Shown here: piece by piece, positions 1 through 64,000 of the stretch
How positions within the stretch are numbered: position 1 is the first letter of the stretch
How the letters are laid out: every line of letters starts with the position of its first letter
Assembly: GCF_045037415.1 (NCBI RefSeq)
Contig: NZ_CP173438.1
Length of the DNA: 64,000 nucleotides
Reading direction: 5' to 3' (one strand)
Source: Escherichia coli
GTDB lineage: Bacteria > Pseudomonadota > Gammaproteobacteria > Enterobacterales > Enterobacteriaceae
Position numbers and translations under genes: made by a program
The notes under the pieces: generated by a model
Seen by the model: the letters and a program-made list of their open reading frames with translations, nothing else
Told to the model about the DNA's origin: nothing
Databases searched by the model: none

Positions 1-60
1 ATATTTCTTATATGAATGAGTACAAAAAGGCGGGGGAAACTTATCTGTGTAAAAACAGTG

Positions 61-240
61 GGTAGGCATGATAAGACGCGTCAGCGTCGCATCAGGCATC
101 TGCGCATGGTGTCGGATGCGGCGCGAGCGCCTTATCCGACCTACGGTTCAGGCCTGTAGGCATGATAAGACGCGTCAGCGTCGCATCAGGCATCTGCGCA
201 CGGTGTCGGATGCGGCGCGAGCGCCTTATCCGACCTACTC
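61..240. repeat. Tandemly duplicated REP/BIME element (two near-identical ~94 bp units containing GCCTGATAAGACGCGTCAGCGTCGCATCAGGC-type REP palindromes)
   Basis: Two almost identical copies visible at ~67-160 and ~161-240; REP consensus palindromes (gcctgatgcg / cgcatcaggc, cttatccgacctac); sits immediately 3' of prpE. Confidence 0.85.
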
Positions 241-2121
241 TTCCATCGCCTGGCGGATCTGATCCAACGACGCCGGATCATCAATGGTCGTCAGATCCCC
301 AGGATCGCGTCCTTCGCAAATCGCCTGGATCGTGCGGCGCAGCATTTTTCCGGATCGCGTTTTTGGCAATTGCGAGACAAACCAGACGTGCGCCGGGCGG
401 CCAAAGTTGCCAATCTGGCTGTCCACCAGCGCCATAATCGCCTTCTCTTGCGAGTGCGCCACCTCACGGTCTTCCAGACTGTCGCTCTCTTTCGGAATGA
501 CAAACGCCACCGCCACCTGCCCTTTCAGCGCATCTTTCACCCCAACCACCGCCACTTCGGCAACGCCCGGATGACTGGAGATACTCTCTTCAATCTCACG
601 CGTACCCAGCCGATGTCCGGCAACGTTAATCACATCGTCAGTGCGCCCGAGAATAAAGTGATAACCGTCAGCATCGCGGATGCCCCAGTCAAAAGTGGCG
701 TACACCGGACGGGAAAACAGCGACCAGTACGTCTTCACAAAGCGGTCGTCGTCGCCCCAGATGGTCTGAATACAGCCTGGCGGCAATGGCCCCTCCACTA
801 CCAGCATCCCTTTCTCATTGACGCCACACGGTTCGCCGGTGACTTCATTGAGCAACTGCACGTTATAGCCATACATCGGCACGCCGGGGCTTCCCAGACG
901 CGTCGGTCTGTCATCCAGACCGCGAGCAATCGCCATAATCGGCCAGCCGGATTCGGTCTGCCAGTAGTTGTCGATGACCGGCACATCCAGCGTATTGCTC
1001 ACCCAACTGGCGGTCGGCTCGTCCAGCGGTTCTCCAGCCAGATAGAGCACTTCCAGCGACGAAAGATCGTGTTTGCGAATTTCAGCGGTAGGGAATTTTT
1101 TCAGCACGCGAATGGCGGTCGGCGCTGAGAACATGCGGCTAACCTGATATTTCTCGACAATTTTCCACCACACGCCGCAGTCCGGCCAGGTCGGCAATCC
1201 TTCGTAAACGATAGTCGCCATCCCCGCCAGCAGCGGCGCGTAAACGATATACGAATGCCCTACCACCCAGCCGATATCCGAAGCACAAAAGAACACGCCG
1301 CCCGCTTTGCCGCCAAAAATGGTGTCCATCGAGGTCGCCAGCGCCACCGCATATCCGCCGACATCACGCTGCACACCTTTAGGTTTGCCGGTCGTGCCGG
1401 AGGTGTAGAGAATGCAGGAGGTTTCGTTGGATTCCAGCCATGCCACCGGCACCCGCGCGCCGATGTGCTGATGGCGCAACGACGCGAAATCGACATCCCG
1501 CCCGCTAACGCGCGCCATTTTCGCCAGCCCGCGATCCACCAGTAAAACGTGACGCGGCTGATGCTGTGCCTGACTTATCGCATCGTCGAGCAATTTTTTA
1601 TACGGAATGATTTTACCGCCGCGCGCCCCGGCATCAGCCGAGACAATCAGCACCGGTTTAGCGTCATCAATTCGCGCCGCCACGCTGTGCGAGGCAAAAC
1701 CCCCAAACACCACCGAGTGAATAGCACCAATGCGCGCGCAGGCCAGCAGGGTAATATGCGCTTCGGCAATCATCGGCATATACACCAGCACCCGATCGCC
1801 ACGCTGCACGCCCAGCGAGCGCAGCATTGACGCCACCGCATTCACTTCGTCATGCAGTTGGCGGAAGGTAAAGGTACGCTCTTCCTCTGTTTCCGAAGAG
1901 ACGGCAATCAATGCCAGCGCCTCTGGCTGTTTCTCCAGCCAGCGGTCGATAGCGTTGTGACACAAGTTGGTTCGGCCTTCACAAAACCAACGGGCAAACG
2001 GCGGGTTGCTGTGGTCGAGCGTTTGCGTAAAGGGCGTCTGCCAGTCAATACGCCGGGCCTGCTCGGCCCAGAACTGCTCCGGTTCGTTAATCGAACGCTG
2101 ATAAAATTCGCTAAAAGACAT
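235..2121 (-). CDS. prpE: Propionyl-CoA synthetase (acyl-CoA synthetase family)
   Basis: 628 aa ORF; AMP-binding signature YTSGTTGKPKGV seen; last gene of prpBCDE operon by synteny. Confidence 0.95.
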   Translation of the reverse strand: MSFSEFYQRSINEPEQFWAEQARRIDWQTPFTQTLDHSNPPFARWFCEGRTNLCHNAIDRWLEKQPEALALIAVSSETEEERTFTFRQLHDEVNAVASMLRSLGVQRGDRVLVYMPMIAEAHITLLACARIGAIHSVVFGGFASHSVAARIDDAKPVLIVSADAGARGGKIIPYKKLLDDAISQAQHQPRHVLLVDRGLAKMARVSGRDVDFASLRHQHIGARVPVAWLESNETSCILYTSGTTGKPKGVQRDVGGYAVALATSMDTIFGGKAGGVFFCASDIGWVVGHSYIVYAPLLAGMATIVYEGLPTWPDCGVWWKIVEKYQVSRMFSAPTAIRVLKKFPTAEIRKHDLSSLEVLYLAGEPLDEPTASWVSNTLDVPVIDNYWQTESGWPIMAIARGLDDRPTRLGSPGVPMYGYNVQLLNEVTGEPCGVNEKGMLVVEGPLPPGCIQTIWGDDDRFVKTYWSLFSRPVYATFDWGIRDADGYHFILGRTDDVINVAGHRLGTREIEESISSHPGVAEVAVVGVKDALKGQVAVAFVIPKESDSLEDREVAHSQEKAIMALVDSQIGNFGRPAHVWFVSQLPKTRSGKMLRRTIQAICEGRDPGDLTTIDDPASLDQIRQAMEE

Positions 2122-2160
2122 AATGCTCTCCTGTTGAACTTACGCCTTACCGCCGTTTAC

Positions 2161-3612
2161 TTAAATGACGTACAGGTCGAGATACTCATTGACCGGCATC
2201 TGTTCCAGGCGAGTTCTGTCGAGAGAAACCTCCAGAATGCGCTGCTGCTGGCGAGTCGGGAACTGGCGCGCGAGATTGATTTTGAATTTATCGACCAGCT
2301 TCGGAATGCCATCCTGACGGCGGCGAGCATGACCAATTGGGTACTCCACCACCACTTCTTCAAATCGCGTGCCGTCGGTGAACTCAAGGGTTATGGCATT
2401 GGCGATGGCGCGTTTTTCCGGGTCGTGGTAGTCAGCGGTAAACACCGGATCTTCAAAGCAATTGATCTTCTCGCGCAGAGCGTCGATGCGTTTATCTTGC
2501 GCAACGTTGTCCTCGTAATCTGCCGCCGTTAAGCGCCCGAACAGCAGCGGGATCGCCACCATGTACTGAATGCAGTGGTCGCGGTCAGCCGGGTTATTGA
2601 GCGGCCCTTTTTTGTCGATGATGCGAATACAGGCTTCGTGGGTGCGAATGGTCACTTTTTCGATATCCGCCGCCGTTTTGCCTGCTGCCTGCATCTGTTC
2701 ATAGAGCGTCATCGCTGCTTCAACTGCCGTCTGGGAGTGGAACTCCGCCGGGAAGGAGATTTTGAACAGCACATTTTCCATCACGTAAGAACCATACGGG
2801 CGCTGGAAGCGGAACGATTCGCCTTTAAAGGAGACGTCGTAGAAGCCCCACACCGGCGCAGTCAGGGCTGACGGATAACCCATTTCGCCGGTTTTCGCCA
2901 TCAGTGCCAGACGTACCGCGCGGGAAGTGGCATCGCCCGCCGCCCAGGATTTACGCGTACCGGTGTTCGGCGCATGGCGATAGGTGCGCAGCGACTGTCC
3001 GTCTACCCATGCCAGCGAAACGGCGTTGAGAATTTCCTCGCGGGTCAGGCCGAGCATTTCGGCGACCACGGCGGTGGAAGCCACTTTCACTAACAGAACG
3101 TGGTCGAGGCCGACGCGGTTAAAGGAGTTTTCCAGCGCGATGCAGCCCTGAATTTCATGGGCTTTGATCATTGCGGTCAGCACCTGTTTCATGGTCAACG
3201 GCGCTTTGCCGCTGGCGACCGCGTTGCGCGAAAGCCAGTCCGCCGTTGCCAGAATGCCGCCGAGGTTGTCGGAAGGATGCCCCCACTCCGCCGCCAGCCA
3301 GGTATCGTTGAAATCGAGCCAACGGATCATCGCGCCAATGTTAAATGCCGCCTGGACGGGGTCGAGCTGAAACTGAGTTCCGGGGACGCGCACGCCATTG
3401 GGTACGACGGTGCCGGGGACAATTGGCCCCAGCAGTTTTTTACAGGCCGGATATTCGAGAGCTTCCAGACCACAGCCGAGCGTGTCGAGCAGGCAGTAAT
3501 GTGCGGTGTCGTAGGCTACTCTGGAGCTGATTTCGTAGTTCATCACGTAATCGACGATATCAACGATTTCACGATCAAATTCCGGGCGAATGTTGTTGAT
3601 TTGAGCTGACAT
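2161..3612 (-). CDS. prpD: 2-methylcitrate dehydratase (MmgE/PrpD family)
   Basis: 483 aa ORF matching PrpD length and position between prpC and prpE. Confidence 0.95.
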
Positions 3613-3645
3613 TGGGTACGTTTCCTTATTGTTATTCGTAGAGGT

Positions 3646-4815
3646 TTACTGGCGCTTATCCAGCGCGACAAACTGGCGGTCTTCCGGTCCAACATAATTG
3701 GCGGAAGGACGGATAATTTTGTTGTCCTGACGTTGTTCGATAATGTGCGCCGCCCAGCCAGTGACGCGGGCGATAACAAACAGTGGTGTGAATATCTCGG
3801 TGGGAACACCCATCATGTTGTAGGAAACAGCGGAGAACCAGTCGAGATTGGGGAACATCTTTTTGCTCTCCCACATCACTGTTTCCAGGCGATCGGCGAT
3901 GTTGTACATCTTCAGCGAGCCGCCTTCCTGCGAGAGCTGCTTTGCCACGCGTTTGATCACCTGGTGGCGCGGGTCGGCGATGGTATAAACCGGATGCCCA
4001 AAACCAATGACCACTTCTTTGTTTTCCACCCGCTTACGGATATCAGCTTCGGCTTCGTCCGGCGTTTCGTAGCGTTGCTGGATCTCCAGCGACACTTCAT
4101 TCGCTCCGCCGTGTTTCGGCCCGCGCAGTGCGCCAATCGCGCCAATAATGGCGGAATACATATCAGAGCCAGTGCCCGCAATCACCCGGCTGGTAAAGGT
4201 GGAAGCGTTAAACTCGTGTTCGGCGTACAGCACCAGCGAAATATGCATCGCCTTTTCCCAGCTTTGCGACGGCTTTTCGCCGTGCAGCAGATGCAGGAAG
4301 TGACCGCCGATAGAGTCGTCATCGGTTTCCGGCTGAATGCGTTCGCCGTTGTGGCTGTAGTGATACCAGTAGAGAAGAATCGAGCTAAGTGACGCCAGCA
4401 GTTTGTCGGCAATATCCCGTGCGCCAGAGACGGTATGCCCCTCTTTTTCTGGCAGCGTGCAGCCGAGCGCGGAAACGCCGGTGCGCATAACATCCATCGG
4501 GTGTGACGCCGCCGGTAAGGCTTCCAGCACGGTACGCACGTTAGCCGGTAAACCACGCAGGGCTTTCAGTTTCGTTTTGTAGGCGGCGAGTTCGTCACGG
4601 GTTGGCAGTTTGCCGTGGATCAGCAGATGCGCCACTTCTTCAAATTCACAATGTTCCGCCAGATCAAGAATATCGTAGCCACGGTAATGCAGGTCGTTGC
4701 CGCTTTTACCCACGGTGCAGAGCGCCGTATTGCCCGCCGGAACGCCGGAAAGTGCCACCGATTTTTTCGGTTTAATGACATGGGTACTGTTTTGCAGGAT
4801 CGTTGTGTCGCTCAT
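3646..4815 (-). CDS. prpC: 2-methylcitrate synthase (citrate synthase family)
   Basis: 389 aa ORF; citrate-synthase motif [10 protein letters not shown] seen; synteny. Confidence 0.95.
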
Positions 4816-4857
4816 ATTGTCCTCGTCATTGTTATCATTTGTAGGGTCGAGATTGTT

Positions 4858-4958
4858 GTCGGATGCGACGCTATGCGTCTTATCCGACCTACAGTTCAGT
4901 TCACCTCGTAGGCCTGATAAGTCGCGTCAGCGGCGCATCAGGCATCGGTTGTCGAATA
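4858..4958. repeat. REP/BIME element pair between prpC and prpB
   Basis: Inverted REP palindromes (tcggatgcgacgc...cttatccgacctac; gcctgataagtcgcgtcagcggcgcatcaggc) in the prpB-prpC intergenic gap. Confidence 0.85.
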
Positions 4959-4974
4959 CAACCAACGGGCGTTT

Positions 4975-5865
4975 TTATTTCACCTGACCACGGGCAAACA
5001 GGTCGTCGAGCTTCTCTTCGTACTGGTAGTAGTTGATGCTTTCGTACAGCTCGTTGCGGGTCTGCATGGTGTCGATGACGCTTTTCTGTGTGCCTTCCTG
5101 ACGCAGGATGTTGTAGACATGTTCAGCGGCGCGGTTCATGGCGCGAAACGCTGAAAGCGGGTAGAGCGCCATTGCGACATGGGCGCTGCGTAATTCGTCG
5201 GTGGTAAACAGCGGTGTTGCGCCAAATTCGGTAATGTTGGCGAGGATCGGTACCTGCACCGCATCGGCAAACTGGCGATACATGGCGAGTTCGGTAATCG
5301 CCTCCGGGAACAGCATTTCGGCACCCGCTTCAACATAGGCCTGCGCACGCTCGATCGCCGCATCCAGCCCCTCTACCGCCAGCGCATCGGTGCGCGCCAT
5401 GATCACAAAATCAGGATCGGTTTTCGCATCCACCGCCGCACGGATCCGATCCACCATTTCCTCTTTCGAGACGATCGCTTTGTTCGGGCGATGACCGCAG
5501 CGTTTCGCACCAACCTGATCTTCAATATGCAATCCTGCCGCACCGGCTTTAATCATCGATTTCACGGTGCGCGCCACGTTAAAAGCAGAAGAACCAAAAC
5601 CGATATCCGCATCCACCAGCAGCGGTAGCGAACAAACGTCGGTGATACGGCGAATGTCAGTCAGCACATCATCAAGAGTAGAAATACCGAGATCGGGCAG
5701 CCCCAGCGACCCTGCCGCCACGCCACCGCCGGAGAGATAAATCGCCTGATATCCGGCACGCTGCGCCAGCAGCGCATGGTTAGCGTTGATAGTGCCAACA
5801 ATCTGCAATGGATTTTCTTTAGTCAGTGCAGCGCGAAACGCTTTACCTGGAGAGTGTAGAGACAT
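4975..5865 (-). CDS. prpB: 2-methylisocitrate lyase (isocitrate lyase/PEP mutase family)
   Basis: 296 aa ORF; KRCGH active-site loop seen (GAKRCGHRP); first gene of prp operon; AAGGA RBS upstream. Confidence 0.95.
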
Positions 5866-5911
5866 AGCCCATCCTTTGTTATCAACTTGTTATTTGCGTT
5901 GATAAAGACAA

Positions 5912-5927
5912 AGCAATGGGTGTGCCA
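5912..5927 (-). promoter_or_regulatory. Sigma-54 (RpoN) promoter of prpBCDE: TGGCAC-N5-TTGCT on the minus strand
   Basis: Plus strand reads agcaatgggtgtgcca, reverse complement TGGCACACCCATTGCT with GG and GC elements at the canonical -24/-12 spacing, ~45 bp upstream of prpB ATG. Confidence 0.8.
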
Positions 5928-6001
5928 CAATTGCCTTAATAAAATTAAACATTTAATTTCAATGAGTTAAAGATAAATTCATGAAGTAATCCGCAAATAT
6001 G

Positions 6002-6059
6002 CGTTTCAGTTAACGTTTCAGGCAATGTTTCACCGCGTTTCATTGCAACAATTATGAAA
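6002..6059. promoter_or_regulatory. Candidate PrpR enhancer (UAS) repeats in the prpR-prpB divergent region
   Basis: Direct repeats cgtttcag(6002-6009)/cgtttcag(6014-6021) and a palindrome GTTTCAT-N9-ATGAAAC (6037-6059) lying 80-150 bp upstream of the sigma-54 promoter; binding not proven from sequence. Confidence 0.4.
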
Positions 6060-6103
6060 CAAGACTAAACCCAATATTCGGTTTCTTAACTTTGCGGTGC
6101 GCT

Positions 6104-7691
6104 ATGGCACATCCACCACGGCTGAATGACGACAAACCGGTTATCTGGACGGTATCTGTAACGCGCCTGTTCGAGCTGTTTCGCGATATCAGCCTCGAGT
6201 TTGATCACCTGGCGAATATCACCCCTATCCAGCTTGGCTTTGAAAAAGCGGTGACCTACATCCGCAAGAAACTGGCCAACGAACGGTGCGACGCCATCAT
6301 CGCTGCTGGCTCTAACGGCGCATATCTTAAAAGTCGCCTGTCAGTGCCAGTTATTTTGATTAAACCGAGCGGCTACGATGTGTTACAGGCACTGGCAAAA
6401 GCCGGAAAACTCACCTCTTCTATCGGTGTTGTCACCTATCAGGAAACCATTCCAGCGCTGGTGGCGTTTCAAAAGACCTTTAATTTGCGCCTCGACCAAC
6501 GTAGCTACATCACCGAAGAAGACGCCCGCGGGCAAATCAATGAGTTGAAAGCCAACGGCACCGAAGCGGTGGTCGGCGCAGGGCTGATTACCGATCTGGC
6601 AGAAGAAGCCGGAATGACCGGAATTTTTATCTATTCCGCCGCCACCGTGCGCCAGGCATTCAGCGATGCGCTGGATATGACGCGCATGTCGTTACGCCAT
6701 AACACTCACGATGCCACCCGCAACGCCCTGCGTACTCGTTACGTGCTGGGCGATATGCTCGGTCAATCACCACAGATGGAACAGGTGCGGCAGACTATTT
6801 TGCTGTATGCCCGCTCCAGTGCGGCGGTGTTGATTGAGGGGGAAACGGGGACGGGCAAAGAGCTGGCGGCCCAGGCGATTCATCGGGAATATTTTTCCCG
6901 CCACGATGCGCGACAGGGCAAAAAGTCACATCCGTTTGTTGCCGTTAACTGCGGGGCGATTGCCGAATCGCTGCTGGAAGCGGAGCTGTTTGGCTATGAG
7001 GAAGGGGCGTTTACCGGCTCGCGACGCGGAGGACGCGCCGGGCTGTTTGAAATCGCCCACGGTGGTACGCTGTTTCTTGACGAGATAGGCGAAATGCCGC
7101 TGCCGTTGCAGACTCGGCTGCTGCGGGTGCTGGAAGAAAAAGAGGTCACCCGCGTCGGCGGGCATCAGCCTGTTCCGGTGGATGTGCGGGTCATTAGCGC
7201 CACTCACTGCAATCTGGAAGAAGATATGCAGCAAGGGCAGTTTCGCCGTGACCTGTTTTATCGGCTGAGTATTTTGCGTCTACAACTGCCGCCGCTACGC
7301 GAGCGGGTGGCGGATATTCTGCCGCTGGCGGAAAGCTTTTTGAAAATGTCTCTGGCGGCACTCTCTGTCCCTTTTTCTGCCGCATTACGTCAGGGATTAG
7401 AGAACCTGTCAGATTCTATTATTGCACTACGACTGGCCGGGCAATATTCGTGAACTGCGCAATATGATGGAACGACTGGCGCTGTTTTTAAGTGTGGAAT
7501 CGACGCCGGATTTAACGCCGCAATTTTTGCAGCTGCTACTGCCGGAACTGGCGCGCGAGTCGGCGAAGACTCCCATTCCAGGCTTGCTGACAGCACAACA
7601 GGCACTGGAGAAATTTAATGGCGATAAAACAGCAGCGGCGAATTATTTAGGTATCAGCCGGACGACGTTCTGGCGGCGGCTGAAAAGCTGA
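6104..7691 (+). pseudogene. prpR: Sigma-54-dependent propionate regulator PrpR, reading frame interrupted by a +1 frameshift near 7405-7422 (pseudogene or sequencing indel)
   Basis: Frame 1 ORF (to 7453) has Walker A GETGTGKE and GAFTGS; the C-terminal [17 protein letters not shown] and Fis-type HTH (AAANYLGISRTTFWRRL) continue in the +1 frame (7422-7691); intact PrpR is ~528 aa. Confidence 0.8.
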
Positions 7692-7791
7692 ACTGCCGAA
7701 TGCAGCGCGAACGCTTTATCCGGCATAAATTTCGATAGATGATGATCACCGATAAACTAACGCATCGGGGATGTTTACATAGGATTCAGAA

Positions 7792-8067
7792 TTACTTCTT
7801 CTTATAAATATTTGCCGTGCCGTGGATCTTATTGTCAGTTTGACCAGAGGTCAGTACCAACACATCAGCCCCTTTTTCATCGGCTTTTTTGATCAAATCT
7901 TCTTTCGCATCTGCGGTCGACATTTCATTACTGGTTGAAATATCACCTATTTTTTCATATTGCGATGCAACCTTTTCAAATTCCGCTTTGGTCATTAATT
8001 CTGCGGCATAGACATTGGTAACGGCAAACGCTAACGCACCGACTAACATTTTAGAGATTATTTTCAT
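7792..8067 (-). CDS. yahO: Small periplasmic protein YahO (DUF1471 family), signal peptide
   Basis: 91 aa ORF with N-terminal signal peptide ([21 protein letters not shown]); position next to prpR as in K-12. Confidence 0.85.
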
Positions 8068-8213
8068 ATTACGGCTCCAGAGTTGTTATCACACTATCAC
8101 CCACCCACATTATTGGGTTGATTAATAATTAGTTCAGTCAGGGCATAAACGCCAGTAACCGGAAATAAGACACTTTGTGATCTCTCTCGCACCCGATTAT
8201 TTTTGGTAGAAAT

Positions 8214-8885
8214 ATGATGAAGTTACTTCACTTATTTATGGATGAAATCACTATGGATCCTTTGCACGCCGTTTACCTGACCGTAGGATTGTTCGTGATT
8301 ACTTTTTTTAATCCGGGAGCCAATCTCTTTGTGGTAGTACAAACCAGCCTGGCTTCCGGTCGACGCGCGGGGGTGTTGACCGGGCTGGGCGTGGCGCTGG
8401 GCGATGCATTTTATTCCGGGTTGGGTTTGTTTGGTCTTGCAACGCTAATTACGCAGTGTGAGGAGATTTTTTCGCTTATCAGAATCGTCGGCGGCGCTTA
8501 TCTCTTATGGTTTGCGTGGTGCAGCATGCGCCGCCAGTCAACACCGCAAATGAGCACACTACAACAACCGATTAGTGCCCCCTGGTATATCTTTTTCCGC
8601 CGTGGATTAATTACCGATCTCTCTAACCCGCAAACCGTTTTATTTTTTATCAGTATTTTCTCAGTAACATTAAATGCCGAAACACCAACATGGGCACGAT
8701 TAATGGCCTGGGCGGGGATTGTGCTCACATCAATTATCTGGCGAGTCTTTCTAAGCCAGGCGTTTTCTTTGCCCGCTGTGCGTCGTGCTTATGGGCGTAT
8801 GCAACGCGTTGCCAGTCGGGTTATTGGTGCAATTATTGGTGTATTCGCGCTACGCCTGATTTACGAAGGGGTGACGCAGCGGTGA
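8214..8885 (+). CDS. yahN: LysE/RhtB-family amino acid exporter
   Basis: 223 aa hydrophobic ORF with LysE-type N-terminus; synteny. Confidence 0.85.
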   Translation: MMKLLHLFMDEITMDPLHAVYLTVGLFVITFFNPGANLFVVVQTSLASGRRAGVLTGLGVALGDAFYSGLGLFGLATLITQCEEIFSLIRIVGGAYLLWFAWCSMRRQSTPQMSTLQQPISAPWYIFFRRGLITDLSNPQTVLFFISIFSVTLNAETPTWARLMAWAGIVLTSIIWRVFLSQAFSLPAVRRAYGRMQRVASRVIGAIIGVFALRLIYEGVTQR

Positions 8886-9692
8886 GCAGATAATTTACTC
8901 TCTACGTAATCAACCTGATTTGCCGAATCCCAACCATCGGCGATGATAGCCCCCGTAATGCGTGGTCCTTATTTCCGATAAGTTTACTTGAGTCTTTAGC
9001 TTCCCATTTCAGCCTACTCTCCCCTGTGTGGGCTTTTTCATTGGTCTGACCCGTCCTGAATAGCCAAACAATGGCAATGTTCCACTTTGCAGGGATGATA
9101 ATAAGGGGATCTGATTCAGAAGAGTTTTGAAAAGTTGGACCGCCATCGAGGCCTCGAACCCCGTACCATACAACAATCCTGGTTGTCGTCTGCTCTTCCT
9201 GATGAGCTAATGGCGGTTTTTGATATGAGCCTTACAGCATATTTTCTGTCAGGCTTGAGTGCGATGCGTAAGATACAGAAAAGCCCCCACACAAACATGA
9301 TGGAATTATGATTTTTTTCATATGAATGTCAACCCACACATTCACAAAACATCTGTATGAGAACATTTTTTATACACCATATAGCTGCGAAACCACTGCT
9401 GGTGCTTTTTTAAGCGAAACTTCGTCGATCACAACAAAATATCGGCGAAAAAGGAGGGGGAATGCCATTTGGCATACAGATATACAGATGAAATGATGAC
9501 CTGCTTTGCGATTCACTCTCTGGTGGAATAACAACTTGCAGGTGGCTCTCTTAAATAAAAATAAACGTCGCAGATAATAAAGCTCTGATTAAACCAGACA
9601 CTATCAGAAATCGCTCATAACTAACGTGTAAAGTAGTAGAGTTAATTTAACAATCTGAATTTACGCTATAGGTTTACCACTACTTTGATATT

Positions 9693-9732
9693 ATTTCGCT
9701 CTCCTTAACTAAAAAGTTAAGGAGAGCGAAAT
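9693..9732 (-). terminator. Perfect 17 bp stem-loop (ATTTCGCTCTCCTTAAC-taaaaa-GTTAAGGAGAGCGAAAT) 36 bp downstream of yahK stop; probable terminator
   Basis: Exact inverted repeat read directly from sequence; no clean U-tract, so terminator function is uncertain. Confidence 0.45.
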
Positions 9733-9768
9733 TAATATGTTAAACCACAGGATATTTATTAATTTTTT

Positions 9769-10818
9769 TCAGTCTGTTAGTGTGCGATTATCGATAACAA
9801 AACGATATTTCACATCACCACGCAGCATTCGCTCATAGGCTTCATTAATTTGATCGGCCCGAATCATCTCTATATCAGCCACGATGCCATGTTCGGCGCA
9901 AAAATCGAGCATCTCCTGAGTTTCTGGAATGCCGCCAATCATAGAACCAGCTATCGCGCGGCGTTTCATGATCAGGTTGAAAACTTCCGGCGATTTATGC
10001 GGTGTCGCAGGCGCACCAACCAGCGTTATGGTGCCATCGCGCTTCAGCAAGGTGGTAAAATCGTCGAGATTATGTGGCGCAGCTACTGTATTCAAAATGA
10101 AATCGAAACTCTTCACATGAGCCACCATCTCATCGGCATTGCGTGAGTTAACAACTTCATCGGCCCCCAGGGCTTTTGCCGCTTCGCGTTTTGACTCAGA
10201 AGTGGTAAATGCCACCACATGCGCCCCCATCGCGTGGGCCAGTTTAATCCCCATATGTCCCAGACCGCCGATGCCGACCACGCCCACTTTTTTACCCGGC
10301 CCGGCCTGCCAGTGGCGTAGCGGCGAGTACGTGGTGATTCCTGCACACAATAAAGGAGCCACCGCCGCCAGCTGCTCTTGCGGGTGACGAATACGCAGAA
10401 CATATCGCTCATGAACGACGATCTGTTGTGAGTAGCCTCCCAGAGTATGGCCCGGTTCATCCGGTGTCGGCGAGTTATAGGTTCCGGTCATGTGATCACA
10501 GTAGTTTTCCAGCCCGTCTTCACACTCTTCGCAATGTTTACAACTGTCGACAATGCAGCCGACACCGACCAGATCGCCCGGCGCATGTTTTTCTACCTGA
10601 TCACCAACGGCTACCACGCGCCCCACAATTTCATGACCCGGCACGCAGGGGTAAACCGTCCCCGCCCACTCCGAACGGACCTGGTGGAGATCGGAATGGC
10701 AGACGCCACAGTAAGCGATTTCGATTTTGACATCATGCGGTCCCGGTTCACGCCGGGTGATATCCATCGGTTCAAGCGGTTGTTTAGCGGAATATGCACC
10801 AACAGCTTTGATCTTCAT
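9769..10818 (-). CDS. yahK: NADPH-dependent aldehyde reductase, zinc-type alcohol dehydrogenase family
   Basis: 349 aa ORF; Zn-ADH signature GHEIVGRV and CxxC structural-zinc cysteines seen. Confidence 0.9.
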   Translation of the reverse strand: MKIKAVGAYSAKQPLEPMDITRREPGPHDVKIEIAYCGVCHSDLHQVRSEWAGTVYPCVPGHEIVGRVVAVGDQVEKHAPGDLVGVGCIVDSCKHCEECEDGLENYCDHMTGTYNSPTPDEPGHTLGGYSQQIVVHERYVLRIRHPQEQLAAVAPLLCAGITTYSPLRHWQAGPGKKVGVVGIGGLGHMGIKLAHAMGAHVVAFTTSESKREAAKALGADEVVNSRNADEMVAHVKSFDFILNTVAAPHNLDDFTTLLKRDGTITLVGAPATPHKSPEVFNLIMKRRAIAGSMIGGIPETQEMLDFCAEHGIVADIEMIRADQINEAYERMLRGDVKYRFVIDNRTLTD

Positions 10819-11194
10819 TGTGTTTACTCCTGATTAGCTATGTGTATTTGACGATGCCTGATATGTCATCGCGGCAAAACGCGTCCATTGAATATAGCCA
10901 ATATTTAAACCACCCGATCCAGCCCTAACATGCCGCGAGCCTGAATGAAACAGAGCAGCAACGTTCCCCATAAGGCGAGCGCCTATAAGTGTGATATTTG
11001 CTATCCGTAAAAGACAAAAATCGGCAAAACTGATGATATTTTCACGTAGACAAATAGTTATCTACACAACGTCAATAAGGGCATATTCTTCAAAGATAAT
11101 GTCCATTTCTGCCGACACACTCATACTCAGGCCGCCCCACTCCCTGGGGCTTAAATCTCTTACTGTTCACCGTTGCAAACATATCAAGTTCGTA

Positions 11195-12577
11195 TCAACC
11201 TGCCACACTCCCCCACACCAGTTGCCCTTTATGGAACGTCGCCGTTCTCGGCGAAATACGCGCCACCGCCTCGGCGGAACAGGAGGCGTCCACCAGCACA
11301 AAACTGGCATCATCCTGCGCTTTGGGCCACACGCGCTCGCCTTTTTCGTTGAGCGGCAATACATCGCCAGTGGCTAAAAACAGAGAGCGGGAGAGGTTCT
11401 GTTCGTTAGGACGAATATAGAGCTGCGCGTACAGATTGGCTTTTTCCAGCATGTCGCCCAGGCCGTAAGGCGACCAGTGGTCGATAACGCTGTCGGTGCC
11501 GGTCATCACTTTTACGCCTTTGTCGTGCAGCTGTTTGAGCGGCATATGCAGCGTGCCAATCGGCACCGTCGAAGCGATCGAAATTCGCTGCGCCGCCATC
11601 CGGTGCGCCAGTTCATCTACCTGTTGTTCGTTGAGCGTTGCCAGCGCAAAGGCGTGGCTGATGGTCAGCTTGCCCTTCAGCTGTGGCGTTTTCTCCACTG
11701 TTTCAACCATATAATTGATGGCTGCCACGCCTGCCGGCGTGGTTTCGTGCAGGTGAATATCGACGCCTTTGTCATAGTCCAGCGCAATCTGGAACATGGT
11801 GTCGAGGGATTTTTCCATCGCGCCATCAACACTGGTCGGGTCCAGCCCGCCGACGTAATGCGCCCCCGCCTGCATCGCTTCGCGCATTAAGGATTCCGAT
11901 TTCGACAGCAGCAAACCGTGCTGCGGGAAGGCGACGATCTCACACTCGAAGCCCGTCTGACGTCGCGCCAGCACCGCCTGCAAATTTTGCAGATTTTTCA
12001 GGCCGGAAACCGGTTCGATATTGCAGTGGCTGCGGGCAATAGTGGTGCCTTTCGACTGCAATAAATCGATCAGTTTTTCCGCCCGTTCCTGCGTGTACGG
12101 TTGCAGTTCCGGCAGCATTTTCTGCTCGAGTTTGATCATGTCCTGGATAGTGGTGCCTGCCGGACGATTGAGCGAGCGCCACGGCCCGCCGTAGAAGGTT
12201 TTGTCGAGATGAATATGCATATCGCGGGTGGTGGGCAGCATCAGCTTACCGCCAGCGTCATAGTGCGGCAGCGTGGCGTCCGGATGCTGCTTGTTCTCGC
12301 GCAGGGCAACAATTTTACCGTCCTGAATCTCCACGGTCTGGCGCGCCGTGCGGGTCTGTACCGCCACGCCATTTTCGTAGTCAAAACCGGTTTCCAGCAG
12401 CACGTTATCGAGATAGTAATGCGGGTCAGTGATTTTCATGGTGTTGTTCGCTTCGCAGTTTAGGGTGCCAGCTACCCCCGCATGGGCGAGCGGCACTGAG
12501 GTACCAAACAGCGCGGCGGCGGTGACCATCTTACCGCTCTGGCTCAGAAATTCACGGCGGCTATTGTTTTCTTTCAT
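11195..12577 (-). CDS. yahJ: Amidohydrolase-superfamily deaminase/hydrolase with twin-arginine (Tat) signal peptide
   Basis: 460 aa ORF; N-terminus SRREFLSQS followed by hydrophobic stretch and AHA cleavage site; metal-binding HIHLDK motif. Confidence 0.85.
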   Translation of the reverse strand: MKENNSRREFLSQSGKMVTAAALFGTSVPLAHAGVAGTLNCEANNTMKITDPHYYLDNVLLETGFDYENGVAVQTRTARQTVEIQDGKIVALRENKQHPDATLPHYDAGGKLMLPTTRDMHIHLDKTFYGGPWRSLNRPAGTTIQDMIKLEQKMLPELQPYTQERAEKLIDLLQSKGTTIARSHCNIEPVSGLKNLQNLQAVLARRQTGFECEIVAFPQHGLLLSKSESLMREAMQAGAHYVGGLDPTSVDGAMEKSLDTMFQIALDYDKGVDIHLHETTPAGVAAINYMVETVEKTPQLKGKLTISHAFALATLNEQQVDELAHRMAAQRISIASTVPIGTLHMPLKQLHDKGVKVMTGTDSVIDHWSPYGLGDMLEKANLYAQLYIRPNEQNLSRSLFLATGDVLPLNEKGERVWPKAQDDASFVLVDASCSAEAVARISPRTATFHKGQLVWGSVAG

Positions 12578-12586
12578 CTTACGTCC

Positions 12587-13537
12587 TTAGGTTTTAATAA
12601 TATGGGTGCCCGTTTCGCCGCGTAGCGCCGCAGGCAGGCATTCCGGCGTGGTGATAATCACTTCTTTGCCGTCCTGTTCCAGGAACGTCAGGCTGGCGAT
12701 GATTTTTGGCAACATGCTGCCAGGTGGGAAATGCCCTTCCTGCATATAGCGGGTCATGGTGGCAATATCTACGCGATCGAGCGCCTGTTGCTGCGGCTTG
12801 CCAAAGTGGATACAGACTTTTTCGACGCCGGTGGTGATCACCAGAATGTCGGCGTGAATTTCGCGGGCCAGTAGCGCGGTGGAGAGATCTTTGTCGATAA
12901 CCGCGTCCACGCTTTGGTAATCTCCCGCTTCGGTGCGCACCACAGGAATTCCACCGCCGCCCGCGCCAATCACCACAAAGCCTTGTTGGATCAGCGCCTT
13001 AATGGCAGGTGCTTCGACAATACGTTTCGGTTCCGGCGAGGCGACCACGCGGCGATAGCCCCGTCCGGCATCTTCAACAAAACGCCAGTCAGGGTTTGCC
13101 TTTTGTAGTTCGTCACGCTGGCTTTCACTAAAGAATGCGCCGATGGGCTTGGTGGGATGGGCAAAACCCGGATCGTTTTTATCCACTTCCACCTGAGTCA
13201 CCACAGTGACGGCTTTTTTCTCGCCGTGACGCGCCAGTCGGTTGTTCAGCGCCTGCTGGATCAGATAGCCAATGCCACCTTGCGTATCCGCCACACAGTT
13301 CGCCAGCGGCGTTAAGGGCAGCCCTTCGCGCTCGTGGGCAATCTCCGCACGGCGTAAATCCAGCCCGACCTGCGGCCCGTTGCCGTGGGTCAGCACAATG
13401 TCGTAATCGGAAGCCAGCATTTCCAGCACCGTATCGGCCACGGCTTTCACCGCCTCCGCCTGATGCTCAATCGACTGGCTGGCGTTATCTTTGATAATGC
13501 TGTTGCCACCAATGGCAACGACCACAAGTTCTTTCAT
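12587..13537 (-). CDS. yahI: Carbamate kinase-like protein (amino acid kinase family)
   Basis: 316 aa ORF; N-terminal VVVAIGGNS motif typical of carbamate kinases; synteny. Confidence 0.85.
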   Translation of the reverse strand: MKELVVVAIGGNSIIKDNASQSIEHQAEAVKAVADTVLEMLASDYDIVLTHGNGPQVGLDLRRAEIAHEREGLPLTPLANCVADTQGGIGYLIQQALNNRLARHGEKKAVTVVTQVEVDKNDPGFAHPTKPIGAFFSESQRDELQKANPDWRFVEDAGRGYRRVVASPEPKRIVEAPAIKALIQQGFVVIGAGGGGIPVVRTEAGDYQSVDAVIDKDLSTALLAREIHADILVITTGVEKVCIHFGKPQQQALDRVDIATMTRYMQEGHFPPGSMLPKIIASLTFLEQDGKEVIITTPECLPAALRGETGTHIIKT

Positions 13538-13577
13538 GTTGTTATGTCCGCGACAGAGGGTGATGGGGTTATGACCA

Positions 13578-13680
13578 ACGCCAGACTGCCTGATGCGCTA
13601 CGCTTATCAGGCCTACAATTCTCGTGCCACTCGTAGGCCGGATAAGGCGTTCACGCCGCATCCGGCAGAGACAACGCGTA
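13578..13680. repeat. REP/BIME element pair between yahI and yahG
   Basis: gcctgatgcgctacgcttatcaggcctac and gtaggccggataaggcgttcacgccgcatccggc REP palindromes. Confidence 0.85.
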
Positions 13681-13689
13681 CTTTGCAGG

Positions 13690-15108
13690 TCAGACGCCGT
13701 AACGTTCGCACCAGCCAAGAATGGCTTTCTCGAAGCAGGCGAAGGGTGGATGCACAATGCCCGCGCCAATCATGCCGACGCCCGCATCTTTATGGGCAAT
13801 GGCGGTGTTGATCACCGGCAGAATGCCGCTGCTACCCACGCGGGTGATGTCGATTGCCGACGGCACGCCCATAAAACCGAGCAGCGGAATGGTGACGTTG
13901 GGGTTTTCGCCAAGGGTGATTTCACGCATCTGACGGGAGAAATCGATAGCCTCTTCCACCGTGCCGCCCACCAGCGCAACGATCGCGGGCGCGGTCGCCA
14001 TCGCAAATCCGCCGATACCGTAGGTTTCGGTGATGGCGCTGTCGCCGATATCCAGCCCCGAATCTTCCGGCTTATAACCGGCAAACATCGGGCCGATGAC
14101 CTGCTGCGCCGGGCCGGTAAACCATTGCCCCGGCAGGCCGCTGACCCGCAGGCCGAACTCGACGCCGTTACGCGCCATGGTGGTCACCACGGTGCTGTAT
14201 TCAATGCCGTGCGCCGCATCCATCGCCGCTTTACACATCGCCATCCACGTTGGGCCGGAGAAGTAATCGCTGCTGGCGACAAACTCAAACACTTCGCGCT
14301 GTTGCTCAACGGAATAACCCGCCTGAATAATCCCCGGCGTCAGCGCCTGAATCAGCAGCGTCGTCCCGGCGTTATTGCGGTTATGGCATTCATCGCCCAT
14401 ATGCAGCGCCTGCGCCAGCATTAAGCGCAGATCGATCTCGCCGATAATTTTCATCGCGTCACGCAGCATTGGCCCCTGCACATCGCGCATCCAGTTGAGG
14501 CGGTCGATCACGCTCTGGTCGTTAGCGCCCATACGCAAAATCTTCGCCATCTGCTCGCTCATGTTGGTATAAGCGATGTTGCCATAGGTTTTGTTTTTCA
14601 CGATGTGCATAAACATCGAGGCCGAGGTGACGCCCGCCATCGATCCCACACAGTCGTGCTCGTGGCACGGCGAGAAGGTGATCTCCCCGGAAGCCGCCAG
14701 CTCAGCCGCCTCGTCGAGATCTTTCGCCAGTCCTTCAAACACCAGCGCTCCGGTGACCGCGCCTTTCATCGCGCCGCACATTTTTTCCCAGGTGACCGGC
14801 GGCCCGGCGTGAAGAATGGTTTTCGCCGTCATGCCCGGCACCACGTTAATCGCCTGATCAAAACCAATCAGCACTGGATGCGACTGGATAATGCGCTCCA
14901 GCGCCTGCTGGTTAGCGGCGGTGATTTTGTCCGCCAGCGGCGAATCGGCAATGTTGTCCAGTGCCTGCACCACCTGCATATTGCCCTGCCCCGGCGGCGT
15001 CCAGTCGAGTTGGGTCACTTCTACATGCTGCTTTTTCAGATCATCGCTAAACATGGCGATACCGACGTTAATAACGTTCAACGGTTGGCTAAACAGTGAC
15101 TGGCTCAT
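13690..15108 (-). CDS. yahG: DUF1116-family protein (paralog of YlbE/AllG)
   Basis: 472 aa ORF; length and position match YahG; start overlaps yahF stop (ATGA), indicating translational coupling. Confidence 0.8.
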   Translation of the reverse strand: MSQSLFSQPLNVINVGIAMFSDDLKKQHVEVTQLDWTPPGQGNMQVVQALDNIADSPLADKITAANQQALERIIQSHPVLIGFDQAINVVPGMTAKTILHAGPPVTWEKMCGAMKGAVTGALVFEGLAKDLDEAAELAASGEITFSPCHEHDCVGSMAGVTSASMFMHIVKNKTYGNIAYTNMSEQMAKILRMGANDQSVIDRLNWMRDVQGPMLRDAMKIIGEIDLRLMLAQALHMGDECHNRNNAGTTLLIQALTPGIIQAGYSVEQQREVFEFVASSDYFSGPTWMAMCKAAMDAAHGIEYSTVVTTMARNGVEFGLRVSGLPGQWFTGPAQQVIGPMFAGYKPEDSGLDIGDSAITETYGIGGFAMATAPAIVALVGGTVEEAIDFSRQMREITLGENPNVTIPLLGFMGVPSAIDITRVGSSGILPVINTAIAHKDAGVGMIGAGIVHPPFACFEKAILGWCERYGV

Positions 15109-16655
15109 CAGGCTTCCTCCCCTTTGCAGATAAATTCACGCGCCAGCAATCCGGTATTGGTGCTGCTGCTCGCCAGAATCACTCCGGCATCAAGCAGCAT
15201 CTGGCTTTGTTGTTCTAATGATGGCGTATCGAGATCGGTGCCCAGCACATAGGCGAGAATGATCAACTCGCGTCCTTCGGCAGCGGCGATCGCTTTCGCT
15301 TCTTTGATCGCCTCGATGGTGGAACCGACCGGATCTTCATGCGATCCAAATCCGAGCACAAAATCCATCACGATCACCGCCACTTCTGGATCGCGCGCTT
15401 CTTCGATCAAGCGGCTGATACGGTTGGTCGGGTCAATCATTGGATGCGGCTTGCCGTTGGTGAAGTCATCATCGCCAAAGTCGAGGAAGGTGTGTTTGAT
15501 GCTGCGGTTGATATCTTGCAGGCGGAATTCAGGATCGGGCTGGATATTGCTGTAGACATCGCCATGTTTTTCCATCACCGCGAACAGGGTTTCGTCACAC
15601 AGCGTACCGCCGCAGAACAGACCACGAATGTATTTCTGCTGCGGTTGCAGACGCGCGCGCACATCCGCAATCAACGGCTGGTCAAGCGTATGCAGATCGA
15701 GATGTTCTTGTTTCACGCCGGAGAGCATCACCGCTTTCAATGCCGCCTCTTTGCTGCCGCGAGCAAACTGTAGCCCCTGCTCATCCACTGGCGTTTCGCC
15801 ACGACCGAGGAAGCAGGCCACCACTGGCTTGCGGCAGGCGCGTGCGCGTTCCAGCACTTTGCGGGCCACCGCAGGCGCAGGCGGTTTGGAGATAAGCACA
15901 ATGATTTCAGTTTGCGGATCGTTTTCCAGCATGCTGATGGCATCGAGCATCATCAGTCCGCCGATTTTCTCGCTCAGGTCGCGCCCGCCGGTGCCGATCA
16001 GTTGTGAAACGCCGCCACCAAATTCATGGATACGGACGCTCAATTCCTGGCTGCCGGTGCCAGATGCGCCAACAATACCGATGTTGCCGCGACGCACGGC
16101 GTTACCAAAGCAGAGCGCCGCGCCGTTGATAATCGCCGTGCCGCAGTCTGGCCCCATCATCAGCAGCCCTTTTTCATGGGCCAACTGTTTGAGCGCCAGT
16201 TCATCTTCAACTGAGACATTATCGGAAAACAGCATCACGTTGAGGTCATTTTGCAGCGCCTGACGCGCTTCGCGAGCGGCAAACAGACCGTTGACCGAAA
16301 TCACTGCCAGGTTACTTTCCGGGATATGCTTTTTGGCGCTGGCAATAGTGCCGTAACGCGCCTCGTGCGAGCCGCTTTGCGCTTTGGTGTTGAACAGTTC
16401 TTCAATCTCCGCCAGCAACTGCTCGTTGTCCACACCCGATTTACCATTGATGACAATCATCAGGTCGCCGTTTTTCGCCTGCTCCAGCTCCGGCGTCAGC
16501 AGTCCTAAATTCTTCAACACGCCTTTGTTCATTTCGGTCGCCATCGCCACAAATGCCTGCTCGACGCCGTCGAGTTTATTTGCACGCGTGGAGATAGACA
16601 TCAGCGAGACAGAATCAAAATAGGTATTCGGTTTAATGACTATTTTAACTGACAT
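15108..16655 (-). CDS. yahF: FdrA-like CoA-binding protein (succinyl-CoA synthetase alpha-like fold; paralog of FdrA/AllF)
   Basis: 515 aa ORF; glycine-rich CoA-binding regions; synteny. Confidence 0.8.
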   Translation of the reverse strand: MSVKIVIKPNTYFDSVSLMSISTRANKLDGVEQAFVAMATEMNKGVLKNLGLLTPELEQAKNGDLMIVINGKSGVDNEQLLAEIEELFNTKAQSGSHEARYGTIASAKKHIPESNLAVISVNGLFAAREARQALQNDLNVMLFSDNVSVEDELALKQLAHEKGLLMMGPDCGTAIINGAALCFGNAVRRGNIGIVGASGTGSQELSVRIHEFGGGVSQLIGTGGRDLSEKIGGLMMLDAISMLENDPQTEIIVLISKPPAPAVARKVLERARACRKPVVACFLGRGETPVDEQGLQFARGSKEAALKAVMLSGVKQEHLDLHTLDQPLIADVRARLQPQQKYIRGLFCGGTLCDETLFAVMEKHGDVYSNIQPDPEFRLQDINRSIKHTFLDFGDDDFTNGKPHPMIDPTNRISRLIEEARDPEVAVIVMDFVLGFGSHEDPVGSTIEAIKEAKAIAAAEGRELIILAYVLGTDLDTPSLEQQSQMLLDAGVILASSSTNTGLLAREFICKGEEA

Positions 16656-17508
16656 AATTCCCTCCGTAGGTTTGACTCAGCGCACAACCATCGGCCATGC
16701 CATACAGCATGTCGCAGCCGGAACTGGAGCCAATATGTTTAATTTTTTCTATTGCCTGAGTTGCGTTCCCAGGGATGTCATAAATAATGTTGTGAATAAA
16801 ACGATGAATATTTTCCCGGCAGCGTTGTTGTAATGCGGCTTCCAGCGTGATGGCACTTAATAACGTGGTATTATTTCTGCCGCGTTGCAGGCCGAGATAA
16901 AATTCCTCTTTGTATTTTTCCGCCGGATGTCCGGAAATAAATAAAATAAGTACCAGTCCGGTCAGATAATCATCGGCTGATGGCGTAAGGCCAATCCCTA
17001 ACCCCATCATACTGGCGACTGCTGAGGCGATATTTTGTTTATCGTTTACGGCCTGAATAACTGCCCGTCGTTTAATATGTAGTTCTTTATTTAACGCCTG
17101 ATAAAACGGATTATCGCCGCGATAATTAAACAGGGTTTCATTTTCCCCCAGGTGCTGATGAATAATGTCGTACCACTGTTGCCAGGCGATAAGGTGAAAA
17201 TTCACAGCGGTCATTTGCAAGGTTGGGGACAGCCAACGCTGGCAATGACTCATCTCTATATGATGATGTTGACCAATCGTAATGCCTTGATCGTCAAACT
17301 GAACCTTATCATCATGCCGGAACAGACCATTAAAGTGAGTGAGTGCCAACCGACAACTGTTAGGCGCATTGTCGTACTCTTCACAAAGCAGCGTCAGCAA
17401 CTGCTGGCGAGCCGGGAGTGCGATATTTACCGCTCTGGCAAAGACCTGTTCAACCTGTCCTTGCCCCCGCTGCGCCAGAAAATCAGCATCCGCAGTTAGC
17501 GCCCACAC
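16645..17508 (-). CDS. yahE: DUF2877-family protein (paralog of YlbF/AllH)
   Basis: 287 aa ORF overlapping yahF start by 11 bp; synteny. Confidence 0.75.
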   Translation of the reverse strand: MWALTADADFLAQRGQGQVEQVFARAVNIALPARQQLLTLLCEEYDNAPNSCRLALTHFNGLFRHDDKVQFDDQGITIGQHHHIEMSHCQRWLSPTLQMTAVNFHLIAWQQWYDIIHQHLGENETLFNYRGDNPFYQALNKELHIKRRAVIQAVNDKQNIASAVASMMGLGIGLTPSADDYLTGLVLILFISGHPAEKYKEEFYLGLQRGRNNTTLLSAITLEAALQQRCRENIHRFIHNIIYDIPGNATQAIEKIKHIGSSSGCDMLYGMADGCALSQTYGGNYVS

Positions 17509-17547
17509 ACACCGTTTTTCTGGTGTGTTGATAACAAGCCTCCCGGT

Positions 17548-18153
17548 TTATGCACCTGCGGCGATCAGCAACTGCGCAATCTCTTCAAAGCCCCGTTCCC
17601 GCGCCAGTTTCAGCGGCGTTTTGCCATATTTATCGGTCAGATGCGGGCTGGCACCGTGTTCCAGCAATAACTGGACAATCGCCTGCTGTTTAATCCCACC
17701 ATCATTAAGCACAATCGCTTCCAGCAACGGTGTCCAGCCAACATGGTTAGTCTGGTTAACGTTAATCTCCGTATTTGCCAAAAGCTCTTTTACAATACTT
17801 AAATGGCCTTTTTCACAGGCAGGCGTCAGGCCGACACCGCCAAAACGGGTTACGCAATTAAGATCGGGTTTAGCCGGTAAAATAATTCGTAGTAGCGTTA
17901 AATCATCGTTCAGACAGCTAATTAAAAAAGGATTTAAACAGGTATGATCTTGCTTATTAATATCCGCTCCGGCATCAATTAATGCCTGAACGCAAGCATA
18001 TTGCTGATATAAACTTGCCAGCGTAATTGCCGTTTTCCCCTGACGATCGCAGGTATTAATATCGACACCCAGCGCAAGGCAGGTTTTTACTTTATCGATA
18101 TCACCCTGTTGCGCAGCCAATAAATAGTCGGCAGGTAGATTTTTTATAGTCAT
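17548..18153 (-). CDS. yahD: Ankyrin-repeat protein
   Basis: 201 aa ORF with repeated ankyrin-like motifs (G-TPL--A---GH---V--LL--GA). Confidence 0.85.
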   Translation of the reverse strand: MTIKNLPADYLLAAQQGDIDKVKTCLALGVDINTCDRQGKTAITLASLYQQYACVQALIDAGADINKQDHTCLNPFLISCLNDDLTLLRIILPAKPDLNCVTRFGGVGLTPACEKGHLSIVKELLANTEINVNQTNHVGWTPLLEAIVLNDGGIKQQAIVQLLLEHGASPHLTDKYGKTPLKLARERGFEEIAQLLIAAGA

Positions 18154-18410
18154 TCACATTCCCCTGGTTTTTGTGGCTGTTTTCGATGAATTGAGAATAG
18201 CAACGATAATCTGATAAAAGAACCCGCTTAAATTTAATTCGCCGTATTTCGCCTTTTTGTTGAATGATGTTCAACAATCTTTTCGCAGTGTGCGGTAGTG
18301 CAATATTTGTTTCTTTGACCCGATACCCTTTCACTCAATCAGGTTTTATTTCTCTATAGTCTGCACATGTAAGAGTAGCTTTTGTCCATGTCTAACCAGA
18401 GGGGAACAAG

Positions 18411-18908
18411 ATGAACGGACTCACGGCAACGGGTGTCACCGTCGGTATTTGTGCAGGGCTTTGGCAGTTAGTGTCTTCACATGTCGGGCTCTCTCAGGGA
18501 TGGGAATTATTAGGAACCATTGGCTTCGTCGCCTTTTGCAGTTTTTATGCCGCAGGCGGCGGTAAATCGGGGTTTATCAGAAGTCTGGCGGTTAATTATT
18601 CCGGGATGGTGTGGGCATTTTTCGCCGCGCTGGCTGCCGGTTGGCTGGCCTCGGTGAGTGGGATTTCTGGGTTCTGGGCGAGCGTGATTACTACCGTGCC
18701 TTTCTCAGCGGTAGTGGTCTGGCAAGGACGTTTCGGTTTATTGTCTTTTATTCCCGGAGGCTTTCTCGGCATGACGCTATTTTTTGCCAGCGGGATGAAC
18801 TGGACGGTGACATTACTGGGTTTTCTGGCGGGTAACTGCGTGGGGATAATTTCAGAATATGGAGGACAAAAATTAAGCGAAGCGACGACTAAACGCGACG
18901 GGTATTAA
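18411..18908 (+). CDS. yahC: Inner-membrane protein of unknown function
   Basis: 165 aa ORF, four predicted hydrophobic helices; divergent from yahD. Confidence 0.8.
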   Translation: MNGLTATGVTVGICAGLWQLVSSHVGLSQGWELLGTIGFVAFCSFYAAGGGKSGFIRSLAVNYSGMVWAFFAALAAGWLASVSGISGFWASVITTVPFSAVVVWQGRFGLLSFIPGGFLGMTLFFASGMNWTVTLLGFLAGNCVGIISEYGGQKLSEATTKRDGY

Positions 18909-18999
18909 AAGTTATTCAAAAATGATTATCTATCTTTAACCGATACCTCTACAGTCATGGCTGGAGAAATTCATATTCGATAATGGCGGGAATGGTTTA

Positions 19000-19932
19000 A
19001 TGAACTCAATTTTTACCGAAGAGAATCTGTTGGCATTTACTACCGCTGCACGTTTTGGCAGCTTCAGTAAAGCCGCAGAAGAGTTGGGTTTAACCACTTC
19101 CGCCATTAGCTACACCATCAAGCGAATGGAAACAGGGCTGGATGTGGTGCTGTTCACTCGCAGTACCCGCAGCATTGAGTTAACGGAGTCCGGGCGTTAT
19201 TTTTTCCGCAAAGCTACCGACCTGCTGAATGATTTTCACGCCATTAAACGCAGTATCGATACTATTTCGCAGGGCATAGAAGCGCGTGTGCGCATTTGTA
19301 TTAATCAGCTGCTTTATACGCCCAAACACACCGCACGCTTATTACAGGTGCTGAAAAAGCAGTTTCCTACCTGCCAGATTACCGTCACCACCGAAGTGTA
19401 TAACGGCGTCTGGGATGCGATTATTAATAATCAGGCAAATATCGCTATCGGCGCACCCGACACGCTGCTGGACGGTGGCGGCATTGATTACACGGAGATT
19501 GGCGCGATTCGCTGGGCTTTTGCCATCGCTCCGGATCATCCATTAGCCTTTGTGCCGGAGCCGATCGCCGAAAGCCAGCTGCGTCTCTACCCTAATATCA
19601 TGGTGGAGGACACCGCGCATACGATTAATAAAAAAGTAGGCTGGTTGCTGCATGGGCAGGAATCGATTCTGGTGCCCGATTTCAACACCAAATGTCAGTG
19701 CCAGATTTTAGGTGAAGGAATTGGTTTTTTGCCGGATTACATGGTCCGTGAGGCGATGGCGCAATCCTTGCTGGTTACCCGACAAATCCATAACCCGCGC
19801 CAGGATTCACGCATGTTACTCGCAACCCAGCACTCTGCCACCGGTCAGGTGACGCAGTGGATTAAAAAACAATTTGCGCCAAATGGCATATTAACGGGGA
19901 TCTATCAGGATTTACTGCATCGGGAGAGTTAA
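19000..19932 (+). CDS. yahB: LysR-family transcriptional regulator
   Basis: 310 aa ORF; N-terminal LysR HTH (FSKAAEELGLTTSAISYTIKRME). Confidence 0.85.
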   Translation: MNSIFTEENLLAFTTAARFGSFSKAAEELGLTTSAISYTIKRMETGLDVVLFTRSTRSIELTESGRYFFRKATDLLNDFHAIKRSIDTISQGIEARVRICINQLLYTPKHTARLLQVLKKQFPTCQITVTTEVYNGVWDAIINNQANIAIGAPDTLLDGGGIDYTEIGAIRWAFAIAPDHPLAFVPEPIAESQLRLYPNIMVEDTAHTINKKVGWLLHGQESILVPDFNTKCQCQILGEGIGFLPDYMVREAMAQSLLVTRQIHNPRQDSRMLLATQHSATGQVTQWIKKQFAPNGILTGIYQDLLHRES

Positions 19933-19973
19933 TCGCTGCCAACCTCCCGATGCGCTGTGAATAGCGGTTTACA

Positions 19974-21062
19974 TCAACCACCTGCTTTCATTACCCATTC
20001 AGAGATAAATTTATTACCCGGTACTGGCGGAGAGTACAAATAGCCCTGTAAAAAGTGAACGCCTTTGCCGATCATTAAATCCGCCTGCTCCTGGGTTTCT
20101 ACCCCTTCCGCCACGATACTCAAACCAGGCTTACGCGCCAGTTCGACAATATTGTCCACAATATGACCGGAGATTTCGTCGACACTCGCCATTTGCACAA
20201 ACGACTTGTCAATTTTAATAAAATCGACCGGGAACGCCTGCAAGTAACGATAGGTCGCATAACCCGTACCAAAGTCATCCAGCGCAAAAGTAATATTGTG
20301 CTGATGAAGGCTGTCAAATATCGCTCTGGCTTCTGGCGTTACCGGAATAGGATTACGTTCAGTCAACTCAAGAACCAGCTTGATTTTATCGTTACCTAAT
20401 TTCTTAACCAGGTTCAGACACTCTTTTTCAAATCCCGCAGCCAAAAAACAGCCCGCCGAGACGTTGATACCAATATGGAAATTGTCCGGCAGCAAATGTT
20501 TTACCGGCATCAGAATATCCGCAGTCTGTTTCATCAGCTGGCGAGTCATTATGACAATAAGACCGGATGACTCCGCCAGAGGAATAAACTGATCCGGTGG
20601 GATCATTCCCGTTTGTGGATGTTCCCAGCGGACAAGCACTTCACAGCCCGTCAGTACCCCAGTCTGCGCGCAGAAAACCGGTTGGATCCACGGTTTAAAC
20701 TCGTGGTTTTCCAACGCCAGACTGATGGCTTCAGGCGTGACGATATGGTGATAGTGATTATCATTAATATATTTGTGACTATTATTACCCGTGGCGGATA
20801 TGATCTCCGGATTGTACTGAAAGAAAATATCCCGCCAGAAAGTAATATCGCTCTGAATCCCCAGTTTCTCAAAGAGCTGTTTCTTTTGATGTGAAATGGT
20901 CTTTGCACTGCGATTTCTGTACTGTGATATTTCTGTTACAGACATTCCCTGCATCAGCAGCTTGAGTAGCAGTCGTTCTTTCTCGGATACGCTACCAGGC
21001 AATGACAAATGAACCGTTGTACCGAACTCTTGCAGAAAAACACGAAAATCACATGAATTCAT
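19974..21062 (-). CDS. pdeL: c-di-GMP phosphodiesterase with N-terminal LuxR-type HTH and C-terminal EAL domain
   Basis: ORF 19974-21068 (364 aa), likely start at MNSCDF; LuxR HTH (LSVTEISQYRNRSAKTISHQKKQLFEKLG) and EAL-domain motifs (ELTE, DDFGTGY). Confidence 0.9.
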   Translation of the reverse strand: MNSCDFRVFLQEFGTTVHLSLPGSVSEKERLLLKLLMQGMSVTEISQYRNRSAKTISHQKKQLFEKLGIQSDITFWRDIFFQYNPEIISATGNNSHKYINDNHYHHIVTPEAISLALENHEFKPWIQPVFCAQTGVLTGCEVLVRWEHPQTGMIPPDQFIPLAESSGLIVIMTRQLMKQTADILMPVKHLLPDNFHIGINVSAGCFLAAGFEKECLNLVKKLGNDKIKLVLELTERNPIPVTPEARAIFDSLHQHNITFALDDFGTGYATYRYLQAFPVDFIKIDKSFVQMASVDEISGHIVDNIVELARKPGLSIVAEGVETQEQADLMIGKGVHFLQGYLYSPPVPGNKFISEWVMKAGG

Positions 21063-21939
21063 GAACACACCTTTTATCTTTTATCGCTGTTCAGTATGAG
21101 TGATTACCTGTGGATTCCTGAGCACACATAAGGGGTAACCATAAACATTAGCGATGCCATACGTATAACATCCCACATCACTATCAAGAAGATTATCTTT
21201 ACCTCTGATGCTCGCTCAAAAACAGTTACGCTAAATACCTTAAAAAGGTAATCACAAGTCAAACTCAGGAGATAATCACGCAAGAATGCAATATTAAAAT
21301 TCAGATACTCATTTTTGGTAATAAAGAAGTAGTTGGACTATTTCGATATTTATAATTTCCCACTACGTATTGACGTCCATTCATGAGTAAAGGCGCATTA
21401 TATGAATTTAACAATCCAGATCAACTGAAAATACCTCAACCTCATAAACACATAGCGTCAACATTCAATGACATAATGAGTAAAGATGTTGGTTATGCAT
21501 ACACGTCATTACTCTATGCTAATCCCTTAACAACCTGCTTTTTAAGACTGAATCCATTCAGCAATAGATAGCCAACATTATAACAATGACAATAAAAACA
21601 ATATTTAAAACAATCAATAAAATATCAGACACAGACAATTAAACCTTAAACAACAAACGGTTACATTGATTTTGGTTGATTTGCGCTACGCGTTTCCCAT
21701 GAATAAAGCGTCATTTCAAATTAGCACCAATATTTACATTAAATAAGACTAAGCTTATTGAACATTCACAACAGTCCAAGCGTAGGTTTTGGGCTTCAAT
21801 AGTTCTTTTCTTTTTTATTATCTGTTGCCTGGCAATCATCAATCGATACTAAGGGCTTAACTGTACACAGATATAACGTATCAAGAGGTAAGAGAAACCG
21901 CGCCATATGCAGACATGGCGCGGTTTTATGCAATAACAA

Positions 21940-23973
21940 TCACGCGTCCGGGAACATCACGCTATGGCCCGGCGCTTCACGATGGAGATGGATAAAGTTA
22001 AGGTGCCGCTCGTACTGGTCGAGAATATCGGTGATCACCTGCTCTTTGCTGTAGTCCATCAGGTCGTTGCCCTGGCTGCCTTCTAACAGGAAGGTTTCCA
22101 GCCGGTAGTAGGTCGATTTCCCGCTACGTGCGCGGTAGGTAAAGCCCGGCACCGAATATTGCTGTGGCCAAATCTGATAGACAAAGTTTTGCTCTTCGCC
22201 CATATGCACCAACAAATCCAGATGCCCCAACTGTTGTCCCTCTTCCGGCGGCAGGTTTTTTAGCTCCACGTACGCGCCGCGCAACCGCAGTTCCTGCGCC
22301 ACTTCTTCCATTGCCGGATAACAGACCGTCTCCATCATCTGTTTAGTGTAACGCGTGCCCGGATAATTCATCAGGCGCGAGAGACGTTTTTTCCAGCTCA
22401 GGCGATCCTGAAGCCCCAGCGGTCGCGGTGCGGTATCGCGGTTGGCACTTTCACGGCGGTAATCTTCTACCTTCAGAGATTTATACAACCCCGCCATCAC
22501 GAAGAAGATCACAAAGCTGAACGGCAGGCCCATAATCACCGTGGTGTTTTGCAGCGCGGATATCCCGTTGGTCATCAGCATGCCTAGCGTCAGCAGGCCA
22601 ATCGCCACCGACCAGAAGACGCGCAGCCAGCCGGGTGCGTCGCTGTTGATATCTTTAAGCTGCGAGGTGAAATTCCCCAGCACCAGCGCACCGGAGTCCG
22701 CCGAGGTCACATAAAATAGCAGGCCAGTAATGGTGGCGACGGAGGCGCTAAAGGTAAACGCCGGATACTGCGCCAGCAGGCTGTAGAAGCCGCGCTCCGG
22801 ATGGACCATCGCTTCCTCGGCAAATGCCGCGCCGCCGTGGATGATTTCATACAGCGCGCTATTGCCGAATACCGAGAGCCATAACAGCGTGAAGGTAAAC
22901 GGAATAATCAACGTGCCCAGCACGAACTGGCGAATGGTACGCCCACGCGAGATACGCGCCAGGAACAAGCCGACAAACGGCGACCATGCCACCCACCATG
23001 CCCAGAAGAAGAGCGTCCAGTTATTCATCCACTCAACCGGACGGTCGAAGGCAAAACTATTGAGCGTCATGCCCATAAAGCGATTCACATAGTCGCCAAC
23101 GTTCAGCACCAGTGCATTAAGCAGGAACGAGGTGTCGCCCATAAACAACACGAACAGAATCAATCCCAGCGCCAGCGCAACGTTGAGTTCCGATAACACG
23201 CGAATGCCCTTATCGACACCGGATGTCACCGAGATAGTGGCGATGATCACCGACAAGGCGATCAGTGCCGCTTTCGCCGCCATCGAATCGGGAATATCAA
23301 ACAGCACGCTCAAGCCATAGTTAAGCTGCACCACACCGATACCGAGCGTAGTGGCAATACCGAAGATGGTGCCGATCACCGCAGCAATATCCACTGAGTG
23401 ACCTATCGGCCCGTTAATCCGTTTACCGAAGATCGGGTACAGCGCCGAGCGGATGGTGAGCGGCAAATTATAACGATAGCTAAAGTATCCGAGCGCCATG
23501 CCCATCAGCGCATACATCGACCAGCCGGTTAAGCCGTAGTGAAACAGCGTCCAGACCATCGCCTGACGCGCGGCCTCAATCGTCTGTCCCGCGCCTTCCG
23601 GCGGCTGCATATACTGCGTTACCGGTTCGGCTACGGAGAAGAACATCAGGTCGATACCGATCCCGGCAGCAAACAGCATCGCCGCCCAACTCAGCAAACT
23701 GAATTCCGGTTTTGATTGTTCTGGCCCGAGCTTCACCGAACCAAAACGCGAACAAGCGATACAGACCACAAAGACAATATAGAGCGTTGCCGCCAGCAGA
23801 TAGTACCAACCGAAGGTTTTAGAAACCCAGTCCAGCGTGCGGCCAATCCACAGGGCCGAGAAGTCGCGAAACAGGATCGTTGTCAGGGAAAACAACAAAA
23901 TCAGTCCGGCGGAAGTGTAAAACACCACCGGATTGATTTTGTCCTTTTCCCTGCTGTGTGAAAGGTCTGTCAT
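21940..23973 (-). CDS. betT: High-affinity choline transporter (BCCT family)
   Basis: 677 aa polytopic membrane ORF; divergent from betIBA. Confidence 0.95.
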   Translation of the reverse strand: MTDLSHSREKDKINPVVFYTSAGLILLFSLTTILFRDFSALWIGRTLDWVSKTFGWYYLLAATLYIVFVVCIACSRFGSVKLGPEQSKPEFSLLSWAAMLFAAGIGIDLMFFSVAEPVTQYMQPPEGAGQTIEAARQAMVWTLFHYGLTGWSMYALMGMALGYFSYRYNLPLTIRSALYPIFGKRINGPIGHSVDIAAVIGTIFGIATTLGIGVVQLNYGLSVLFDIPDSMAAKAALIALSVIIATISVTSGVDKGIRVLSELNVALALGLILFVLFMGDTSFLLNALVLNVGDYVNRFMGMTLNSFAFDRPVEWMNNWTLFFWAWWVAWSPFVGLFLARISRGRTIRQFVLGTLIIPFTFTLLWLSVFGNSALYEIIHGGAAFAEEAMVHPERGFYSLLAQYPAFTFSASVATITGLLFYVTSADSGALVLGNFTSQLKDINSDAPGWLRVFWSVAIGLLTLGMLMTNGISALQNTTVIMGLPFSFVIFFVMAGLYKSLKVEDYRRESANRDTAPRPLGLQDRLSWKKRLSRLMNYPGTRYTKQMMETVCYPAMEEVAQELRLRGAYVELKNLPPEEGQQLGHLDLLVHMGEEQNFVYQIWPQQYSVPGFTYRARSGKSTYYRLETFLLEGSQGNDLMDYSKEQVITDILDQYERHLNFIHLHREAPGHSVMFPDA

Positions 23974-24101
23974 CCAGTATCCCCACTGTTATTGTTACCA
24001 TTTAAAATCAAATTAGTAACAATTAAGACACATTTTATATTGAACGTCCAATCAATAACCGCTTTAATAGATAAACAACGCTGATGAATGGAGTGGCGAA
24101 A
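23974..24101. promoter_or_regulatory. Divergent betT / betIBA promoter-operator region
   Basis: AT-rich 128 bp gap between divergently oriented betT and betI; by established knowledge contains overlapping promoters and the BetI operator. Confidence 0.5.
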
Positions 24102-24689
24102 ATGCCCAAATTGGGAATGCAGTCGATCCGGCGCAGACAACTGATCGACGCCACGCTGGAAGCAATAAATGAAGTGGGCATGCACGATGCAACGATCGCG
24201 CAGATCGCCCGCCGTGCAGGCGTTTCTACGGGGATCATCAGCCACTATTTCAGGGACAAAAATGGTCTGCTGGAAGCAACCATGCGCGATATCACCAGTC
24301 AGCTGCGTGACGCGGTTTTGAATCGATTACATGCACTTCCGCAGGGCAGTGCAGAGCTGCGATTACAGGCGATTGTTGGCGGAAACTTCGATGAAACCCA
24401 GGTGAGCAGTGCGGCGATGAAAGCCTGGCTGGCCTTCTGGGCCAGCAGTATGCATCAGCCGATGCTTTACCGTTTGCAGCAGGTCAGTAGCCGCCGCTTA
24501 TTGTCGAATCTGGTGAGCGAATTTCGCCGCGAGTTACCGCGCCAACAGGCACAGGAAGCGGGCTACGGCCTTGCCGCGCTAATTGACGGATTATGGCTGC
24601 GCGCGGCACTGAGCGGCAAACCGCTGGATAAACCTCTCGCACACTCGCTGACCCGTCACTTTATTACTCAGCATTTACCCACCGATTAA
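24102..24689 (+). CDS. betI: TetR-family repressor of the bet regulon
   Basis: ORF 24084-24689; probable start MPKLG; TetR HTH ([21 protein letters not shown]). Confidence 0.9.
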
Positions 24690-24699
24690 CCGAGGAGAC

Positions 24700-26176
24700 G
24701 TGATGTCCCGAATGGCAGAACAGCAGCTTTATATACATGGTGGTTATACCTCCGCCACCAGCGGTCGCACCTTCGAGACCATTAACCCGGCCAACGGTAA
24801 CGTGCTGGCGACCGTGCAGGCCGCCGGGCGTGAGGATGTCGATCGCGCCGTGAAGAGTGCCCAACAAGGGCAAAAAATCTGGGCGGCGATGACCGCTATG
24901 GAGCGCTCGCGTATTCTGCGTCGGGCCGTTGATATTCTGCGTGAACGCAATGACGAACTCGCAAAACTGGAAACCCTTGACACCGGAAAAGCATATTCGG
25001 AAACCTCAACCGTCGATATCGTTACCGGTGCGGACGTGCTGGAGTACTATGCCGGGCTGATCCCGGCGCTGGAAGGCAGCCAGATCCCGTTGCGTGAGAC
25101 GTCATTTGTTTATACCCGCCGCGAACCGCTGGGTGTGGTGGCGGGGATTGGCGCATGGAACTACCCGATCCAGATTGCTTTGTGGAAATCCGCCCCAGCG
25201 CTGGCGGCAGGCAATGCAATGATTTTCAAACCGAGCGAAGTCACCCCGCTTACCGCGTTAAAGCTGGCCGAAATTTACAGCGAAGCGGGCCTGCCGGACG
25301 GCGTATTTAACGTGTTGCCGGGCGTGGGCGCGGAGAACCGGACAATATCTGACCGATCATCCGGGCATTGCCAAAGTGTCATTTACCGGCGGTGTCGCCA
25401 GCGGCAAAAAAGTGATGGCTAACTCGGCAGCTTCCTCCCTGAAAGAAGTGACCATGGAGCTGGGCGGTAAATCACCGCTGATCGTTTTCGACGATGCGGA
25501 TCTCGATCTCGCCGCCGATATCGCCATGATGGCGAATTTCTTCAGCTCCGGTCAGGTGTGTACCAACGGCACTCGCGTCTTCGTTCCGACGAAATGCAAA
25601 GCCGCATTTGAACAAAAGGTTCTGGCGCGCGTTGAGCGCATTCGCGCGGGCGACGTTTTCGATCCGCAAACTAACTTCGGCCCGCTGGTCAGCTTCCCGC
25701 ATCGCGATAACGTGCTGCGCTATATCGCCAAAGGCAAAGAGGAAGGCGCGCGCGTACTGTGCGGCGGCAATGTACTGAAGGGGGATAGCTTCGATAACGG
25801 CGCATGGGTTGCACCGACCGTGTTCACCGATTGCAGCGACGATATGACCATTGTGCGAGAAGAGATTTTCGGGCCAGTGATGTCCATTCTGATCTACGAG
25901 TCGGAAGACGAAGTCATTCGCCGCGCTAACGATACCGACTACGGTCTGGCGGCGGGTATCGTGACGGCGGACCTGAACCTCGCGCATCGCGTCATTCATC
26001 AGCTGGAAGCGGGTATTTGCTGGATCAACACCTGGGGCGAATCCCCGGCAGAGATGCCCGTTGGCGGCTACAAACACTCCGGCATTGGTCGCGAGAACGG
26101 CGTGATGACGCTCCAGAGTTACACCCAGGTGAAGTCCATCCAGGTTGAGATGGCTAAATTCCAGTCCATATTCTAA
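24700..26176 (+). pseudogene. betB: Betaine aldehyde dehydrogenase, reading frame broken by a single-base insertion (extra A at ~25336-25337); pseudogene or sequencing indel
   Basis: Frame 1 reads ...LPGVGAEN then garbage to a stop at 25422; deleting one A from gagAAcc restores ...[28 protein letters not shown]... continuous with ORF 25376-26176; intact BetB is ~490 aa. Confidence 0.8.
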
Positions 26177-26189
26177 CCAGGAGGTTTAT

Positions 26190-27860
26190 TTGCAATTTGA
26201 CTACATCATTATTGGTGCCGGCTCAGCCGGCAACGTTCTCGCTACCCGTCTGACTGAAGATCCGAACACAACCGTGCTGCTGCTTGAAGCAGGCGGCCCG
26301 GACTATCGCTTTGACTTCCGCACCCAGATGCCCGCCGCGCTGGCGTTCCCGCTACAGGGCAAACGCTACAACTGGGCCTATGAGACGGAACCCGAACCGT
26401 TTATGAACAACCGCCGCATGGAGTGCGGACGCGGCAAAGGTCTGGGCGGTTCATCGCTGATCAACGGTATGTGCTACATCCGTGGCAATGCGCTGGATCT
26501 CGATAACTGGGCACAAGAACCTGGTCTGGAGAACTGGAGTTATCTCGACTGCCTGCCCTACTACCGCAAGGCCGAGACTCGCGATGTGGGCGAGAACGAT
26601 TACCACGGTGGCGATGGCCCGGTGAGCGTCATCACCTCCAAACCCGGCGTCAATCCGCTGTTTGAAGCGATGATTGAAGCGGGCATGCAGGCAGGCTACC
26701 CACGCACGGACGATCTCAACGGCTATCAGCAAGAAGGTTTTGGCCCGATGGATCGCACCGTCACGCCGCATGGCCGTCGCGCCAGCACCGCGCGTGGCTA
26801 TCTCGATCAGGCCAAATCGCGCCCTAACCTGACCATTCGTACTCACGCCATGACCGATCACATCATTTTTGACGGCAAACGCGCGGTGGGCGTCGAGTGG
26901 CTGGAAGGCGACAGCACTATTCCGACCCGCGCGGCGGCGAATAAAGAAGTGCTGTTATGTGCAGGCGCGATTGCTTCACCGCAGATCCTGCAACGCTCCG
27001 GCGTCGGCAACGCTGAACTGCTGGCGGAGTTTAATATTCCGCTGGTGCATGAATTACCCGGCGTCGGCGAAAATCTTCAGGATCACCTGGAGATGTATCT
27101 GCAATACGAGTGCAAAGAACCGGTTTCCCTCTACCCTGCCCTGCAGTGGTGGAATCAGCCGAGAATCGGTGCGGAGTGGCTGTTTGGCGGCACCGGCGTT
27201 GGTGCCAGCAACCACTTTGAAGCAGGCGGATTTATTCGCAGCCGTGAGGAATTTGCGTGGCCGAATATTCAGTACCATTTCCTGCCAGTGGCGATTAACT
27301 ATAACGGCTCGAACGCAGTGAAAGAGCACGGCTTCCAATGCCATGTCGGATCGATGCGCTCGCCAAGCCGTGGGCATGTGCGGATTAAATCCCGCGACCC
27401 GCACCAGCATCCGGGAATTCTGTTTAACTACATGTCGCACGAGCAGGACTGGCAGGAGTTCCGCGACGCAATTCGCATCACACGCGAGATCATGCATCAA
27501 CCCGCGCTGGATCAATACCGTGGCCGCGAAATCAGCCCTGGTGTCGAATGCCAGACGGATGAGCAGCTCGATGAGTTCGTGCGTAACCACGCCGAAACCG
27601 CGTTTCATCCGTGCGGTACCTGCAAAATGGGTTATGACGAGATGGCTGTGGTTGACGGCGAAGGCCGCGTACACGGGCTGGAAGGCCTGCGCGTGGTGGA
27701 TGCGTCAATTATGCCGCAAATTATCACCGGCAATTTGAACGCCACGACGATTATGATTGGCGAGAAAATAGCGGATATGATTCGTGGGAAGGAAGCGTTG
27801 CCGAGGAGCACGGCGGGATATTTTGTGGCAAATGGGATGCCGGTGAGAGCGAAAAAATGA
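26190..27860 (+). CDS. betA: Choline dehydrogenase (GMC oxidoreductase, FAD-dependent)
   Basis: Probable TTG start 6 nt after AGGAGG RBS giving [15 protein letters not shown] (FAD Rossmann motif); 556 aa; the ORF-track extension to 26145 overlaps betB and is not used. Confidence 0.9.
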
Positions 27861-27896
27861 GTCGTGATGTGAACTGACTCAGGAACCTATCAGATT

Positions 27897-27955
27897 GAGA
27901 GTTACCGTTCTACTATGAGGACCGAATCCTTATATAAAACACTGAGGTAACTCTC
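27897..27955. repeat. 10 bp inverted repeat (GAGAGTTACC ... GGTAACTCTC) 37 bp past betA stop, at the proximal edge of the accessory island
   Basis: Read directly from sequence; could be a betA terminator or island boundary. Confidence 0.4.
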
Positions 27956-28944
27956 ATGCTTCATCGTGACAATCTCGCCAGCAAATTCTAAGCTGACTTG
28001 CTCAATCTGGCTGATGAATGTGCTATGCATACACAGATAAACTACAGATGAAATACCACTCAGCTTAAGAATTACGCCGCTAATGTTCCTGGCTATGGTT
28101 ACCTGTTCATTCCCGCTCACGGTTAGCATATACGAAAAGGGTTCTTGTAACGAGTACAAAAATAAGTCAGACCAAAACCACATGGAGCTTTAAACACGAT
28201 TCGTATAATTTATTAGCAGTGATTTATTTTTACTCTTCTTTAATTAATCATCATGCTTAAATATTTTTTAGCACAAGATTATCGCTTCGCTAACATTTTA
28301 GTTTACATTAATTTTCAATTGATAATAAAAAGTTGTTAATAAGTTTTTTGCGGAAAATAAAAAGTGTTGGAATACTCTCCATCAAATGAATGCAAAATAA
28401 ACAAATTGAGATATACAAAAAGTAAAAATCATTTAAATGAATATTTTAAATTTATGAGCAGAACCCATTAACAATGATTTACTCACGACCAGAAAAGTAA
28501 AGAACACCTTGCAATAATATGTATTTATAAATTCATATCATTGATATTAAACTAATCTTACTTTCTACCCTCCAAATTTATGCATCAAAAAAAACAAAAG
28601 TAAAATCAATTAGATACACAACAAGACGATCTCACAGGAAATGATGTTAAATATCTCAAAACTAATAAAAATCACTAAAACATTAGACGTAATACACATC
28701 CCACACGACCTGTCACTCATAGTTTTAATATTTATTTTTTCACATCATAGTAGATAAAAATACGCATTAAAAATGACTTGTAGAAAAGCTGCACAATAAA
28801 TAGTTCATATTTAATCTGTTGCGTAGAACTACTATTCAAAAAATCTTATTAATGAGATAATGAGATTACATCGATAACGTTCTGATTGCAGGCATACTTA
28901 TCTGGGTGTGCCTCTCTTTTTTTTACAACTGTACACGGTGGCGT

Positions 28945-29508
28945 ATGACGAGAAAATATCTCACACAGGATGAAGTCTACAGGCTGATGGATGCAGCCCA
29001 GAGCATGTCCTTTCCTGAAAGAAATCGCTGTCTAATTATGATGGCTTTCATTCACGGTTTTAGGGCCAGTGAACTTCTTGATTTACGTTTATCCGATATT
29101 GATGCATCTGGAAAACAACTTAATATTCGGCGTATTAAAAATGGTTTCTCGACAACACATCCTCTTCTTCCTGATGAATATAATTTGATCAAGTTGTGGC
29201 TTAAGCAGAGGAAGTTAATTGAAAACGGAGTTGAAGGAGACTGGCTTTTTCTCTCCCGGAAACGCCGCCCTATCAGCAGACAACATTTTTTTTCTATCAT
29301 TCGTGAGGCTGGAAAACGTGCAGGATTAGCTGTAAAAGCACATCCTCATATGTTACGTCATGCCTGTGGTTTTGCTCTGGCTGACAATGGTGTCGATACC
29401 CGACTACTTCAGGATTATCTGGGTCATCGAAATATTCAGCATACTGTCAGATACACAGCCAGTAATGCTGCTCGTTTTAAAGGGGTGTGGAAAAAAAAGC
29501 CTCGTTAA
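28945..29508 (+). CDS. FimB/FimE-type site-specific tyrosine recombinase (phase-variation recombinase, IpuA-like)
   Basis: ORF 28906-29508, probable start MTRKYLTQDEV; strong similarity by eye to FimE (LLDLRLSDID, INIRRIKNGFSTTHPL, HPHMLRHACGFALA, LGHRNIQHTVRYTASNAARF) including catalytic R-H-R-Y residues. Confidence 0.85.
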   Translation: MTRKYLTQDEVYRLMDAAQSMSFPERNRCLIMMAFIHGFRASELLDLRLSDIDASGKQLNIRRIKNGFSTTHPLLPDEYNLIKLWLKQRKLIENGVEGDWLFLSRKRRPISRQHFFSIIREAGKRAGLAVKAHPHMLRHACGFALADNGVDTRLLQDYLGHRNIQHTVRYTASNAARFKGVWKKKPR

Positions 29509-29520
29509 AACAGTACCTTC

Positions 29521-29798
29521 TGATTCAAAATGTCAGATTCCTACGTTTTCCTCAATTCTTCCATAAAAAAACAGCCCATTCAATTAAATAAAACACATAA
29601 CATGTTGATATTTCTAGCTAAAGTAAAATAACCCTATGATTTGAAATGATTAATCACAAAGGTCATACCAGTGATTAACTTTCGCCCATATCGTTAAATA
29701 ACACAAAATTAAAAACAATAAAAATCAAACAAATTAGATTTATATTCCAAGAAAATTAAATATTCAGGCTATTAAACCAAACCTGACATTTTGAATCA
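29521..29798. other. Candidate invertible DNA element (phase switch): 278 bp segment bounded by perfect 16 bp inverted repeats
   Basis: TGATTCAAAATGTCAG at 29521-29536 and its exact reverse complement CTGACATTTTGAATCA at 29783-29798; right end also forms palindrome CCTGACATTTTGAATCAAAATGTCAGG (29782-29808); lies between recombinase stop (29508) and regulator start (29838); internal sequence very AT-rich. Confidence 0.6.
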
Positions 29799-29837
29799 AA
29801 ATGTCAGGTTTTGTAGCAATGGCGTGGACGAGTCTGA

Positions 29838-30632
29838 ATGAAGAAGCCTCTGGTTATTATCAGTGCCTGTCAGTTCACCAGGCTGGCACTGGAGTCTCTC
29901 ATCCCAACGGACAGGTATATCGTGCGGGTGTACAGCAACGTCACTACAGAGGTTGAATTCGTTTTAAAGACCTCCTGTGGCTACCTGTTAGCTGATATCC
30001 CTTCGCTTCCTTCGGGGGAGTTGGTTCTTCTGGCTTGTCTCGCCCGTTTGCGGAGTGATGCCGGGCAATGGCAGGTCTGCCTGACCGGTGACTCCGACTG
30101 GTTCGATAATGCTCCTGCTGCAAGTCTGTATAACGGCTTCCCACGCATCGGCACCATGCTGACAGCGAGTCGTTATCAGAATCAAATTATCCGCTGGTTA
30201 CTGCGTCCTTTGCCCGGCGATATGAGCGATTTCTGGCTCCTGACTGCACGGGAGTTGAGCGTGCTTAAGATTCTGATGCAGGGCATGAGTTTCAGTGAGA
30301 TTGCCCGTTATGAACAACGCAGTTCAAAGACCCTGCATGCGATTGCCACACGGGCTTTAATGAAACTTGGACTGAGAACACTGAGCGATTTCAGGCTGCT
30401 CTATACGGGATGCGGTGACAGCAGAGTGAAACGGAATATACGGCTACATGCAAAATATATCGGACAACATTCCGCTCATCGACTCACTCAGTATGTGCAG
30501 AACATGGTATCCGGAATCCTTTATCCAGAGAAAGTTGCCGTTGGTGAATCAATAAATTCTGACGCCATTTCCGGAAAAGTACTTTCCGGACAAAGAAAAA
30601 ATATATCTAAAAAAAGACCAGGATTGTTATGA
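29838..30632 (+). CDS. LuxR/EcpR-like transcriptional regulator (IpuR-like)
   Basis: 264 aa ORF; C-terminal LuxR-type HTH (LTARELSVLKILMQGMSFSEIARYEQRSSKTLHAIATRALMKLGL); immediately downstream of the candidate switch. Confidence 0.75.
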   Translation: MKKPLVIISACQFTRLALESLIPTDRYIVRVYSNVTTEVEFVLKTSCGYLLADIPSLPSGELVLLACLARLRSDAGQWQVCLTGDSDWFDNAPAASLYNGFPRIGTMLTASRYQNQIIRWLLRPLPGDMSDFWLLTARELSVLKILMQGMSFSEIARYEQRSSKTLHAIATRALMKLGLRTLSDFRLLYTGCGDSRVKRNIRLHAKYIGQHSAHRLTQYVQNMVSGILYPEKVAVGESINSDAISGKVLSGQRKNISKKRPGLL

Positions 30633-30785
30633 CACAGCAGCGTTGTTACTACCACCCACTGCGGCGCACACGGACTCGCTACAGTGTAGGAGCCAAAATA
30701 TTTCTACTGTTCTGGGCTGCAGGATTGGGAGGCATGCTGTACAGCCTGTACAGCGTGCTGGCGTACTGACATCTGTGAGGGAAGG

Positions 30786-31547
30786 ATGCGTTTCGTTCTT
30801 TTCTGTCCCTCAGGAATTGTACCAGCGCAGTTCGCAGCTCTATCAACCGGTTCTGTCGGCAATGTTACCTGCATAAGAACAGAAGAGGAGTTACGCAATA
30901 AATTGCGGCACAGGCCACAGAGTGTCGTGATATCGGCAGGGCGACCTGCCGAATGCGCTGAAATGTGGTTCCGATTTTATCTGGATCACTCATTCGTGGT
31001 GGTGTTGTGCGTCGCGCCCTTTTTTCTGCCACCGGATGTGAGTATTTCTGGCGTTCTCAAAAACCTGAGGTTACTGAAACCAGGAATGTCAGTAGAGCGT
31101 GTCATCAGTATTGCAAATGCCTCTGGTGGGTTTTCAGGACTGAAACATGCAGAAAATTTGCCAGTTATGGACTGTTACTCTGTCTTTATGAAAGAGGTGA
31201 ATAACCGCACAAAGACAATCGTCATGTCAGAACGCTTCCCGGAAAAGCAAAAGAAGGTGTTGTCGTTGCTTCTTGCCGGACACAGCTGGGAATACAGTGC
31301 GCAGTTTCTCAAAACGGGGATAAGACAGATATGGCTTGCCGAGCAGTCGCTAAAAAAGCGTTGGGGGATACCGGACAGCATGTCATTGCGGGAAGCCCTG
31401 CTGCTGAGCAGCAATAATTTTCACGGTGATGGAAATGCATTGGAAACAACGAATGCCATGACATTGCGTGAAAACGGAAATACCAACAGGTATTCCGTGG
31501 TGGTAAATGCAGGGACGCAGGCTTTATCTCTGCATAAATATAAATAA
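30786..31547 (+). CDS. Second regulator-like protein with degenerate LuxR-type HTH
   Basis: 253 aa ORF; C-terminal region KQKKVLSLLLAGHSWEYSAQFLKTGIRQIWLAEQSLKKRWGI resembles a LuxR HTH; true start uncertain. Confidence 0.5.
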   Translation: MRFVLFCPSGIVPAQFAALSTGSVGNVTCIRTEEELRNKLRHRPQSVVISAGRPAECAEMWFRFYLDHSFVVVLCVAPFFLPPDVSISGVLKNLRLLKPGMSVERVISIANASGGFSGLKHAENLPVMDCYSVFMKEVNNRTKTIVMSERFPEKQKKVLSLLLAGHSWEYSAQFLKTGIRQIWLAEQSLKKRWGIPDSMSLREALLLSSNNFHGDGNALETTNAMTLRENGNTNRYSVVVNAGTQALSLHKYK

Positions 31548-31588
31548 GTGGGAAATTGAAATTAGTTACCAGAATGGAGAATTTCTTC

Positions 31589-41861: not shown

Positions 41862-42746
41862 TCAATCATGTATTTTTACAGCAAGACAACCACGAACAAA
41901 CTCAGGATTAAAATGTTTTACCGATTCCCCAACATAACCCAAATCTAGCGAACTAATTTGCGCCATTTCTTTCTCTGTCAGTGAGAAATCCCAGATAGCA
42001 AAATTTTCTTCGATACGCTGTTGATGTGTCGATTTCGGAATAACGACCACTCCCCGTTGAATATTCCAACGCAGAATGACCTGAGAAATCGATTTTTGAT
42101 GGGCATCTGCAATACTCTGAAGCAGATTATTTTCAAAGGGTTTATGTCGTCCACCACCTAACGGAGCCCATGCTTCAGGCTGCACGTTATAATACTTCAT
42201 GGTTGCCAGCGCCTCTGGTTGGGCAAAATAGGGATGCAACTCGACCTGGTTGACCATCGGTTTAACTCTTACCGTTTCACAAAAGTTCGCCAGAACATGA
42301 GGGTAGAAATTGGAAACCCCAATCGCTTTTAATTTGCCCTCTTCATAGGCATCTTCGAGTGCACGCCACGCACTAAAATAATCGCGCATGGCCTGGTGCA
42401 ATAAATAGAGATCGAAGTATTCTAGCCCCGATTTTTTTAATGATGCTTCAATACCTGCTGCTGCAATATCCTGATTCAACATATCCTGCACCCACAATTT
42501 AGACGTTATAAATAACTCTTCTCGGGTACATAAACCTTCAGATATGGCTTCACGAACGGCTTCACCGACGGCATCTTCATTACCGTATACCGCTGCAGTG
42601 TCGATGAGTCGATAACCCGTGCGGATAGCATTCAACACTGACTGTTTGCACACGTCTTTATCGGTAACCTGAAAAACACCAAATCCCATCATCGGCATTT
42701 TCAGATTGTTACTTAATACGGAAAATTCCACTGTCAGTCCCTCCAT
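41862..42746 (-). CDS. Aldo-keto reductase (DkgA-like NADPH-dependent reductase)
   Basis: 294 aa ORF; AKR motifs ([27 protein letters not shown]); N-terminus parallels DkgA. Confidence 0.85.
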   Translation of the reverse strand: MEGLTVEFSVLSNNLKMPMMGFGVFQVTDKDVCKQSVLNAIRTGYRLIDTAAVYGNEDAVGEAVREAISEGLCTREELFITSKLWVQDMLNQDIAAAGIEASLKKSGLEYFDLYLLHQAMRDYFSAWRALEDAYEEGKLKAIGVSNFYPHVLANFCETVRVKPMVNQVELHPYFAQPEALATMKYYNVQPEAWAPLGGGRHKPFENNLLQSIADAHQKSISQVILRWNIQRGVVVIPKSTHQQRIEENFAIWDFSLTEKEMAQISSLDLGYVGESVKHFNPEFVRGCLAVKIHD

Positions 42747-42945
42747 TAGGTATGAACAATGAGTCTACGTTAAAACGTAACCTCAAATTAGTATGTGGAT
42801 TTTGATATCACTTATGCAAAAAATTCATTAATAATGTAGGACTGAAACCTCTCTATTTTTGGGGCAATGAAGCAGACGCTATCAGTGCTTTTGCCTTGGG
42901 ACTTGCTGTTTTTGATACACTTAGGGCCCAGGACATAACGAAAAT

Positions 42946-43836
42946 GTGCGATATGACAAAGAATTAACGGAGTATGTGATGATCAGGCAGAAGATTCTAC
43001 AGCAGCTCCTGGAGTGGATTGAGTGCAATCTTGAGCACCCTATTTCAATCGAAGATATCGCACAGAAATCTGGCTACAGCAGACGCAACATCCAGCTTCT
43101 GTTCCGAAATTTCATGCATGTGCCTTTGGGAGAATACATTCGCAAACGAAGGCTTTGTCGTGCCGCCATTCTTGTCCGGCTCTCCGCGAAATCTATGCTT
43201 GATATTGCACTCTCTTTGCATTTTGATTCACAGCAGTCATTCAGCCGCGAATTTAAAAAGTTATTCGGCTGCTCTCCCCGTGAATACCGCCACCGTGATT
43301 ATTGGGATCTCGCAAATATCTTCCCTTCTTTTTTAATACGTCAACAGCAAAAGACGGAGTGTAGATTAGTCAACTTTCCTGAGACACCTATTTTTGGCAA
43401 TTCATTTAAATATGATATTGAAGTGTCGAATAAATTACCGGATGAAGAAGTCAAACTGCGACGTCATCATTTAGTCAGATGTATGAAGAATTTTAAGACG
43501 GATATCTATTTCGTCTCCACGTTCGAACCATCAACAAAATCGGTCGATTTGCTCACAGTTGAAACTTTTGCCGGTACGGTATGCAAACAAACCGATTCAG
43601 AGATGCCGAAAGAGTGGACAATTAACCGAGGACTGTATGCCTCTTTCCGCTATGAAGGTGAGTGGGAGCACTACCCTGAATGGGCGCGAAACCTCTATCT
43701 GATGGAATTACCTGCCAGGGGGTTAGCCAGAGTGAACGGCAGTGATATTGAGCGATTTTATTACAATGAAAACTTCGTCGAAATTGATAGCAATAACATT
43801 GTTTGCGAAATTTTTATCCCCGTTCGCCCGGTTTAG
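42946..43836 (+). CDS. ykgA: AraC-family regulator with C-terminal GyrI-like effector domain
   Basis: 296 aa ORF (start could be 42979 MIRQK); AraC HTH (ISIEDIAQKSGYSRRNIQLLFRN... SFSREFKKLFGCSPREYR). Confidence 0.75.
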   Translation: MRYDKELTEYVMIRQKILQQLLEWIECNLEHPISIEDIAQKSGYSRRNIQLLFRNFMHVPLGEYIRKRRLCRAAILVRLSAKSMLDIALSLHFDSQQSFSREFKKLFGCSPREYRHRDYWDLANIFPSFLIRQQQKTECRLVNFPETPIFGNSFKYDIEVSNKLPDEEVKLRRHHLVRCMKNFKTDIYFVSTFEPSTKSVDLLTVETFAGTVCKQTDSEMPKEWTINRGLYASFRYEGEWEHYPEWARNLYLMELPARGLARVNGSDIERFYYNENFVEIDSNNIVCEIFIPVRPV

Positions 43837-43960
43837 CCTGTAACTCCATCACATAAGATTTACCCTACCCTGCCACCGTCTAATCGGTGCCAGGGTAGGT
43901 ATTCAGTAAATAATGGCGCTGCGCATGTCAACGCCATTATTATTTATTACATCGTCGTTT

Positions 43961-46900
43961 TTATTTCTCCTCAGCACCTTCAGTATCTGCAGGAACGGCG
44001 TTAATTGTCACAGTCACGGGTTTCATTTCATACCCTCCATATGTCAAAGAGTTGAATGTGAATGTGTATGTACCTGGCTTGTTGGTACTAAATGTACGCG
44101 TGATTTTCCCGCTCGCGAAATGGTCATTTTTCGACGGCAGGAACTGATAATCCGCCTCTGTCACCCCTTCCGGAGCCTCAATGTCGACCCACATGGTTCC
44201 TCCTACCGGGTTGTTTGCCGAGAACAGGGTTACCGTCAGTGTTGCTGTCGTTACCCCATCCGCCACCAGAGAATGCACATCAGATGTTGCGGCGAGCTCC
44301 GCGTTTTTATCATCCGCGACGAATTTAGATTCGGCAGTTTTCGTCGATTCCTGACCGTCGGCCTGTTCCACTTTCGCCGTGAGTGTATATGTCGCTGCGA
44401 CAGTGGTCGTGGCGGTGAAAATAGCCTGCCCTTGCTCATTCGTTGTCGCCGTCCCATTGGGAGTCAGAACTAAATTTTCCGGGCTGGCAGTCAGCGTCAC
44501 TTCGCTATCTTTCAGCAGGTTGTTATTGGCATCAGTCACCGTAACTTTATACGTCTGTTTGGTTTTGCCGTCCGCCACTGCACGGTTGCCAATCACCTCA
44601 ATACTGGAGATGGTCGCCGTAGTCTTATCGGCCACAAACGTTACAGACTGCGCATTCGAAGGCTGGTCATTTCCTGCTGACGCCGTGATCTCATAGGTTC
44701 CGGCAGTCACGGAAACCACCTGCAACTCCGCTTTCCCCTCATCGTTGGCTTTCACCCACACATTATCGCCTGTAAGCGGCTTGACACCCCGGGGCAGATT
44801 AAAGGTCACCAGGCTCCCTGGAACAGGGTTACCATTTTTATCCTCAACGTTCGCCGTCAGCGTAAAGGCATCTTTGCCGTTTGCCACTTTTTGAACGGCG
44901 GTGTCTACCTGCAGGTTTGCCTGACCGGTGCTGGCATCCGCGTTGAATTTCACCGTGACCGTCTTCTGAGCACCATTCACCGAAGCGGAAATATTGTGTT
45001 CTCCCGCAACCGTTGACATAAGCTCAATGTCCACTTTCCCTGCCGCATTGGTTGTTACTGTATTCCCCGTCTTGCTGGTCACACCCTGCGGTAAAGTCAG
45101 CGTAACTTCTTGCCCCTGCAACGGGTTACCATAGCTGTCCACGACGGTCAGGGTTATCTGGTTAGCAGACTGTCCATTAGCCAGTTGGTTATTAACCTTC
45201 ACTGTCATATCACGAATCTCAGCCTTAGATGCGTCACCTGCAACATTCAGCACCAGTGGCTGAGCAACGGCATTTTGGCCGTTCACTCGCGGCATCACAG
45301 ACAACTGACCCGCGGCAGATCCCAGCGTTAAGGTCGACACGTAGACCCCATTACCTTTCTCTGTCCAGTTTCCTGCTGAAGGACGCTCACTCCCCGTGCT
45401 GGCGGCACCACTAAACACTGGTGCATCTGGCTTCAGCCCGGTGACCGGATTCCCGTACGCATCCTTCACGGTGAAGGTGAGTTCCGTCGTCGTTTTAACC
45501 GTTGGAGTTTTATTGTCCGCAACAAGCGTAGAGTTCGCTGATGACATCTCTCCGGCAATAACAGTCAGCTGCGCGGCTTCGGTGGCTGCAGGCTGGCCGT
45601 TGAAGAGCGGCATGACACGAAGCTCGCCCGTCTTTCCGCCTGTAGTTAACGTAGCAACATAGGAACCGTCACCTTTTTCGGTCCAACTGGAAACGGTCGC
45701 CCCTTCAGAGGCGGTCCCCGTCAAACTTGCCGACAACGAAAGACCACTGATAGCGTTGCCATGCGCATCTTTCGCCACCAGCGTTACGGTTGTGCTTTCA
45801 CCGGCTTTTACGTGATCTTCTGCGACAGAGACTTTCGACTGGTTTGAAGATAATGCATCAGCCACCACGGTTACTTTTGCCGCATTCGCTGCCGCGTCCT
45901 GCCCATTGAGCTTCGGCATAACGTCTAATTCACCCGCCGTAGTGCCGAGAGAAATCTGCGCAATCCAGGTCCCGTCGCCATTATCCGTCCAGCCTGATGC
46001 CGTAGAACCAGCAGCAGCTGCGCCCGATAATGACGGTGCATCCGGATTGAGGCCAGTTACAGGGTTGTCATTAGCATCTTTTGCCGTCCAGATTGCCGTA
46101 ACTGTACCGCCAACCACCGGTTTATCAGGATTCAGGGTGATGGACGAATGTGCTGCATCAAGCGGCCCGGCAACAAACTTCAGCGTTTGTTGTAACGTGC
46201 CCAGCTGATACTGCTCGCTGAAGGCACGCACAACAACGTTCCCGGCACGGGTCGAAGAAACCGTGGCGCTGTAAACCCCTGGTTTTATTTCCGAAATGGC
46301 ACCAACGGTTACACCATTAGTGTCTTGCGGAACAAGTCGCAGGCGGCTGGCTTCTCCCGTCACCGGATTACCCTCGGAGTCCACCGCTGTCAGTGTCAGC
46401 GTGTAGGCTTGCTGACCATCAGCAACCACATCACCTGACGGCTCGTTAGCGCTCAGGGTGGAGTTTGCCACATCCATCATCGTGGCCCGCAGTTCTGCAG
46501 TGACAGTTTTGCTCATGTCATCAACGCTAACAGTAATCGTTGCCTCACCTGACTGCGTTCCGGTAGTAAAGACAGACTGATACACCCCTGATTCAGTTTC
46601 GGTGAACTCACCCAGTGTTGGCTTTGCCTGTGATTTAGTGGCCTTCAGGGTACGAGTCACAATATTTCCAGCCGGTTTGAAGGTTAGTTCAGTCTTGATC
46701 TGATCTTTCATGCCCGTGACTGGCTGACCCTCGGCGTCGCGCAGAGACAGCACCAGCGGCTTTTGCTCATTACCGTTAGCAAGCATTTGAATACGGCTCT
46801 GACCGTCAAGCGTTAACGCCGTACGATCGGCGCTCATACCAGCTCCGCTAATAACCACTTCTGTCTGCACACGTTTCGAGGCATTGCCTTTGTTATCGTA

Positions 46901-48208
46901 GGCAATCGCTGAAATCGCATAATAATTGTCTTTGCCTGCCTGATAAGCCGGGAGCGTCACTTGCCACTGATTGCCCTGCCCCGTAATTTTTCCGCCTGCG
47001 GCCAGCAAAGACGGCGCTTCCCATTGCACATTTTTCAGACCGTGAGTTGCTTTGCTGACCACAAGCCCCAGGGAAACCGTCTGGCCGCCCTTGCCTTCAA
47101 TACGCTCAGGCAGAGCAATACGGATCACTTCAGATTTGCGATACTCAAGAACGATATTGTTATTACGCTCAACCAGGTCATAGCGGCTGCCTGCCAGCAT
47201 TCGACGCTCGCGAATGCTGTCTGTATCGAGTTGTTTTTCCAGAGGTTCGCCAATCCGATAATTAACTTCCAGGCCAAAGCGAGTGTCATTCTCACCACTC
47301 TTGCCCTGCTTATGCCCGGCACTCAGGGTCAGAAGAGGCACTGGCGTGTAATTCACTTCAGCGGTAATCGCATGTGGATCTTTCTGGCGTTTATCTTTAC
47401 CAAACAGCCCGACTTCATCGCCATAATACTGTTCATACATGAGGCTTGCGCCAAGCTGCGGCCAGGCAGGTAAATAGCCCTCAGCACGAATATCCCAGCC
47501 ATTCGCCGGGCGTTCCTGATAATCCTCAACATCCGGCGATTTTTTCCAGCCAGAAGCCCGGATATAACCATTGGCGCTCAGTTTCAAATAATCACGCCAG
47601 TATTCCGCACCAACACCAATGCGGGTATGACTACGGGATAAATCATGATCGATAAAAGTATTCACCCCCGCCATCCAGTCATTTTCTGAAAAATGACGCC
47701 AGCCAAAACCAATATTTGACTGAGTACGATCGTCGGTACGATGTATTGCCCCCTGAGTGAACAACATATTTGTCGGTGTATCATAAATCGGATAAAGCAT
47801 TTCCAGCGAAGAGTCCTTCAGCGAGAAATTTTTATCGACATTCAGTTTGACGCGCGCAGTACCGTATTTCCCGAGCCACTCCTGAATTTCCTGGTTAGCT
47901 TTAGCGGTGGCCATTCCGGTAATAAAGTTACGTGTCGCATCGCTATCTGGCTGACTGCTTAAAAATGTCCCGGCATTAGCGGCAAGCGACGCGACATTTT
48001 TCTCCACGTTATTATTAGCAGTTACCGTAGTATTTTCCATGCTCAACCGTGGCTGAACCGCATGCTGCGCACGTGCTGCCATTACTGGCGTAAAGGTGAC
48101 TGCGAGTGGAAAAAGAACCTGAACAGAGATATTTGCCCACGCCACGCAGCGGGCCAGAACTGAATAACGAAATCGTGGCTGTTTATTGTCTGTTTTATAA
48201 CGTGACAT
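43961..48208 (-). CDS. fdeC: Intimin/invasin-family outer-membrane adhesin (FdeC/EaeH), intact
   Basis: 1415 aa uninterrupted ORF; N-terminal beta-barrel region and repeated Ig-like units (e.g. recurring VMPxxNGQxAxAxxAxxTV). Confidence 0.9.
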   Translation of the reverse strand: MSRYKTDNKQPRFRYSVLARCVAWANISVQVLFPLAVTFTPVMAARAQHAVQPRLSMENTTVTANNNVEKNVASLAANAGTFLSSQPDSDATRNFITGMATAKANQEIQEWLGKYGTARVKLNVDKNFSLKDSSLEMLYPIYDTPTNMLFTQGAIHRTDDRTQSNIGFGWRHFSENDWMAGVNTFIDHDLSRSHTRIGVGAEYWRDYLKLSANGYIRASGWKKSPDVEDYQERPANGWDIRAEGYLPAWPQLGASLMYEQYYGDEVGLFGKDKRQKDPHAITAEVNYTPVPLLTLSAGHKQGKSGENDTRFGLEVNYRIGEPLEKQLDTDSIRERRMLAGSRYDLVERNNNIVLEYRKSEVIRIALPERIEGKGGQTVSLGLVVSKATHGLKNVQWEAPSLLAAGGKITGQGNQWQVTLPAYQAGKDNYYAISAIAYDNKGNASKRVQTEVVISGAGMSADRTALTLDGQSRIQMLANGNEQKPLVLSLRDAEGQPVTGMKDQIKTELTFKPAGNIVTRTLKATKSQAKPTLGEFTETESGVYQSVFTTGTQSGEATITVSVDDMSKTVTAELRATMMDVANSTLSANEPSGDVVADGQQAYTLTLTAVDSEGNPVTGEASRLRLVPQDTNGVTVGAISEIKPGVYSATVSSTRAGNVVVRAFSEQYQLGTLQQTLKFVAGPLDAAHSSITLNPDKPVVGGTVTAIWTAKDANDNPVTGLNPDAPSLSGAAAAGSTASGWTDNGDGTWIAQISLGTTAGELDVMPKLNGQDAAANAAKVTVVADALSSNQSKVSVAEDHVKAGESTTVTLVAKDAHGNAISGLSLSASLTGTASEGATVSSWTEKGDGSYVATLTTGGKTGELRVMPLFNGQPAATEAAQLTVIAGEMSSANSTLVADNKTPTVKTTTELTFTVKDAYGNPVTGLKPDAPVFSGAASTGSERPSAGNWTEKGNGVYVSTLTLGSAAGQLSVMPRVNGQNAVAQPLVLNVAGDASKAEIRDMTVKVNNQLANGQSANQITLTVVDSYGNPLQGQEVTLTLPQGVTSKTGNTVTTNAAGKVDIELMSTVAGEHNISASVNGAQKTVTVKFNADASTGQANLQVDTAVQKVANGKDAFTLTANVEDKNGNPVPGSLVTFNLPRGVKPLTGDNVWVKANDEGKAELQVVSVTAGTYEITASAGNDQPSNAQSVTFVADKTTATISSIEVIGNRAVADGKTKQTYKVTVTDANNNLLKDSEVTLTASPENLVLTPNGTATTNEQGQAIFTATTTVAATYTLTAKVEQADGQESTKTAESKFVADDKNAELAATSDVHSLVADGVTTATLTVTLFSANNPVGGTMWVDIEAPEGVTEADYQFLPSKNDHFASGKITRTFSTNKPGTYTFTFNSLTYGGYEMKPVTVTINAVPADTEGAEEK

Positions 48209-48758
48209 TGAGATAATTTCCTGATGAACGAATTAACGAACATAGGCAGACACAAATAATGGCGTCTGCTTGTCAGAAAAACCGGGGATTTCCCGGTTTC
48301 CTTTTCCACAGAAAAGGAAATACCTTTATGTAAGAAAGTACACCGCCACCTAATATATCCAGTGTCTGTAGCCACTCATCAGGTGGTTGGGCGCGGGATT
48401 ATATTTTTATTTATGGGTAAAAATTTAGCTTTTTGTGCAAGTCATTAAATAGATACTTAAGTTATATTTCTTACTCTGCGGGCAGTGAATAATTCATTAT
48501 CCAGAGTGAATAATAATGACCCGTCTTTAATTAACTGCTATTGGGAGTACGTCGAAGTAAGTATATACGCCGGGATAAACCAATATATTTTTTATGGACA
48601 TTCATTTTTATTCATCGGACTGTAAATTCCGGGGATATCGAACTTGCACGACTAATCTCAACCCTCAAACAGATTTATGAATTTTGTTCATAACCCCTGA
48701 CAAATCCTGCCGTCTAATCGAGCTCTTCCCTTTACGTTATGCTTCTCATGAACGATAA

Positions 48759-51682
<2,924 letters not shown>

Positions 51683-51764
51683 CTAAACTTTCAGGAGATT
51701 TATTATGAATAAACGTATTCTCACGATTGCGCCATTCTTCTTACCGATATTCTGACACACATCA

Positions 51765-52691
51765 TTAACTTTCTATTTTTACTCTTTTCTCCACCATAAA
51801 ATCAATAAAAGCACGAACTTTAGAGGGCATTCTCACCCGAGATGAAACATATATATAAAATCCAGGAAATGAAACGGCCCAATCCTCAAGAATCGGCTGT
51901 AACTTGCCCGCATTGATATGTTCAGCGATTGCAAAATCCAGATGTTGAATGATACCCGTTCCATTCAGCGCCATTCGTATCATGCTTTCGTCATCATTAG
52001 AAATATACTTACCTGACACCTCTATTTCGAACTCTTCATTACCCCCCACAACATTCGAAAACTCCCATGCTGAGAGTGCACCGCTACTTTTATGCCGCAA
52101 CCGAAGACAATTATGGTTACTCAATTCCTGAGGAGTTTCAGGAATACCGTGTTCTTTTAAATAATCTGGCGATGCCACAGTAACCAGTTTAATAAGCGGA
52201 GAAACAGGAATGGCAGTCATATGCTCATCCAGTCCTTGCTCAAGACGTATGCCCACATCACAGCCGTCCGCAATAATGTTAGATAAACCGTCATCCATAA
52301 TGAGTTCTATCTTTGTTTTGGGGTAACGAGTAAGAAACTCGCCAATATGAGGCTCAACAAGCATCCTTGCTGCAACACGGGAGGAATTTATTCTCAACAG
52401 TCCTGTAGGTTCAAGTTGGGTATCACCGACATCTTTCAACGCATCATCAATTTGCCCCAAAGCCGACACCAGCACTTCATACAGATGCTGTCCTTCCTCA
52501 GTAAGCGACATATTGCGGGTTGTACGGTATATCAGCTTGGTGTTAAGACGTTCCTCAAGAGATTTTAAATTCTGGGACAATGCGGCCCGCGTAATACCCA
52601 TTTCAGAGGCTGCTCTGGAAAAACTGCCGGCACGAACAATCAGCGCAAACCAGGCAAGGGAAGGCAAAATTGAAGGCTCTATTTTCATCAT
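51765..52691 (-). CDS. LysR-family transcriptional regulator, divergent from hydrolase/OYE genes
   Basis: ORF 51765-52754; probable start MMKIEPS; HTH FSRAASEMGITRAALSQNLKSLE. Confidence 0.8.
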   Translation of the reverse strand: MMKIEPSILPSLAWFALIVRAGSFSRAASEMGITRAALSQNLKSLEERLNTKLIYRTTRNMSLTEEGQHLYEVLVSALGQIDDALKDVGDTQLEPTGLLRINSSRVAARMLVEPHIGEFLTRYPKTKIELIMDDGLSNIIADGCDVGIRLEQGLDEHMTAIPVSPLIKLVTVASPDYLKEHGIPETPQELSNHNCLRLRHKSSGALSAWEFSNVVGGNEEFEIEVSGKYISNDDESMIRMALNGTGIIQHLDFAIAEHINAGKLQPILEDWAVSFPGFYIYVSSRVRMPSKVRAFIDFMVEKRVKIES

Positions 52692-52847
52692 TGTAAACCT
52701 TAACTTAACACTGTGATAGATATTAGACCATTGATGATAACCAATACAAGTCATACTATTACGCCGTTCGCGATATGAACACGAATGCCAGTTGCGGATA
52801 ATAGAAATGATATTTAAATCTGTTTAGGCAAATCCCTGGAGCTTGAA

Positions 52848-53768
52848 ATGAAAACTGTTTCAATAAAACACACTTACTGGGATATAGCTGCTGATATCTA
52901 TTTCCCTGACGATTTTAATAGTGAAAAAAAGTATCCTGCCATTATCAGTGCCCATCCAATTGGAAGCTGCAAAGAACAGACATCGGGTAGTGTGTATGGT
53001 GCCGCCCTGGCAAAAGCTGGCTTTATCGTCATTGCTTTTAATGCCAGTTTTCAGGGAAGCAGCGGTGGAGAACCGCGTTATCTGGAAGATCCAACAATGC
53101 GAGTAAAAGACTTCAGCATTGTCGTTGATTACCTTACCACCTTACCTTACGTTGATGCCGGGCGTATTGGTGTACTGGGTATTTGTGGTGGAGGTGGATA
53201 TGCCATTAATGCCGCAATGACAGAACGTCGGATTAAAGCCATTGGTACTGTCACAGGTGCAAACTACGGGCGTCTTATGCGTGAGGGATTTACAGCGTTT
53301 AATCCTATCGGAGCACTCGAAGCAATGGCGCAACAAAGAACAGACGAAGCTAACGGCGCAAAACTTCGCGTAGATGATTTGCTTCCTTCTTCTCCGGAAG
53401 CAGCTCTTGAAGCGGGATTAACAGAAATAGACCTTTTTGAAGCAACAGAATATTATCGTTCGCCACGAGGCTGTGCGCCTAATGGGGTAAATCGTTCGCT
53501 ATTTTCACATCAGACTGTTGCCGTGGGCTGGGATGCTTTTCATCTTGCAGAAGTCCTGTTAACTCAACCACTAATGGTTGTAGTAGGCGATAGAGTGGGC
53601 GCTTTTGGTGCCTATCGTGACGGCTGCGAAATTATTGGTCGTGCAGCCTCAAAACATAAAGAGTTGGTCGTGGTTGAAGGTTATTCACATTACGACCTGT
53701 ATGATAAGCCAGAACCTGTGAAACAGGCGCTCGATAAATTAATTCCTTTTTACAAAACACATTTGTAA
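52848..53768 (+). CDS. Alpha/beta hydrolase (dienelactone hydrolase-like, Cys nucleophile)
   Basis: 306 aa ORF; nucleophile elbow GICGGGGY. Confidence 0.75.
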   Translation: MKTVSIKHTYWDIAADIYFPDDFNSEKKYPAIISAHPIGSCKEQTSGSVYGAALAKAGFIVIAFNASFQGSSGGEPRYLEDPTMRVKDFSIVVDYLTTLPYVDAGRIGVLGICGGGGYAINAAMTERRIKAIGTVTGANYGRLMREGFTAFNPIGALEAMAQQRTDEANGAKLRVDDLLPSSPEAALEAGLTEIDLFEATEYYRSPRGCAPNGVNRSLFSHQTVAVGWDAFHLAEVLLTQPLMVVVGDRVGAFGAYRDGCEIIGRAASKHKELVVVEGYSHYDLYDKPEPVKQALDKLIPFYKTHL

Positions 53769-53940
53769 TAACCTTGCAGGGAGATTCATTATCTCCCTGA
53801 CATTTATCCTTTATTGACTACACGACAATAATAAAATTACTCAAAAAGAATTCTATTAAAGGAAAAAAGCATCAAAAAGTAGCAACTCAACTTATTAAGA
53901 TTATACGCATTAAAATCAGATAAACATTTGAGGTATTGTT

Positions 53941-55083
53941 ATGACAAATAAACACCCATCATTGTTTTCTCCTTTTATGCTGACAGAAAAAATAAAGCTA
54001 CGTAATCGTATCGTTATGGCTCCTATGACAACCTGGTCAGCTAATCCTGATGGAACCATCTCTGAGCAAGAACTCGAATTTTATAAACGTCGCTCACAAA
54101 ATGTTGGTTTAGTAATAACAGGATGTACCTATGTCACGCCAAGCGGCATTGGGTTTACTCATGAATTTGCCGCGTATGACGACCGTTTCATTAACAGCCT
54201 TGAAAAGTTAGCAGCTGCAGCCAAAAGTGGCGGTGCTCCGGCTATTTTGCAGATTTTCCACGCCGGTAATAAAGCCATCCCGGAGCTTGTGCCAAATTAC
54301 GATGTTATTAGTGCCAGCGCATCAAGCGTAAAATCTGGTGACTTTATGAAGAGAGTGGTACAAAGCAGGGAAATGACTGAAAACGAAATTCAGGAAACCA
54401 TTAGAGCATTCGGAGATGTCACAAAAAGGGCGATTAAAGCAGGTTTTGATGGCGTTGAACTTCATGGTGCGCACGGATTCCTTCTGCAGAATTTCTTCTC
54501 CCCTCTATTTAACCAGCGTAATGACCGATGGGGAGGAGATCTTGAAGGACGTATGCGCTTCCCGCTGGCCGTATTACAGGAAGTAAAAAATGTAGTCTAT
54601 GAATATGCGACAAAGCCCTTTGCTATCGGTTACAGAATATCTCCTGAAGAATCTGTAACAGGGGGACTGCGGATAGAGGATACTTATAAACTCCTTGATC
54701 GGCTCATTTCATCCGGTATTTCGTATATACATACCTCGCTGGTCAGTATTAACGATAGCTACCCTGTTGAGTCGCCAAATGGTCCCCGAACTATTGAATT
54801 GATTTTAAATCATATTGCAGGCAGAGTGCCGGTAATCGCCGCAGGTAAAATACGCACACCGTCTCAGGCTCAAGAAGCAATTTCCGCTGGCCTGCCACTT
54901 GTTGCGATCGGTAAAGGGCTGGTGATAAATCCAGAATGGGTGACTTTAGCTGAATCAGGTAGAAGTCATGAAATTCAAACAGCCCTTAATCCACAACGCG
55001 TTCCTGAATTAACCATTCCGGATAAACTATGGGATCAAATTCAGGCATCGAAAGGAACTGGCTGGTTTCCGTTAATGGATTAA
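53941..55083 (+). CDS. NADH:flavin oxidoreductase (Old Yellow Enzyme family)
   Basis: 380 aa ORF; OYE-type TIM-barrel motifs (MAPMTT, ILQIFHAGN, GVELHGAHGFLL). Confidence 0.85.
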   Translation: MTNKHPSLFSPFMLTEKIKLRNRIVMAPMTTWSANPDGTISEQELEFYKRRSQNVGLVITGCTYVTPSGIGFTHEFAAYDDRFINSLEKLAAAAKSGGAPAILQIFHAGNKAIPELVPNYDVISASASSVKSGDFMKRVVQSREMTENEIQETIRAFGDVTKRAIKAGFDGVELHGAHGFLLQNFFSPLFNQRNDRWGGDLEGRMRFPLAVLQEVKNVVYEYATKPFAIGYRISPEESVTGGLRIEDTYKLLDRLISSGISYIHTSLVSINDSYPVESPNGPRTIELILNHIAGRVPVIAAGKIRTPSQAQEAISAGLPLVAIGKGLVINPEWVTLAESGRSHEIQTALNPQRVPELTIPDKLWDQIQASKGTGWFPLMD

Positions 55084-55555
55084 ATATCGATTACTCTCCC
55101 GAGAGTAAAACTATCAAATCAATGAGTAACCGATACAGCCTCGCAAATTCTTTCAGATAATTAACCCGTCACTGCGGCACGTTCTCTCGCAAGGCGTGCC
55201 TGCAGTGTAATCCAGTATGTATCCGGCATAGTTGACGGTTTAATAGACTCAATTCCTCTCCCTGGTTACCTACAACGATATCTTGTATAACACCCCAGGA
55301 GATACGACGTTACGATGAGATGCGATATGCTCCTCAGCGCCAATCAACGCCAGGACTGGGCCAGTCTTGAGATCAGACTCATTCCCGTAACTGATTTCAG
55401 GCGACATATATCAATGACGTTGGGGCAATAAAAGATAGCCGATGTAATACATCTATTCAAATTTGTGATACATGTCAAAAAATTGGTTGACCAAACTCGT
55501 TATTTATATAAGGGCACTTACGAAGTGCACTCTTTTTTAAAGCGAGGAAGTACCA

Positions 55556-55657
55556 ATGAAAGAGAATAAAGTACAGCAAATCAGTCATAAACTGATTAAT
55601 ATCGTTGTTTTTGTCGCAATTGTAGAATACGCCTATTTATTTCTCCATTTCTATTAA
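55556..55657 (+). CDS. ykgR: Small hydrophobic protein (33 aa), YkgR-like
   Basis: ATG at 55556 after GAGGAAG RBS; MKENKVQQISHKLINIVVFVAIVEYAYLFLHFY; not in ORF track because under 60 aa. Confidence 0.6.
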   Translation: MKENKVQQISHKLINIVVFVAIVEYAYLFLHFY

Positions 55658-55992
55658 TAACGGCAATAAACTGTTCACTTCAGTGATATTTAAAATATGC
55701 ATCCTCTCCCTTTTTTGTAAGTAATTATTATATCCGTGGGAGAGGAATACACATTGTCAGGTAATCAATCATGCTGCAATAAATCATCGGCCAGTAAAGT
55801 GGAGATAGCCTCCATTCTCGAAAAATCCATACTCTCAGCGAAACCATCATCAATCACTCATCCAGGCGTTTATGGGAGCGTCGCCAATGGCTGCTAACAA
55901 TGCCAGACTTCCCCGTTGCGGAAATTCCACATCCCACAAATAGTCACAGTGATTGGGTGTTGAAATGATCCGGATGAGCATGTATCTTTACG

Positions 55993-56010
55993 GTTATGTT
56001 ATAACATAAC
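55993..56010 (+). promoter_or_regulatory. Zur box (zinc uptake regulator operator) overlapping the ykgM promoter
   Basis: Perfect AT-rich palindrome GTTATGTTATAACATAAC ~12 bp upstream of ykgM start, matching the Zur consensus core (TGTTATAACA). Confidence 0.8.
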
Positions 56011-56021
56011 AGGTAAAAATG

Positions 56022-64000: not shown

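What the first reader, a model, noticed from the sequence alone, without database searches (positions are those of the whole stretch)
61..240. Tandem duplication of a BIME/REP unit at the 3' end of prpE
Two ~94 bp near-identical units sit head to tail with a single visible substitution. REP arrays vary in copy number between strains and can drive rearrangements or mRNA stabilisation.
Basis: seen in the sequence. Interest (0 to 1): 0.2.

Follow-up and report, generated by a model that had tools for sequence, protein, structure and literature searches.

The report
Two-unit REP (BIME-2) array after prpE
This is an ordinary E. coli repetitive extragenic palindrome cluster (a BIME-2 array of four REP hairpins) sitting right after the prpE gene, and the two-unit form seen here is one allele of a site that holds about one to nine units in different strains.

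Summary
Window 62-238 holds 1.9 head-to-tail copies of a 94-bp unit. The shared 83 nt differ at one base, T107 versus C201.

Each unit is a Z2-type REP, a 13-nt linker and an inverted Y-type REP. An 11-nt linker joins the two units. This is a textbook BIME-2 array of four REPs.

The array fills the gap between prpE (minus strand, 235-2121) and the codB upstream region. The tail of the last Y REP (CCTAC, 234-238) contains the prpE stop codon, so a REP hairpin starts directly after UAG on the mRNA.

Each unit also matches Rfam naRNA4, which is itself a BIME-2 unit.

Across E. coli complete genomes the site is a copy-number polymorphism:
- about 1 unit in 12 of 60 sampled genomes;
- 2 units in 27 of 60, including all 12 sampled near-identical (≥99%) genomes, which carry the window allele;
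- 3 to 9 units in the rest, for example 8 in O157:H7;
- IS621 inserted into the array in a few percent.

The element type, its variability and its proposed roles are all already published, so interest is low.

The parts
62..97 (-). Z2-type REP number 1. It reads GTAGGCATGATAAG... on the + strand and GCCTGATGCGACGCTGACGCGTCTTATCATGCCTAC on the - strand.
   Evidence: Regex scan; 34/36 identity to the Z2 reference against 28/36 to Z1 and 27/36 to Y; folds as an imperfect hairpin with a 4-nt CTAC foot.
98..110 (.). 13-nt head-to-head linker ATCTGCGCATGGT; carries the only inter-unit difference (T107).
   Evidence: the same linker recurs at 192-204.
111..144 (+). Y-type REP number 1, GTCGGATGCGGCGCGAGCGCCTTATCCGACCTAC.
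   Evidence: 29/34 identity to the Y reference against 24/34 to Z1 and 27/36 to Z2; hairpin with an internal mismatch, -9.7 kcal/mol as DNA.
145..155 (.). 11-nt tail-to-tail linker GGTTCAGGCCT joining unit 1 to unit 2. It is present only in alleles with two or more units.
   Evidence: It is absent from the NC101 one-unit allele and repeated between every unit of the 8- and 9-unit arrays.
156..191 (-). Z2-type REP number 2, identical to number 1.
192..204 (.). 13-nt head-to-head linker ATCTGCGCACGGT (C201).
205..238 (+). Y-type REP number 2, identical to number 1. Its CCTAC tail (234-238) contains the complement of the prpE stop codon TAG (235-237) and one base of the last Glu codon.
   Evidence: On the mRNA strand the hairpin (-17.4 kcal/mol) starts at the nucleotide after UAG.
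235..2121 (-). prpE (propionate--CoA ligase) coding sequence, 628 aa, ending ...DQIRQAMEE*.
   Evidence: ORF list; translation; RefSeq annotation of the identical SK1144 locus.
159..235 (-). Match to Rfam RF02564 naRNA4 (Y-linker-Z2 two-hairpin unit), on the prpE-transcribed strand.
   Evidence: 70.2 bits against a gathering score of 59.5, model positions 1-77 of 77.
65..141 (-). Second match to Rfam RF02564 naRNA4.
   Evidence: 68.3 bits against a gathering score of 59.5.
1..61 (-). Unique DNA between the array and codB (the upstream, 5' side of codB). The codB start codon lies about 90 nt to the left of the window start.
   Evidence: Annotation of the identical SK1144 locus and of K-12; intergenic sequences.

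Best explanation
Window 62-238 is a BIME-2 array: four repetitive extragenic palindromes in the order Z2-Y-Z2-Y with alternating orientation, forming two 94-bp units, in the prpE-codB intergenic region of a B2-like E. coli chromosome.

Shown here: the REP types, their hairpins and GTAG feet, the unit structure, the overlap of the last REP with the prpE stop codon, and that the site is a copy-number polymorphism of about 1 to 9 units across E. coli and is also present in E. whittamii.

Inferred: units are gained and lost by slipped-strand mispairing or unequal homologous exchange between the near-identical 94-bp units, possibly helped by the REP-associated transposase TnpA-REP. This keeps units within one strain more alike than orthologous units between strains. 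The window allele is a two-unit state made of 'internal-type' units.

Inferred from published work on REPs, not tested here: when prpBCDE is transcribed, the array is copied onto the 3' end of the mRNA as stable hairpins. These should block 3' exonucleases. Because the first stem begins directly after UAG, they may also slow termination and lower PrpE yield, the effect described for REPs within 15 nt of a stop codon. As double-stranded DNA the Y REPs are likely DNA gyrase sites between the prp and cod transcription units.
For: The repeat is real and unique in the window.

REP typing gives Z2 34/36 and Y 29/34 against published reference REPs, with lower identity to the other types. Orientation alternates and the feet are GTAG/CTAC. 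Each REP folds as an imperfect hairpin with z about -3.

The published definition of BIME-2 is z2 plus y REPs in tandem copies with short linkers and a copy number that varies between strains at a given locus (PMC3333891).

Both units match Rfam naRNA4, a Y-linker-Z2 unit, above the gathering score (PMC4550694).

Locus context is prpE, then the array, then codB.

Allele series:
- NC101 has 1 unit; the window and SK1144 have 2.
- K-12 has about 2 units, the prpE-side one ending in a degenerate hairpin.
- O157:H7 has about 8 units and SCAID WND2 about 9.
- In a 60-genome systematic sample, inserts of 90, 178-192, 278, 371, 465, 652, 747-754 and 839 nt follow a 94-nt ladder.

Units are 98.8% identical within the window but 77.5% within K-12, and 95-96% between the window units and K-12 unit 1. 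This fits local homogenisation.

E. whittamii has the same array type at the same site.

Literature on function: gyrase cleavage is enriched in BIME-2, mostly in y REPs (PMC6379681). REPs 15 nt or less from a stop codon stall ribosomes and lower translation (Liang et al. 2015 as summarised in PMC12306157).
Against: No expression, RNA 3'-end, gyrase or translation data for this locus were available. Searches of the gyrase-mapping supplements for prpE and codB found nothing.

A copy number ranging from 1 to 9 with no obvious constraint argues that any local function is insensitive to unit number, or absent.

The minimum-energy fold of the whole array pairs distant REPs with each other rather than forming four local hairpins. 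The structure in vivo is therefore uncertain.

The named S and s linker consensus sequences of BIME-2 could not be retrieved, so linker identity was not checked.
Confidence: 0.85

Rival explanations
1. The array is a neutral passenger. It is a selfish or slippage-prone repeat that persists in a permissive intergenic gap and has no selected effect on prpE, codB or chromosome topology.
For: Copy number ranges from about 1 to about 9 units among otherwise closely similar loci. IS621 insertions into the array are tolerated in several strains. No intrinsic terminator or promoter consensus lies in or next to the array.
Against: A hairpin immediately after the prpE stop codon is kept in every allele examined, including the shortest and the E. 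whittamii one. Published experiments assign activities to REPs in this position and to BIME-2. Neither point proves selection at this site.
Confidence: 0.3
2. The unit number was changed by the REP-associated tyrosine transposase (TnpA-REP/RAYT), which cleaves and rejoins single-stranded BIMEs, rather than by replication slippage or RecA-type unequal exchange.
For: TnpA-REP binds REPs through GTAG and the stem mismatch. It cleaves at CC|T sites in the inverted REP, including within CTAC, and catalyses strand exchange between BIMEs in vitro. The authors proposed this as the source of BIME-2 copy-number variation (PMC3333891). All four REPs here have the GTAG foot and a stem mismatch. The array ends exactly at CCTAC next to prpE.
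Against: 94-bp units that are 99% identical are good substrates for ordinary slippage or homologous exchange, which needs no special enzyme. No tnpA-REP gene was looked for or seen in the window. There is no in vivo evidence at this locus.
Confidence: 0.2
3. The two units are genes for naRNA4-like nucleoid-associated small RNAs that act with HU to bridge cruciforms and condense the nucleoid.
For: Both units match Rfam RF02564 over the full 77-nt model, above the gathering score, on the strand transcribed from prpE. In the naRNA4 study about 80% of REPs are transcribed, and the activity required an RNA with two hairpins such as Y and Z2 (PMC4550694).
Against: The Rfam model is in effect a generic BIME-2 unit, so the match restates the REP typing. 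naRNA4 itself comes from REP325 between yjdM and yjdN, a different locus. Transcription here would depend on the propionate-induced prp operon. No promoter consensus lies nearby.
Confidence: 0.1
4. The repeat is an assembly or sequencing artefact, that is, a collapsed or duplicated read region.
For: The window's source assembly does contain two suspicious single-base insertions elsewhere.
Against: The same 640 bp occurs at 100% identity in several independent complete genomes. The same 178-nt insert occurs in 12 of 60 sampled genomes, including ATCC 25922 and UM146.
Confidence: 0.01
5. The array is the Rho-independent terminator of the prpBCDE operon.
For: It lies directly after the last gene of the operon and forms GC-rich hairpins. 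A short U run (CCCACUGUUUUUA) follows the last Z2 hairpin on the mRNA strand.
Against: The terminator scan found no stem-plus-T-run site on the prpE strand in this region. The U run starts about 7 nt after the stem and none of the other three hairpins has one.
Confidence: 0.1

Closest known systems
BIME-2 (bacterial interspersed mosaic element, family 2) of E. coli
   Same: Alternating y and z2 REPs, short linkers, tandem units, intergenic position at the 3' end of a transcription unit, and a copy number that differs between strains at the same locus.
   Different: Nothing essential differs. The Z2 copies here carry ATCATGCCTAC instead of the usual ATCAGGCCTAC tail. The Y copies carry a compensated C-G to T-A change in the outer stem (GTCGG...CCGAC). 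The last REP overlaps the prpE stop codon by 4 nt.
REP325 / naRNA4 (Rfam RF02564)
   Same: The same Y-linker-Z2 two-hairpin unit in tandem copies, transcribed from the upstream gene. Both window units score above the Rfam gathering threshold.
   Different: The locus differs (yjdM-yjdN against prpE-codB), REP325 has six units and the linkers differ. HU binding and nucleoid effects are shown only for REP325 RNA.
REPs within 15 nt of a stop codon (translation-damping REPs, Liang, Rudd and Deutscher 2015)
   Same: The hairpin begins directly after the prpE stop codon, well inside the 15-nt limit (summary in PMC12306157).
   Different: The effect has not been measured for prpE. I could not read the original paper to see whether prpE is on its list.
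BIME-1 (RIB/RIP elements with an IHF site)
   Same: Also a pair of inverted REPs, one of them of y type.
   Different: BIME-1 uses z1 rather than z2, has a long conserved L linker with an IHF site, and occurs as a single copy. Here the REP is z2, the linker is 13 nt and the units are tandem.

Membership tests
E. coli REP | Imperfect palindrome of 30-40 nt with the conserved tetranucleotide GTAG (CTAC on the other strand) at the foot. | tested here: met
   Four elements of 34-36 nt, each ending in CCTAC, each folding as a hairpin with the last 4 nt unpaired; definition from PMC3333891.
E. coli REP | Non-complementary base(s) inside the stem. | tested here: met
   The MFE folds of both types show an internal mismatch between the outer and inner stems.
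E. coli REP | Extragenic location. | tested here: met
   173 of the array's 177 nt lie outside any annotated gene. The last 4 nt (235-238) overlap the prpE stop codon and one base of the final Glu codon.
BIME-2 | Built of y and z2 REPs, not z1. | tested here: met
   Z-like copy: 34/36 to Z2 against 28/36 to Z1. Y-like copy: 29/34 to Y. Reference sequences are those quoted in PMC11208160.
BIME-2 | [quoted passage not shown] | tested here: met
   Strands are -, +, -, + at 62-97, 111-144, 156-191 and 205-238.
BIME-2 | Short S linker between the REP and the inverted REP, and one of the s, l or r motifs between units. | tested here: inconclusive
   The linkers are short (13 and 11 nt), as required, and constant across units and strains. 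The published S, s, l and r consensus sequences could not be retrieved, so identity to them was not checked.
BIME-2 | Occurs as multiple tandem copies whose number varies between strains at a given locus. | tested here: met
   1.9 copies here. About 1 to 9 units in other E. coli, on a 94-nt ladder.
BIME-2 | Bound and cleaved by DNA gyrase, mainly in y REPs. | not testable with these tools
   Literature only (PMC6379681). prpE and codB are not mentioned in that paper's held supplements.
BIME-1 | z1 plus y REPs separated by a long L linker with an IHF site; single copy. | tested here: not met
   The REP is z2, the linker is 13 nt and the units are tandem.
naRNA4 (Rfam RF02564) | Sequence and structure match to the covariance model at or above the gathering score. 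| tested here: met
   70.2 and 68.3 bits against 59.5, full-length, minus strand.
naRNA4 (Rfam RF02564) | Discrete transcript that binds HU and condenses DNA; derived from REP325 (yjdM-yjdN). | not testable with these tools
   Expression and HU binding need experiments. The locus here is prpE-codB, not REP325.
Intrinsic (Rho-independent) terminator | GC-rich stem directly followed by a U run. | tested here: not met
   No such site on the prpE strand in the intergenic region.
IS621 natural target site | 11-nt target ATCAGGCCTAC in a REP tail. | tested here: not met
   Both Z2 tails in the window read ATCATGCCTAC, one mismatch. Strains with ATCAGGCCTAC in the first Z2 REP do carry IS621 there.

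The most novel reading that the evidence does not exclude
The number of BIME-2 units after prpE, together with the REP hairpin that begins at the stop codon, might act as a heritable, slippage-driven dial. Different E. coli lineages (1, 2, 3, 8 or 9 units) would then have different PrpE yields, different prp mRNA stability or different read-through into codBA. That would make it a contingency-like tandem repeat in a metabolic operon rather than neutral junk.
Probability: 0.06. Interest if true: 0.4.

Novelty: already known. Interest (0 to 1): 0.1.

Why it matters
It matters little beyond correct annotation. BIME-2 arrays, their strain-to-strain copy-number variation, gyrase binding, mRNA 3'-end effects and their use as IS targets have been described since the 1990s. 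This check adds three things. It maps the alleles at this one site: a 94-nt ladder from about 1 to about 9 units, with a B2-type allele in which an intact Y REP supplies the prpE stop codon. It shows that the one-unit allele is most simply a deletion derivative of a longer array. It notes that the site is a recurrent or inherited IS621 insertion point. The locus could serve as a cheap typing marker, or as a natural allele series for testing the idea that REPs close to stop codons damp translation.

Tried and rejected
1. Assembly artefact: rejected, because the sequence is identical in many independent complete genomes.

2. Intrinsic terminator or promoter inside the array: the consensus scan found none on the relevant strand.

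3. BIME-1/IHF element: rejected on REP type and linker length.

4. Simple duplication of an NC101-like single unit: rejected, because the 11-nt inter-unit linker is absent from one-unit alleles.

5. Literature specific to the prpE-codB REP: a full-text search gave nothing relevant. The gyrase-mapping supplements do not mention prpE or codB. The supplements of the TnpA-REP paper are not held. The Liang 2015 paper is not held.

6. Outgroup scan of genome contigs with a degenerate pattern for the PrpE C-terminus: only 4 loci were returned. Two were useful: E. whittamii, and a divergent strain labelled E. coli. One is a 'Citrobacter' MAG that looks E. coli-like. One is a chance hit in a Spirochaetales MAG. 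No Salmonella or Citrobacter comparison was obtained, so the age of the array beyond Escherichia is unknown.

A 60-row systematic sample was used instead.

Full report
**1. Observation**

The window begins about 90 nt from the codB start codon and runs into prpE on the minus strand. Tandem Repeats Finder reports a single array at 62-238 with period 94, 1.9 copies, 98% matches, no indels and score 347. It is the only tandem array in the 64-kb window. The repeat finder returns the same pair at a spacing of 94. Comparing 62-144 with 156-238 base by base gives 82 of 83 identical; the one difference is T107 versus C201. Minor corrections apply: the second copy is 83 nt because it lacks the 11-nt inter-unit linker, and the array ends at 238 inside the last codons of prpE. 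The same 640 bp is found at 100% identity in several independent complete genomes, so it is not an assembly error.

**2. Anatomy**

A pattern scan finds four REPs:
- 62-97 on the minus strand and 111-144 on the plus strand;
- 156-191 on the minus strand and 205-238 on the plus strand.

The minus-strand copies read GCCTGATGCGACGCTGACGCGTCTTATCATGCCTAC. They are 34/36 identical to the published Z2 reference, against 28/36 to Z1 and 27/36 to Y. The plus-strand copies read GTCGGATGCGGCGCGAGCGCCTTATCCGACCTAC. They are 29/34 identical to the Y reference, against 24/34 to Z1 and 27/36 to Z2 (references as quoted in PMC11208160).

Each REP folds as an imperfect hairpin with an internal mismatch and an unpaired CTAC foot. 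Between the heads of a pair lies a 13-nt linker (98-110, 192-204). Between the tails of neighbouring pairs lies the 11-nt GGTTCAGGCCT (145-155).

This matches the published definition of BIME-2: z2 and y REPs in inverse orientation, short linkers, tandem copies, and a copy number that varies between strains at a locus (PMC3333891). I could not retrieve the named S, s, l and r linker consensus sequences, so that one feature stays unchecked.

**3. Context**

prpE occupies 235-2121 on the minus strand and ends ...DQIRQAMEE*. The stop codon TAG is the complement of 235-237, which lies inside the CCTAC tail of the last Y REP. Base 238 belongs to the last Glu codon.

RefSeq annotation of the identical SK1144 locus and of K-12 shows codB next, in the same direction as prpE. 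The array therefore lies between the end of the prpBCDE operon and the codBA upstream region.

On the prpE mRNA strand the first hairpin (-17.4 kcal/mol) begins at the nucleotide after UAG. One whole unit can alternatively fold as a long Y:Z2 hairpin (-39.8 kcal/mol). The whole array folds at -99.2 kcal/mol with z = -5.1.

No intrinsic-terminator or sigma-70 consensus was found on the relevant strand.

**4. Rfam**

Both units match RF02564 naRNA4 over the full 77-nt model on the minus strand, at 70.2 and 68.3 bits against a gathering score of 59.5. naRNA4 is one Y-linker-Z2 unit of REP325, a six-unit array between yjdM and yjdN (PMC4550694). The match therefore restates that these are BIME-2 units. 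It does not show that this locus makes a functional small RNA.

**5. Comparison across genomes**

Ten loci were fetched from E. coli complete genomes and dissected. They form an allele series:

| Strain | Array content |
|---|---|
| NC101 | one unit (Z2 + Y) |
| window and SK1144 | two units |
| K-12 | about two units; the prpE-side Y is replaced by a degenerate perfect hairpin (GCCGGATGCACCGCGCGACGCATCCGACAATAACCTAC) |
| MEI005, ETEC4077 | one Z2 REP plus that hairpin |
| A28, ACN001 | three REPs plus the hairpin |
| O157:H7 F3113 | 15 REPs plus the hairpin (about 8 units) |
| SCAID WND2 | 17 REPs plus the hairpin (about 9 units) |

A query made only of the two flanks (700 + 700 nt) was then run with a 60-row systematic sample of 5,233 matching records. 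The insert lengths fall on a 94-nt ladder:

| Insert (nt) | Units | Sampled genomes |
|---|---|---|
| about 90-96 | 1 | 12 |
| 178 (window allele) | 2 | 12 |
| 183-192 (K-12 type) | 2 | 15 |
| about 278 | 3 | 6 |
| 371 | 4 | 1 |
| 465 | 5 | 1 |
| 652 | 7 | 1 |
| 747-754 | 8 | 5 |
| 839 | 9 | 1 |

Six rows were irregular. The 12 window-allele genomes are all the sampled genomes with at least 99% flank identity, among them ATCC 25922 and UM146. In 4,905 of 5,426 genomes the two flanks lie within joining distance.

**6. Direction and mechanism of change**

The one-unit allele contains no copy of the 11-nt tail-to-tail linker. A two-unit allele therefore cannot arise from it by plain duplication, while a precise 94-bp deletion between direct repeats gives the one-unit allele from a longer one.

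Units within the window are 98.8% identical, whereas the two K-12 units are 77.5% identical. The window units are 95-96% identical to K-12 unit 1. Both window units resemble the internal units of the long arrays.

This pattern fits repeated expansion and contraction with local homogenisation, by replication slippage or unequal homologous exchange. That is an inference. TnpA-REP-mediated cleavage and strand exchange, shown in vitro and proposed for exactly this kind of variation, remains a possible contributor.

An outgroup scan gave few loci. E. whittamii carries the degenerate hairpin plus 2.5 units at the same site. A divergent strain labelled E. coli carries a different BIME-2 array, with a period of about 100 nt, a longer tail linker and a Z2 REP first. 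On parsimony, then, the array predates E. coli, and the hairpin-ended form is probably older than the B2-type end with an intact Y REP.

**7. Likely function**

All of this is inferred from the literature; none was tested here.
- REP hairpins at mRNA 3' ends protect against exonucleases.
- REPs within 15 nt of a stop codon stall terminating ribosomes and lower expression (Liang et al. 2015 as summarised in PMC12306157). Here the spacing is zero.
- BIME-2, especially y REPs, are preferred gyrase cleavage sites independent of transcription (PMC6379681).

The free variation in unit number argues that any such role does not depend on copy number, or that the array is largely neutral.

**8. Verdict**

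The element belongs to a long-known family and behaves as that family is known to behave. Interest is low.

**9. Seen in passing**

- IS621 sits in the first Z2 REP of this array in CH423, XH988 and strain 'numer 3', at GTAG|GCCTGAT. This is its known target ATCAGGC|CTAC.
- The window's Z2 tails read ATCATGCCTAC, one mismatch from that target.
- The window differs from SK1144 by only eight positions in 50 kb. Both indels are an extra A that turns GAGACC into GAGAACC, one in prpR and one in betB. This looks like a motif-linked base-calling error rather than two real frameshifts.

Noticed in passing
L009 1-1525 of the intergenic segment (CH423); L016 and L017 about 4200-5600 (XH988, 'numer 3'): An IS621 (IS110-family, bridge-RNA recombinase) copy is inserted into the codB-proximal Z2 REP of this same array, at GTAG|IS621|GCCTGAT. 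This is the known target ATCAGGC|CTAC. 3 of 60 sampled genomes had split flanks; the two inspected (H97, H99) both carry IS621. About 6% of matching records do not join the two flanks. The window's Z2 tails (ATCATGCCTAC) are one mismatch off the target.
   Followed up: partly
window 7403 (prpR) and 25336 (betB): Compared with SK1144 (99.984% identical over 50 kb), the window has exactly two indels. Both are an extra A that converts GAGACC to GAGAACC. They truncate prpR (ORF ends at 7453) and split betB (24700-25422 / 25376-26176). The shared motif (the BsaI/Eco31I site) suggests a motif-linked base-calling error, for example at a methylated site, rather than real pseudogenes. Only 2 of 5,117 genomes share the prpR variant.
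   Followed up: partly
L018 157-187 of the intergenic segment (strain BS-04): A run of 31 T sits exactly at the IS621 insertion point in the first REP (GGGTAG-T31-GCCTGATAAG). It may be an assembly artefact of an IS-containing allele.
   Followed up: no
window 4858-4950: A second REP pair (Y-like on the plus strand at 4858-4892, Z2-like on the minus strand at 4908-4950, tail to tail) lies in the prpC-prpB intergenic gap, inside the prp operon.
   Followed up: no
window 13603-13675: Another REP pair lies between yahI and yahG. It has a Y-type REP matching the canonical GCCGGATGCGGCGTGAACGCCTTATCCGGCCTAC on the minus strand and a CTTATC...CCTAC tail at 13603.
   Followed up: no
L004, L007, L008, L009, L016: codB-side edge of the array: Several alleles carry a 7-nt direct duplication GTGGGTAGTGGGTAG at the array edge. 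All inspected IS621-bearing alleles have it, and so do some without the IS (A28, ETEC4077, SCAID).
   Followed up: no
L012 (E. coli SCPM-O-B-8794, a GTDB species representative), downstream of prpE: At the same site this genome has a different BIME-2 array: a period of about 99-101 nt, a longer tail-to-tail linker, a Z2 REP first after a TAA stop, and nine REPs. The locus has therefore been re-populated or remodelled in a divergent Escherichia lineage.
   Followed up: partly
window 7340-7470 (3' part of prpR): This prpR segment falls into two deep allele classes across E. coli: about 640 genomes at 95% identity or more to the window and about 4,475 at only 80-90%. That is far more divergent than the prpE and codB flanks (96-97%).
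   Followed up: no
L010 (strain ACN001): prpE is annotated as a frameshifted pseudogene in this strain.
   Followed up: no

Follow-up and report, generated by a model that had tools for sequence, protein, structure and literature searches.

Analysis of the divergent prpB-prpR control region in B2/ST131-type Escherichia coli and of the apparent frameshift in prpR

The 238-bp gap between prpB and prpR, at positions 5866-6103 of the 64-kb stretch of Escherichia coli DNA analysed here (the window), is very probably the canonical and already characterised region that divergently controls the propionate (2-methylcitrate cycle) regulon of E. coli, in a strain whose switch is normal and whose prpR frameshift is an artefact. 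Its elements and their architecture are those of the textbook and are already known. The gap is non-coding and its coordinates match the intergenic interval exactly: prpB, encoding methylisocitrate lyase and the first gene of prpBCDE, occupies 4975-5865 on the minus strand (a 296-aa ORF, named from the RefSeq annotation of identical sequence) with its ATG ending at 5865, and the ATG of the divergent prpR lies at 6104 on the plus strand.

A 2.3-kb query around the region found matches in 5,225 of 5,426 complete E. coli genomes, with 100% identity to ST131-type strains and 95% to K-12, and the RefSeq annotation at the matching locus reads prpD, prpC, prpB, prpR and yahO. The region is B2/ST131-type E. 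coli sequence. It resembles the K-12 prpR-PprpB region in locus, in its 238-bp length and in architecture, and the two are identical in the leader, in the -24/-12 cores and at every one of the five half-sites described below. Eight substitutions set the window apart from K-12, none of them in a motif core: one falls in the N5 spacer of the sigma-54 element (position 5917) and seven in the A+T-rich spacer. The region is well studied and of little biological weight; synthetic biology already employs it, both in pPro vectors and in propionate biosensors. The propionate-inducible pPro vectors, reportedly built by Lee and Keasling in 2005, use this E. coli prpR-PprpB part, and the promoter is known to work.

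The sigma-54 promoter, the prpB leader and the A+T-rich spacer

The sigma-54 (-24/-12) promoter of prpBCDE, TGGCAC-ACCCA-TTGCT (TGGCACACCCATTGCT), lies at 5912-5927 on the minus strand, beginning 62 nt upstream of the prpB ATG. Its GG and GC dinucleotides are exactly 10 bp apart within a TGGCAC-N5-TTGCW context, a pattern that matches once in the 64-kb window against 0.12 matches expected. Moreover, TGGCA[CT]-N5-TTGC was present 55-65 nt ahead of prpB in 18/18 divergent prpB-prpR regions. The claim of the initial annotation that a TGGCAC-N5-TTGCT element sits at the right distance from prpB is thus borne out by uniqueness, position and conservation. Published occupancy data agree with this assignment. 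The K-12 prpR/prpB spacer was bound by RpoN holoenzyme in gSELEX, at map position 347,864 (PMC8743547), and in Salmonella the prpB sigma-54 site TGGCATAGCCTTTGCTTT was occupied in ChIP-chip and the prp operon was 45-fold rpoN-dependent (PMC3844500). The core in the window has the same form as this ChIP-chip-verified Salmonella site. In K-12 coordinates the gSELEX position lies within about 20 bp of the promoter.

From standard -24/-12 geometry, with the G at -24 and the C at -12, transcription of prpB is predicted to start near 5901, which would give a leader of about 36 nt (5866-5901, minus strand) with a Shine-Dalgarno sequence, AAGGA, at 5872-5876. An inverted repeat, ATCAAC-N11-GTTGAT, spans 5880-5903 and contains a zero-mismatch IHF consensus, TATCAACTTGTTA, at 5880-5892 on the plus strand. 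In an alignment of 10 sequences, Escherichia, Citrobacter and Kluyvera all carry this leader element unchanged, whereas Salmonella lacks it. An RNA hairpin predicted for the prpB leader was no better than those of shuffled sequences (z = -0.3), and an Rfam search of the leader returned only a meaningless sub-threshold snoRNA match.

Upstream of the promoter, between it and the enhancer, lies a 60-bp spacer (5928-5987) that is presumed to be bent by IHF. It is 80% A+T compared with 51% across the whole window, confirming the A+T-rich stretch that had been described there, and both its sequence and its length differ between genera. A role for IHF is expected from Salmonella, where expression of prpBCDE requires sigma-54, IHF and PrpR, according to a passage of PMC4987338 that cites Palacios 2000. 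The best IHF-like core in the spacer, TTTCAATGAGTTA at 5957-5969 on the plus strand, has one mismatch to WATCAANNNNTTR and lies about 60 bp upstream of the predicted start site. IHF-like matches are common by chance, with 80 observed in the window and 64 expected from shuffles. The TAA...TG positions of TTTCAATGAGTTA, however, are the only invariant columns within the A+T-rich spacer across 10 enterobacterial sequences, which makes this segment a candidate IHF core.

That the spacer core carries a mismatch while a perfect consensus sits in the leader counts against the functional model. It invites the alternative, which we consider unlikely, that the functional IHF site is the leader consensus at 5880-5892 and that the A+T-rich spacer is merely intrinsically bent DNA. 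The leader match is not only perfect but also invariant in the three genera named above. Its position, however, is on the downstream side of the -12 element, so that bending there could not deliver an upstream enhancer to the polymerase, and TATCAACTTGTTA is not kept in Salmonella, where the need for IHF was demonstrated. Furthermore, the spacer confines its invariant columns to the core at 5957-5969, again favouring a bend within the spacer.

The prpR reading frame

As read, prpR (6104-7691, plus strand) consists of a 449-aa ORF (6104-7453) and a tail in another frame, and removal of one A restores a 528-aa protein. The frameshift is caused by a single extra A at 7403/7404, which converts GAGACC to GAGAACC (7400-7406, plus strand). 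GAGACC is the motif of RM.EcoMI and is 100% m6A-methylated in the ST131 strain EC958 (PMC4659465), and GAGAACC appears to be a miscall of it. Pfam detects PrpR_N and Sigma54_activat in the protein as read, without AAA_lid_14 and HTH_8; in the same allele lacking the extra A, all four domains are found. The truncation of prpR in the initial annotation therefore holds as a description of the reading frame, which does stop early at 7453 and yields 449 rather than 528 residues, but probably not as biology, given the likely single-base artefact at GAGACC.

Several comparisons bear on the nature of the extra base. GAGACC is intact in 641 of the 643 genomes with this B2-type prpR allele, and the insertion occurs in two (UID2309220015 and Esc14), in both of which RefSeq annotates prpR as 'frameshifted'. 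Two near-identical assemblies, Esc5 and Esc26, instead have GAACC at the prpR site. When the window was compared with Esc5, Esc14 and Esc26 (36-51 kb each), the differences were confined to three GAGACC/GGTCTC sites, in prpR (7403), betB (25336) and ecpR (57546), and comprised a mixture of insertions, deletions and a substitution. Such mixed changes, restricted to one methylated motif, point to systematic basecalling error rather than mutation. We consider it very likely, on these sequence comparisons, that the extra A in prpR is a nanopore-type basecalling artefact at an m6A-methylated GAGACC and that prpR is not a pseudogene. Counted against this claim, two of the three GAGACC sites that the window shares with AVS0968 are read correctly in the window. 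A 33-kb comparison with AVS0968 shows a single indel, the prpR base, which implies that the errors are motif-specific and not general; a generally error-ridden assembly was rejected on the same count. A prpR pseudogene common to the whole B2/ST131 lineage was likewise rejected, with the insertion in only 2/643 genomes.

The alternative is that prpR is truly inactivated by a +1 frameshift that removes the HTH, leaving an orphan control region that has not yet decayed and a prpBCDE operon that cannot be induced. It takes the ORF as it is read, ending at 449 aa without HTH_8, finds the same change called a frameshifted pseudogene by RefSeq in two genomes, and can point to many truncated PrpR proteins in public collections. 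We nevertheless hold it to be quite unlikely: nearly all genomes with the allele are intact, near-identical siblings show a different indel at the very same base, the differences between the window and these siblings all lie in GAGACC motifs of three unrelated genes, and the motif is fully methylated in ST131. With the artefact as our preferred reading, the switch in this strain is most likely normal and functional, and its truncated prpR should not be taken as a loss of propionate catabolism. More generally, apparent GAGACC frameshifts in long-read assemblies of ST131-type strains (here in prpR, betB and ecpR) are likely to be methylation-linked basecalling errors that inflate pseudogene counts.

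Some further differences were seen in the window and its relatives. The betB gene is split in the window into two ORFs (24700-25422 and 25376-26176), with GAGAACC at 25333-25339 where Esc5, Esc14 and Esc26 have GAGACC and an intact betB; this is probably another methylation-motif basecalling error. The ecpR site (57543-57548) reads GGTCTC in the window and Esc5, GGTTTC in Esc26, where the EcpR protein accession is altered, and GGT-TC in Esc14, where ecpR is annotated as frameshifted. In yahK of UID2309220015 (L001 8077, equivalent to window position 10676) an extra A turns GAAC into GAAAC and shifts the frame, 5 nt upstream of a CCTGG Dcm site, and the window is intact; it is likely another methylation-associated assembly error in the public record. 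By contrast, yahM (about 8903-9147) is annotated as frameshifted in all B2-type relatives inspected (UID2309220015, AVS0968, Nissle and Esc5/14/26) and intact in K-12, which seems to reflect a real difference between lineages and not an error. On a larger scale, the 14-kb segment at 33984-48043, encoding LutB, RclA and a 1,415-aa intimin-like inverse autotransporter, is replaced by an IS1 in Esc5, Esc14 and Esc26, and AVS0968 lacks a larger block, 21510-52233, at an IS1.

Within prpR itself, codons of approximately 431-441 (7394-7425) form a sharply divergent patch that defines two E. coli allele classes, the B2 type in about 644 genomes and the K-12 type, with LQASETVLLHY, in about 4,578. Identity is 85% over 151 bp compared with about 95% for the whole gene, and the patch has the look of an ancient recombinant or mosaic stretch of the AAA+ lid. 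In protein databases, dozens of PrpR entries from E. coli are 423-457 aa long and are missing the C-terminal lid and HTH domains. Some of these are contig-end partials; others may have arisen by frameshift artefact or may be genuinely truncated, with ends clustering near residue 430.

The PrpR half-site array and its arrangement in Escherichia

Upstream of the spacer, five TGAAAC/GTTTCA hexamers are packed into 58 bp; the background in the window is 0.75 per kb (Poisson P ~4e-9). Three of them, read as TGAAAC on the minus strand at 6003-6008, 6015-6020 and 6027-6032, form a putative proximal PrpR site of direct repeats 12 bp apart (6003-6032). The other two, at 6037-6042 on the minus strand and 6055-6060 on the plus strand, make up a putative distal PrpR site, the inverted repeat GTTTCAT-N10-ATGAAAC (6037-6060), assigned by motif match and conservation. 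On the plus strand the array reads as two copies of CGTTTCAG (6002-6009 and 6014-6021) followed by TGTTTCAC at 6026-6033 and then CGTTTCAT at 6036-6043. All half-sites start 81-133 bp upstream of the first base of TGGCAC. The repeats and the GTTTCAT/ATGAAAC palindrome noted earlier are thus present, with a correction to the spacing: a search for GTTTCAT-N9-ATGAAAC gave no match, and by direct count the spacer is 10 nt long (6044-6053).

The PrpR enhancer has been published as CGTTTCATGAAACG, a 14-bp palindrome (PMC4987338, in a passage citing Palacios & Escalante-Semerena 2004), and 2-methylcitrate is the signal to which PrpR responds (PMC4987338). The CGTTTCA unit repeated in the window is one half of this palindrome. 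This identity, together with conservation across genera, supports the earlier proposal that the repeats and palindrome are candidate PrpR enhancer sites, and the TGAAAC array as a set of PrpR enhancer half-sites is accordingly a supported assignment, albeit one made from motif comparison.

We collected divergent prpB-prpR regions in three ways. A genome scan with PrpR, which was dominated by generic sigma-54 activators, gave E. albertii, two Citrobacter, two Photorhabdus, several Oxalobacteraceae and a Xanthomonas, and gave no Salmonella; exact-protein look-ups gave Kluyvera, C. koseri, C. amalonaticus and E. marmotae; and a metagenome scan with the published 18-mer of the Salmonella prpB promoter gave four Salmonella-like contigs with prpB and prpR. 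The sigma-54 promoter and the half-site array occurred together in 17/18 of these regions, from Enterobacteriaceae to Oxalobacteraceae, the Xanthomonas spacer being the only one without an upstream GTTTCA/TGAAAC cluster. Across 12 loci, 48 half-sites were counted in 2.27 kb of upstream DNA, or 21 per kb compared with the background of 0.75 per kb, with the consensus (A)TGAAAC(G/A).

In the 10 enterobacterial sequences, the conserved blocks were the sigma-54 core, the distal repeat, TGAAACG-N5-TGA(A/C)ACG and the short TAA...TG. TGAAACG-N5-TGA(A/C)ACG is invariant throughout, the 24-bp distal block is near-invariant from Escherichia to Salmonella with its spacer included, and both are kept across Escherichia, Citrobacter, Kluyvera and the Salmonella-like contigs. 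The PrpR recognition helix, ISRTT(F/L)WR(R/K)L, is conserved in the taxa that share the half-sites, as would fit a conserved half-site. Within E. coli, the 75 bp of the half-site array are identical in 86% (4,478/5,218) of genomes, whereas the adjoining 75 bp, covering part of the sigma-54 promoter and the A+T-rich spacer, are identical in about 10% (420/4,262), indicating that the array is under much tighter constraint than the spacer.

Operators of the catabolite repressor/activator Cra (FruR) also contain the TGAAAC core, and their consensus half-site reads GCTGAAAC. Given that CCTGAAACGTTAAC and ACTGAAACGCATAT are similar to the left half of that consensus, the CTGAAACG repeats could be Cra operators instead of, or alongside, PrpR sites. 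A Cra site in the prpB regulatory region had indeed been reported earlier, as mentioned in a passage of PMC5829826. We regard this weak rival as very unlikely. The same study detected no binding of Cra to prpB DNA by EMSA (PMC5829826), and the window is without a full Cra palindrome. Moreover, the arrays track PrpR-type loci in beta- and gammaproteobacteria, always upstream of a sigma-54 promoter, and the half-site is half of the published PrpR enhancer, all of which favours PrpR as the protein that reads them. Chance matching in A+T-rich intergenic DNA is effectively refuted: short hexamers and degenerate consensus patterns do match often, and IHF-like patterns barely exceed shuffles, but the sigma-54 motif is unique, the hexamers are significantly clustered, and both the comparison between genera and the E. 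coli population data show the motifs to be conserved.

Comparison with the published Salmonella site gave agreement in the half-site but not in its arrangement. E. coli, E. albertii and E. marmotae all lack the contiguous 14-bp CGTTTCATGAAACG, a result that we count against the functional model; the Salmonella-like and four Citrobacter sequences have it. In place of the left half, GTTTCA, E. coli and E. marmotae have ATTG(C/T)C and E. albertii has AGTGTC, and in Escherichia the sequences 12 bp to either side of the retained half have become TGAAAC, giving the three direct repeats; in E. albertii the upstream, third repeat is degenerate (TGAAAT). The proximal site of Escherichia is a variant arrangement of the same element and not a different system, since the E. 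coli promoter works, as its use in the pPro vectors attests. In other respects the Salmonella enterica region is alike, with divergent genes, a sigma-54 promoter equally far from prpB, an A+T-rich spacer, the distal GTTTCAT-N10-ATGAAAC repeat and the TGAAACG-N5-TGAmACG block; apart from the contiguous palindrome, which it shares with Citrobacter and of which Escherichia lost the left half while gaining flanking TGAAAC units, it differs from E. coli in having a spacer 25 bp longer and in lacking the inverted repeat of the prpB leader.

The apparent exchange in Escherichia of the contiguous proximal palindrome of Salmonella and Citrobacter for direct repeats 12 bp apart is a mildly new detail. 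That the genus as a whole remodelled its proximal PrpR site, from the contiguous CGTTTCA|TGAAACG to three direct TGAAAC repeats at this spacing, we put forward only tentatively, as a possibility with less than even support. If PrpR does use the direct repeats, the protein would assemble on half-sites whatever their orientation, and the difference between Escherichia and Salmonella would be a natural experiment on how PrpR reads half-site orientation and spacing. Such rewiring, if true, could also explain the lower output of E. coli PprpB, which is about 3-fold below that of the Salmonella system (PMC5566544).

A putative prpR promoter and a model of the switch

A putative weak sigma-70 promoter for prpR lies at 6043-6071 on the plus strand, with a -35-like TTGCAA (6043-6048), a 17-nt gap and a -10-like TAAACC (6066-6071); prpR transcription is predicted to begin at about 6078. 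The TTGCAA falls inside the palindrome spacer, and both hexamers occupy conserved columns of the 10-sequence alignment. Because a consensus scan of 5800-6200 for sigma-70 promoters and terminators found nothing, and no strong sigma-70 promoter in particular, the assignment draws only on these conserved weak hexamers. The lack of a strong sigma-70 match would fit the reported CRP dependence of prpR. CRP is reported to activate both promoters through a single site that overlaps the PrpR operator. The CRP consensus TGTGA-N6-TCACA, allowing up to 3 mismatches, had no match in 5866-6095, which we count against the functional model, and the reported CRP site was not recovered by SELEX-chip either.

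Combining these observations, we outline a model of the switch. It joins the motifs, their uniqueness or enrichment and their conservation, as observed here, to the dependence on sigma-54, IHF, PrpR and 2-methylcitrate and the enhancer sequence known from the literature; its exact IHF core, start sites and prpR promoter are predictions. PrpR, an enhancer-binding protein with PrpR_N, AAA+ and Fis-type HTH domains, would be activated by 2-methylcitrate, made from propionate by PrpE and PrpC. It would then bind the (A)TGAAAC(G/A) array at 6003-6060 through the distal inverted repeat and the three proximal direct repeats. Bending of the 60-bp A+T-rich spacer by IHF would bring the PrpR oligomer, an AAA+ ring, into contact with sigma-54 RNA polymerase, which would be waiting in a closed complex at TGGCAC-N5-TTGCT (5912-5927), and ATP hydrolysis would open the promoter so that prpBCDE is transcribed from about 5901. 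In this model the distal palindrome overlaps the weak, reportedly CRP-dependent prpR promoter; from this overlap with the prpR hexamers, we infer that bound PrpR could influence its own promoter.

This architecture is one that the prp region has in common with other enhancer/IHF/sigma-54 promoters. In NifA-nifH, XylR-Pu and NtrC-glnHp2 an activator array lies about 80-160 bp from -24, an IHF-bent A+T-rich segment lies between, and the promoter carries a -24 GG and a -12 GC. In contrast to such generic sigma-54 systems, prp senses its signal through PrpR_N and 2-methylcitrate, and the TGAAAC half-site is specific to the PrpR group.

Follow-up and report, generated by a model that had tools for sequence, protein, structure and literature searches.

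A yahL-less allele of the yahN-yahK interval in Escherichia coli with a hairpin at the likely 3' end of yahK mRNA and a conserved tRNA-like element

Layout of the yahN-yahK interval

We analysed a window of 64,000 nucleotides (64 kb) from Escherichia coli contig NZ_CP173438.1 (assembly GCF_045037415.1), to which all positions below refer unless stated otherwise. In this window, yahN (8214-8885, plus strand) and yahK (9769-10818, minus strand) are separated by a gap of 883 bp (8886-9768). A prediction made earlier from the sequence alone (hereafter, the original prediction) had described a gap of ~880 bp with no ORF of 60 aa or more except a doubtful one, and this description proved accurate: the ORF listing contains a single ORF of at least 60 aa within the gap (9116-9298, minus strand; exactly 60 aa), and neither this ORF nor the remaining ORFs of 33-58 aa had any match in Pfam. 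Likewise, no significant match was obtained for YahL, YahM or the small ORFs of the gap in Pfam, PHROGs, PADLOC or NCBIfam. Judged from these sequence searches, the gap is without a credible ORF. The GC content of the spacer is 40%, against 49% for the 64-kb window, and the spacer is AT-rich, Escherichia-specific and partly phage-derived. We assigned the following features to the gap.

8902-9146, minus strand: yahM pseudogene (annotation of the identical strain Nord8 as 'frameshifted', translation and alignment)
9011-9038, plus strand: putative yahN intrinsic terminator, with a T-run after a 7-bp stem (9011-9017 / 9028-9034; folds)
9136-9216, minus strand: tRNA-like element of 81 nt with a CCA end (ARAGORN, phage matches and conservation)
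9217-9298, minus strand: leader of the tRNA-like/yahM transcript, with two predicted hairpins and a transcription start near 9298
9305-9332, minus strand: sigma-70 promoter yahMp, TTGACA-16-CATAAT (near-consensus, 11 of 12 matches)
9545/9546, no strand: yahL indel junction (alignment to K-12; 71-nt junction counted across genomes)
9546-9692, minus strand: what is left of the K-12 yahK-yahL spacer, with 89.8% identity to K-12
9690 and 9692, minus strand: positions homologous to the K-12 RNA 3' ends 344013 and 344011, 77-79 nt after the yahK stop codon (PMC7815308, supplementary file 1)
9693-9732, minus strand: perfect hairpin (inverted-repeat search, folding, copy count and homologous K-12 Term-seq ends)

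A single indel separates the short allele from K-12

The original prediction had placed yahL and yahM between yahK and yahN in K-12. This placement was correct, as the K-12-derived chromosome (L002) carries both yahM (81 aa) and yahL (271 aa; L002 positions 2361-3176) in a yahN-yahK gap of 1732 bp. In the alignment of the two gaps, 8886-9545 of the window is 96.1% identical to the left block of K-12 and 9546-9767 is 89.8% identical to the right block, while the 835 bp separating the two blocks in K-12 are absent from the window. The absent block corresponds to the yahL coding sequence together with short flanks, 13 nt at the 3' end and 6 nt at the 5' end. At the junction, which is clean, the alignment to K-12 shows neither microhomology nor a target duplication. 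With gaps of 883 and 1732 bp, respectively, the objection that the interval is identical to that of K-12, and that yahL and yahM are simply smaller than supposed, does not hold.

The short allele is by no means peculiar to this strain. We detected its 71-nt junction sequence in 1072 of the 5426 complete E. coli genomes, among them those of strains Nissle 1917, ATCC 25922, ATCC 11775, E2348/69 and SE15, and yahL was found in 4014-4076 of the same 5426 genomes. The segment 8886-9768 is a common, lineage-typical short allele of E. coli, which lacks yahL through one 835-bp indel relative to K-12. The distribution of yahL bears on a practical issue. YahL has been reported as exclusive to E. coli and Shigella, and for the monitoring of water the gene was published as a qPCR target representing a 'conserved signature' of E. 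coli/Shigella (PMC11057252). Nevertheless, the gene is missing from ~20-25% of complete E. coli genomes, B2-type strains (Nissle, ATCC 25922 and E2348/69) included. Because yahL is absent there, the yahL-based assay would miss these three strains and other yahL-less strains.

Whether yahL was lost from the short allele or gained elsewhere was considered in the light of related genomes. In E. albertii, yahN is followed by a yahM-like stretch, the tRNA-like element and then directly by yahJ, with neither yahK nor the hairpin; the corresponding position is occupied by SNF2-helicase and EH_Signature genes in other Escherichia lineages, and Salmonella bongori and Citrobacter carry unrelated genes immediately after yahN. 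The yahL site was absent from every context of YahN homologues compared, and thus no outgroup carries it. A search of 5.8 billion proteins yielded 61 clusters of YahM homologues, which are restricted to E. coli and Shigella. P0050 and P0057, two divergent 'YahM' proteins, were discarded as candidate outgroups, as both derive from error-prone E. coli assemblies. We lean weakly towards loss of yahL in the short allele, since (i) the GC content of yahL (39%) equals that of its flanks (40%), and (ii) the short allele decays further. Regarding the 'deletion remnant' of the original prediction, the difference from K-12 is real (the 835-bp yahL block is absent and yahM is frameshifted), and the direction of the change leans only weakly to loss.

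Rearrangements are seen around the interval in other genomes. IS1 insertions recur in the AT-rich yahK-yahN interval of other strains (L085, 2527-3300, is one example); in strain BDSF8-3, the left hairpin arm is interrupted by IS1, and a deletion has removed yahK and the adjacent genes up to betT. The DNA to the right of ~9355, past the promoter of the tRNA-like element, is wholly different among Escherichia species (comparisons with L095, L097, L099 and L102): yahK, alone or accompanied by yahL, is found there in E. coli and yahJ in E. albertii, and the other lineages have the SNF2-helicase and EH_Signature genes, possibly a defence island. This region looks like a hotspot of gene turnover. 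Between yahK and yahJ, we also noticed a 75-bp gene fragment (10905-10979, minus strand), which related strains annotate as a partial hypothetical protein without its N-terminus; in O157:H7 (L090), an intact ABC-transporter permease gene adjoins yahK at the position of this fragment.

A single-copy hairpin downstream of yahK

The two arms of the hairpin (9693-9710 and 9715-9732) are 18 nt each, 100% complementary and 4 nt apart, making the element the longest perfect short-range inverted repeat of the window. The perfect stem-loop of the original prediction is therefore present as described, and its 17-bp stem and 6-nt loop correspond to this structure minus the closing T:A pair. The stem can be extended by A/U pairs to about 9687-9738, and G-C pairs account for 7 of the 18 core pairs (39%). 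Structure prediction yielded a stable fold on either strand (-30 to -34 kcal/mol; z-scores of -6.8 to -10), and none of 200 shuffled sequences folded as well. The hairpin begins 36 nt past the yahK stop codon and is the only strong structure downstream of this gene.

The hairpin element, which is specific to E. coli and single-copy, was found in about 5075 of the 5426 complete genomes (~93%); the palindrome matches itself on both strands, which explains a median of two 'places' in each genome. No second copy was found in the window, and the element belongs to neither REP/BIME, ERIC nor similar multi-copy repeats. No homologue of the hairpin was found downstream of 80 non-Escherichia yahK homologues, among the matches listed. 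In Rfam, no family reached its gathering threshold (the best was mir-87, with 25.6 bits against a threshold of 49), and the sub-threshold matches are to generic microRNA-type hairpin models, i.e., chance matches.

The hexamer AAGGAG, which the original prediction had pointed out within the stem as resembling a Shine-Dalgarno sequence, does lie there (9719-9724, plus strand). It occurs on the opposite strand as well, because the element is a palindrome, CTCCTTAAC...GTTAAGGAG. If the hairpin were a riboregulator or small RNA, it would sequester this hexamer from a small plus-strand ORF (9737-9838), the ATG of which lies 12 nt downstream of AAGGAG. Nevertheless, the ORF is 33 aa long in this allele only and 19 aa long in five other alleles, because the length of a T-run differs, and it has no match in Pfam; this ORF is not a gene. 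Moreover, K-12 Term-seq recorded no 3' end on the strand opposite to the hairpin, equivalent to the plus strand here (PMC7815308). Together with the absence of an Rfam family, these observations leave the suggestion of a small RNA or riboregulator using AAGGAG unsupported for the hairpin, and we regard it as extremely improbable.

Elsewhere in the window, near-perfect palindromes were noticed at 34828-34868 and 29776-29814 (arms of 20 and 19 nt, respectively, 95% complementary and 1 nt apart), which look like operators or terminators.

Alleles of the hairpin and the origin of perfect pairing

The left arm of the hairpin, ATTTCGCTCTCCTTAAC, was identical in all of the 10 strains compared, and the right arm was variable. 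Four right arms were distinguished.

GTTAAGGAGAGCGAAAT: perfect pairing; this window and Nord8
GTTAAGGAGAGCGAAGT: one G.U pair; CMZE046 and SE15 type
GTTAAGTGGAGCGAAGT: one mismatch and two wobbles; Nissle, ATCC 25922 and E2348/69 type
GTTAAGTGGAGAGCGAAGT: TG bulge and one G.U pair; K-12, 042 and O157, and all long alleles seen

Exact 76-mers of the short-allele hairpins were found in 404 (perfect), 133 (one G.U pair) and 544 (mismatch) records, the sum of which (1081) is close to the number of short junctions (1072). All alleles preserve the structure, as their fold energies were -30, -23 and -21 kcal/mol (z-scores between -5.7 and -9.9). Outgroup comparison of the sequences indicates that the bulged hairpin, which most E. 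coli have, is ancestral, and that the perfect hairpin of this window is the derived state of one sublineage. Perfect pairing would have been reached via two steps in the right arm, i.e., loss of the TG bulge and then a G to A change, both of which improve the pairing.

Hairpin-templated (quasi-palindrome) mutation yields changes in one arm that improve pairing, and hotspots of this kind are known in E. coli. The hairpin resembles such hotspots in that an imperfect repeat was perfected in one arm, with a 2-nt bulge removed and a G.U pair turned into A-U. It is unlike them in that the change proceeded in two separate steps instead of one concerted event, the intermediate being retained in 133 genomes. 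On this analogy, the two steps may reflect hairpin-templated mutation, although the two mutational steps are the whole basis for this suggestion. We also considered a single concerted origin of three right-arm changes, a scenario weakened by the intermediate allele in those 133 genomes. In any case, the hairpin alleles provide a natural, countable series from an imperfect to a perfect palindrome (544, 133 and 404 genomes).

The variation of the hairpin also bears on two alternative views of the element. Firstly, the palindrome might have no selected function, being a relic of a horizontally acquired, decaying spacer, with the RNA ends described below as a by-product. The AT-rich (40% GC against 49% for the window), E. 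coli-specific nature of the spacer, its decay (yahL lost, yahM broken and recurrent IS1 insertions) and the difference in the right arm between lineages are consistent with such a relic. On the other hand, the left arm and the loop are identical across the alleles seen, all right-arm changes seen keep or improve the fold, and about 93% of genomes have kept the element, so that we consider a neutral relic unlikely. Secondly, the inverted repeat could act as DNA, either in the role of an operator bound by a dimeric regulator or in that of a recombination site. Its perfect two-fold symmetry with TTAAC/GTTAA half-sites, and the one strain with IS1 inside the left arm, would fit with such a site. 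Nevertheless, no regulator gene is adjacent, the element is located downstream of a gene and not at a promoter, the 2-nt bulge in K-12 and most alleles disrupts the spacing of the half-sites, and the yahL junction is 147 bp off, not at the hairpin. A DNA-level site thus seems highly improbable.

RNA 3' ends at the base of the homologous hairpin in K-12

Term-seq of MG1655 (Adams et al. 2021; PMC7815308, supplementary file 1) recorded a 3' end at 344013 (plus strand of K-12) in LB at OD 2.0, with ~1131 reads, and another at 344011 (plus strand) in M63, with ~745 reads. The ends were thus detected in two of three conditions with modest counts (~750-1130), and were classed as 'orphan' without discussion in the same study. 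As the printed Term-seq sequences include 10 nt downstream of the end, the two ends lie 3 and 1 nt, respectively, beyond the homologous core stem (...GCGAAAUAAU-3') on the strand of yahK. To transfer the K-12 coordinates to the window, we used L002 and an offset of 776, which reproduces the distances to yahL (-163/-165) and yahM (-14) given in that study (PMC7815308). RNA 3' ends at the base of this stable hairpin in vivo are consequently seen in the K-12 homologue of the element. yahK has no entry in the TERMITe supplement.

A Rho termination region peaks at 344049 (plus strand of K-12; Rho score of 3.61, p = 1.8e-5; PMC7815308, supplementary file 2), 36 nt downstream of the K-12 3' ends and homologous to about 9655 in the window. 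Inhibition of Rho by bicyclomycin thus increases read-through here in K-12, albeit at a coarse resolution, as the score was computed over 800-nt windows. Because of these 800-nt windows, the score could instead reflect silencing by Rho of transcription in the yahL region, not termination of yahK. No C-rich, G-poor rut-like tract was found in the 150 nt past the hairpin, where C and G are about equal and both low.

The original prediction had listed a terminator among the possible functions of the hairpin. What stands of this proposal is that the K-12 3' ends, on the strand of yahK, map to the base of the homologous stem; a U-tract is absent 3' of the stem on that strand, where the tail reads AAUAAUAUCAAAG, and the site falls in a Rho-dependent region (PMC7815308). 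A true Rho-independent terminator of yahK would require the long stem to release the polymerase without a U-tract. The K-12 ends 1-3 nt past the stem and the high stability of the stem (-30 kcal/mol) agree with this scenario. Nevertheless, the tail holds no U-run, the consensus terminator scan of 8000-11000 returned 0 terminator-like sites, the site is within a bicyclomycin-sensitive region, and G-C pairs make up only 7 of 18, rendering an intrinsic terminator of yahK improbable. The hairpin is like intrinsic terminators in being a stem-loop after a gene with RNA ends adjoining it, but unlike them in lacking the U-tract and in its unusually long stem (18-23 bp) with only 39% G-C.

In a model from the mapping of 3' ends in E. 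coli, RNA at Rho-dependent transcript ends is trimmed back to a protective hairpin, and REP-type mRNA stabilisers act similarly to protective 3' stem-loops. The yahK hairpin resembles Rho-dependent ends with a protective stem-loop, as (i) a stable stem follows soon after the stop codon, with the 3' ends at its base, and (ii) bicyclomycin-sensitive read-through occurs just downstream in K-12, with no U-tract. It differs from them in having no evident rut-like C-rich tract, and stabilisation by the stem is only putative; it also differs from REP/BIME in being single-copy.

The absence of a U-tract and the Rho-dependent termination region lead us to regard the element as a 3'-end-defining stem-loop and not as a canonical intrinsic terminator. 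Most likely, the hairpin marks the 3' end of the yahK mRNA, an end of an ordinary kind, and is not a canonical intrinsic terminator, small RNA or riboregulator. RNA polymerase would transcribe through the hairpin from yahK and stop in the U/A-rich DNA just past it, at least partly through Rho; 3'-to-5' exonucleases would then trim the yahK RNA back to the base of the stem, and the remaining stem would protect the message. We infer that the same process operates in this strain as in K-12, that the 3' end is made by trimming and not by direct termination, and that the stem stabilises the yahK mRNA. We put a probability of about 70% on the overall reading, i.e., a short allele in which the hairpin is the yahK 3'-end stem-loop left after termination just downstream, in part by Rho. 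Since the right arm varies and 544 genomes have a mismatch, the yahK 3' end could also be an incidental consequence of a neutral palindrome.

A tRNA-like element derived from phage argN

Both the hairpin and the missing ORFs are ordinary, and the real lead of the interval is a tRNA-like RNA. The tRNA-like element (9136-9216, minus strand) lies 480 bp from the hairpin, overlaps the start codon of yahM and is located 82 nt downstream of the near-consensus promoter, which is conserved across Escherichia. The promoter and start are supported by previous work on yahM: the primer used for cloning the yahM 5'-UTR starts at the sequence homologous to 9298 (PMC7815308), and a reporter study confirmed the yahM transcription start and identified IHF as a repressor (bioRxiv 10.1101/2025.05.13.653802).

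ARAGORN recovered a 7-bp acceptor stem, a D arm, a T arm with a TTCGA loop and the CCA end, and both the minimum-energy and consensus folds are cloverleaf. A canonical anticodon arm (5-bp stem, 7-nt loop and U33) was not found: 27 nt lie between the D and T arms, against ~22, and the arm has A in place of U33 or, alternatively, a 7-bp stem with a 6-nt loop. The Rfam tRNA model gave no match to the element at E <= 10.

The element is 75-85% identical to the tRNA-Arg at the argN position in the ileZ-argN-argO cluster of Stx/lambdoid phages. Its closest phage relative is an unannotated variant at the argN position of phiP27, with 85% identity. Compared with the phage argN tRNA-Arg(UCG), the cluster of which lies upstream of stx, the element has an identical acceptor stem and discriminator-CCA and a single differing position in the T arm; its D arm is exactly that of the phiP27 form and not that of the annotated argN. 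Unlike phage argN, the element is chromosomal with its own sigma-70 promoter, and its anticodon arm has been replaced by a longer, non-canonical one. The exact chromosomal variant was absent from the viral contigs of IMG/VR, in which the phiP27-type variant was found instead.

Conservation was assessed by aligning five alleles from E. coli with two loci from E. albertii and three from other Escherichia. Within the element, variation was confined to 2 of 81 columns, one of which shows a change from G.U to G-C in the T stem; in the adjoining leader, 27 of 84 columns varied (Fisher p = 2e-7). The identity of yahN between the same Escherichia species is only 79-85%. The exact 81-mer was present in 4821 of 5170 E. 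coli records, and a scan of metagenomes retrieved one further E. albertii contig and nothing else. The conserved non-coding RNA region of the interval spans 9136-9298 (minus strand).

In K-12, Term-seq detected a strong 3' end (345390) within the element, with ~1300-4400 reads in all three conditions, and a Rho region within yahM (peak at 345585, score of 6.2, p = 3e-33; PMC7815308). A 3' end inside the element together with a Rho region inside yahM is a pattern typical of untranslated RNA. From the contrast in conservation, as well as this pattern, we think that purifying selection acts on the tRNA-like RNA and that yahM probably does not represent a genuine gene.

The near invariance of the tRNA-like RNA suggests a domesticated derivative of a phage tRNA, and also that yahM, a long-standing y-gene, may be mis-annotated. 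It is attractive to speculate, albeit tentatively, that the element is a functional, undescribed ncRNA gene of Escherichia, domesticated from argN of a lambdoid phage with its anticodon arm remodelled, and that yahM is the Rho-terminated sequence downstream of it and not a protein gene. No published description of the tRNA-like RNA was found in our literature search, the scope of which excluded the supplementary tables of other studies.

yahM and the putative terminator of yahN

The yahM ORF of the window ends after 45 codons, against 81 in K-12, because of a change from T6 to T5 at 9034-9038, and yahM was frameshifted in all six short alleles of which the annotation was inspected. The ORF is diverged in E. 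albertii and deleted in other Escherichia lineages.

The putative terminator of yahN (9011-9038, plus strand) lies antisense within the yahM ORF, and its T-run is the site of the yahM 'frameshift'. Folds and alignment indicate that it is conserved in K-12 and E. albertii, and no 3' end at this position was recorded by K-12 Term-seq (PMC7815308). Judging from its stem and T-run, this segment is likely an intrinsic terminator of yahN. In E. albertii, conservation of the 3' half of 'yahM' may accordingly reflect the 3' UTR of yahN, not coding constraint.

What the first reader, a model, noticed from the sequence alone, without database searches (positions are those of the whole stretch)
11195..12577. 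Amidohydrolase YahJ carries a twin-arginine export signal while its operon partners look cytoplasmic
The N-terminus MKENNSRREFLSQSGKMVTAAALFGTSVPLAHA has a consensus Tat motif (S-R-R-x-F-L), a hydrophobic core and an AxA cleavage site. This implies a folded, metal-loaded hydrolase exported to the periplasm. A periplasmic deamination step followed by cytoplasmic carbamoyl transfer and carbamate kinase would be an unusual split pathway.
Basis: seen in the sequence. Interest (0 to 1): 0.5.

Follow-up and report, generated by a model that had tools for sequence, protein, structure and literature searches.

The report
YahJ: Tat-exported periplasmic amidohydrolase
E. coli YahJ does carry a conserved twin-arginine export signal, which has been known for about 20 years, and the odd "periplasmic enzyme in a cytoplasmic operon" layout is explained because related bacteria keep a transporter gene in the same operon that E. 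coli has lost.

Summary
Window 11195-12577 (-) is E. coli yahJ. Its N-terminus, MKENNSRREFLSQSGKMVTAAALFGTSVPLAHA, is a textbook Tat signal.

This is not new. YahJ is already listed as a predicted Tat substrate by TATFIND and TatP.

- R-R-x-F-[L/I] is invariant in 81 of 81 species-level orthologues, while the linker after A-x-A varies freely.
- A Priestia orthologue sits directly upstream of its own tatA-tatC pair.
- In 29 of 33 related operons that carry the carbamate-kinase module, a 516-aa transporter gene with the UraA/AzgA/SLC26 fold lies between yahG and yahI. Escherichia has only 152 bp of REP repeats there.

The split pathway is therefore the ordinary pattern of periplasmic hydrolysis, uptake and cytoplasmic catabolism. 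The cytoplasmic steps are YahEFG, a paralogue of oxamate carbamoyltransferase AllFGH, followed by carbamate kinase YahI.

The ankyrin protein YahD is YahJ's most faithful neighbour. It carries its own signal peptide in Alphaproteobacteria and Bacteroidota but not in enterobacteria, so Tat "hitchhiking" is possible but untested. The substrate remains unknown.

The parts
11195..12577 (-). yahJ CDS. It encodes a 460-aa precursor of a mononuclear-metal amidohydrolase related to AtzC and cytosine deaminase.
   Evidence: The ORF and its translation come, and the RefSeq annotation. NCBIfam NF005312 scores 716 bits, and Pfam matches Amidohydro_3 and Amidohydro_1. The closest PDB entries are AtzC-like (6nbo, 2qt3, 4cqb) and CodA.
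12479..12577 (-). Region coding for the Tat signal peptide (residues 1-33). It comprises an n-region, S-R-R-E-F-L, an h-region and A-H-A, with the predicted cleavage site between A33 and G34.
   Evidence: Sequence is. Hydrophobicity and length fall in the Tat range. Conservation is shown. The protein is listed as a Tat substrate in PMC3027627 and PMC7549933.
12545..12562 (-). Codons for S6-R7-R8-E9-F10-L11, the twin-arginine consensus. The two Arg codons are at 12554-12559.
   Evidence: Sequence is. R, R and F are invariant, and L/I is invariant, in 81 of 81 orthologues.
12584..12588 (-). AAGGA Shine-Dalgarno sequence for yahJ, overlapping the yahI stop codon (12587-12589). The yahI-yahJ spacer is 9 nt and in frame.
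12425..12478 (-). Hypervariable linker (residues 34-51) between the signal and the catalytic domain. Cytoplasmic relatives begin at about residue 50.
   Evidence: Column conservation is 0.33 here, against 0.78 for the mature domain. Alignment A1 and the NCBIfam profile both start at about residue 49.
12587..13537 (-). yahI, a carbamate kinase family protein with no export signal.
   Evidence: NCBIfam NF009007 scores 648 bits. The N-terminus and hydropathy were checked.
13538..13689 (-). The yahG-yahI spacer, occupied by two REP elements (formerly annotated 'yahH'). Related operons carry a 516-aa transporter gene at this position.
   Evidence: The spacer sequence is. The transporter is present in Serratia, Aeromonas, Citrobacter and others. 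There is no remnant of it in the window. PMC11551758 describes yahH as filled with REP sites.
13690..15108 (-). yahG, a DUF1116/AllG-family protein and paralogue of an oxamate carbamoyltransferase subunit.
   Evidence: RefSeq names it 'DUF1116' or 'YlbE family'. Orthologues match Pfam PF06545 AllG.
15108..16655 (-). yahF, an FdrA/AllF-family protein with CoA-binding and CoA-ligase domains.
   Evidence: NCBIfam NF004760 scores 493 bits, above the 433 cutoff. Orthologues match Pfam HMA_AllF_N, CoA_binding and Ligase_CoA.
16645..17508 (-). yahE, a DUF2877/AllH-family protein.
   Evidence: RefSeq annotation is. Orthologues match Pfam PF11392 AllH. The plasmid copy is named 'oxamate carbamoyltransferase subunit AllH family'.
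17548..18153 (-). yahD, a 201-aa ankyrin-repeat protein with no signal peptide in enterobacteria. It is the most constant neighbour of yahJ across phyla.
   Evidence: The ORF cannot extend upstream. YahD-YahJ two-gene operons occur in Cedecea and Erwinia. Homologues with a signal peptide lie next to Tat-YahJ in Microvirga, a soil metagenome and Bacteroidota.
19000..19932 (+). yahB, a LysR-type regulator. In relatives it is transcribed divergently from the yahD operon and is probably the operon's regulator.
   Evidence: Annotation is. It is conserved next to yahD in 39 loci.

Best explanation
YahJ is made as a 460-aa precursor. It folds and binds its single metal ion in the cytoplasm. Its N-terminal twin-arginine signal is then recognised by TatBC, the protein is moved across the inner membrane by the Tat translocase, and signal peptidase probably cleaves it after A-H-A (A33|G34). 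The product is a soluble periplasmic enzyme of about 47 kDa.

Its active site resembles that of AtzC, so it most likely removes an exocyclic amino or alkylamino group hydrolytically from a planar N-heterocycle such as a nucleobase or triazine-like compound. In the ancestral operon the product is taken up by a dedicated 7+7-TM permease of the UraA/AzgA/SLC26 fold. In the cytoplasm it feeds YahEFG, a paralogue of the AllFGH oxamate carbamoyltransferase, and the carbamate kinase YahI, which would yield carbamoyl phosphate and then ATP, NH3 and CO2.

Escherichia has lost the permease gene, so its chromosomal operon either depends on another transporter or is partly decayed.

Shown here: the signal, its conservation, the gene contexts, the transporter fold and the conserved catalytic residues. 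Inferred: actual Tat dependence in vivo, the cleavage site, the substrate, and the chemical link between YahJ's product and YahEFG.
For: 1. The signal matches the consensus and has Tat-like length and hydrophobicity.
2. The twin arginine is invariant in 81 of 81 orthologues from Alpha- and Gammaproteobacteria, next to a freely varying linker. It is also present in about 115 of 120 close cluster representatives.
3. Deeper relatives also carry Tat-type N-termini: Priestia (SRRRFI), actinobacterial-like and other sequences (SRRxLL, SRRRTFI), and Bacteroidota (SRKxFLK). Relatives of about 400-415 aa and 45% identity or less start at residue ~50.
4. In Priestia the orthologue lies immediately upstream of tatA-tatC and divergent from a Xan_ur_permease gene.
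5. Published predictors list YahJ as a Tat substrate. A yahJ deletion mutant had a mild competitive defect in an ExPEC strain (competitive index 0.70, p=0.02).
6. The transporter lies between yahG and yahI in 29 of 33 module-containing loci. It is also present, in a different gene order, in a distant locus (L011) that also has Tat-YahJ.
7. The transporter model has pLDDT 82.5 and pTM 0.80. Foldseek matches SVCT1, UraA, UapA, AZG1/2, SLC26Dg and BicA with probability 1.00.
8. The catalytic residues map onto AtzC and are invariant: H121/H123/H275/D362 are the metal ligands, H308 corresponds to the essential AtzC H249, and K126, Q219, H277 and W368 are ligand-binding residues.
9. YahF and YahI pass NCBIfam family models, and orthologues of YahE and YahG match Pfam AllH and AllG. 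AllFGH is the experimentally defined oxamate carbamoyltransferase (PMC11326118).
10. No promoter-like or terminator-like site was found on the coding strand between yahD and yahJ.
11. yahJ is retained at full length in 5035 of 5426 complete E. coli genomes.
Against: - The key reporter-fusion paper (Tullman-Ercek et al. 2007, PMID 17218314) is not held.
- The signal has no basic residue in its c-region and the early mature region is acidic, so reporter fusions could also use Sec.
- In about half of the species-level loci (40 of 80), YahJ stands alone or only next to a LysR regulator. Its link to the carbamoyl-transfer module is therefore facultative.
- The operon has no ring-opening enzyme that would connect a deaminated heterocycle to a carbamoyl donor.
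- E. coli lacks the permease, so the pathway as drawn cannot be complete in this window.
- The permease has no sequence-level match to Pfam, NCBIfam or PDB proteins.
Confidence: 0.72

Rival explanations
1. Hitchhiker variant. YahJ is exported by Tat as a pre-formed complex with the signal-less ankyrin protein YahD, so one of the 'cytoplasmic-looking' partners is in fact periplasmic. YahD would act there as a partner, stabiliser or substrate-presenting subunit.
For: - YahD is YahJ's most constant neighbour. YahB<>YahD-YahJ two-gene operons occur in Cedecea, Erwinia and some Enterobacter species. In a distant locus an Ank-TPR fusion sits in the same cluster.
- In Microvirga (two species), a soil metagenome contig and Bacteroidota, the adjacent YahD homologue has its own Sec or lipoprotein signal peptide. 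There, both proteins are extracytoplasmic.
- All 39 enterobacterial and Aeromonas YahD proteins are about 201 aa with no signal.
- E. coli already uses Tat hitchhiking, for example PaoABC (PMC4273604).
Against: - An AlphaFold2 model of a YahJ-linker-YahD fusion built on an 18-row paired alignment gave pTM 0.47 and no confident docking. The model of YahJ itself was poor, so this result is inconclusive rather than negative.
- YahD could instead be a cytoplasmic chaperone in enterobacteria.
- Most stand-alone YahJ loci have no YahD nearby.
Confidence: 0.15
2. YahJ is exported but functionally independent. It would be a self-contained periplasmic scavenging or detoxifying hydrolase, for example one that releases ammonia or an amine. 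Its position at the end of the yahDEFGI operon would not reflect a shared pathway.
For: In 40 of 80 species-level loci YahJ occurs without YahEFGI, usually next to only a LysR regulator and within heterogeneous neighbourhoods. The AllFGH-like module also occurs with other hydrolases, for example an isochorismatase-family protein in the APEC tkt1 island (PMC3349570).
Against: YahJ is associated with AllH-AllF-AllG-CK plus the same permease in two different gene orders and in very distant lineages, at 36% YahJ identity in L011. In enterobacteria the five-gene module is nested exactly between yahD and yahJ. The yahI-yahJ spacer is only 9 nt, with the Shine-Dalgarno sequence overlapping the yahI stop codon.
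Confidence: 0.15
3. YahJ is membrane-anchored rather than soluble. [quoted passage not shown]
For: There is a precedent: Gorla et al. 2009, J Bacteriol 191:6292, cited in PMC9371700. A long flexible linker follows the signal.
Against: A-x-A is present at the expected distance in 75 of 81 orthologues. There is no lipobox. The h-region is short and only weakly hydrophobic (1.63), which makes it a poor transmembrane anchor.
Confidence: 0.08
4. The signal is a relic or is not used. YahJ would work in the cytoplasm with its operon partners, either because the signal is non-functional in E. coli or because translation starts at the internal Met47.
For: Cytoplasmic relatives begin at about residue 50, and many enterobacterial orthologues have a Met at residues 46-48. 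E. coli lacks the operon's permease.
Against: The RR-x-F-[L/I] motif is conserved in 81 of 81 orthologues, including all permease-less genomes. No Shine-Dalgarno-like sequence precedes Met47. The Met is absent from many orthologues.
Confidence: 0.05

Closest known systems
Catalogued E. coli Tat substrates without redox cofactors (AmiA, AmiC, SufI, MdoD, YcbK). YahJ is itself in these catalogues.
   Same: It has an N-terminal S/T-R-R-x-F-L-type signal of about 30 residues with a mildly hydrophobic h-region and A-x-A. TATFIND and TatP both list it.
   Different: The function and substrate of YahJ are unknown. It is the only one encoded at the end of an operon whose other enzymes are cytoplasmic catabolic enzymes.
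AtzC (N-isopropylammelide isopropylaminohydrolase, PDB 2QT3/4CQB) and cytosine deaminase CodA, which are subtype III amidohydrolases
   Same: It shares the small beta-barrel plus TIM-barrel architecture and the His-x-His/His/Asp mononuclear metal site. The essential His (AtzC H249 = YahJ H308) is present. The AtzC ligand-contact residues K65, Q160, H219 and W309 correspond to YahJ K126, Q219, H277 and W368.
   Different: AtzC and CodA have no signal peptide and are cytoplasmic. YahJ has Ser363 where AtzC has N304 and CodA has D314. It has His277 where CodA has the catalytic Glu217. Identity is only about 25-35%, and the substrate is untested.
Organophosphate hydrolase (OPH/PTE) of Brevundimonas diminuta
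   Same: It is an amidohydrolase-superfamily metalloenzyme targeted by a Tat signal to the periplasmic side (Gorla et al. 2009, cited).
   Different: OPH has a binuclear metal centre, is reported to stay membrane-associated, and is not part of a carbamoyl-phosphate or ATP-yielding operon.
AllFGH oxamate carbamoyltransferase plus AllK carbamate kinase of the E. coli anaerobic allantoin pathway
   Same: YahE, YahF, YahG and YahI belong to the same families as AllH, AllF, AllG and AllK (PMC11326118 and PMC9843812). The logic is also the same: hydrolases generate a carbamoyl compound, which is converted to carbamoyl phosphate and then ATP.
   Different: All allantoin-pathway hydrolases are cytoplasmic. 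The yah system places its amidohydrolase in the periplasm and, in most genera, has its own unrelated permease. Neither paper mentions the yah genes.
B. subtilis phoD-tatAd-tatCd, where a substrate gene is followed by its dedicated translocase (cited from general knowledge)
   Same: In Priestia the yahJ orthologue is followed directly by tatA and tatC.
   Different: The cargo is different: an amidohydrolase rather than a phosphodiesterase. Dependence on the translocase has not been tested.
Tat hitchhiker complexes (PaoABC, HybOC, DmsAB)
   Same: One subunit carries the RR signal and a partner encoded in the same operon has none. This is the relationship between YahJ and YahD in enterobacteria.
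   Different: No physical YahD-YahJ complex has been shown, and the structure model was inconclusive.

Membership tests
Tat (twin-arginine) exported precursor | An N-terminal consensus motif (S/T)-R-R-x-F-L-K with an invariant arginine pair | tested here: met
   S6-R7-R8-E9-F10-L11. R, R and F are present in 81 of 81 orthologues, L/I in 81 of 81, and S(-1) in 64 of 81.
Tat (twin-arginine) exported precursor | An uncharged h-region that is less hydrophobic than in Sec signals, a long signal of about 30 aa, and an A-x-A signal-peptidase site | tested here: met
   Peak Kyte-Doolittle hydrophobicity is 1.63, against 1.40-2.44 for the Tat set and 1.92-3.08 for the Sec set. The length is 33 aa. A31-H32-A33 is present, and A-x-A occurs in 75 of 81 orthologues.
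Tat (twin-arginine) exported precursor | Export depends on TatABC and on the arginine pair in vivo | not testable with these tools
   Only predictions could be read (PMC3027627, PMC7549933). The 2007 reporter-fusion study is not held. There is indirect genomic support: tatA-tatC lies directly downstream of the Priestia orthologue.
Amidohydrolase superfamily, subtype III (AtzC/CodA-like) | A mononuclear metal site: H-x-H after strand 1, His after strand 5, Asp after strand 8, and a catalytic His after strand 6 | tested here: met
   H121, H123, H275, D362 and H308 align with AtzC H60, H62, H217, D303 and H249 and are invariant in A1.
Amidohydrolase superfamily, subtype III (AtzC/CodA-like) | A profile match to the family | tested here: met
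   NF005312 scores 716 bits (cutoff 447). Cytosine-deaminase models score far below their cutoffs. Pfam Amidohydro_3 and Amidohydro_1 match.
Amidohydrolase superfamily, subtype III (AtzC/CodA-like) | Demonstrated hydrolytic deamination or dealkylamination of a heterocycle | not testable with these tools
   No biochemical data on YahJ were found.
AllFGH-type carbamoyltransferase plus carbamate kinase module (YahE/F/G/I) | Three subunits of the AllH (DUF2877), AllF (FdrA) and AllG (DUF1116) families, encoded together with a carbamate kinase | tested here: met
   YahF matches NF004760 at 493 bits (cutoff 433). YahI matches NF009007 at 648 bits. Orthologues of YahE and YahG match Pfam AllH and AllG. 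RefSeq names agree.
AllFGH-type carbamoyltransferase plus carbamate kinase module (YahE/F/G/I) | Phosphorolysis of a carbamoyl compound to carbamoyl phosphate | not testable with these tools
   This activity has been shown only for AllFGH with oxalurate (PMC11326118). The yah genes are not mentioned in that paper.
NCS2/AzgA/SulP-type (7+7 TM, UraA-fold) transporter: the 516-aa protein of related operons | A 14-helix inverted-repeat fold with short beta-strands in TM3 and TM10 | tested here: met
   The AF2 model has pLDDT 82.5 and pTM 0.80, with strands at residues 82-85 and 304-307. Foldseek matches SVCT1, UraA, UapA, AZG1/2, SLC26Dg and BicA with probability 1.00 and TM-scores of 0.45-0.54.
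NCS2/AzgA/SulP-type (7+7 TM, UraA-fold) transporter: the 516-aa protein of related operons | A sequence-profile match to Xan_ur_permease, AzgA or SulP families | tested here: not met
   There was no Pfam, NCBIfam or PDB sequence hit, and hhalign against a Xan_ur_permease gave a probability of 0.1%. The sources' own names ('xanthine permease', 'AGZA family') are annotations, not tests.
NCS2/AzgA/SulP-type (7+7 TM, UraA-fold) transporter: the 516-aa protein of related operons | Presence in this window's operon | tested here: not met
   The yahG-yahI spacer is 152 bp of REP sequence. tblastn of the permease against the window finds nothing.
Tat hitchhiker pair (YahJ carrying YahD) | A signal-less partner encoded in the same operon whose homologues are extracytoplasmic elsewhere | tested here: met
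   Enterobacterial YahD has no signal. Homologues in Microvirga, a metagenome contig and Bacteroidota do have signals.
Tat hitchhiker pair (YahJ carrying YahD) | A stable complex forms before export | tested here: inconclusive
   The fusion AF2 model had pTM 0.47 and pLDDT 70.5, with parts of YahJ itself at low confidence.

The most novel reading that the evidence does not exclude
The Yah locus would be a three-compartment catabolic system not yet described. A Tat-exported AtzC-like hydrolase would carry a signal-less ankyrin partner (YahD) into the periplasm by hitchhiking and convert an unidentified N-heterocycle found in the gut or soil. The product would be imported by a new, sequence-orphan branch of UraA-fold transporters. 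It would then be converted by an AllFGH-like transcarbamoylase and carbamate kinase into ATP and ammonia. In Escherichia, loss of the permease, always together with gain of the small membrane protein YahC, would have rewired uptake.
Probability: 0.12. Interest if true: 0.6.

Novelty: already known. Interest (0 to 1): 0.3.

Why it matters
The Tat signal itself adds nothing new, because YahJ has been on E. coli Tat-substrate lists since 2003. The value lies in the context, since yahDEFGIJ is one of the dense uncharacterised ("y-ome") clusters of E. coli.

The comparative picture gives this cluster a concrete, testable outline: a periplasmic AtzC-like hydrolase, a dedicated UraA-fold permease, an AllFGH-like carbamoyltransferase and a carbamate kinase. 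It also explains why work on E. coli K-12 alone may have found no phenotype, because K-12 lacks the transporter. Citrobacter, Enterobacter and Serratia would be better hosts for finding the substrate.

The work also flags a possible new Tat hitchhiker, YahD. Finally, it identifies a highly conserved transporter family (65-90% identity from Firmicutes to Proteobacteria) that has no Pfam or NCBIfam model.

Tried and rejected
1. Tullman-Ercek et al. 2007 (reporter fusions of 29 E. coli Tat signals) could not be read by PMID or PMC id. From memory, I believe YahJ's signal was among those tested, but I cannot cite the result.

2. Sequence-level classification of the 516-aa membrane protein failed with NCBIfam, Pfam, PDB phmmer, a PDB profile search, and hhalign against a Xan_ur_permease. 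Only the predicted fold gave an answer.

3. AlphaFold2 on a YahJ-(GGGGS)6-YahD fusion, with an 18-row paired alignment, gave pTM 0.47. This neither supports nor excludes a complex.

4. Two 2026 preprints on metal-dependent bile salt hydrolases came up through the search term 'AtzC'. Those enzymes are binuclear and YtcJ/NfdA-like, so they are not in the YahJ family, and I dropped the lead.

5. I clustered the neighbours of stand-alone YahJ genes to look for a conserved partner. Apart from LysR regulators the neighbourhoods are heterogeneous and give no substrate clue.

6. I considered an internal start at Met47 as a source of a cytoplasmic isoform. I rejected it as the main reading because there is no Shine-Dalgarno sequence and the Met is not conserved outside Enterobacteriaceae.

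7. The promoter and terminator scan found nothing on the coding strand, so it does not subdivide the operon. This is weak evidence.
Full report
**1. What is there.**

The window is the prp-yah-bet region of an E. coli chromosome. The ORF at 11195-12577 lies on the minus strand and is yahJ (460 aa). An AAGGA Shine-Dalgarno sequence lies 6 nt upstream of the ATG and overlaps the stop codon of yahI. The yahI-yahJ spacer is only 9 nt.

On the same strand, upstream, the genes are:
- yahD, an ankyrin protein
- yahE (DUF2877/AllH family)
- yahF (FdrA/AllF family)
- yahG (DUF1116/AllG family)
- a 152-bp spacer made of two REP elements, formerly annotated 'yahH'
- yahI, a carbamate kinase family protein

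No promoter-like or terminator-like site was found on the coding strand between yahD and yahJ.

**2. Is the signal real?**

The peptide has S-R-R-E-F-L at residues 6-11, an h-region, and A-H-A at residues 31-33.
- Its peak hydrophobicity is 1.63. This falls within the range of 19 published E. coli Tat signals (1.40-2.44) and below all nine textbook Sec signals I compared (1.92-3.08).
- Its length of 33 residues also matches Tat signals.

A loose RR motif plus an uncharged stretch turns up by chance in 5 of 963 start/ORF combinations in this window. Only YahJ is a real gene start among them.

The decisive evidence is evolutionary.
- Among about 120 cluster representatives at 70% identity or more, nearly all keep the motif.
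- In 80 species-level loci from the genome collection plus E. coli, R-R and F(+3) are present in 81 of 81, L/I(+4) in 81 of 81, S(-1) in 64 of 81, and A-x-A in 75 of 81.
- The 18-residue linker after the cleavage site is the least conserved part of the protein. Its column conservation is 0.33, against 0.78 for the catalytic domain.

Deeper representatives show the same split.
- Relatives with N-terminal extensions carry Tat-type motifs: Priestia has SRRRFI, others have SRRALL or SRRRTFI, and Bacteroidota have an S-R-K-x-F-L-K variant.
- The relatives of about 400-415 aa and 45% identity or less start at the equivalent of residue ~50.
- The NCBIfam model of the family also starts at residue 49.

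In Priestia flexa/aryabhattai the orthologue is followed directly by tatA and tatC. This recalls phoD-tatAd-tatCd of B. subtilis, which I cite from general knowledge.

**3. Already known.**

YahJ (b0324) is marked as a TATFIND-predicted substrate in the table of PMC3027627, which is based on Dilks et al. 2003. TatP predicted it in an ExPEC strain, where deleting yahJ gave a mild competitive defect (competitive index 0.70, p=0.02; PMC7549933). The 2007 reporter-fusion survey of E. coli Tat signals could not be read.

**4. What kind of enzyme.**

YahJ matches NCBIfam NF005312 ('amidohydrolase', 716 bits) and Pfam Amidohydro_3 and Amidohydro_1. Cytosine-deaminase models score far below their cutoffs. 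The closest solved structures are AtzC-type enzymes (6nbo, E = 3e-44; 2qt3 and 4cqb, E about 5e-31), followed by cytosine deaminases.

I mapped the alignment onto the AtzC structure paper (PMC4577212):
- H121, H123, H275 and D362 correspond to the Zn ligands H60, H62, H217 and D303.
- H308 corresponds to the essential H249.
- K126, Q219, H277 and W368 correspond to the ligand-contacting K65, Q160, H219 and W309.
- S363 replaces AtzC N304 and CodA D314.

All of these residues are invariant across the 15-sequence alignment A1. The chemistry is therefore most likely hydrolytic removal of an exocyclic amine from a planar N-heterocycle. The substrate is unknown, and no biochemical data on YahJ were found in the paper library searched.

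A cofactor-loaded and probably oligomeric enzyme of this kind is a natural Tat cargo. There is a precedent in the amidohydrolase-superfamily organophosphate hydrolase of Brevundimonas diminuta (Gorla et al. 2009, cited).

**5. The 'split pathway'.**

YahE, YahF, YahG and YahI have no export signal. They belong to the families of AllH, AllF, AllG and AllK. That three-subunit oxamate carbamoyltransferase and its carbamate kinase finish anaerobic allantoin degradation (PMC11326118 and PMC9843812). Neither paper mentions the yah genes. The operon does therefore combine a periplasmic hydrolase with cytoplasmic enzymes that produce carbamoyl phosphate and ATP.

Comparative genomics removes the oddity. 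In Serratia and Aeromonas the orthologous operon is LysR<>yahD-yahE-yahF-yahG-[516-aa membrane protein]-yahI-yahJ.

Across the 80 species-level loci:
- 29 of the 33 that carry the module have this gene in the same position. The genera are Citrobacter, Yokenella, Enterobacter, Lelliottia, Leclercia, Serratia, Buttiauxella, Atlantibacter, Providencia, Zophobihabitans and Budvicia.
- Only Escherichia albertii, two Pseudocitrobacter and one Kluyvera lack it, as does E. coli.
- A very distant locus (YahJ 36% identical, with an RR signal) has the same permease, an Ank-TPR protein, AllH-AllF-AllG, a carbamate kinase and YahJ in a different gene order.

The membrane protein has no Pfam, NCBIfam or PDB sequence match. 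Its AlphaFold2 model (pLDDT 82.5, pTM 0.80) does match SVCT1, UraA, UapA, AZG1/2, SLC26Dg and BicA with probability 1.00. It is therefore a 7+7-TM elevator-type secondary transporter. Source databases call it 'xanthine permease' or 'AGZA family'.

The Priestia orthologue likewise sits next to a Xan_ur_permease. A cytoplasmic relative sits next to a Bmp-type ABC importer. The layout is thus periplasmic conversion, uptake and cytoplasmic catabolism, which is a common arrangement.

In this window the transporter gene is absent and no remnant is left. Even so, yahJ is kept at full length in 5035 of 5426 complete E. coli genomes.

**6. YahD.**

The ankyrin protein is the most faithful companion of YahJ.
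- In Cedecea, Erwinia persicina and some Enterobacter species the operon is just yahD-yahJ next to the LysR gene.
- In Microvirga (two species), a soil-metagenome contig and a Bacteroidota contig, the adjacent YahD homologue carries its own Sec or lipoprotein signal peptide.
- All 39 enterobacterial and Aeromonas YahD proteins are about 201 aa and signal-less.

This raises the possibility that enterobacterial YahD reaches the periplasm by hitchhiking on YahJ. An AlphaFold2 model of a linked YahJ-YahD construct gave pTM 0.47, and the YahJ part was only partly confident. The idea is therefore neither supported nor excluded.

**7. Limits.**

- In 40 of 80 loci YahJ occurs without the module, so the functional link is facultative.
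- The operon contains no ring-opening enzyme that would connect a deaminated heterocycle to a carbamoyl donor.
- Tat dependence, cleavage site, substrate and transport specificity are all inferred rather than shown.

**8. Verdict.**

Interest is modest for the finding as stated. It is somewhat higher for the hypotheses that follow from it: the use of hosts with the transporter intact, the possible YahD hitchhiker, and the sequence-orphan transporter family.

Noticed in passing
window 18411-18908 (+), yahC; loci L014, L015, L016, L023 compared with the 29 permease-containing loci: yahC encodes a small DUF1097 inner-membrane protein lying between yahB and yahD. It is present in every permease-less operon (E. 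coli, E. albertii, two Pseudocitrobacter and one Kluyvera) and in none of the 29 operons that keep the permease. This could reflect one shared evolutionary event or a functional replacement of the transporter.
   Followed up: partly
L094 (E. coli IncFII plasmid NZ_JBVWEU010000002.1), 3228-11661: 142 of 5426 complete E. coli genomes carry a second yah-like cluster, mostly on IncF plasmids: LysR<>ank-AllH-FdrA-YlbE-permease-carbamate kinase. In L094 it includes the permease missing from the chromosome but is cut by IS elements where yahJ would be. The two copies are complementary in content.
   Followed up: partly
L014/L015 (Pseudocitrobacter) compared with window 11195-18153: The identity pattern is mosaic. 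YahF, YahG, YahI and YahJ are 95-99% identical to the E. coli proteins, but YahD is only 71-72% identical and YahE 54-56%. This suggests recent recombination or horizontal transfer, with a breakpoint between yahE and yahF.
   Followed up: no
window 12577-12589, the yahI stop codon and yahJ start codon: yahI and yahJ are in the same reading frame, separated by 9 nt. Three database entries of 779-780 aa are read-through carbamate kinase-YahJ fusions with an internal Tat signal, and a 677-aa entry is another fusion (P0001-P0003, P0008). These are probably sequencing or stop-codon variants.
   Followed up: no
window 12437-12439 (Met47 of YahJ): A Met sits at the boundary between the linker and the catalytic domain, at about the point where signal-less relatives start. 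It recurs in many Enterobacteriaceae orthologues within an otherwise hypervariable linker. No Shine-Dalgarno sequence precedes it. It may be a relic of the ancestral start codon.
   Followed up: partly
Related loci L002, L004, L011 and L017 (the 516-aa permease): This transporter family is 65-90% identical from Firmicutes (Brevibacillus, Paenibacillus, Neobacillus) to Proteobacteria. Despite that, no Pfam or NCBIfam model covers it and no solved structure is detectable by sequence.
   Followed up: yes
Literature: APEC O1 tkt1 genomic island (PMC3349570): A third paralogous yahE/yahF/yahG plus carbamate kinase cluster exists in ExPEC/APEC. It is combined with a different permease and an isochorismatase-family hydrolase. 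The AllFGH-like module therefore appears to be reused with different upstream hydrolases.
   Followed up: no
window 11195-12577 across E. coli genomes: yahJ alleles in complete E. coli genomes range down to 90-95% nucleotide identity (708 records). Several singleton protein clusters are truncated at the C-terminus, at 371-434 aa.
   Followed up: no

Follow-up and report, generated by a model that had tools for sequence, protein, structure and literature searches.

Does the Escherichia coli strain represented by the 64-kb stretch of DNA analyzed here (hereafter, the window) carry a broken betB gene, or was the gene broken only in the assembled sequence? The betaine-aldehyde dehydrogenase gene betB (window positions 24703..26176, plus strand) is 1474 nt long as assembled and consists of two reading frames, encoding 239 and 266 amino acids, rather than a single uninterrupted one. 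The 5' truncated frame (24703..25422, plus strand), read from the ATG at 24703, encodes 211 native residues, up to ...PGVGAE, followed by 28 out-of-frame residues and a stop codon at 25420-25422. The native sequence resumes at 25337 in the +1 frame and runs to the stop at 26176; within this stretch, an open reading frame with an internal GTG start (25376..26176, plus strand, 266 aa) covers the C-terminal half of BetB. The genes surrounding betB are those of the choline pathway, and each is intact: the choline transporter gene betT (21940..23973, minus strand), the repressor gene betI (24102..24689, plus strand) and the choline dehydrogenase gene betA (26190..27860, plus strand).

Alignment with strain JJ1887, an ST131 reference genome (NZ_CP014316.1), placed a single surplus A in betB at 25336/25337, within the sequence gcggagaaccgg (25328-25339), with the edit running from GCGGAGACCGG to GCGGAGAACCGG. 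The affected heptamer, GAGAACC (25333..25339, plus strand; aligned with JJ1887, Esc14 and UID2309220015), is the Eco31I/EcoMI recognition site GAGACC with one added A. Deletion of one A yields a 1473-nt open reading frame, the 490-aa product of which is identical to WP_001295806.1, the intact BetB of the ST131 strain SK1144. The corrected protein matches both NCBIfam equivalog models of betaine-aldehyde dehydrogenase above their curated cut-offs, scoring 913.7 bits over residues 1-490 against NF009725 (cut-off 593) and 814.5 bits against TIGR01804 (cut-off 668.6), and is thus a full-length member of the BetB family. The initial annotation, which held that one extra A breaks betB and that its removal restores a conserved sequence of about 490 aa, is borne out on both counts.

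In a megablast search of 5,426 complete E. coli genomes, the window fell within the ST131 lineage. Base-by-base comparison with JJ1887 over the entire 64 kb identified no substitutions and, at three places, a length difference of one base. Two of these are specific to the window, namely, the additional A in betB and an additional A in prpR. The third is located in ecpC at position 60748, where the window contains a run of seven G and JJ1887 contains six. The ecpC gene is labelled frameshifted in JJ1887, and the window and the other assemblies have an intact copy, so this defect belongs to JJ1887 and not to the window. Two further genes, yahM (window ~9.0-9.3 kb) and ykgL (56.4-56.7 kb), are labelled 'frameshifted' in all ST131 genomes examined, JJ1887 included; these labels appear to reflect lineage-wide states or effects of the annotation models rather than assembly errors.

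The second window-specific insertion affects prpR (6104..7691, plus strand), which is 1588 nt long as assembled and 1587 nt when corrected. Here, too, GAGACC became GAGAACC (7400..7406, plus strand), with the surplus A at 7403/7404 and the edit running from TTAGAGACCTG to TTAGAGAACCTG. The prpR frameshift that had been noticed alongside that in betB is therefore real in the sequence as given, and without the surplus A the encoded PrpR is identical to that of strain 439. The prpR frameshift is almost certainly an artefact of the same kind as that in betB.

The motif shared by the two insertions is a known methylation target in ST131. The methylome of the ST131 strain EC958 comprises five methylated motifs, among them GAG-m6A-CC; 100% of the GAGACC adenines in the chromosome are modified, and the opposite strand is predicted to carry GGT-m5C-TC (Forde 2015, PMC4659465). 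The responsible enzymes, M1.EcoMI (m6A) and M2.EcoMI (m5C), are 100% identical to M1.Eco31I and M2.Eco31I, the methyltransferases of the type IIS Eco31I system (Bitinaite et al. 1992, cited in Forde 2015), and are encoded on the genomic island GI-leuX in EC958 (Forde 2015, PMC4659465). In both betB and prpR, the surplus A occupies the position of the adenine that is N6-methylated in ST131, and the adjoining base pair carries m5C on the other strand; both window insertions thus lie at a modified base within the motif of a methyltransferase active in this lineage.

After correction, the window contains six GAGACC/GGTCTC sites in 64 kb, of which two, those in prpR and betB, are hit and four are intact. 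The intact sites comprise a second GAGACC inside betB (24775..24780, plus strand) and three GGTCTC sites on the minus strand, at 36452..36457, at 57543..57548 (in ecpR) and at 63935..63940. Among the assemblies compared below, the sites at 24775, 36452 and 63935 were never miscalled. The probability that two random indels would both fall within motif zones was computed to be ~3e-7, and the coincidence of two insertions with the same edit on GAGACC is beyond chance. The shorter EcoP1I site AGACC was considered as an alternative motif and rejected: the window contains 33 AGACC and 30 GGTCT sequences, yet only the GAGACC sites are affected, and the 6-mer Eco31I motif fits better. When the flanking bases of affected and unaffected sites were compared, sites preceded by A looked less often hit, with numbers too small to support a claim.

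These counts bear on the possibility that the betB insertion is a random, non-systematic assembly error, caused by low coverage or general indel noise and unrelated to methylation. In its favor, some indels in the comparison assemblies lie off GAGACC, including the A9 that strain 447 has in place of A8 (window position 29490) and a C5 to C6 difference in the GI-leuX region. However, both window insertions represent one and the same edit in one rare 6-mer, independent assemblies share the affected positions, and the remainder of the window is free of errors relative to JJ1887. An origin of the betB frameshift in random error is therefore extremely improbable.

To place the insertions among other genomes, 61-nt queries centered on each of them were compared with complete E. 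coli genomes. The betB insertion was found in 3 of the 4,074 matching complete genomes, those of strains 447, 439 and Esc20, and the prpR insertion in 2 of 643, those of Esc14 and UID2309220015; in this 61-nt census, no complete E. coli genome carried both insertions. These five assemblies were then compared with the window base by base over the 64-kb region. Strains 447 and 439 come from Taiwan, and UID2309220015 comes from Thailand; a literature search by accession and strain name found no papers describing the five assemblies. No substitutions were detected among the window and the five assemblies across the 64-kb region.

The states of the two sites are distributed among these genomes in a mutually inconsistent manner. 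The window has the additional A in both prpR and betB; Esc14 and UID2309220015 share the prpR insertion and have wild-type betB; 439 and 447 have wild-type prpR and the betB insertion; Esc20 combines the betB insertion with the loss of a G at the prpR site (AGAGACC to AGAACC); and JJ1887 is wild type at both sites. All four combinations of the prpR and betB insertions are therefore seen among substitution-free genomes, so that no tree without recurrence explains the pattern.

This pattern weighs against the reading most favorable to a true pseudogene, namely, that a genuine +1 frameshift was inherited within an ST131 sublineage, so that betaine aldehyde is not oxidized to glycine betaine. Several observations agree with inheritance. 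At least two projects contributed the three complete genomes with the identical insertion (those of the Taiwanese strains 447 and 439, and of Esc20), in all of which RefSeq labels the identical 1474-nt sequence 'betB, frameshifted', and the site is not a long homopolymer and hence not a place for a classic homopolymer error. Against this stand the four combinations of the two insertions among genomes without a single substitution in 64 kb, the sharing of both the 6-mer and the edit by prpR and betB, and the mutually incompatible changes that other motif sites carry in the same assemblies, with three alleles at one site. Furthermore, 4,071 of the 4,074 matched complete genomes, many of them from ST131, lack the insertion. 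We consider an inherited frameshift highly unlikely. The initial annotation had reasoned that, if the frameshift is genuine, the strain cannot make glycine betaine from choline; the biochemistry of that statement is sound, but the frameshift is very unlikely to be genuine.

The alternative that we regard as very likely is that the betB frameshift is not a mutation but a consensus error of the assembly at a methylated GAGACC site. Another site of the same motif is affected in the same region of other assemblies. In ecpR, the C of GGTCTC at 57546 is lost in Esc20 and in Esc14, and the gene carries the RefSeq label 'ecpR frameshifted'. Altogether, the six assemblies contain 13 indels in the 64-kb region, and 10 of these are located on just three of the six motif sites. 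The remaining three are off-motif: TTT to TT in 439, A8 to A9 in 447, and GAA to GAAA in UID2309220015, the last of these near a Dcm site.

Two of the off-motif indels have features of their own. In the fdrA gene of strain 439 (window position 15633), a TTT run is shortened by one T; the run is part of the minus-strand sequence ATACATTCGTG, which is an RTACN4GTG site, the EcoMIII methylation motif of ST131. Further methylation motifs may be a source of consensus indels. At position 29490, at the 3' end of ipbA, the window has A8 and strain 447 has A9, which in the latter results in a longer 'tyrosine-type DNA invertase' (WP_249534036.1); the A9 is probably a homopolymer error. The Esc14 assembly also lacks the segment corresponding to window positions 33983-48044, from ykgH to fdeC, and an IS1 occupies the junction, in keeping with a deletion mediated by IS1.

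The analysis was extended to a second region, ~45 kb around GI-leuX, taken from JJ1887, Esc20, 439, Esc14 and UID2309220015. In JJ1887, the restriction-modification genes occupy positions 4,948,993-4,953,550. Intact genes for both methyltransferases, m6A (WP_001295726.1) and m5C (WP_001295727.1), are present in Esc20, 439, Esc14 and UID2309220015, that is, in all four affected assemblies that were checked. The motif sites in this region show the same kind of scatter as those in the window. At the site in a GTPase gene (position 9559 of the JJ1887 region, L018), Esc20 is wild type, 439 has an additional T, Esc14 has lost a C, and in UID2309220015 CT is changed to TC. At the site in a GRP transporter gene (position 32845), Esc20 has C to T, both 439 and UID2309220015 have an additional T, and Esc14 is wild type. 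At the yjhG site (position 37968), 439 and Esc14 have an additional A, whereas Esc20 and UID2309220015 are wild type. All three substitutions that distinguish Esc20 from JJ1887 over the ~45 kb are GGTCTC to GGTTTC or its complement. When the two regions were pooled, 21 of the 68 motif-site observations differed from JJ1887, compared with a handful of non-motif differences across several hundred kilobases. The changes at the motif thus recur across assemblies and conflict with a common phylogeny, and three or four different miscalls can be seen at a single site.

Several features of the GI-leuX region lie outside this motif. One is the C5 to C6 indel, which is located outside GAGACC: JJ1887 has C5 at 4,935,601-4,935,606 (L018 5601-5606), in a gene labelled as a frameshifted hypothetical, and Esc20, 439, Esc14 and UID2309220015 have C6, so the C5 is probably a homopolymer error in JJ1887. 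In Esc14 (NZ_OZ369269.1, 1,396,600-1,404,500), a chromosomal resistance module consisting of ISEcp1-blaCTX-M-15, a Tn3 remnant, IS26, aac(6')-Ib-cr, blaOXA-1 and a catB remnant is located within the Eco31I-family restriction endonuclease gene; both methyltransferase genes are intact. In UID2309220015 (NZ_CM142692.1, 1,255,700-1,278,300), the segment from mtnK to topAI is inverted relative to JJ1887, with two copies of ISEc52 at its borders; in addition, hsdR of this assembly lacks one C within a CCAGG Dcm site, and a GA repeat in its yjiR is 2 bp shorter.

The recurrence of changes at one motif could, in principle, be biological. If Eco31I/EcoMI sites were real mutational hotspots, site-destroying indels and C-to-T changes would arise recurrently in vivo in ST131 strains with the Eco31I-type system, and betB, prpR and ecpR, among other genes, would be switched off repeatedly; the causes that could be proposed are m5C deamination (for C to T), error-prone repair after self-restriction (for the indels) and selection for site loss. 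Deamination of 5-methylcytosine is established chemistry and would yield the C to T seen at the m5C position; moreover, every observed change destroys the recognition site. However, about 30% of the motif sites would have to mutate independently in each strain, among strains otherwise free of substitutions over 64 kb, and many of the changes disrupt the reading frames of conserved genes (prpR, betB, ecpR and yjhG). In addition, the older ST131 genome JJ1887, with the same restriction-modification system, has no changes at the sites examined, and the m6A methyltransferase (M1) gene is present in 633 of the 5,426 complete E. coli genomes, yet the two insertions are seen in 3 and 2 genomes only. 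Mutational hotspots are, accordingly, an exceedingly unlikely explanation.

A consensus error at methylated GAGACC, by contrast, would account for these observations through the following route. The source strain belongs to ST131, a lineage with the Eco31I-type type IIS restriction-modification system EcoMI, and its own genome would be expected to encode EcoMI, judging from the window's identity to genomes of ST131 clade C. EcoMI would place its two modifications, GGT-m5C-TC and GAG-m6A-CC, on opposite strands of adjoining base pairs, so that reads of either orientation would encounter a modified base at one and the same spot, where the basecaller or polisher could produce a miscall; the lack of a clean signal from either strand may be what makes this motif especially prone to error. 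The miscall would take the form of an extra A or T, a lost C or G, a C to T change or a CT/TC swap. Because such an error is systematic, read depth would not outvote it. The data were probably signal-based long reads, most likely from Oxford Nanopore, assembled from nanopore reads only. The correct calls at four of the six window sites suggest that the error is stochastic or context-dependent.

Strand orientation in the deposited record was also considered as the factor that decides whether an error occurs, and was rejected: in UID2309220015, which has the prpR insertion, the locus runs the other way in the record, and Esc14 and Esc20 have miscalls at minus-strand sites.

The initial annotation had suspected systematic indel errors from the occurrence of two frameshifts in conserved genes within 20 kb. 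This suspicion holds up: both are GAGACC to GAGAACC at an ST131 methylation motif, and in five other, nearly identical assemblies miscalls at this motif recur in an inconsistent fashion. Nanopore errors that are recurrent, motif-centered, associated with lineage-specific methylation and capable of surviving consensus polishing have been described (Chiou 2023, PMC10687267; Lohde 2024, PMC11610573). Our literature search found no paper on GGTCTC/GAGACC as a nanopore error motif or an indel-prone motif; for this sequence, it returned methylome papers only (Forde 2015; Snappy 2025), none of which reports errors there.

Judging by sequence comparison, the betB and prpR genes of the strain are almost certainly functional. 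Biologically, the case is ordinary; its practical value is that of a quality-control warning for ST131 and for other E. coli with an Eco31I-type system. The Eco31I-type motif appears to give rise to recurrent false frameshifts and SNPs in ST131 genomes that were deposited as "complete", and RefSeq annotation turns such miscalls into pseudogenes, as with betB, prpR, ecpR, yjhG, the GRP transporter gene and the GTPase gene. Given the number of complete genomes that carry the m6A methyltransferase gene, pseudogene counts, cgMLST distances and inferences of gene loss can be distorted. Motif-aware correction or masking of GGTCTC/GAGACC would clear most of the errors found here.

Compared with known systems, the locus itself conforms to the E. 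coli betIBA-betT locus for choline-to-glycine-betaine osmoprotection, with the same order of betT (minus strand), betI, betB and betA, and differs from it in that betB is split between two frames as assembled. In relation to the Eco31I/EcoMI system of ST131, the window holds target sites only, and the restriction-modification genes lie beyond it, in GI-leuX; the insertions in the window are located at the m6A position, whereas the deletions and C-to-T changes in the other assemblies are located at the m5C position. The closest parallel is with methylation-induced Nanopore errors (PMC10687267, PMC11610573), which, like the errors described here, are recurrent and motif-centered and create false differences between near-identical strains. 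The published errors, however, are mainly substitutions of purine for purine or pyrimidine for pyrimidine at GCAGC, GCTGG and RACG, whereas those analyzed here, on what we infer to be the same platform, occur at GGTCTC/GAGACC, where both strands are modified, and include 1-nt indels that give rise to false pseudogenes.

What the first reader, a model, noticed from the sequence alone, without database searches (positions are those of the whole stretch)
29521..29798. Candidate invertible promoter switch flanked by perfect 16 bp inverted repeats
TGATTCAAAATGTCAG (29521-29536) and its exact reverse complement (29783-29798) bracket a 278 bp AT-rich segment. It sits 13 bp after the stop of a FimE-like recombinase and 40 bp before a LuxR-type regulator / autotransporter operon, which is the architecture of fim-type phase switches. 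The right repeat is embedded in a longer palindrome (29782-29808), so the recombinase half-site occurs in both orientations there. A TTGATA ... TAAAAT promoter-like pair inside the element points towards the regulator in this assembly, though the ~13 bp spacing is short. I recall a similar ipuA-ipuS-ipuR-upaE switch described in uropathogenic E. coli CFT073, so this may be that system or a variant rather than wholly new.
Basis: partly seen in the sequence, partly recalled or inferred. Interest (0 to 1): 0.8.

Follow-up and report, generated by a model that had tools for sequence, protein, structure and literature searches.

The report
Known hyxS invertible promoter switch

Summary
A perfect 16-bp inverted repeat (TGATTCAAAATGTCAG, 29521-29536 and 29783-29798) brackets a 246-bp, 26% G+C segment, between a FimB/FimE-type recombinase gene and a LuxR-type regulator gene.

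The element is hyxS, the phase switch of island PAI-X (betA | ipbA=fimX=hbiF - hyxS - hyxR - hyxA - hyxB/upaB | ykgH). It was characterised in UTI89 and CFT073 by Bateman & Seed (2012). It is not ipuS.
- The recombinase is 187/187 identical to FimX of UTI89 and CFT073.
- The inner segment is 243/246 and 241/246 identical to those strains.
- The 16-bp repeat length matches the published description.

Among 5,426 complete E. coli genomes, 1,780 carry the switch in the window's orientation. Fifteen carry it exactly inverted between the repeats, in several lineages, which is natural evidence of inversion.

The window holds the majority orientation, which is probably OFF. The best sigma-70-like candidate (TTGAAT-17-AAGAAT) lies on the minus strand, points away from hyxR, and is conserved in a paralogous switch.

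Verdict: already known, low interest.

The parts
28945..29508 (+). ipbA (= fimX = hbiF), a tyrosine-type DNA invertase of 187 aa
   Evidence: It is 187/187 identical to the annotated IpbA of CFT073 and UTI89. It scores above the curated cut-off for NCBIfam PRK09870 (251.6 bits against 221) and PRK09871 (233.2 against 222). The catalytic R40, H135, R138 and Y170 are visible in GFRASE, HMLRHA and VRYT.
29521..29536 (.). Left inverted repeat (IRL), TGATTCAAAATGTCAG
   Evidence: It is invariant in all 13 E. coli loci compared. Alignments of the two orientations diverge exactly at its inner edge.
29521..29798 (.). hyxS invertible element: 278 bp including the repeats, 246 bp inner segment
   Evidence: The inner segment is 243/246 identical to UTI89 and 241/246 to CFT073, in the same orientation. 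It is exactly inverted in 15 complete genomes. The literature identifies it as hyxS (PMC6083910; PMC3789825).
29783..29798 (.). Right inverted repeat (IRR), CTGACATTTTGAATCA
29779..29811 (.). Perfect 33-nt palindrome centred on base 29795. It consists of the inner half-site, the TGAATCA core and an outer half-site AAATGTCAGGTTT.
   Evidence: The same layout (palindrome at the regulator-proximal repeat only) occurs in the paralogous switch L016-L018. As RNA it folds at -22.2 kcal/mol, z = -4.6. Reading it as two recombinase half-sites around a crossover core is inference.
29555..29583 (-). Best candidate sigma-70 promoter: -35 TTGAAT (29583-29578), 17-nt spacer, -10 AAGAAT (29560-29555). In this assembly it points towards ipbA; after inversion it would point towards hyxR.
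   Evidence: It is the top score in my position-weight scan, on either strand and in either orientation. A TTGAAC-17-AAGAAT pair sits at the homologous place in the paralogous switch (sequence, alignment). It falls below the threshold of the strict consensus scan. No transcription start data were available, so this part is inferred.
29838..30632 (+). hyxR, a LuxR-family regulator of 264 aa
   Evidence: It is 263/264 identical to HyxR of CFT073 and UTI89. It has a Pfam GerE domain at residues 135-183, E = 2e-6. RefSeq names it HyxR.
30786..31547 (+). hyxA, 253 aa, no recognised domain
   Evidence: It is 249-250/253 identical to annotated HyxA. It has no Pfam or NCBIfam match.
31589..33880 (+). 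hyxB (= upaB), an outer-membrane autotransporter of 763 aa
   Evidence: About 95% identical to HyxB of CFT073 and UTI89, with a 6-bp deletion at 31781. It matches TIGR01414, the autotransporter beta-barrel domain, at E = 5e-69. PMC3789825 states that hyxB is upaB.

Best explanation
The segment 29521-29798 is hyxS, the invertible promoter element of E. coli island PAI-X. IpbA (FimX/HbiF), a FimB/FimE-family tyrosine recombinase encoded immediately upstream, recombines the two 16-bp inverted repeats. This flips the 246-bp AT-rich segment between them. In one orientation a promoter inside the segment transcribes hyxR and the downstream hyxA-hyxB/upaB genes; in the other it does not. The result is heritable but reversible ON/OFF expression.

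What is shown here:
- The identity of the locus.
- A recombinase identical to the experimentally tested proteins.
- Perfect and conserved repeats.
- Both orientations existing in nature, with breakpoints inside the repeats.

What is taken from the literature:
- FimX alone inverts hyxS, in both directions.
- HyxR affects nitrosative-stress tolerance, macrophage survival and O-antigen chain length.
- Inversion of the hyx promoter gives transient phage resistance.

What is inferred:
- Strand exchange occurs in the TGATTCA core, with AAATGTCAG as the recombinase half-site.
- The promoter is the minus-strand TTGAAT-17-AAGAAT.
- The window therefore shows the OFF state (about 70% confidence on this last point).
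For: Locus identity:
- 1,903 of 5,426 complete E. coli genomes match 28900-30700. The match is annotated ipbA ('also known as HbiF and FimX') plus hyxR.
- CFT073 and UTI89 have the same order: betA - ipbA - hyxR - hyxA - hyxB - ykgH.
- IpbA is 187/187 and HyxR 263/264 identical to both reference strains.
- The inner segment is 243/246 and 241/246 identical, and the repeats are identical.

Literature:
- hyxS lies next to fimX, controls hyxR, has 16-bp repeats and is inverted only by FimX (PMC6083910).
- Whole-genome inversion detection found the hyxS inversion on FimX overexpression in UTI89 and CFT073.
- PAI-X consists of fimX plus hyxRAB, and hyxB is upaB (PMC3789825).

Natural inversion:
- A query inverted in silico is matched end to end by 15 genomes; the native query by 1,780.
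- The breakpoints fall exactly at the repeats.
- Five of the inverted genomes inspected carry the intact WP_001295805.1 IpbA. The eight inverted genomes inspected carry six different hyxR alleles, so the inversions are independent events.
- The repeats are invariant in 13 loci whose inner segments differ by up to 8%.

Enzyme: the NCBIfam tyrosine-type DNA invertase models are passed, and the RHRY residues are present.

Orientation:
- The best sigma-70-like site is on the minus strand and is conserved in the paralogous switch.
- The paralogue is collinear with the window and with the Salmonella T1 switch as deposited. That paper reports the deposited state as OFF in all but one GenBank isolate.
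- In E. fergusonii the wild-type orientation is the phage-sensitive state, and the authors interpret the inverted orientation as activation of the operon.
Against: - No reads or experiments exist for this particular strain, so inversion here is inferred from identity with tested strains.
- The primary paper (Bateman & Seed 2012) was not available. I could not check its ON/OFF assignment or any mapped transcription start.
- The candidate promoter has a weak -10 (AAGAAT) and falls below the threshold of the strict scan.
- My weight matrix uses approximate frequencies recalled from memory.
- Direct alignment of hyxS with the Salmonella switch is not significant (z = 0.4). The homology argument for OFF rests on the paralogue as an intermediate.
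Confidence: 0.93

Rival explanations
1. It is the ipuS switch, or a variant of it: the IpuA/IpuB-controlled element upstream of ipuR-upaE.
For: The overall architecture is the same: recombinase, short AT-rich invertible segment, LuxR-type regulator, autotransporter. PMC6083910 reports that the ipuS half-sites resemble those of hyxS.
Against: - ipuS has 7-bp repeats, is 260 bp long, has its distal repeat inside the ipuA coding sequence and sits next to two recombinase genes.
- Here the repeats are 16 bp and the left repeat lies 12 nt after the stop codon. There is one recombinase gene, preceded by about 1.1 kb of mostly non-coding DNA and betA.
- RefSeq names the genes ipbA, hyxR, hyxA and hyxB.
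- CFT073, which has ipuS, gives only one match to this region, at ipbA/hyxR (H53).
Confidence: 0.01
2. The switch is present but frozen in this strain: it is a relic that no longer inverts.
For: Decayed or locked versions exist elsewhere. O157 strain 272 has a frameshifted ipbA and an internal stop in hyxR. A dog-associated lineage has ipbA truncated by ISEc8. 99% of assemblies show one orientation.
Against: In the window ipbA is intact and identical to the functional FimX of UTI89 and CFT073. Both repeats are perfect, and hyxR, hyxA and hyxB are open. Genomes carrying this very IpbA protein occur in the inverted state.
Confidence: 0.05
3. The repeats are the ends of a small non-autonomous transposable element (MITE-like), or a purely structural or terminator palindrome, and not recombination sites.
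For: The segment is short and AT-rich with terminal inverted repeats. The right-end palindrome would form a stable RNA hairpin followed by UUUUGU.
Against: - The element is single-copy and always at the same locus (median one place per genome).
- There is no target-site duplication at its ends.
- It is found inverted in situ with unchanged flanks.
- Published experiments show recombinase-dependent inversion.
Confidence: 0.01

Closest known systems
hyxS / FimX (IpbA, HbiF) switch of PAI-X in UPEC UTI89 and CFT073 (Bateman & Seed 2012, Mol Microbiol 83:908, as cited in PMC6083910 and PMC3789825)
   Same: Everything tested matches: genomic position (betA | ... | ykgH), gene order, 16-bp repeats, an identical recombinase, and a 98-99% identical inner segment in the same orientation as both reference genomes.
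   Different: Only strain-level SNPs: 3-5 in the inner segment, one residue in HyxR, and about 5% plus a 2-codon deletion in HyxB/UpaB.
ipuS / IpuA-IpuB switch controlling ipuR-upaE in CFT073 (PMC6083910)
   Same: The same kind of device and the same downstream logic (LuxR-type regulator plus autotransporter). The recombinases are related, and FimX can also invert ipuS.
   Different: 7-bp rather than 16-bp repeats; 260 bp; the distal repeat lies inside the ipuA reading frame, so inversion truncates IpuA; two linked recombinases; a different island; no megablast-level sequence similarity.
fimS / FimB-FimE type 1 fimbrial switch
   Same: A tyrosine-recombinase promoter inversion in which the recombinase gene directly adjoins the switch. 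IpbA passes the FimB/FimE NCBIfam models, and FimX also acts on fimS (literature).
   Different: 9-bp repeats flanking 314 bp; the target is the fimA operon; two recombinases with directional bias. The alignment between the fimS and hyxS repeats is reported as poor.
Salmonella STM0716 switch controlling T1-antigen genes (PMC11294581)
   Same: The recombinase is 72% identical. The switch sits 10 nt after its stop codon. The core TGATTCAAAA is shared with hyxS, and a HyxA-like gene lies downstream. Deposited genomes are almost all in one (OFF) orientation.
   Different: The perfect repeat is only 10 bp. The 269-bp inner segment is not alignable with hyxS at a significant level. The downstream cargo is a polysaccharide biosynthesis cluster.

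Membership tests
hyxS (FimX/IpbA-controlled switch of PAI-X) | Perfect 16-bp inverted repeats bounding the element | tested here: met
   The 16-bp length is stated in PMC6083910.
hyxS (FimX/IpbA-controlled switch of PAI-X) | Lies between fimX/ipbA and hyxR, inside the fimX-hyxRAB island inserted between betA and ykgH | tested here: met
   ORFs; RefSeq annotation of matching loci; island description in PMC3789825.
hyxS (FimX/IpbA-controlled switch of PAI-X) | Sequence identity with the element shown experimentally to invert (UTI89, CFT073) | tested here: met
   Inner segment 243/246 and 241/246 identical, repeats identical. IpbA 187/187 identical.
hyxS (FimX/IpbA-controlled switch of PAI-X) | The segment actually inverts between the repeats | tested here: met
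   Shown at population level: 15 complete genomes carry the exact inversion and 1,780 the window's orientation. It cannot be tested for this individual strain.
hyxS (FimX/IpbA-controlled switch of PAI-X) | A promoter inside the element drives hyxR in one orientation only | tested here: inconclusive
   Only a candidate was found: TTGAAT-17-AAGAAT on the minus strand, conserved in a paralogue. The strict scan found none. Expression data come only from the literature.
ipuS (IpuA/IpuB switch) | 7-bp inverted repeats and a 260-bp element | tested here: not met
   16-bp repeats, and 278 bp including the repeats (246 bp inner segment), against the description.
ipuS (IpuA/IpuB switch) | Distal repeat inside the recombinase coding sequence, so that inversion truncates IpuA | tested here: not met
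   The left repeat starts 12 nt after the ipbA stop codon.
ipuS (IpuA/IpuB switch) | Two adjacent recombinase genes (ipuA, ipuB) with ipuR-upaE downstream | tested here: not met
   There is one recombinase gene, with about 1.1 kb of mostly non-coding DNA and betA upstream. The downstream genes are annotated hyxR, hyxA and hyxB. CFT073 gives a single match, at ipbA/hyxR.
fimS (type 1 fimbrial switch) | 9-bp repeats flanking a 314-bp segment between fimE and fimA | tested here: not met
   The repeat sequence and length, the element size and the neighbouring genes all differ. The fimS parameters are as quoted.
FimB/FimE-family tyrosine-type DNA invertases (the enzyme) | Passes the curated family models and keeps the R-H-R-Y catalytic residues | tested here: met
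   NCBIfam PRK09870 at 251.6 bits (cut-off 221) and PRK09871 at 233.2 bits (cut-off 222). R40, H135, R138 and Y170 are present.

The most novel reading that the evidence does not exclude
The asymmetry of the two recombination sites and the position of the promoter might add an undescribed layer of control.

(a) Only the regulator-proximal site is a full palindrome with two good half-sites. The recombinase-proximal site has one good and one degenerate half-site. This layout is conserved in a paralogous switch and could set a directional bias towards the majority (OFF) state.

(b) In the OFF state the candidate promoter fires convergently into the 3' end of ipbA. The orientation of the switch would then feed back on recombinase expression, analogous to orientational control of fimE. 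I did not find either point in the papers I could read, but the primary paper was not available.
Probability: 0.15. Interest if true: 0.3.

Novelty: already known. Interest (0 to 1): 0.1.

Why it matters
The switch itself has been described since 2012, so finding it again adds nothing fundamental.

Its biology is of practical interest. HyxR affects tolerance of nitrosative stress, survival in macrophages and O-antigen chain length. UpaB is an adhesin. Recent work links inversion of the hyx promoter to reversible phage resistance in E. coli Mt1B1 and E. fergusonii.

The survey done here is a modest by-product that a specialist could use:
- About 0.8% of complete genomes are assembled in the minority orientation.
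- One lineage is locked in that orientation by an IS insertion in ipbA.
- Decayed copies exist in the one O157 genome inspected (strain 272).

Tried and rejected
- ipuS identity: rejected (see the membership test).
The spacer is too short, it is absent from both scans and it is not conserved in the paralogue.
- Strict consensus promoter scan: found nothing inside the element on either strand, so I fell back on a rough weight matrix.
- Primary hyxS paper and two related papers: PMC3809820, PubMed 22221182, DOI 10.1111/mmi.13442 and PMC3749053 are not held. The published ON/OFF convention could not be checked.
- Supplement of the inversion-detection paper: holds scores only, no coordinates.
- Direct alignment of hyxS with the Salmonella T1 switch, to transfer its OFF assignment: not significant (z = 0.4). 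Only the indirect route through the paralogue works.
- Rfam scan of 27000-35000: no family.
- MITE or terminator reading: rejected on copy number, the absence of target-site duplications and inversion in situ.
- Search for the paralogous locus in complete E. coli genomes: no match.

Full report
**Observation.** The sequence shows TGATTCAAAATGTCAG at 29521-29536 and its exact reverse complement at 29783-29798. The match ends sharply on both sides. The repeats enclose 246 bp at 26% G+C. A perfect 16-mer inverted repeat with non-overlapping arms starting within 400 nt occurs at three loci in the 64-kb window. Two of these are this element: the repeat pair and the palindrome at its right end. Thirty block shuffles that preserve composition gave none. 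It is perfect over 29779-29811 and 95% over 29776-29814. The left repeat begins 12 nt after the stop codon of a 187-aa recombinase gene (28945-29508). The right repeat ends 39 nt before the ATG of a 264-aa regulator gene (29838-30632).

**What it is.** A megablast of 28900-30700 against 5,426 complete E. coli genomes found the region in 1,903 of them. It is annotated throughout as 'ipbA: tyrosine-type DNA invertase IpbA' and 'hyxR: LuxR family transcriptional regulator HyxR'. The RefSeq note reads 'IpbA is also known as HbiF and FimX'. CFT073 and UTI89 show the same order as the window: betT, betI, betB, betA, ipbA, hyxR, hyxA, hyxB, ykgH, ykgG.
- The window's IpbA is 187/187 identical to both reference proteins.
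- HyxR is 263/264 identical, HyxA 249-250/253, and HyxB about 95%.
- The inner segment is 243/246 identical to UTI89 and 241/246 to CFT073, in the same orientation and with identical repeats.

Battaglioli et al. (PMC6083910) state that hyxS lies next to fimX in CFT073 and UTI89, controls hyxR, has 16-bp inverted repeats and is inverted only by FimX. Phan et al. (PMC3789825) describe the island PAI-X as fimX plus hyxRAB, with hyxB the same gene as upaB. A whole-genome inversion screen detected the hyxS inversion specifically on FimX overexpression in both strains. The element is therefore hyxS.

**Why it is not ipuS.** The ipuS switch is 260 bp with 7-bp repeats. Its distal repeat lies inside ipuA, so inversion truncates the protein, and two recombinase genes adjoin it. 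None of this holds here. CFT073 carries both switches but gives only one match to 29400-29920, at ipbA/hyxR (H53).

**The enzyme and the other genes.** IpbA passes the curated cut-offs of the two NCBIfam 'tyrosine-type DNA invertase' models. It keeps the catalytic Arg, His, Arg and Tyr in GFRASE, HMLRHA and VRYT. HyxR has a GerE (LuxR-type) helix-turn-helix at residues 135-183. HyxA matches nothing in Pfam or NCBIfam. HyxB has an autotransporter beta-barrel.

**Natural evidence of inversion.** I built the in-silico inverted version of 29400-29920 and searched both versions. The native form is matched over at least 80% of its length in 1,780 genomes, the inverted form in 15. In the loci I fetched, the inner 246 bp are 229-243/246 identical to the window only after reverse complementation, while the flanks stay collinear. 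The alignment diverges exactly at the inner edge of the 16-bp repeat.

Five of the inverted genomes I inspected encode the same intact IpbA (WP_001295805.1). The eight inverted genomes inspected carry six different HyxR alleles, so the inversions arose independently.

Variants with an altered recombinase also exist:
- Six inverted genomes form one group at 94-95% identity, mostly dog-associated and all annotated 'DNA recombinase' rather than IpbA. In the one inspected, ipbA is cut down to its last 114 bp by an ISEc8 element, so the switch is locked in the minority orientation.
- APEC O18 has a 1-bp insertion after the catalytic Tyr codon that extends the reading frame into the switch.
- O157 strain 272 has a frameshifted ipbA and an internal stop in hyxR, in the majority orientation.

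The two repeats are invariant in all 13 loci, although the inner segments differ at up to 19 of 246 positions. Variation is concentrated in the middle of the segment.

**Anatomy of the recombination sites (inference).** Three related switches were compared: hyxS, a paralogous switch next to an 81% identical recombinase (L016-L018, 18-bp repeat TGGTTCAAAATGTCAGAT), and the Salmonella STM0716/T1-antigen switch (10-bp repeat TGATTCAAAA). The shared part is T-G-(A/G)-T-T-C-A followed by AAA. I read TGATTCA as the crossover core and AAATGTCAG as the recombinase half-site.

At the regulator-proximal site, both half-sites are good, which gives the palindrome. At the recombinase-proximal site, the outer half-site (overlapping the end of ipbA) is degenerate. 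The paralogue has the same asymmetry. The core is palindromic except for its central base.

**Which state is in the window (inference, about 70%).** The window has the orientation of UTI89, CFT073 and 99% of assemblies. The strict promoter scan finds nothing in the element. A rough position-weight scan puts the best site on the minus strand: -35 TTGAAT at 29583-29578, a 17-nt spacer, and -10 AAGAAT at 29560-29555. This site points towards ipbA now and would point towards hyxR only after inversion, with about 73 nt between the end of the -10 hexamer and the ATG.

The homologous place in the paralogous switch reads TTGAAC-17-AAGAAT, within a collinear alignment (z = 5.6 forward against 3.1 reversed). 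The paralogue in turn is collinear with the Salmonella switch as deposited (z = 4.4 against -0.2). That paper reports the deposited state as OFF in all but one GenBank isolate. In E. fergusonii the wild-type orientation is phage-sensitive, and the authors interpret the inverted orientation as activation of the operon.

I could not obtain the primary paper to check the published convention.

**Function (literature).** HyxR represses hmpA and affects nitrosative-stress tolerance and macrophage survival. hyxR and hyxA modulate O-antigen chain length and serum resistance in ST131. Inversion at hyxR was found in transiently phage-resistant E. coli Mt1B1. Reversible inversion of the hyx promoter mediates phage resistance in E. 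fergusonii.

**Verdict.** The general interpretation is right, the named system is wrong, and the proposed promoter and ON state are not supported. The element is an exact member of a described and experimentally characterised system: already known, low interest.

Noticed in passing
window 25336 (betB, 24703-26176): betB carries a 1-bp insertion (an extra A in GGAGAACCGG) relative to CFT073. It splits the gene into two ORFs (24700-25422 and 25376-26176). Only 3 of 5,178 genomes with this stretch match it exactly (strains 447, 439, Esc20); close relatives lack the extra base. It is either a rare strain-specific pseudogene or a shared assembly error.
   Followed up: partly
window 27861-28944: About 1.1 kb of very AT-rich DNA (24-33% G+C) lies between betA and ipbA, with no convincing gene apart from a 93-aa ORF on the minus strand at 27902-28183. 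A terminator-like hairpin followed by a T-run sits at 28890-28913, about 30 nt before the ipbA ATG. RefSeq annotates a small hypothetical gene, frameshifted in several of the genomes inspected, in the equivalent stretch of some genomes.
   Followed up: no
window 9693-9732: A perfect 18-bp-stem hairpin (ATTTCGCTCTCCTTAACT AAAA AGTTAAGGAGAGCGAAAT) lies in an intergenic region, between an ORF ending at 8885 (+) and one ending at 9769 (-). It is the only other long perfect inverted repeat in the window.
   Followed up: no
L016:4001-8567, L017, L018: A paralogous switch in assemblies labelled E. coli. It has an 81% identical recombinase and an 18-bp repeat TGGTTCAAAATGTCAGAT flanking 200 bp (L016) or 241 bp (L017 and L018, which carry a 41-bp hairpin-like insertion). 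A 242-aa and a 248-aa gene and an autotransporter follow, next to acetolactate decarboxylase and synthase genes. There is no megablast match in 5,426 complete E. coli genomes. I did not find it described in the papers read.
   Followed up: partly
L003:1-2606 (NZ_CM176494.1); hits H80-H85: Six genomes at 94-95% identity to the window, mostly dog-associated, all have the switch in the minority orientation and the recombinase annotated 'DNA recombinase'. In the one inspected (L003), ipbA is truncated by ISEc8 (IS66 family), so the switch is fixed there. The candidate -10 in that genome reads AAAAAT instead of AAGAAT (window position 29558 C to T).
   Followed up: partly
L011 (NZ_CP018239.1, O157 strain 272): ipbA is frameshifted and hyxR has an internal stop, while both 16-bp repeats remain perfect. 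This is a decaying copy of the system in this O157 genome.
   Followed up: no
L002:2046-2657 (APEC O18): A 1-bp G insertion after the catalytic Tyr codon changes the last five residues of IpbA and extends the reading frame 48 nt into the (inverted) switch. The C-terminus of the protein would then depend on switch orientation, reminiscent of IpuA and ipuS.
   Followed up: partly
window 29779-29817: Any transcript crossing the right-hand palindrome would form a 15-bp hairpin (-22.2 kcal/mol, z = -4.6) followed by UUUUGU, just upstream of hyxR. It might attenuate read-through from ipbA, or even the ON transcript. The strict terminator scan did not call it.
   Followed up: partly
window 29661-29671: A short palindromic motif GGT-N3-ACCAG (GGTCATACCAG) lies near the centre of hyxS. 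It recurs as TGGTACGACCAG in the paralogous switch and TGGTCCAACCAG in the Salmonella T1 switch, and could be a regulator binding site. Position 29662 varies (G to A) in three E. coli genomes.
   Followed up: no
window 31781 (hyxB/upaB): There is a 6-bp deletion relative to CFT073, with about 5% protein divergence, in the passenger domain of the autotransporter. The neighbouring hyxR and ipbA are nearly identical to CFT073.
   Followed up: no

What the first reader, a model, noticed from the sequence alone, without database searches (positions are those of the whole stretch)
30786..31547. Second, divergent LuxR-like ORF between the first regulator and the autotransporter
As I recall it, the described ipuR-upaE arrangement has one regulator. 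Here a second 253 aa ORF with a degenerate LuxR-like helix-turn-helix follows after a 150 bp gap. It could be a duplicated, diverged regulator, an anti-activator, or a chaperone-like accessory protein for the autotransporter. Its start codon is uncertain.
Basis: inference. Interest (0 to 1): 0.45.

Follow-up and report, generated by a model that had tools for sequence, protein, structure and literature searches.

The report
hyxA: known gene, regulator-like fold
The ORF is the already named E. coli gene hyxA, a real and conserved protein whose predicted structure looks like a response-regulator-type transcription factor that cannot be phosphorylated, and the "gap" in front of it holds a conserved 46-residue membrane-peptide gene.

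Summary
The 253-aa ORF at 30786-31547 exists as described. It is not part of ipuR-upaE. It is hyxA in the fimX(ipbA)-hyxS-hyxR-hyxA-hyxB island (PAI-X) between betA and ykgH. The window is 100% identical to ST131 genomes, where RefSeq annotates the same coordinates as "protein HyxA". Published EC958 (ST131) mutants are serum-sensitive with shorter O-antigen chains, so the ORF is not spurious.

So "second LuxR-like regulator" holds at fold level only. "Recent duplicate of HyxR" and "chaperone" are not supported. The start codon is well supported.

The 153-bp gap holds a conserved 46-aa membrane-peptide ORF (30629-30769), also found upstream of HyxA homologues in other Escherichia loci and the Salmonella T1-antigen locus.

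Verdict: known gene, modest new annotation.

The parts
28945..29508 (+). ipbA (= fimX, hbiF), the tyrosine-type DNA invertase that flips the downstream switch.
   Evidence: RefSeq annotation in the 100%-identical strain H105. Pfam Phage_integrase E = 5e-50. NCBIfam tyrosine-type DNA invertase E = 4.5e-75.
29525..29807 (.). hyxS invertible promoter element and its recombination sites. TCAAAATGTCAG occurs at 29525-29536. Its inverted copy is at 29783-29794. A third copy, direct relative to the first, is at 29796-29807. The second and third copies form a 19+19-nt palindrome.
   Evidence: Inverted repeats; exact copies. hyxS is described in the literature (PMC6083910 and PMC6458436). The window's orientation is colinear with 1780 of 1891 genomes that carry the region. 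Whether this orientation is ON or OFF was not determined.
29838..30632 (+). hyxR, a LuxR-family regulator of 264 aa and the first gene of the operon.
   Evidence: Pfam GerE E = 1e-6 at residues 135-183. RefSeq name HyxR. A profile of the HyxR family hits the HTH domains of PdeL, RcsB, VraR and GerE in the PDB.
30629..30769 (+). Small ORF of 46 codons plus stop, not annotated in the ST131 RefSeq record examined (H105). Sequence: MTQQRCYYHPLRRTRTRYSVGAKIFLLFWAAGLGGMLYSLYSVLAY. It has a basic N-terminus and one hydrophobic C-terminal helix. Its ATG overlaps the hyxR stop codon (ttATGA). AGGA lies 5 nt upstream.
   Evidence: Translation. Homologous ORFs of 44-46 codons lie at the same position in loci L003, L005, L006 and L017, and in the Salmonella loci L002 and L018 (the STM0717 position). 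dN/dS is 0.10-0.60 with synonymous sites near saturation. It is intact in 7 of 7 E. coli lineages. RefSeq annotates it as hypothetical protein WP_001406335.1 in some genomes but not in ST131 strain H105. No Pfam or NCBIfam family matches. Maximum mean Kyte-Doolittle hydropathy over 19 residues is 1.56.
30777..30781 (+). Shine-Dalgarno-like GAGGG, 4 nt upstream of the hyxA ATG.
   Evidence: Read directly from the sequence. Identical in 6 E. coli lineages.
30786..31547 (+). hyxA, the ORF of the finding: 253 aa plus TAA.
   Evidence: Mutant phenotypes in EC958 are reported in PMC3789825.
30786..31133 (+). hyxA residues 1-116: receiver-like (βα)5 domain without a phospho-acceptor. The position equivalent to CheY D57 is A51. 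K98-P99 are retained at the end of beta-5. P82 and D84 are invariant in the family.
31233..31400 (+). hyxA residues 150-205: predicted four-helix LuxR/FixJ-type HTH domain and the most conserved part of the family. The core is T177-G-I-R-Q-I-W-L-A-E-Q-S-L-K-K-R192.
   Evidence: pLDDT 90-97, helices 153-163, 168-175, 179-193 and 201-205. Foldseek alignments of about 210 columns to full-length FixJ, StyR, RcsB, VraR, ChrA, DesR and LiaR. 13 of the 17 invariant columns of the family lie in residues 139-196. Net charge is +1 to +8 in all 9 members.
31401..31544 (+). hyxA residues 206-253: poorly conserved C-terminal tail, predicted with low confidence, absent or different in homologues.
   Evidence: pLDDT 33-56. 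The alignment ends near residue 205-215 in most homologues.
31589..33880 (+). hyxB (= upaB), an outer-membrane autotransporter. Its start lies 41 nt after the hyxA stop.
   Evidence: RefSeq annotation. Pfam Autotransporter beta-domain E = 1e-47. PMC3789825 equates hyxB with upaB.

Best explanation
The ORF is hyxA, the third cistron of the phase-variable operon hyxR / 46-aa ORF / hyxA / hyxB, which the literature places under the FimX-invertible hyxS promoter.

HyxA is most likely a cytoplasmic, phosphorylation-independent ('orphan, atypical') regulator of the NarL/FixJ/LuxR architecture. It has an N-terminal receiver-like domain that has lost the acidic phospho-acceptor pocket, a linker helix, and a C-terminal four-helix HTH domain that binds DNA.

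When the switch is ON, HyxA is made together with HyxR and changes transcription of envelope genes. The known output is O-antigen chain-length distribution and hence serum resistance.

Status of each step:
- Shown here or in the literature: gene identity, conservation, purifying selection, operon-like packing, predicted fold, absence of the Asp, mutant phenotype.
- Inferred: DNA binding, the target genes, and any partnership with HyxR, RcsB or the small membrane peptide.
For: Identity:
- 100% DNA identity to ST131 genomes, with hyxA annotated at the same coordinates.

Function in vivo:
- The EC958 hyxA mutant shows a 3-log loss of viability in serum and a shift to short O-antigen chains. LPS profiles of complemented strains are shown in the same paper (PMC3789825).
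- hyxS inversion was found in transiently phage-resistant clones selected in vitro; the gene is listed among those with surface-structure functions (PMC12361893).

Fold:
- The AF2 model has pLDDT 77 and pTM 0.72, with order β-α ×5, then a long helix, then 4 helices.
- The top 30 Foldseek PDB hits are full-length NarL/FixJ-type regulators: FixJ E = 2e-5, then StyR, RcsB, VraR, ChrA, spr1814, DesR and LiaR, aligned over about 210 columns.

Atypical receiver:
- The D57-equivalent column reads A,A,T,H,V,P,A,I,Y.
- No acidic residues follow beta-1.
- The K109-equivalent Lys is kept in 8 of 9 members.
- No histidine kinase gene lies in the locus.

The HTH is the functional core:
- 13 of 17 invariant columns lie in residues 139-196.
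- Net charge of the domain is positive in all members.

Operon packing:
- The hyxR stop overlaps the small-ORF start.
- 16 nt separate the small ORF from hyxA, and 41 nt separate hyxA from hyxB.
- The simple consensus scan placed no terminator-like site in any of these intergenic gaps; its only terminator-like hits in this stretch lie inside coding sequence.

Context:
- Homologues sit downstream of Fim-type invertases and upstream of surface-structure genes: autotransporters in L006 and in the window, and T1 polysaccharide genes in Salmonella L002.
- PMC11294581 already refers to hyxA and hyxR as 'putative transcriptional regulators'.
Against: - No sequence-based method detects a GerE/LuxR or Response_reg domain in any of the 9 family members: Pfam and NCBIfam, PDB sequence profiles, hhalign against the HyxR family, and a custom HMM against shuffles.
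- The regulator assignment therefore rests on one AlphaFold model built from a 9-sequence alignment.
- Full-length TM-scores are low (0.30-0.49). This is plausibly because the inter-domain orientation differs, but no domain-only structural comparison of the HTH could be run.
- No DNA-binding data, regulon or binding site is known.
- STM0717 and STM0718 were dispensable for T1 antigen production from a plasmid in E. coli (PMC11294581).
- The O-antigen phenotype could be indirect.
Confidence: 0.6

Rival explanations
1. HyxA does not bind DNA on its own. It acts as a partner or anti-activator. Its receiver-like or HTH domain would heterodimerise with HyxR or with RcsB, as the auxiliary FixJ/NarL-type partners RcsA, BglJ and MatA/EcpR do (from established knowledge of RcsB). 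This would retarget or titrate that regulator.
For: - RcsB is among the best structural matches.
- HyxA and HyxR are co-transcribed, and both mutants shift O-antigen chain length (PMC3789825).
- The HyxA HTH is too divergent for any GerE profile, as might be expected if canonical DNA contacts were relaxed.
Against: - The strongest conservation in the family lies in the predicted recognition helix, and the domain is net positive.
- HyxA homologues occur without any HyxR gene: Salmonella T1 locus L002, and L009/L010.
- hyxA stays intact in O157:H7, where hyxR is a pseudogene.
- The hyxA mutant phenotype is stronger than that of hyxR.
Confidence: 0.2
2. HyxA activity is controlled by the 46-aa membrane peptide encoded just upstream. 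The peptide would tether, sequester or activate the Asp-less receiver domain, replacing a histidine kinase as the input. The conserved functional unit would then be the peptide-HyxA pair rather than HyxR-HyxA.
For: - The small ORF is conserved in length, frame and sequence immediately upstream of HyxA homologues in at least 6 diverged loci, including Salmonella loci where HyxR is missing.
- It is under purifying selection.
- In O157:H7 it stays intact together with hyxA while ipbA, hyxR and hyxB are pseudogenes.
- Spacing is tight enough for translational coupling.
Against: - There is no evidence that the peptide is translated or that it contacts HyxA.
- The two most divergent HyxA homologues (P0037 and P0048 loci) lack a recognisable small ORF.
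- Gene adjacency alone does not show interaction.
Confidence: 0.15
3. HyxA is an accessory or chaperone-like factor for secretion or folding of the HyxB/UpaB autotransporter.
For: Only position: it lies directly upstream of hyxB in E. coli and of a HyxB-like gene in L006.
Against: - The predicted fold is a cytoplasmic receiver plus HTH.
- There is no signal peptide. Homologues carry charged residues in the first 20 positions.
- Homologues precede polysaccharide genes or a CaiF/GrlA regulator instead of an autotransporter.
- hyxA is intact in O157:H7 and O145 strains in which hyxB is disrupted.
- The mutant phenotype concerns O-antigen.
Confidence: 0.03
4. The ORF is spurious or a decaying pseudogene.
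For: - No domain hit in any sequence library.
- Many truncated or frameshifted versions exist in public protein collections.
Against: - Intact in 7 of 7 sampled lineages, with dN/dS below 1.
- Homologues at 28-53% identity span the full length.
- The fold prediction is confident.
- A complemented mutant phenotype is published (PMC3789825).
Confidence: 0.01

Closest known systems
HyxA of E. coli UTI89/EC958 (PAI-X; RefSeq WP_001213045.1)
   Same: Identical gene with the same coordinates, length and neighbours (ipbA/fimX, hyxR, hyxB/upaB, between betA and ykgH).
   Different: Nothing differs. This is the same gene. The literature gave it 'no functional prediction' in 2013 (PMC3789825) and called it a 'putative transcriptional regulator' in 2024 (PMC11294581).
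STM0718 of the Salmonella T1-antigen locus (represented here by P0038 in L002)
   Same: Same family. It is 36-39% identical over about 215 residues (39% reported in PMC11294581). It lies downstream of a FimX-like invertase and switch, and is preceded by the homologous small membrane ORF (the STM0717 position).
   Different: There is no HyxR gene. The downstream genes encode a polysaccharide pathway (glf, glycosyltransferases, ABC transporter) rather than an autotransporter. It has a short N-terminal extension and lacks the E. coli C-terminal tail.
NarL/FixJ-family response regulators (FixJ 5xt2, StyR 1yio, RcsB 5w43/6eo3, VraR 4gvp, DesR 4ldz, LiaR 5hev)
   Same: Predicted two-domain architecture: a (βα)5 receiver, a linker helix and a four-helix LuxR-type HTH. 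These are the best structural matches over about 210 aligned columns. The Lys at the end of beta-5 is kept.
   Different: - There is no phospho-acceptor Asp, no acidic pair after beta-1 and no cognate kinase.
- Structural alignments show only 11-17% identity.
- It is undetectable by the Response_reg or GerE HMMs.
Atypical, phosphorylation-independent response regulators (for example Helicobacter HP1043, 2hqr; VpsT 3klo/3kln)
   Same: A receiver fold used without phosphotransfer. Both appear among the structural hits.
   Different: HP1043 has an OmpR-type winged-helix output domain. VpsT binds c-di-GMP through a W[F/L/M][T/S]R motif (from my own knowledge of VpsT), and I did not see that motif in HyxA by eye. 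No specific sequence relationship was found.
HyxR, the adjacent regulator
   Same: Same operon and similar size. It has a LuxR-type HTH at about the same relative position. Its N-terminal half has a β/α pattern, but that model is of low confidence (pLDDT 45).
   Different: HyxR is a sequence-detectable GerE member and HyxA is not. There is no significant HyxA-HyxR similarity by BLASTP or hhalign. HyxR keeps an invariant Asp (D53) in a position that could correspond to the acceptor.
   Same: A Fim-type invertase and an invertible promoter, followed by a LuxR-type regulator and an autotransporter (PMC6083910).
   Different: It is a different locus next to ipuA/ipuB, and it is described as a two-gene operon with no hyxA-like gene. 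The window's locus is hyxRAB.

Membership tests
HyxA (named E. coli protein, PAI-X) | Sequence identity and synteny: ipbA/fimX, hyxS, hyxR, hyxA, hyxB, located between betA and ykgH. | tested here: met
   100% DNA identity over 5.1 kb to ST131 genomes. RefSeq hyxA has the same coordinates.
LuxR/GerE C-terminal HTH domain (Pfam PF00196) | Significant match to the family HMM, or to profiles of known members. | tested here: not met
   - No PF00196 hit at E <= 10 for any of 9 family members.
- No NCBIfam hit.
- No PDB GerE-domain hit with the family profile.
- hhalign against the HyxR family gives E = 0.12-0.23.
- A GerE-type HMM scores 0-4.6 bits, against up to 10.2 for shuffles.
LuxR/GerE C-terminal HTH domain (Pfam PF00196) | Four-helix bundle with the HTH formed by helices 2-3, at the C-terminus of the protein. 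| tested here: met
   Met in the predicted structure only. Helices lie at 153-163, 168-175, 179-193 and 201-205, with pLDDT 90-97. Full-length alignments to FixJ, RcsB, VraR and others have Foldseek probability 1.00.
LuxR/GerE C-terminal HTH domain (Pfam PF00196) | Characteristic sequence pattern in register (VLxLLxxGxSxxEIAxxL...S/TxxTVxxH...KLgV). | tested here: inconclusive
   Weak local alignments fall on the same register in 7 of 9 members (HyxA 153-177) but are not statistically significant. By eye, HyxA 157-195 can be aligned without gaps to the RcsB fragment shown.
LuxR/GerE C-terminal HTH domain (Pfam PF00196) | Sequence-specific DNA binding. | not testable with these tools
   Requires EMSA or ChIP. 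The only supporting observation is a net positive charge of +1 to +8 in the domain.
Two-component response regulator (receiver domain, Pfam PF00072) | (βα)5 CheY-like fold. | tested here: met
Two-component response regulator (receiver domain, Pfam PF00072) | Phospho-acceptor Asp at the end of beta-3 and an acidic pair after beta-1. | tested here: not met
   The acceptor-equivalent column reads A,A,T,H,V,P,A,I,Y. The positions after beta-1 are C/S/T/Y/R/K, P/S/Q/A and S/V/K.
Two-component response regulator (receiver domain, Pfam PF00072) | Conserved Lys at the end of beta-5. | tested here: met
   K98 is present in 8 of 9 members and is followed by Pro in 4.
Two-component response regulator (receiver domain, Pfam PF00072) | Cognate histidine kinase, usually encoded nearby. 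| tested here: not met
   No kinase gene lies in the island or among its neighbours, nor in the homologous loci.
ipuR-upaE phase-variable operon | Location next to ipuA/ipuB, and a two-gene operon of regulator plus UpaE. | tested here: not met
   The invertase here is IpbA/FimX and the genes are annotated hyxR, hyxA and hyxB. The ipuR-upaE description comes from PMC6083910.
RcsB auxiliary partners (RcsA, BglJ, MatA/EcpR, GadE) | Heterodimer formation with RcsB. | not tested
   This is only a lead from the structural resemblance to RcsB and from general knowledge. No interaction prediction could be run with these tools.

The most novel reading that the evidence does not exclude
The conserved functional unit may not be 'HyxR plus HyxA' but a two-gene core: a 46-aa membrane peptide plus the Asp-less receiver-HTH protein HyxA.

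This pair travels behind Fim-type invertible promoters in Escherichia and Salmonella. It persists where HyxR is absent (Salmonella T1 locus) or decayed (O157:H7).

In this reading the peptide replaces a histidine kinase as the input to an orphan regulator that tunes surface glycan architecture, such as O-antigen chain length. That would be a phase-variable, peptide-gated regulator class not captured by any Pfam or NCBIfam model.
Probability: 0.2. Interest if true: 0.55.

Novelty: already known. Interest (0 to 1): 0.3.

Why it matters
hyxA contributes about 3 logs of serum survival in the pandemic ST131 clone (PMC3789825), yet it has had no mechanistic annotation.

Assigning it a receiver-plus-LuxR-HTH fold without a phospho-acceptor gives a concrete and testable mechanism. 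It would be a phase-variable transcription factor acting on envelope genes. The model points to specific residues to mutate: R180/Q181 in the recognition helix, and D84/K98 in the receiver.

The conserved 46-aa ORF shows that the 'hyxRAB' operon really has four cistrons. Published hyxR insertions may therefore be polar on two downstream regulators.

For genome annotation, the HyxA family (28 hits among 1.84 billion representative proteins, and no Pfam model) is an example of a regulator visible only by structure prediction.

None of this changes the fact that the gene itself, its name and its phenotype are already published.

Tried and rejected
1. Sequence-level proof of a LuxR HTH. All of the following were negative:
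- Pfam, NCBIfam and PHROGs scans.
- PDB phmmer and hmmsearch.
- BLASTP and hhalign against HyxR and against an enlarged HyxR-family alignment.
- A home-made GerE-type HMM with 1800 shuffled controls.

2. Looking for bridging homologues that carry a GerE annotation.
- The exhaustive phmmer search and the profile search found only HyxA-family proteins.
- The only PF00196-labelled hits are HyxR-HyxA read-through or frameshift fusions.

3. Structure of HyxR, to compare the two architectures. The model was too poor to use (pLDDT 45).

4. AFDB50 fold search. The library was unavailable.

5. Species-wide survey.
- The first attempt failed because the alignment was too diverse.
- The second attempt found only one Escherichia sp. 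and one Salmonella diarizonae representative genome.
- A plasmid search gave nothing informative.

6. Testing whether the HyxR-like protein P0111 is IpuR. It is not. It belongs to an IS1-disrupted copy of the plasmid-type HyxR/HyxA/CaiF-GrlA module.

7. Reading the original hyxRAB papers (Bateman & Seed 2012; Bateman et al. 2013). Neither is held in the library.

8. The promoter and terminator scan gave no usable promoter in hyxS and only chance-level terminator-like hits inside coding sequence. The ON/OFF state of the switch in this window was therefore not determined.

9. Rejected ideas:
- Signal peptide or periplasmic chaperone: charged N-termini in homologues, and a cytoplasmic fold.
- c-di-GMP binding like VpsT: I saw no W[F/L/M][T/S]R motif by eye, but this was not tested formally.
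Full report
**What is in the sequence**

- The + strand carries an ATG-initiated ORF of 253 codons at 30786-31547, ending in TAA.
- Upstream lie a Fim-type tyrosine invertase gene (28945-29508) and an AT-rich spacer of about 330 bp with inverted repeats.
- Next comes a 264-aa GerE/LuxR-type regulator gene at 29838-30632 (Pfam GerE E = 1e-6).
- Downstream lies an autotransporter gene at 31589-33880 (Pfam Autotransporter E = 1e-47).
- The block sits between betA and ykgH.

**Which locus it is**

- Megablast of 28800-33900 against complete E. coli genomes gives 100% identity to many ST131 strains.
- The features under the match are annotated ipbA (also called FimX or HbiF), hyxR, hyxA and hyxB.
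- RefSeq hyxA (WP_001213045.1) has exactly the coordinates of the finding.
That operon is a separate two-gene operon next to ipuA/ipuB in CFT073 (PMC6083910).
- The region is present in 1895 of 5426 complete E. coli genomes.

**What is already published on hyxA**

- In ST131 strain EC958, TraDIS and defined mutants showed that hyxA (EC958_0460) and hyxR are needed for serum resistance and shift O-antigen chain length.
- The hyxA mutant had the stronger effect, a 3-log loss. Complemented strains were analysed.
- A 2024 paper on the Salmonella T1 antigen calls hyxA and hyxR 'putative transcriptional regulators' and notes that STM0718 is 39% identical to HyxA (PMC11294581).
- hyxRAB is transcribed and up-regulated in a commensal lysogen (PMC12922286).
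- hyxS inversion was found in transiently phage-resistant clones selected in vitro (PMC12361893).
- The gene is therefore real, expressed and functional. The 'spurious or decayed ORF' alternative is refuted.

**Start codon**

- 30786 is the first canonical start after the upstream in-frame stop.
- GAGGG lies 4 nt upstream, and this stretch is invariant in six E. coli lineages.
- Homologues at 40-53% identity align from residue 1.
- Residues 3-6 form the first strand of the predicted fold.

**Is it LuxR-like? Sequence evidence**

All sequence tests were negative:
- No Pfam, NCBIfam or PHROGs family matches HyxA or any of eight relatives, even at E <= 10.
- PDB sequence searches with the protein or with the family profile find nothing relevant.
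- BLASTP against HyxR finds nothing.
- hhalign of the HyxA family (A1) against the HyxR family (A2, A4) gives E = 0.12-0.23.
- A GerE-type HMM, built from the HyxR family plus PdeL, RcsB and VraR fragments, scores the HyxA family at 0-4.6 bits. Shuffled sequences reach 10.2 bits.
- As a contrast, the HyxR family profile does find the GerE-type domains of PdeL, RcsB, VraR and GerE in the PDB.
- The one consistent hint is that weak local alignments repeatedly place HyxA 153-177 on the first two helices of the GerE domain.

The family itself is tiny and closed:
- There are 28 hits among 1.84 billion representative proteins.
- A profile search finds no bridging members.
- Only one Escherichia sp. 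and one Salmonella diarizonae genome among species representatives carry a relative.

**Is it LuxR-like? Structure evidence**

- AlphaFold2 on the 9-sequence alignment gives mean pLDDT 77 and pTM 0.72.
- The model has five β-α units (residues 1-116), a long helix (131-147) and four helices (153-205) with pLDDT 90-97. The tail (206-253) is of low confidence.
- Foldseek against the PDB returns full-length NarL/FixJ-type response regulators as its top 30 hits, the first 17 at E <= 0.001: FixJ (E = 2e-5), StyR, RcsB, VraR, ChrA, spr1814, DesR and LiaR. VpsT appears further down the list (E = 5e-3). Alignments span about 210 columns, so both domains are covered.
- Full-length TM-scores are modest (0.30-0.49), as expected when the relative orientation of the two domains differs.

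**An atypical receiver**

- In the family alignment, the column equivalent to the phospho-acceptor (A51, end of beta-3) reads A,A,T,H,V,P,A,I,Y.
- The positions after beta-1 carry no acidic pair.
- The Lys at the end of beta-5 (K98) is kept in 8 of 9 members.
- P82 and D84 in the beta-4/alpha-4 loop are invariant.
- No kinase gene lies in this locus or in any homologous locus.
- HyxA therefore cannot be a conventional phospho-accepting regulator.
- Conservation is concentrated in the C-terminal domain. 13 of 17 invariant columns lie in residues 139-196, centred on T-G-I/V-R-Q-I/V-W-L-x-E-x-x-L-K/R-x-R. The domain is net positive in every member. This is what would be expected of a DNA-reading helix.

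**Selection**

- hyxA is intact in all seven E. coli lineages sampled: ST131 (the window), APEC, O145, O157:H7 and four other lineages from animal and wastewater sources.
- dN/dS is 0.18-0.67 within E. coli and 0.22-0.28 against diverged loci.

**The 'gap' is a gene**

- An ATG at 30629 overlaps the hyxR stop codon (ttATGA) and has AGGA 5 nt upstream.
- It opens a 46-codon ORF ending at 30769, 16 nt before the hyxA start.
- The product is MTQQRCYYHPLRRTRTRYSVGAKIFLLFWAAGLGGMLYSLYSVLAY, with a basic N-terminus and one hydrophobic C-terminal helix.
- ORFs of 44-46 codons with the same pattern (R-Y-S-x-G-A-K, a hydrophobic helix, then L-Y-x-V-L) lie at the same position upstream of HyxA homologues in L003, L005, L006 and L017.
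- The same is true in Salmonella at the STM0717 position (L002, L018), and there is a weaker version in L004.
- Pairwise dN/dS is 0.10-0.60 with near-saturated synonymous sites.
- The ORF is intact in 7 of 7 E. coli lineages.
- RefSeq annotates it as a hypothetical protein in some genomes (WP_001406335.1) but not in the ST131 record. Some GenBank submissions call it too.
- It matches no Pfam or NCBIfam family.
- The operon is therefore hyxR, small ORF, hyxA, hyxB, tightly packed.

**Genomic context of the family**

- HyxA homologues lie behind Fim-type invertases in L002 and L005.
- They usually follow a HyxR-like gene (L003, L005, L006, L007, L008).
- They lie upstream of surface-structure genes:
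  - a HyxB-like autotransporter with a divergent passenger domain (L006, 47% identity);
  - T1 polysaccharide genes in Salmonella;
  - a CaiF/GrlA-type regulator on a plasmid-like contig.
- In Salmonella, HyxR is absent.
- In O157:H7, ipbA, hyxR and hyxB are pseudogenes while hyxA and the small ORF remain intact.
- Both observations argue that HyxA has a role independent of HyxR and HyxB.

**Most likely mechanism**

- HyxA is a phase-variably expressed, phosphorylation-independent regulator of the NarL/FixJ/LuxR architecture that acts on envelope genes. O-antigen chain length is the known read-out.
- Shown: identity, conservation, fold prediction, missing Asp, operon packing and the published phenotype.
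- Inferred: DNA binding, the targets, and the partners.
- Rival readings, with rough weights:
  - a non-DNA-binding partner of HyxR or RcsB (0.2);
  - gating by the small membrane peptide, which is compatible with the main model (0.15);
  - an autotransporter chaperone (0.03);
  - a spurious ORF (0.01).

**Verdict**

It is not ipuR-upaE, not demonstrably a HyxR duplicate, and the gap is not empty.
- The gene is already known and named, so novelty is low.
- The useful increments are the structural class of HyxA and the conserved 46-aa cistron.

Noticed in passing
window 30629-30769 (+): A conserved 46-codon ORF for a small membrane peptide lies between hyxR and hyxA and overlaps the hyxR stop codon. 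It is homologous to the C-terminal part of Salmonella STM0717. It is annotated in only some RefSeq genomes (WP_001406335.1) and is under purifying selection.
   Followed up: yes
window 29525-29536, 29783-29794, 29796-29807; locus L019 (E. coli EC17): The hyxS switch carries three copies of TCAAAATGTCAG: the outer inverted pair plus a third copy that is direct relative to the first and abuts the inverted one, forming a 19+19-nt palindrome. Strain EC17 has a precise 271-bp deletion between the two direct copies. This leaves only 58 bp between ipbA and hyxR. It suggests that the recombinase can excise the switch as well as invert it, giving a switch-less allele.
   Followed up: partly
locus L013 (E. 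coli O157:H7 ECP17-1298), equivalent to window 28900-33900: In O157:H7, ipbA is frameshifted and truncated, hyxR has an internal stop and hyxB is truncated. Yet hyxA and the 46-aa ORF are intact. In O145 strain RM9154-C1 (L014), hyxB is disrupted by an IS3-family element while hyxA is intact.
   Followed up: partly
window 29420-29900, compared with 1891 E. coli genomes: The hyxS orientation in the window is the majority one: 1780 of 1891 genomes are colinear over at least 80% of the query. Whether that is the ON or the OFF state could not be decided, because no consensus promoter was found in either orientation.
   Followed up: partly
loci L007, L008 and L021: A plasmid-like variant of the module has a HyxR-like gene (213-217 aa), then a HyxA-like gene (P0037), then a CaiF/GrlA-type regulator. 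A gene of about 990 aa of unknown function converges on it. No recognisable small ORF is present. In some E. coli chromosomes this copy is disrupted by IS1.
   Followed up: partly
locus L006:1519-3831 compared with window 31589-33880: A HyxB-like autotransporter has a nearly identical translocator domain but a strongly divergent passenger domain (47% identity overall). This suggests diversification of the passenger domain behind a conserved regulatory module.
   Followed up: no
window 28000-28900: A very AT-rich stretch (GC 0.24-0.33) lies between betA and ipbA, probably the left boundary of the PAI-X island. A 93-aa ORF at 27902-28183 on the minus strand was not examined.
   Followed up: no
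public protein collections (P0004, P0006, P0019, P0027-P0031): Many database 'proteins' from this region are frameshift or read-through fusions, for example small ORF fused to HyxA, or HyxR fused to HyxA. One pattern is consistent with a 1-nt difference in the A-run of GCCAAAATATTT within the small ORF. It is unclear whether these are assembly errors or real slippage variants.
   Followed up: no
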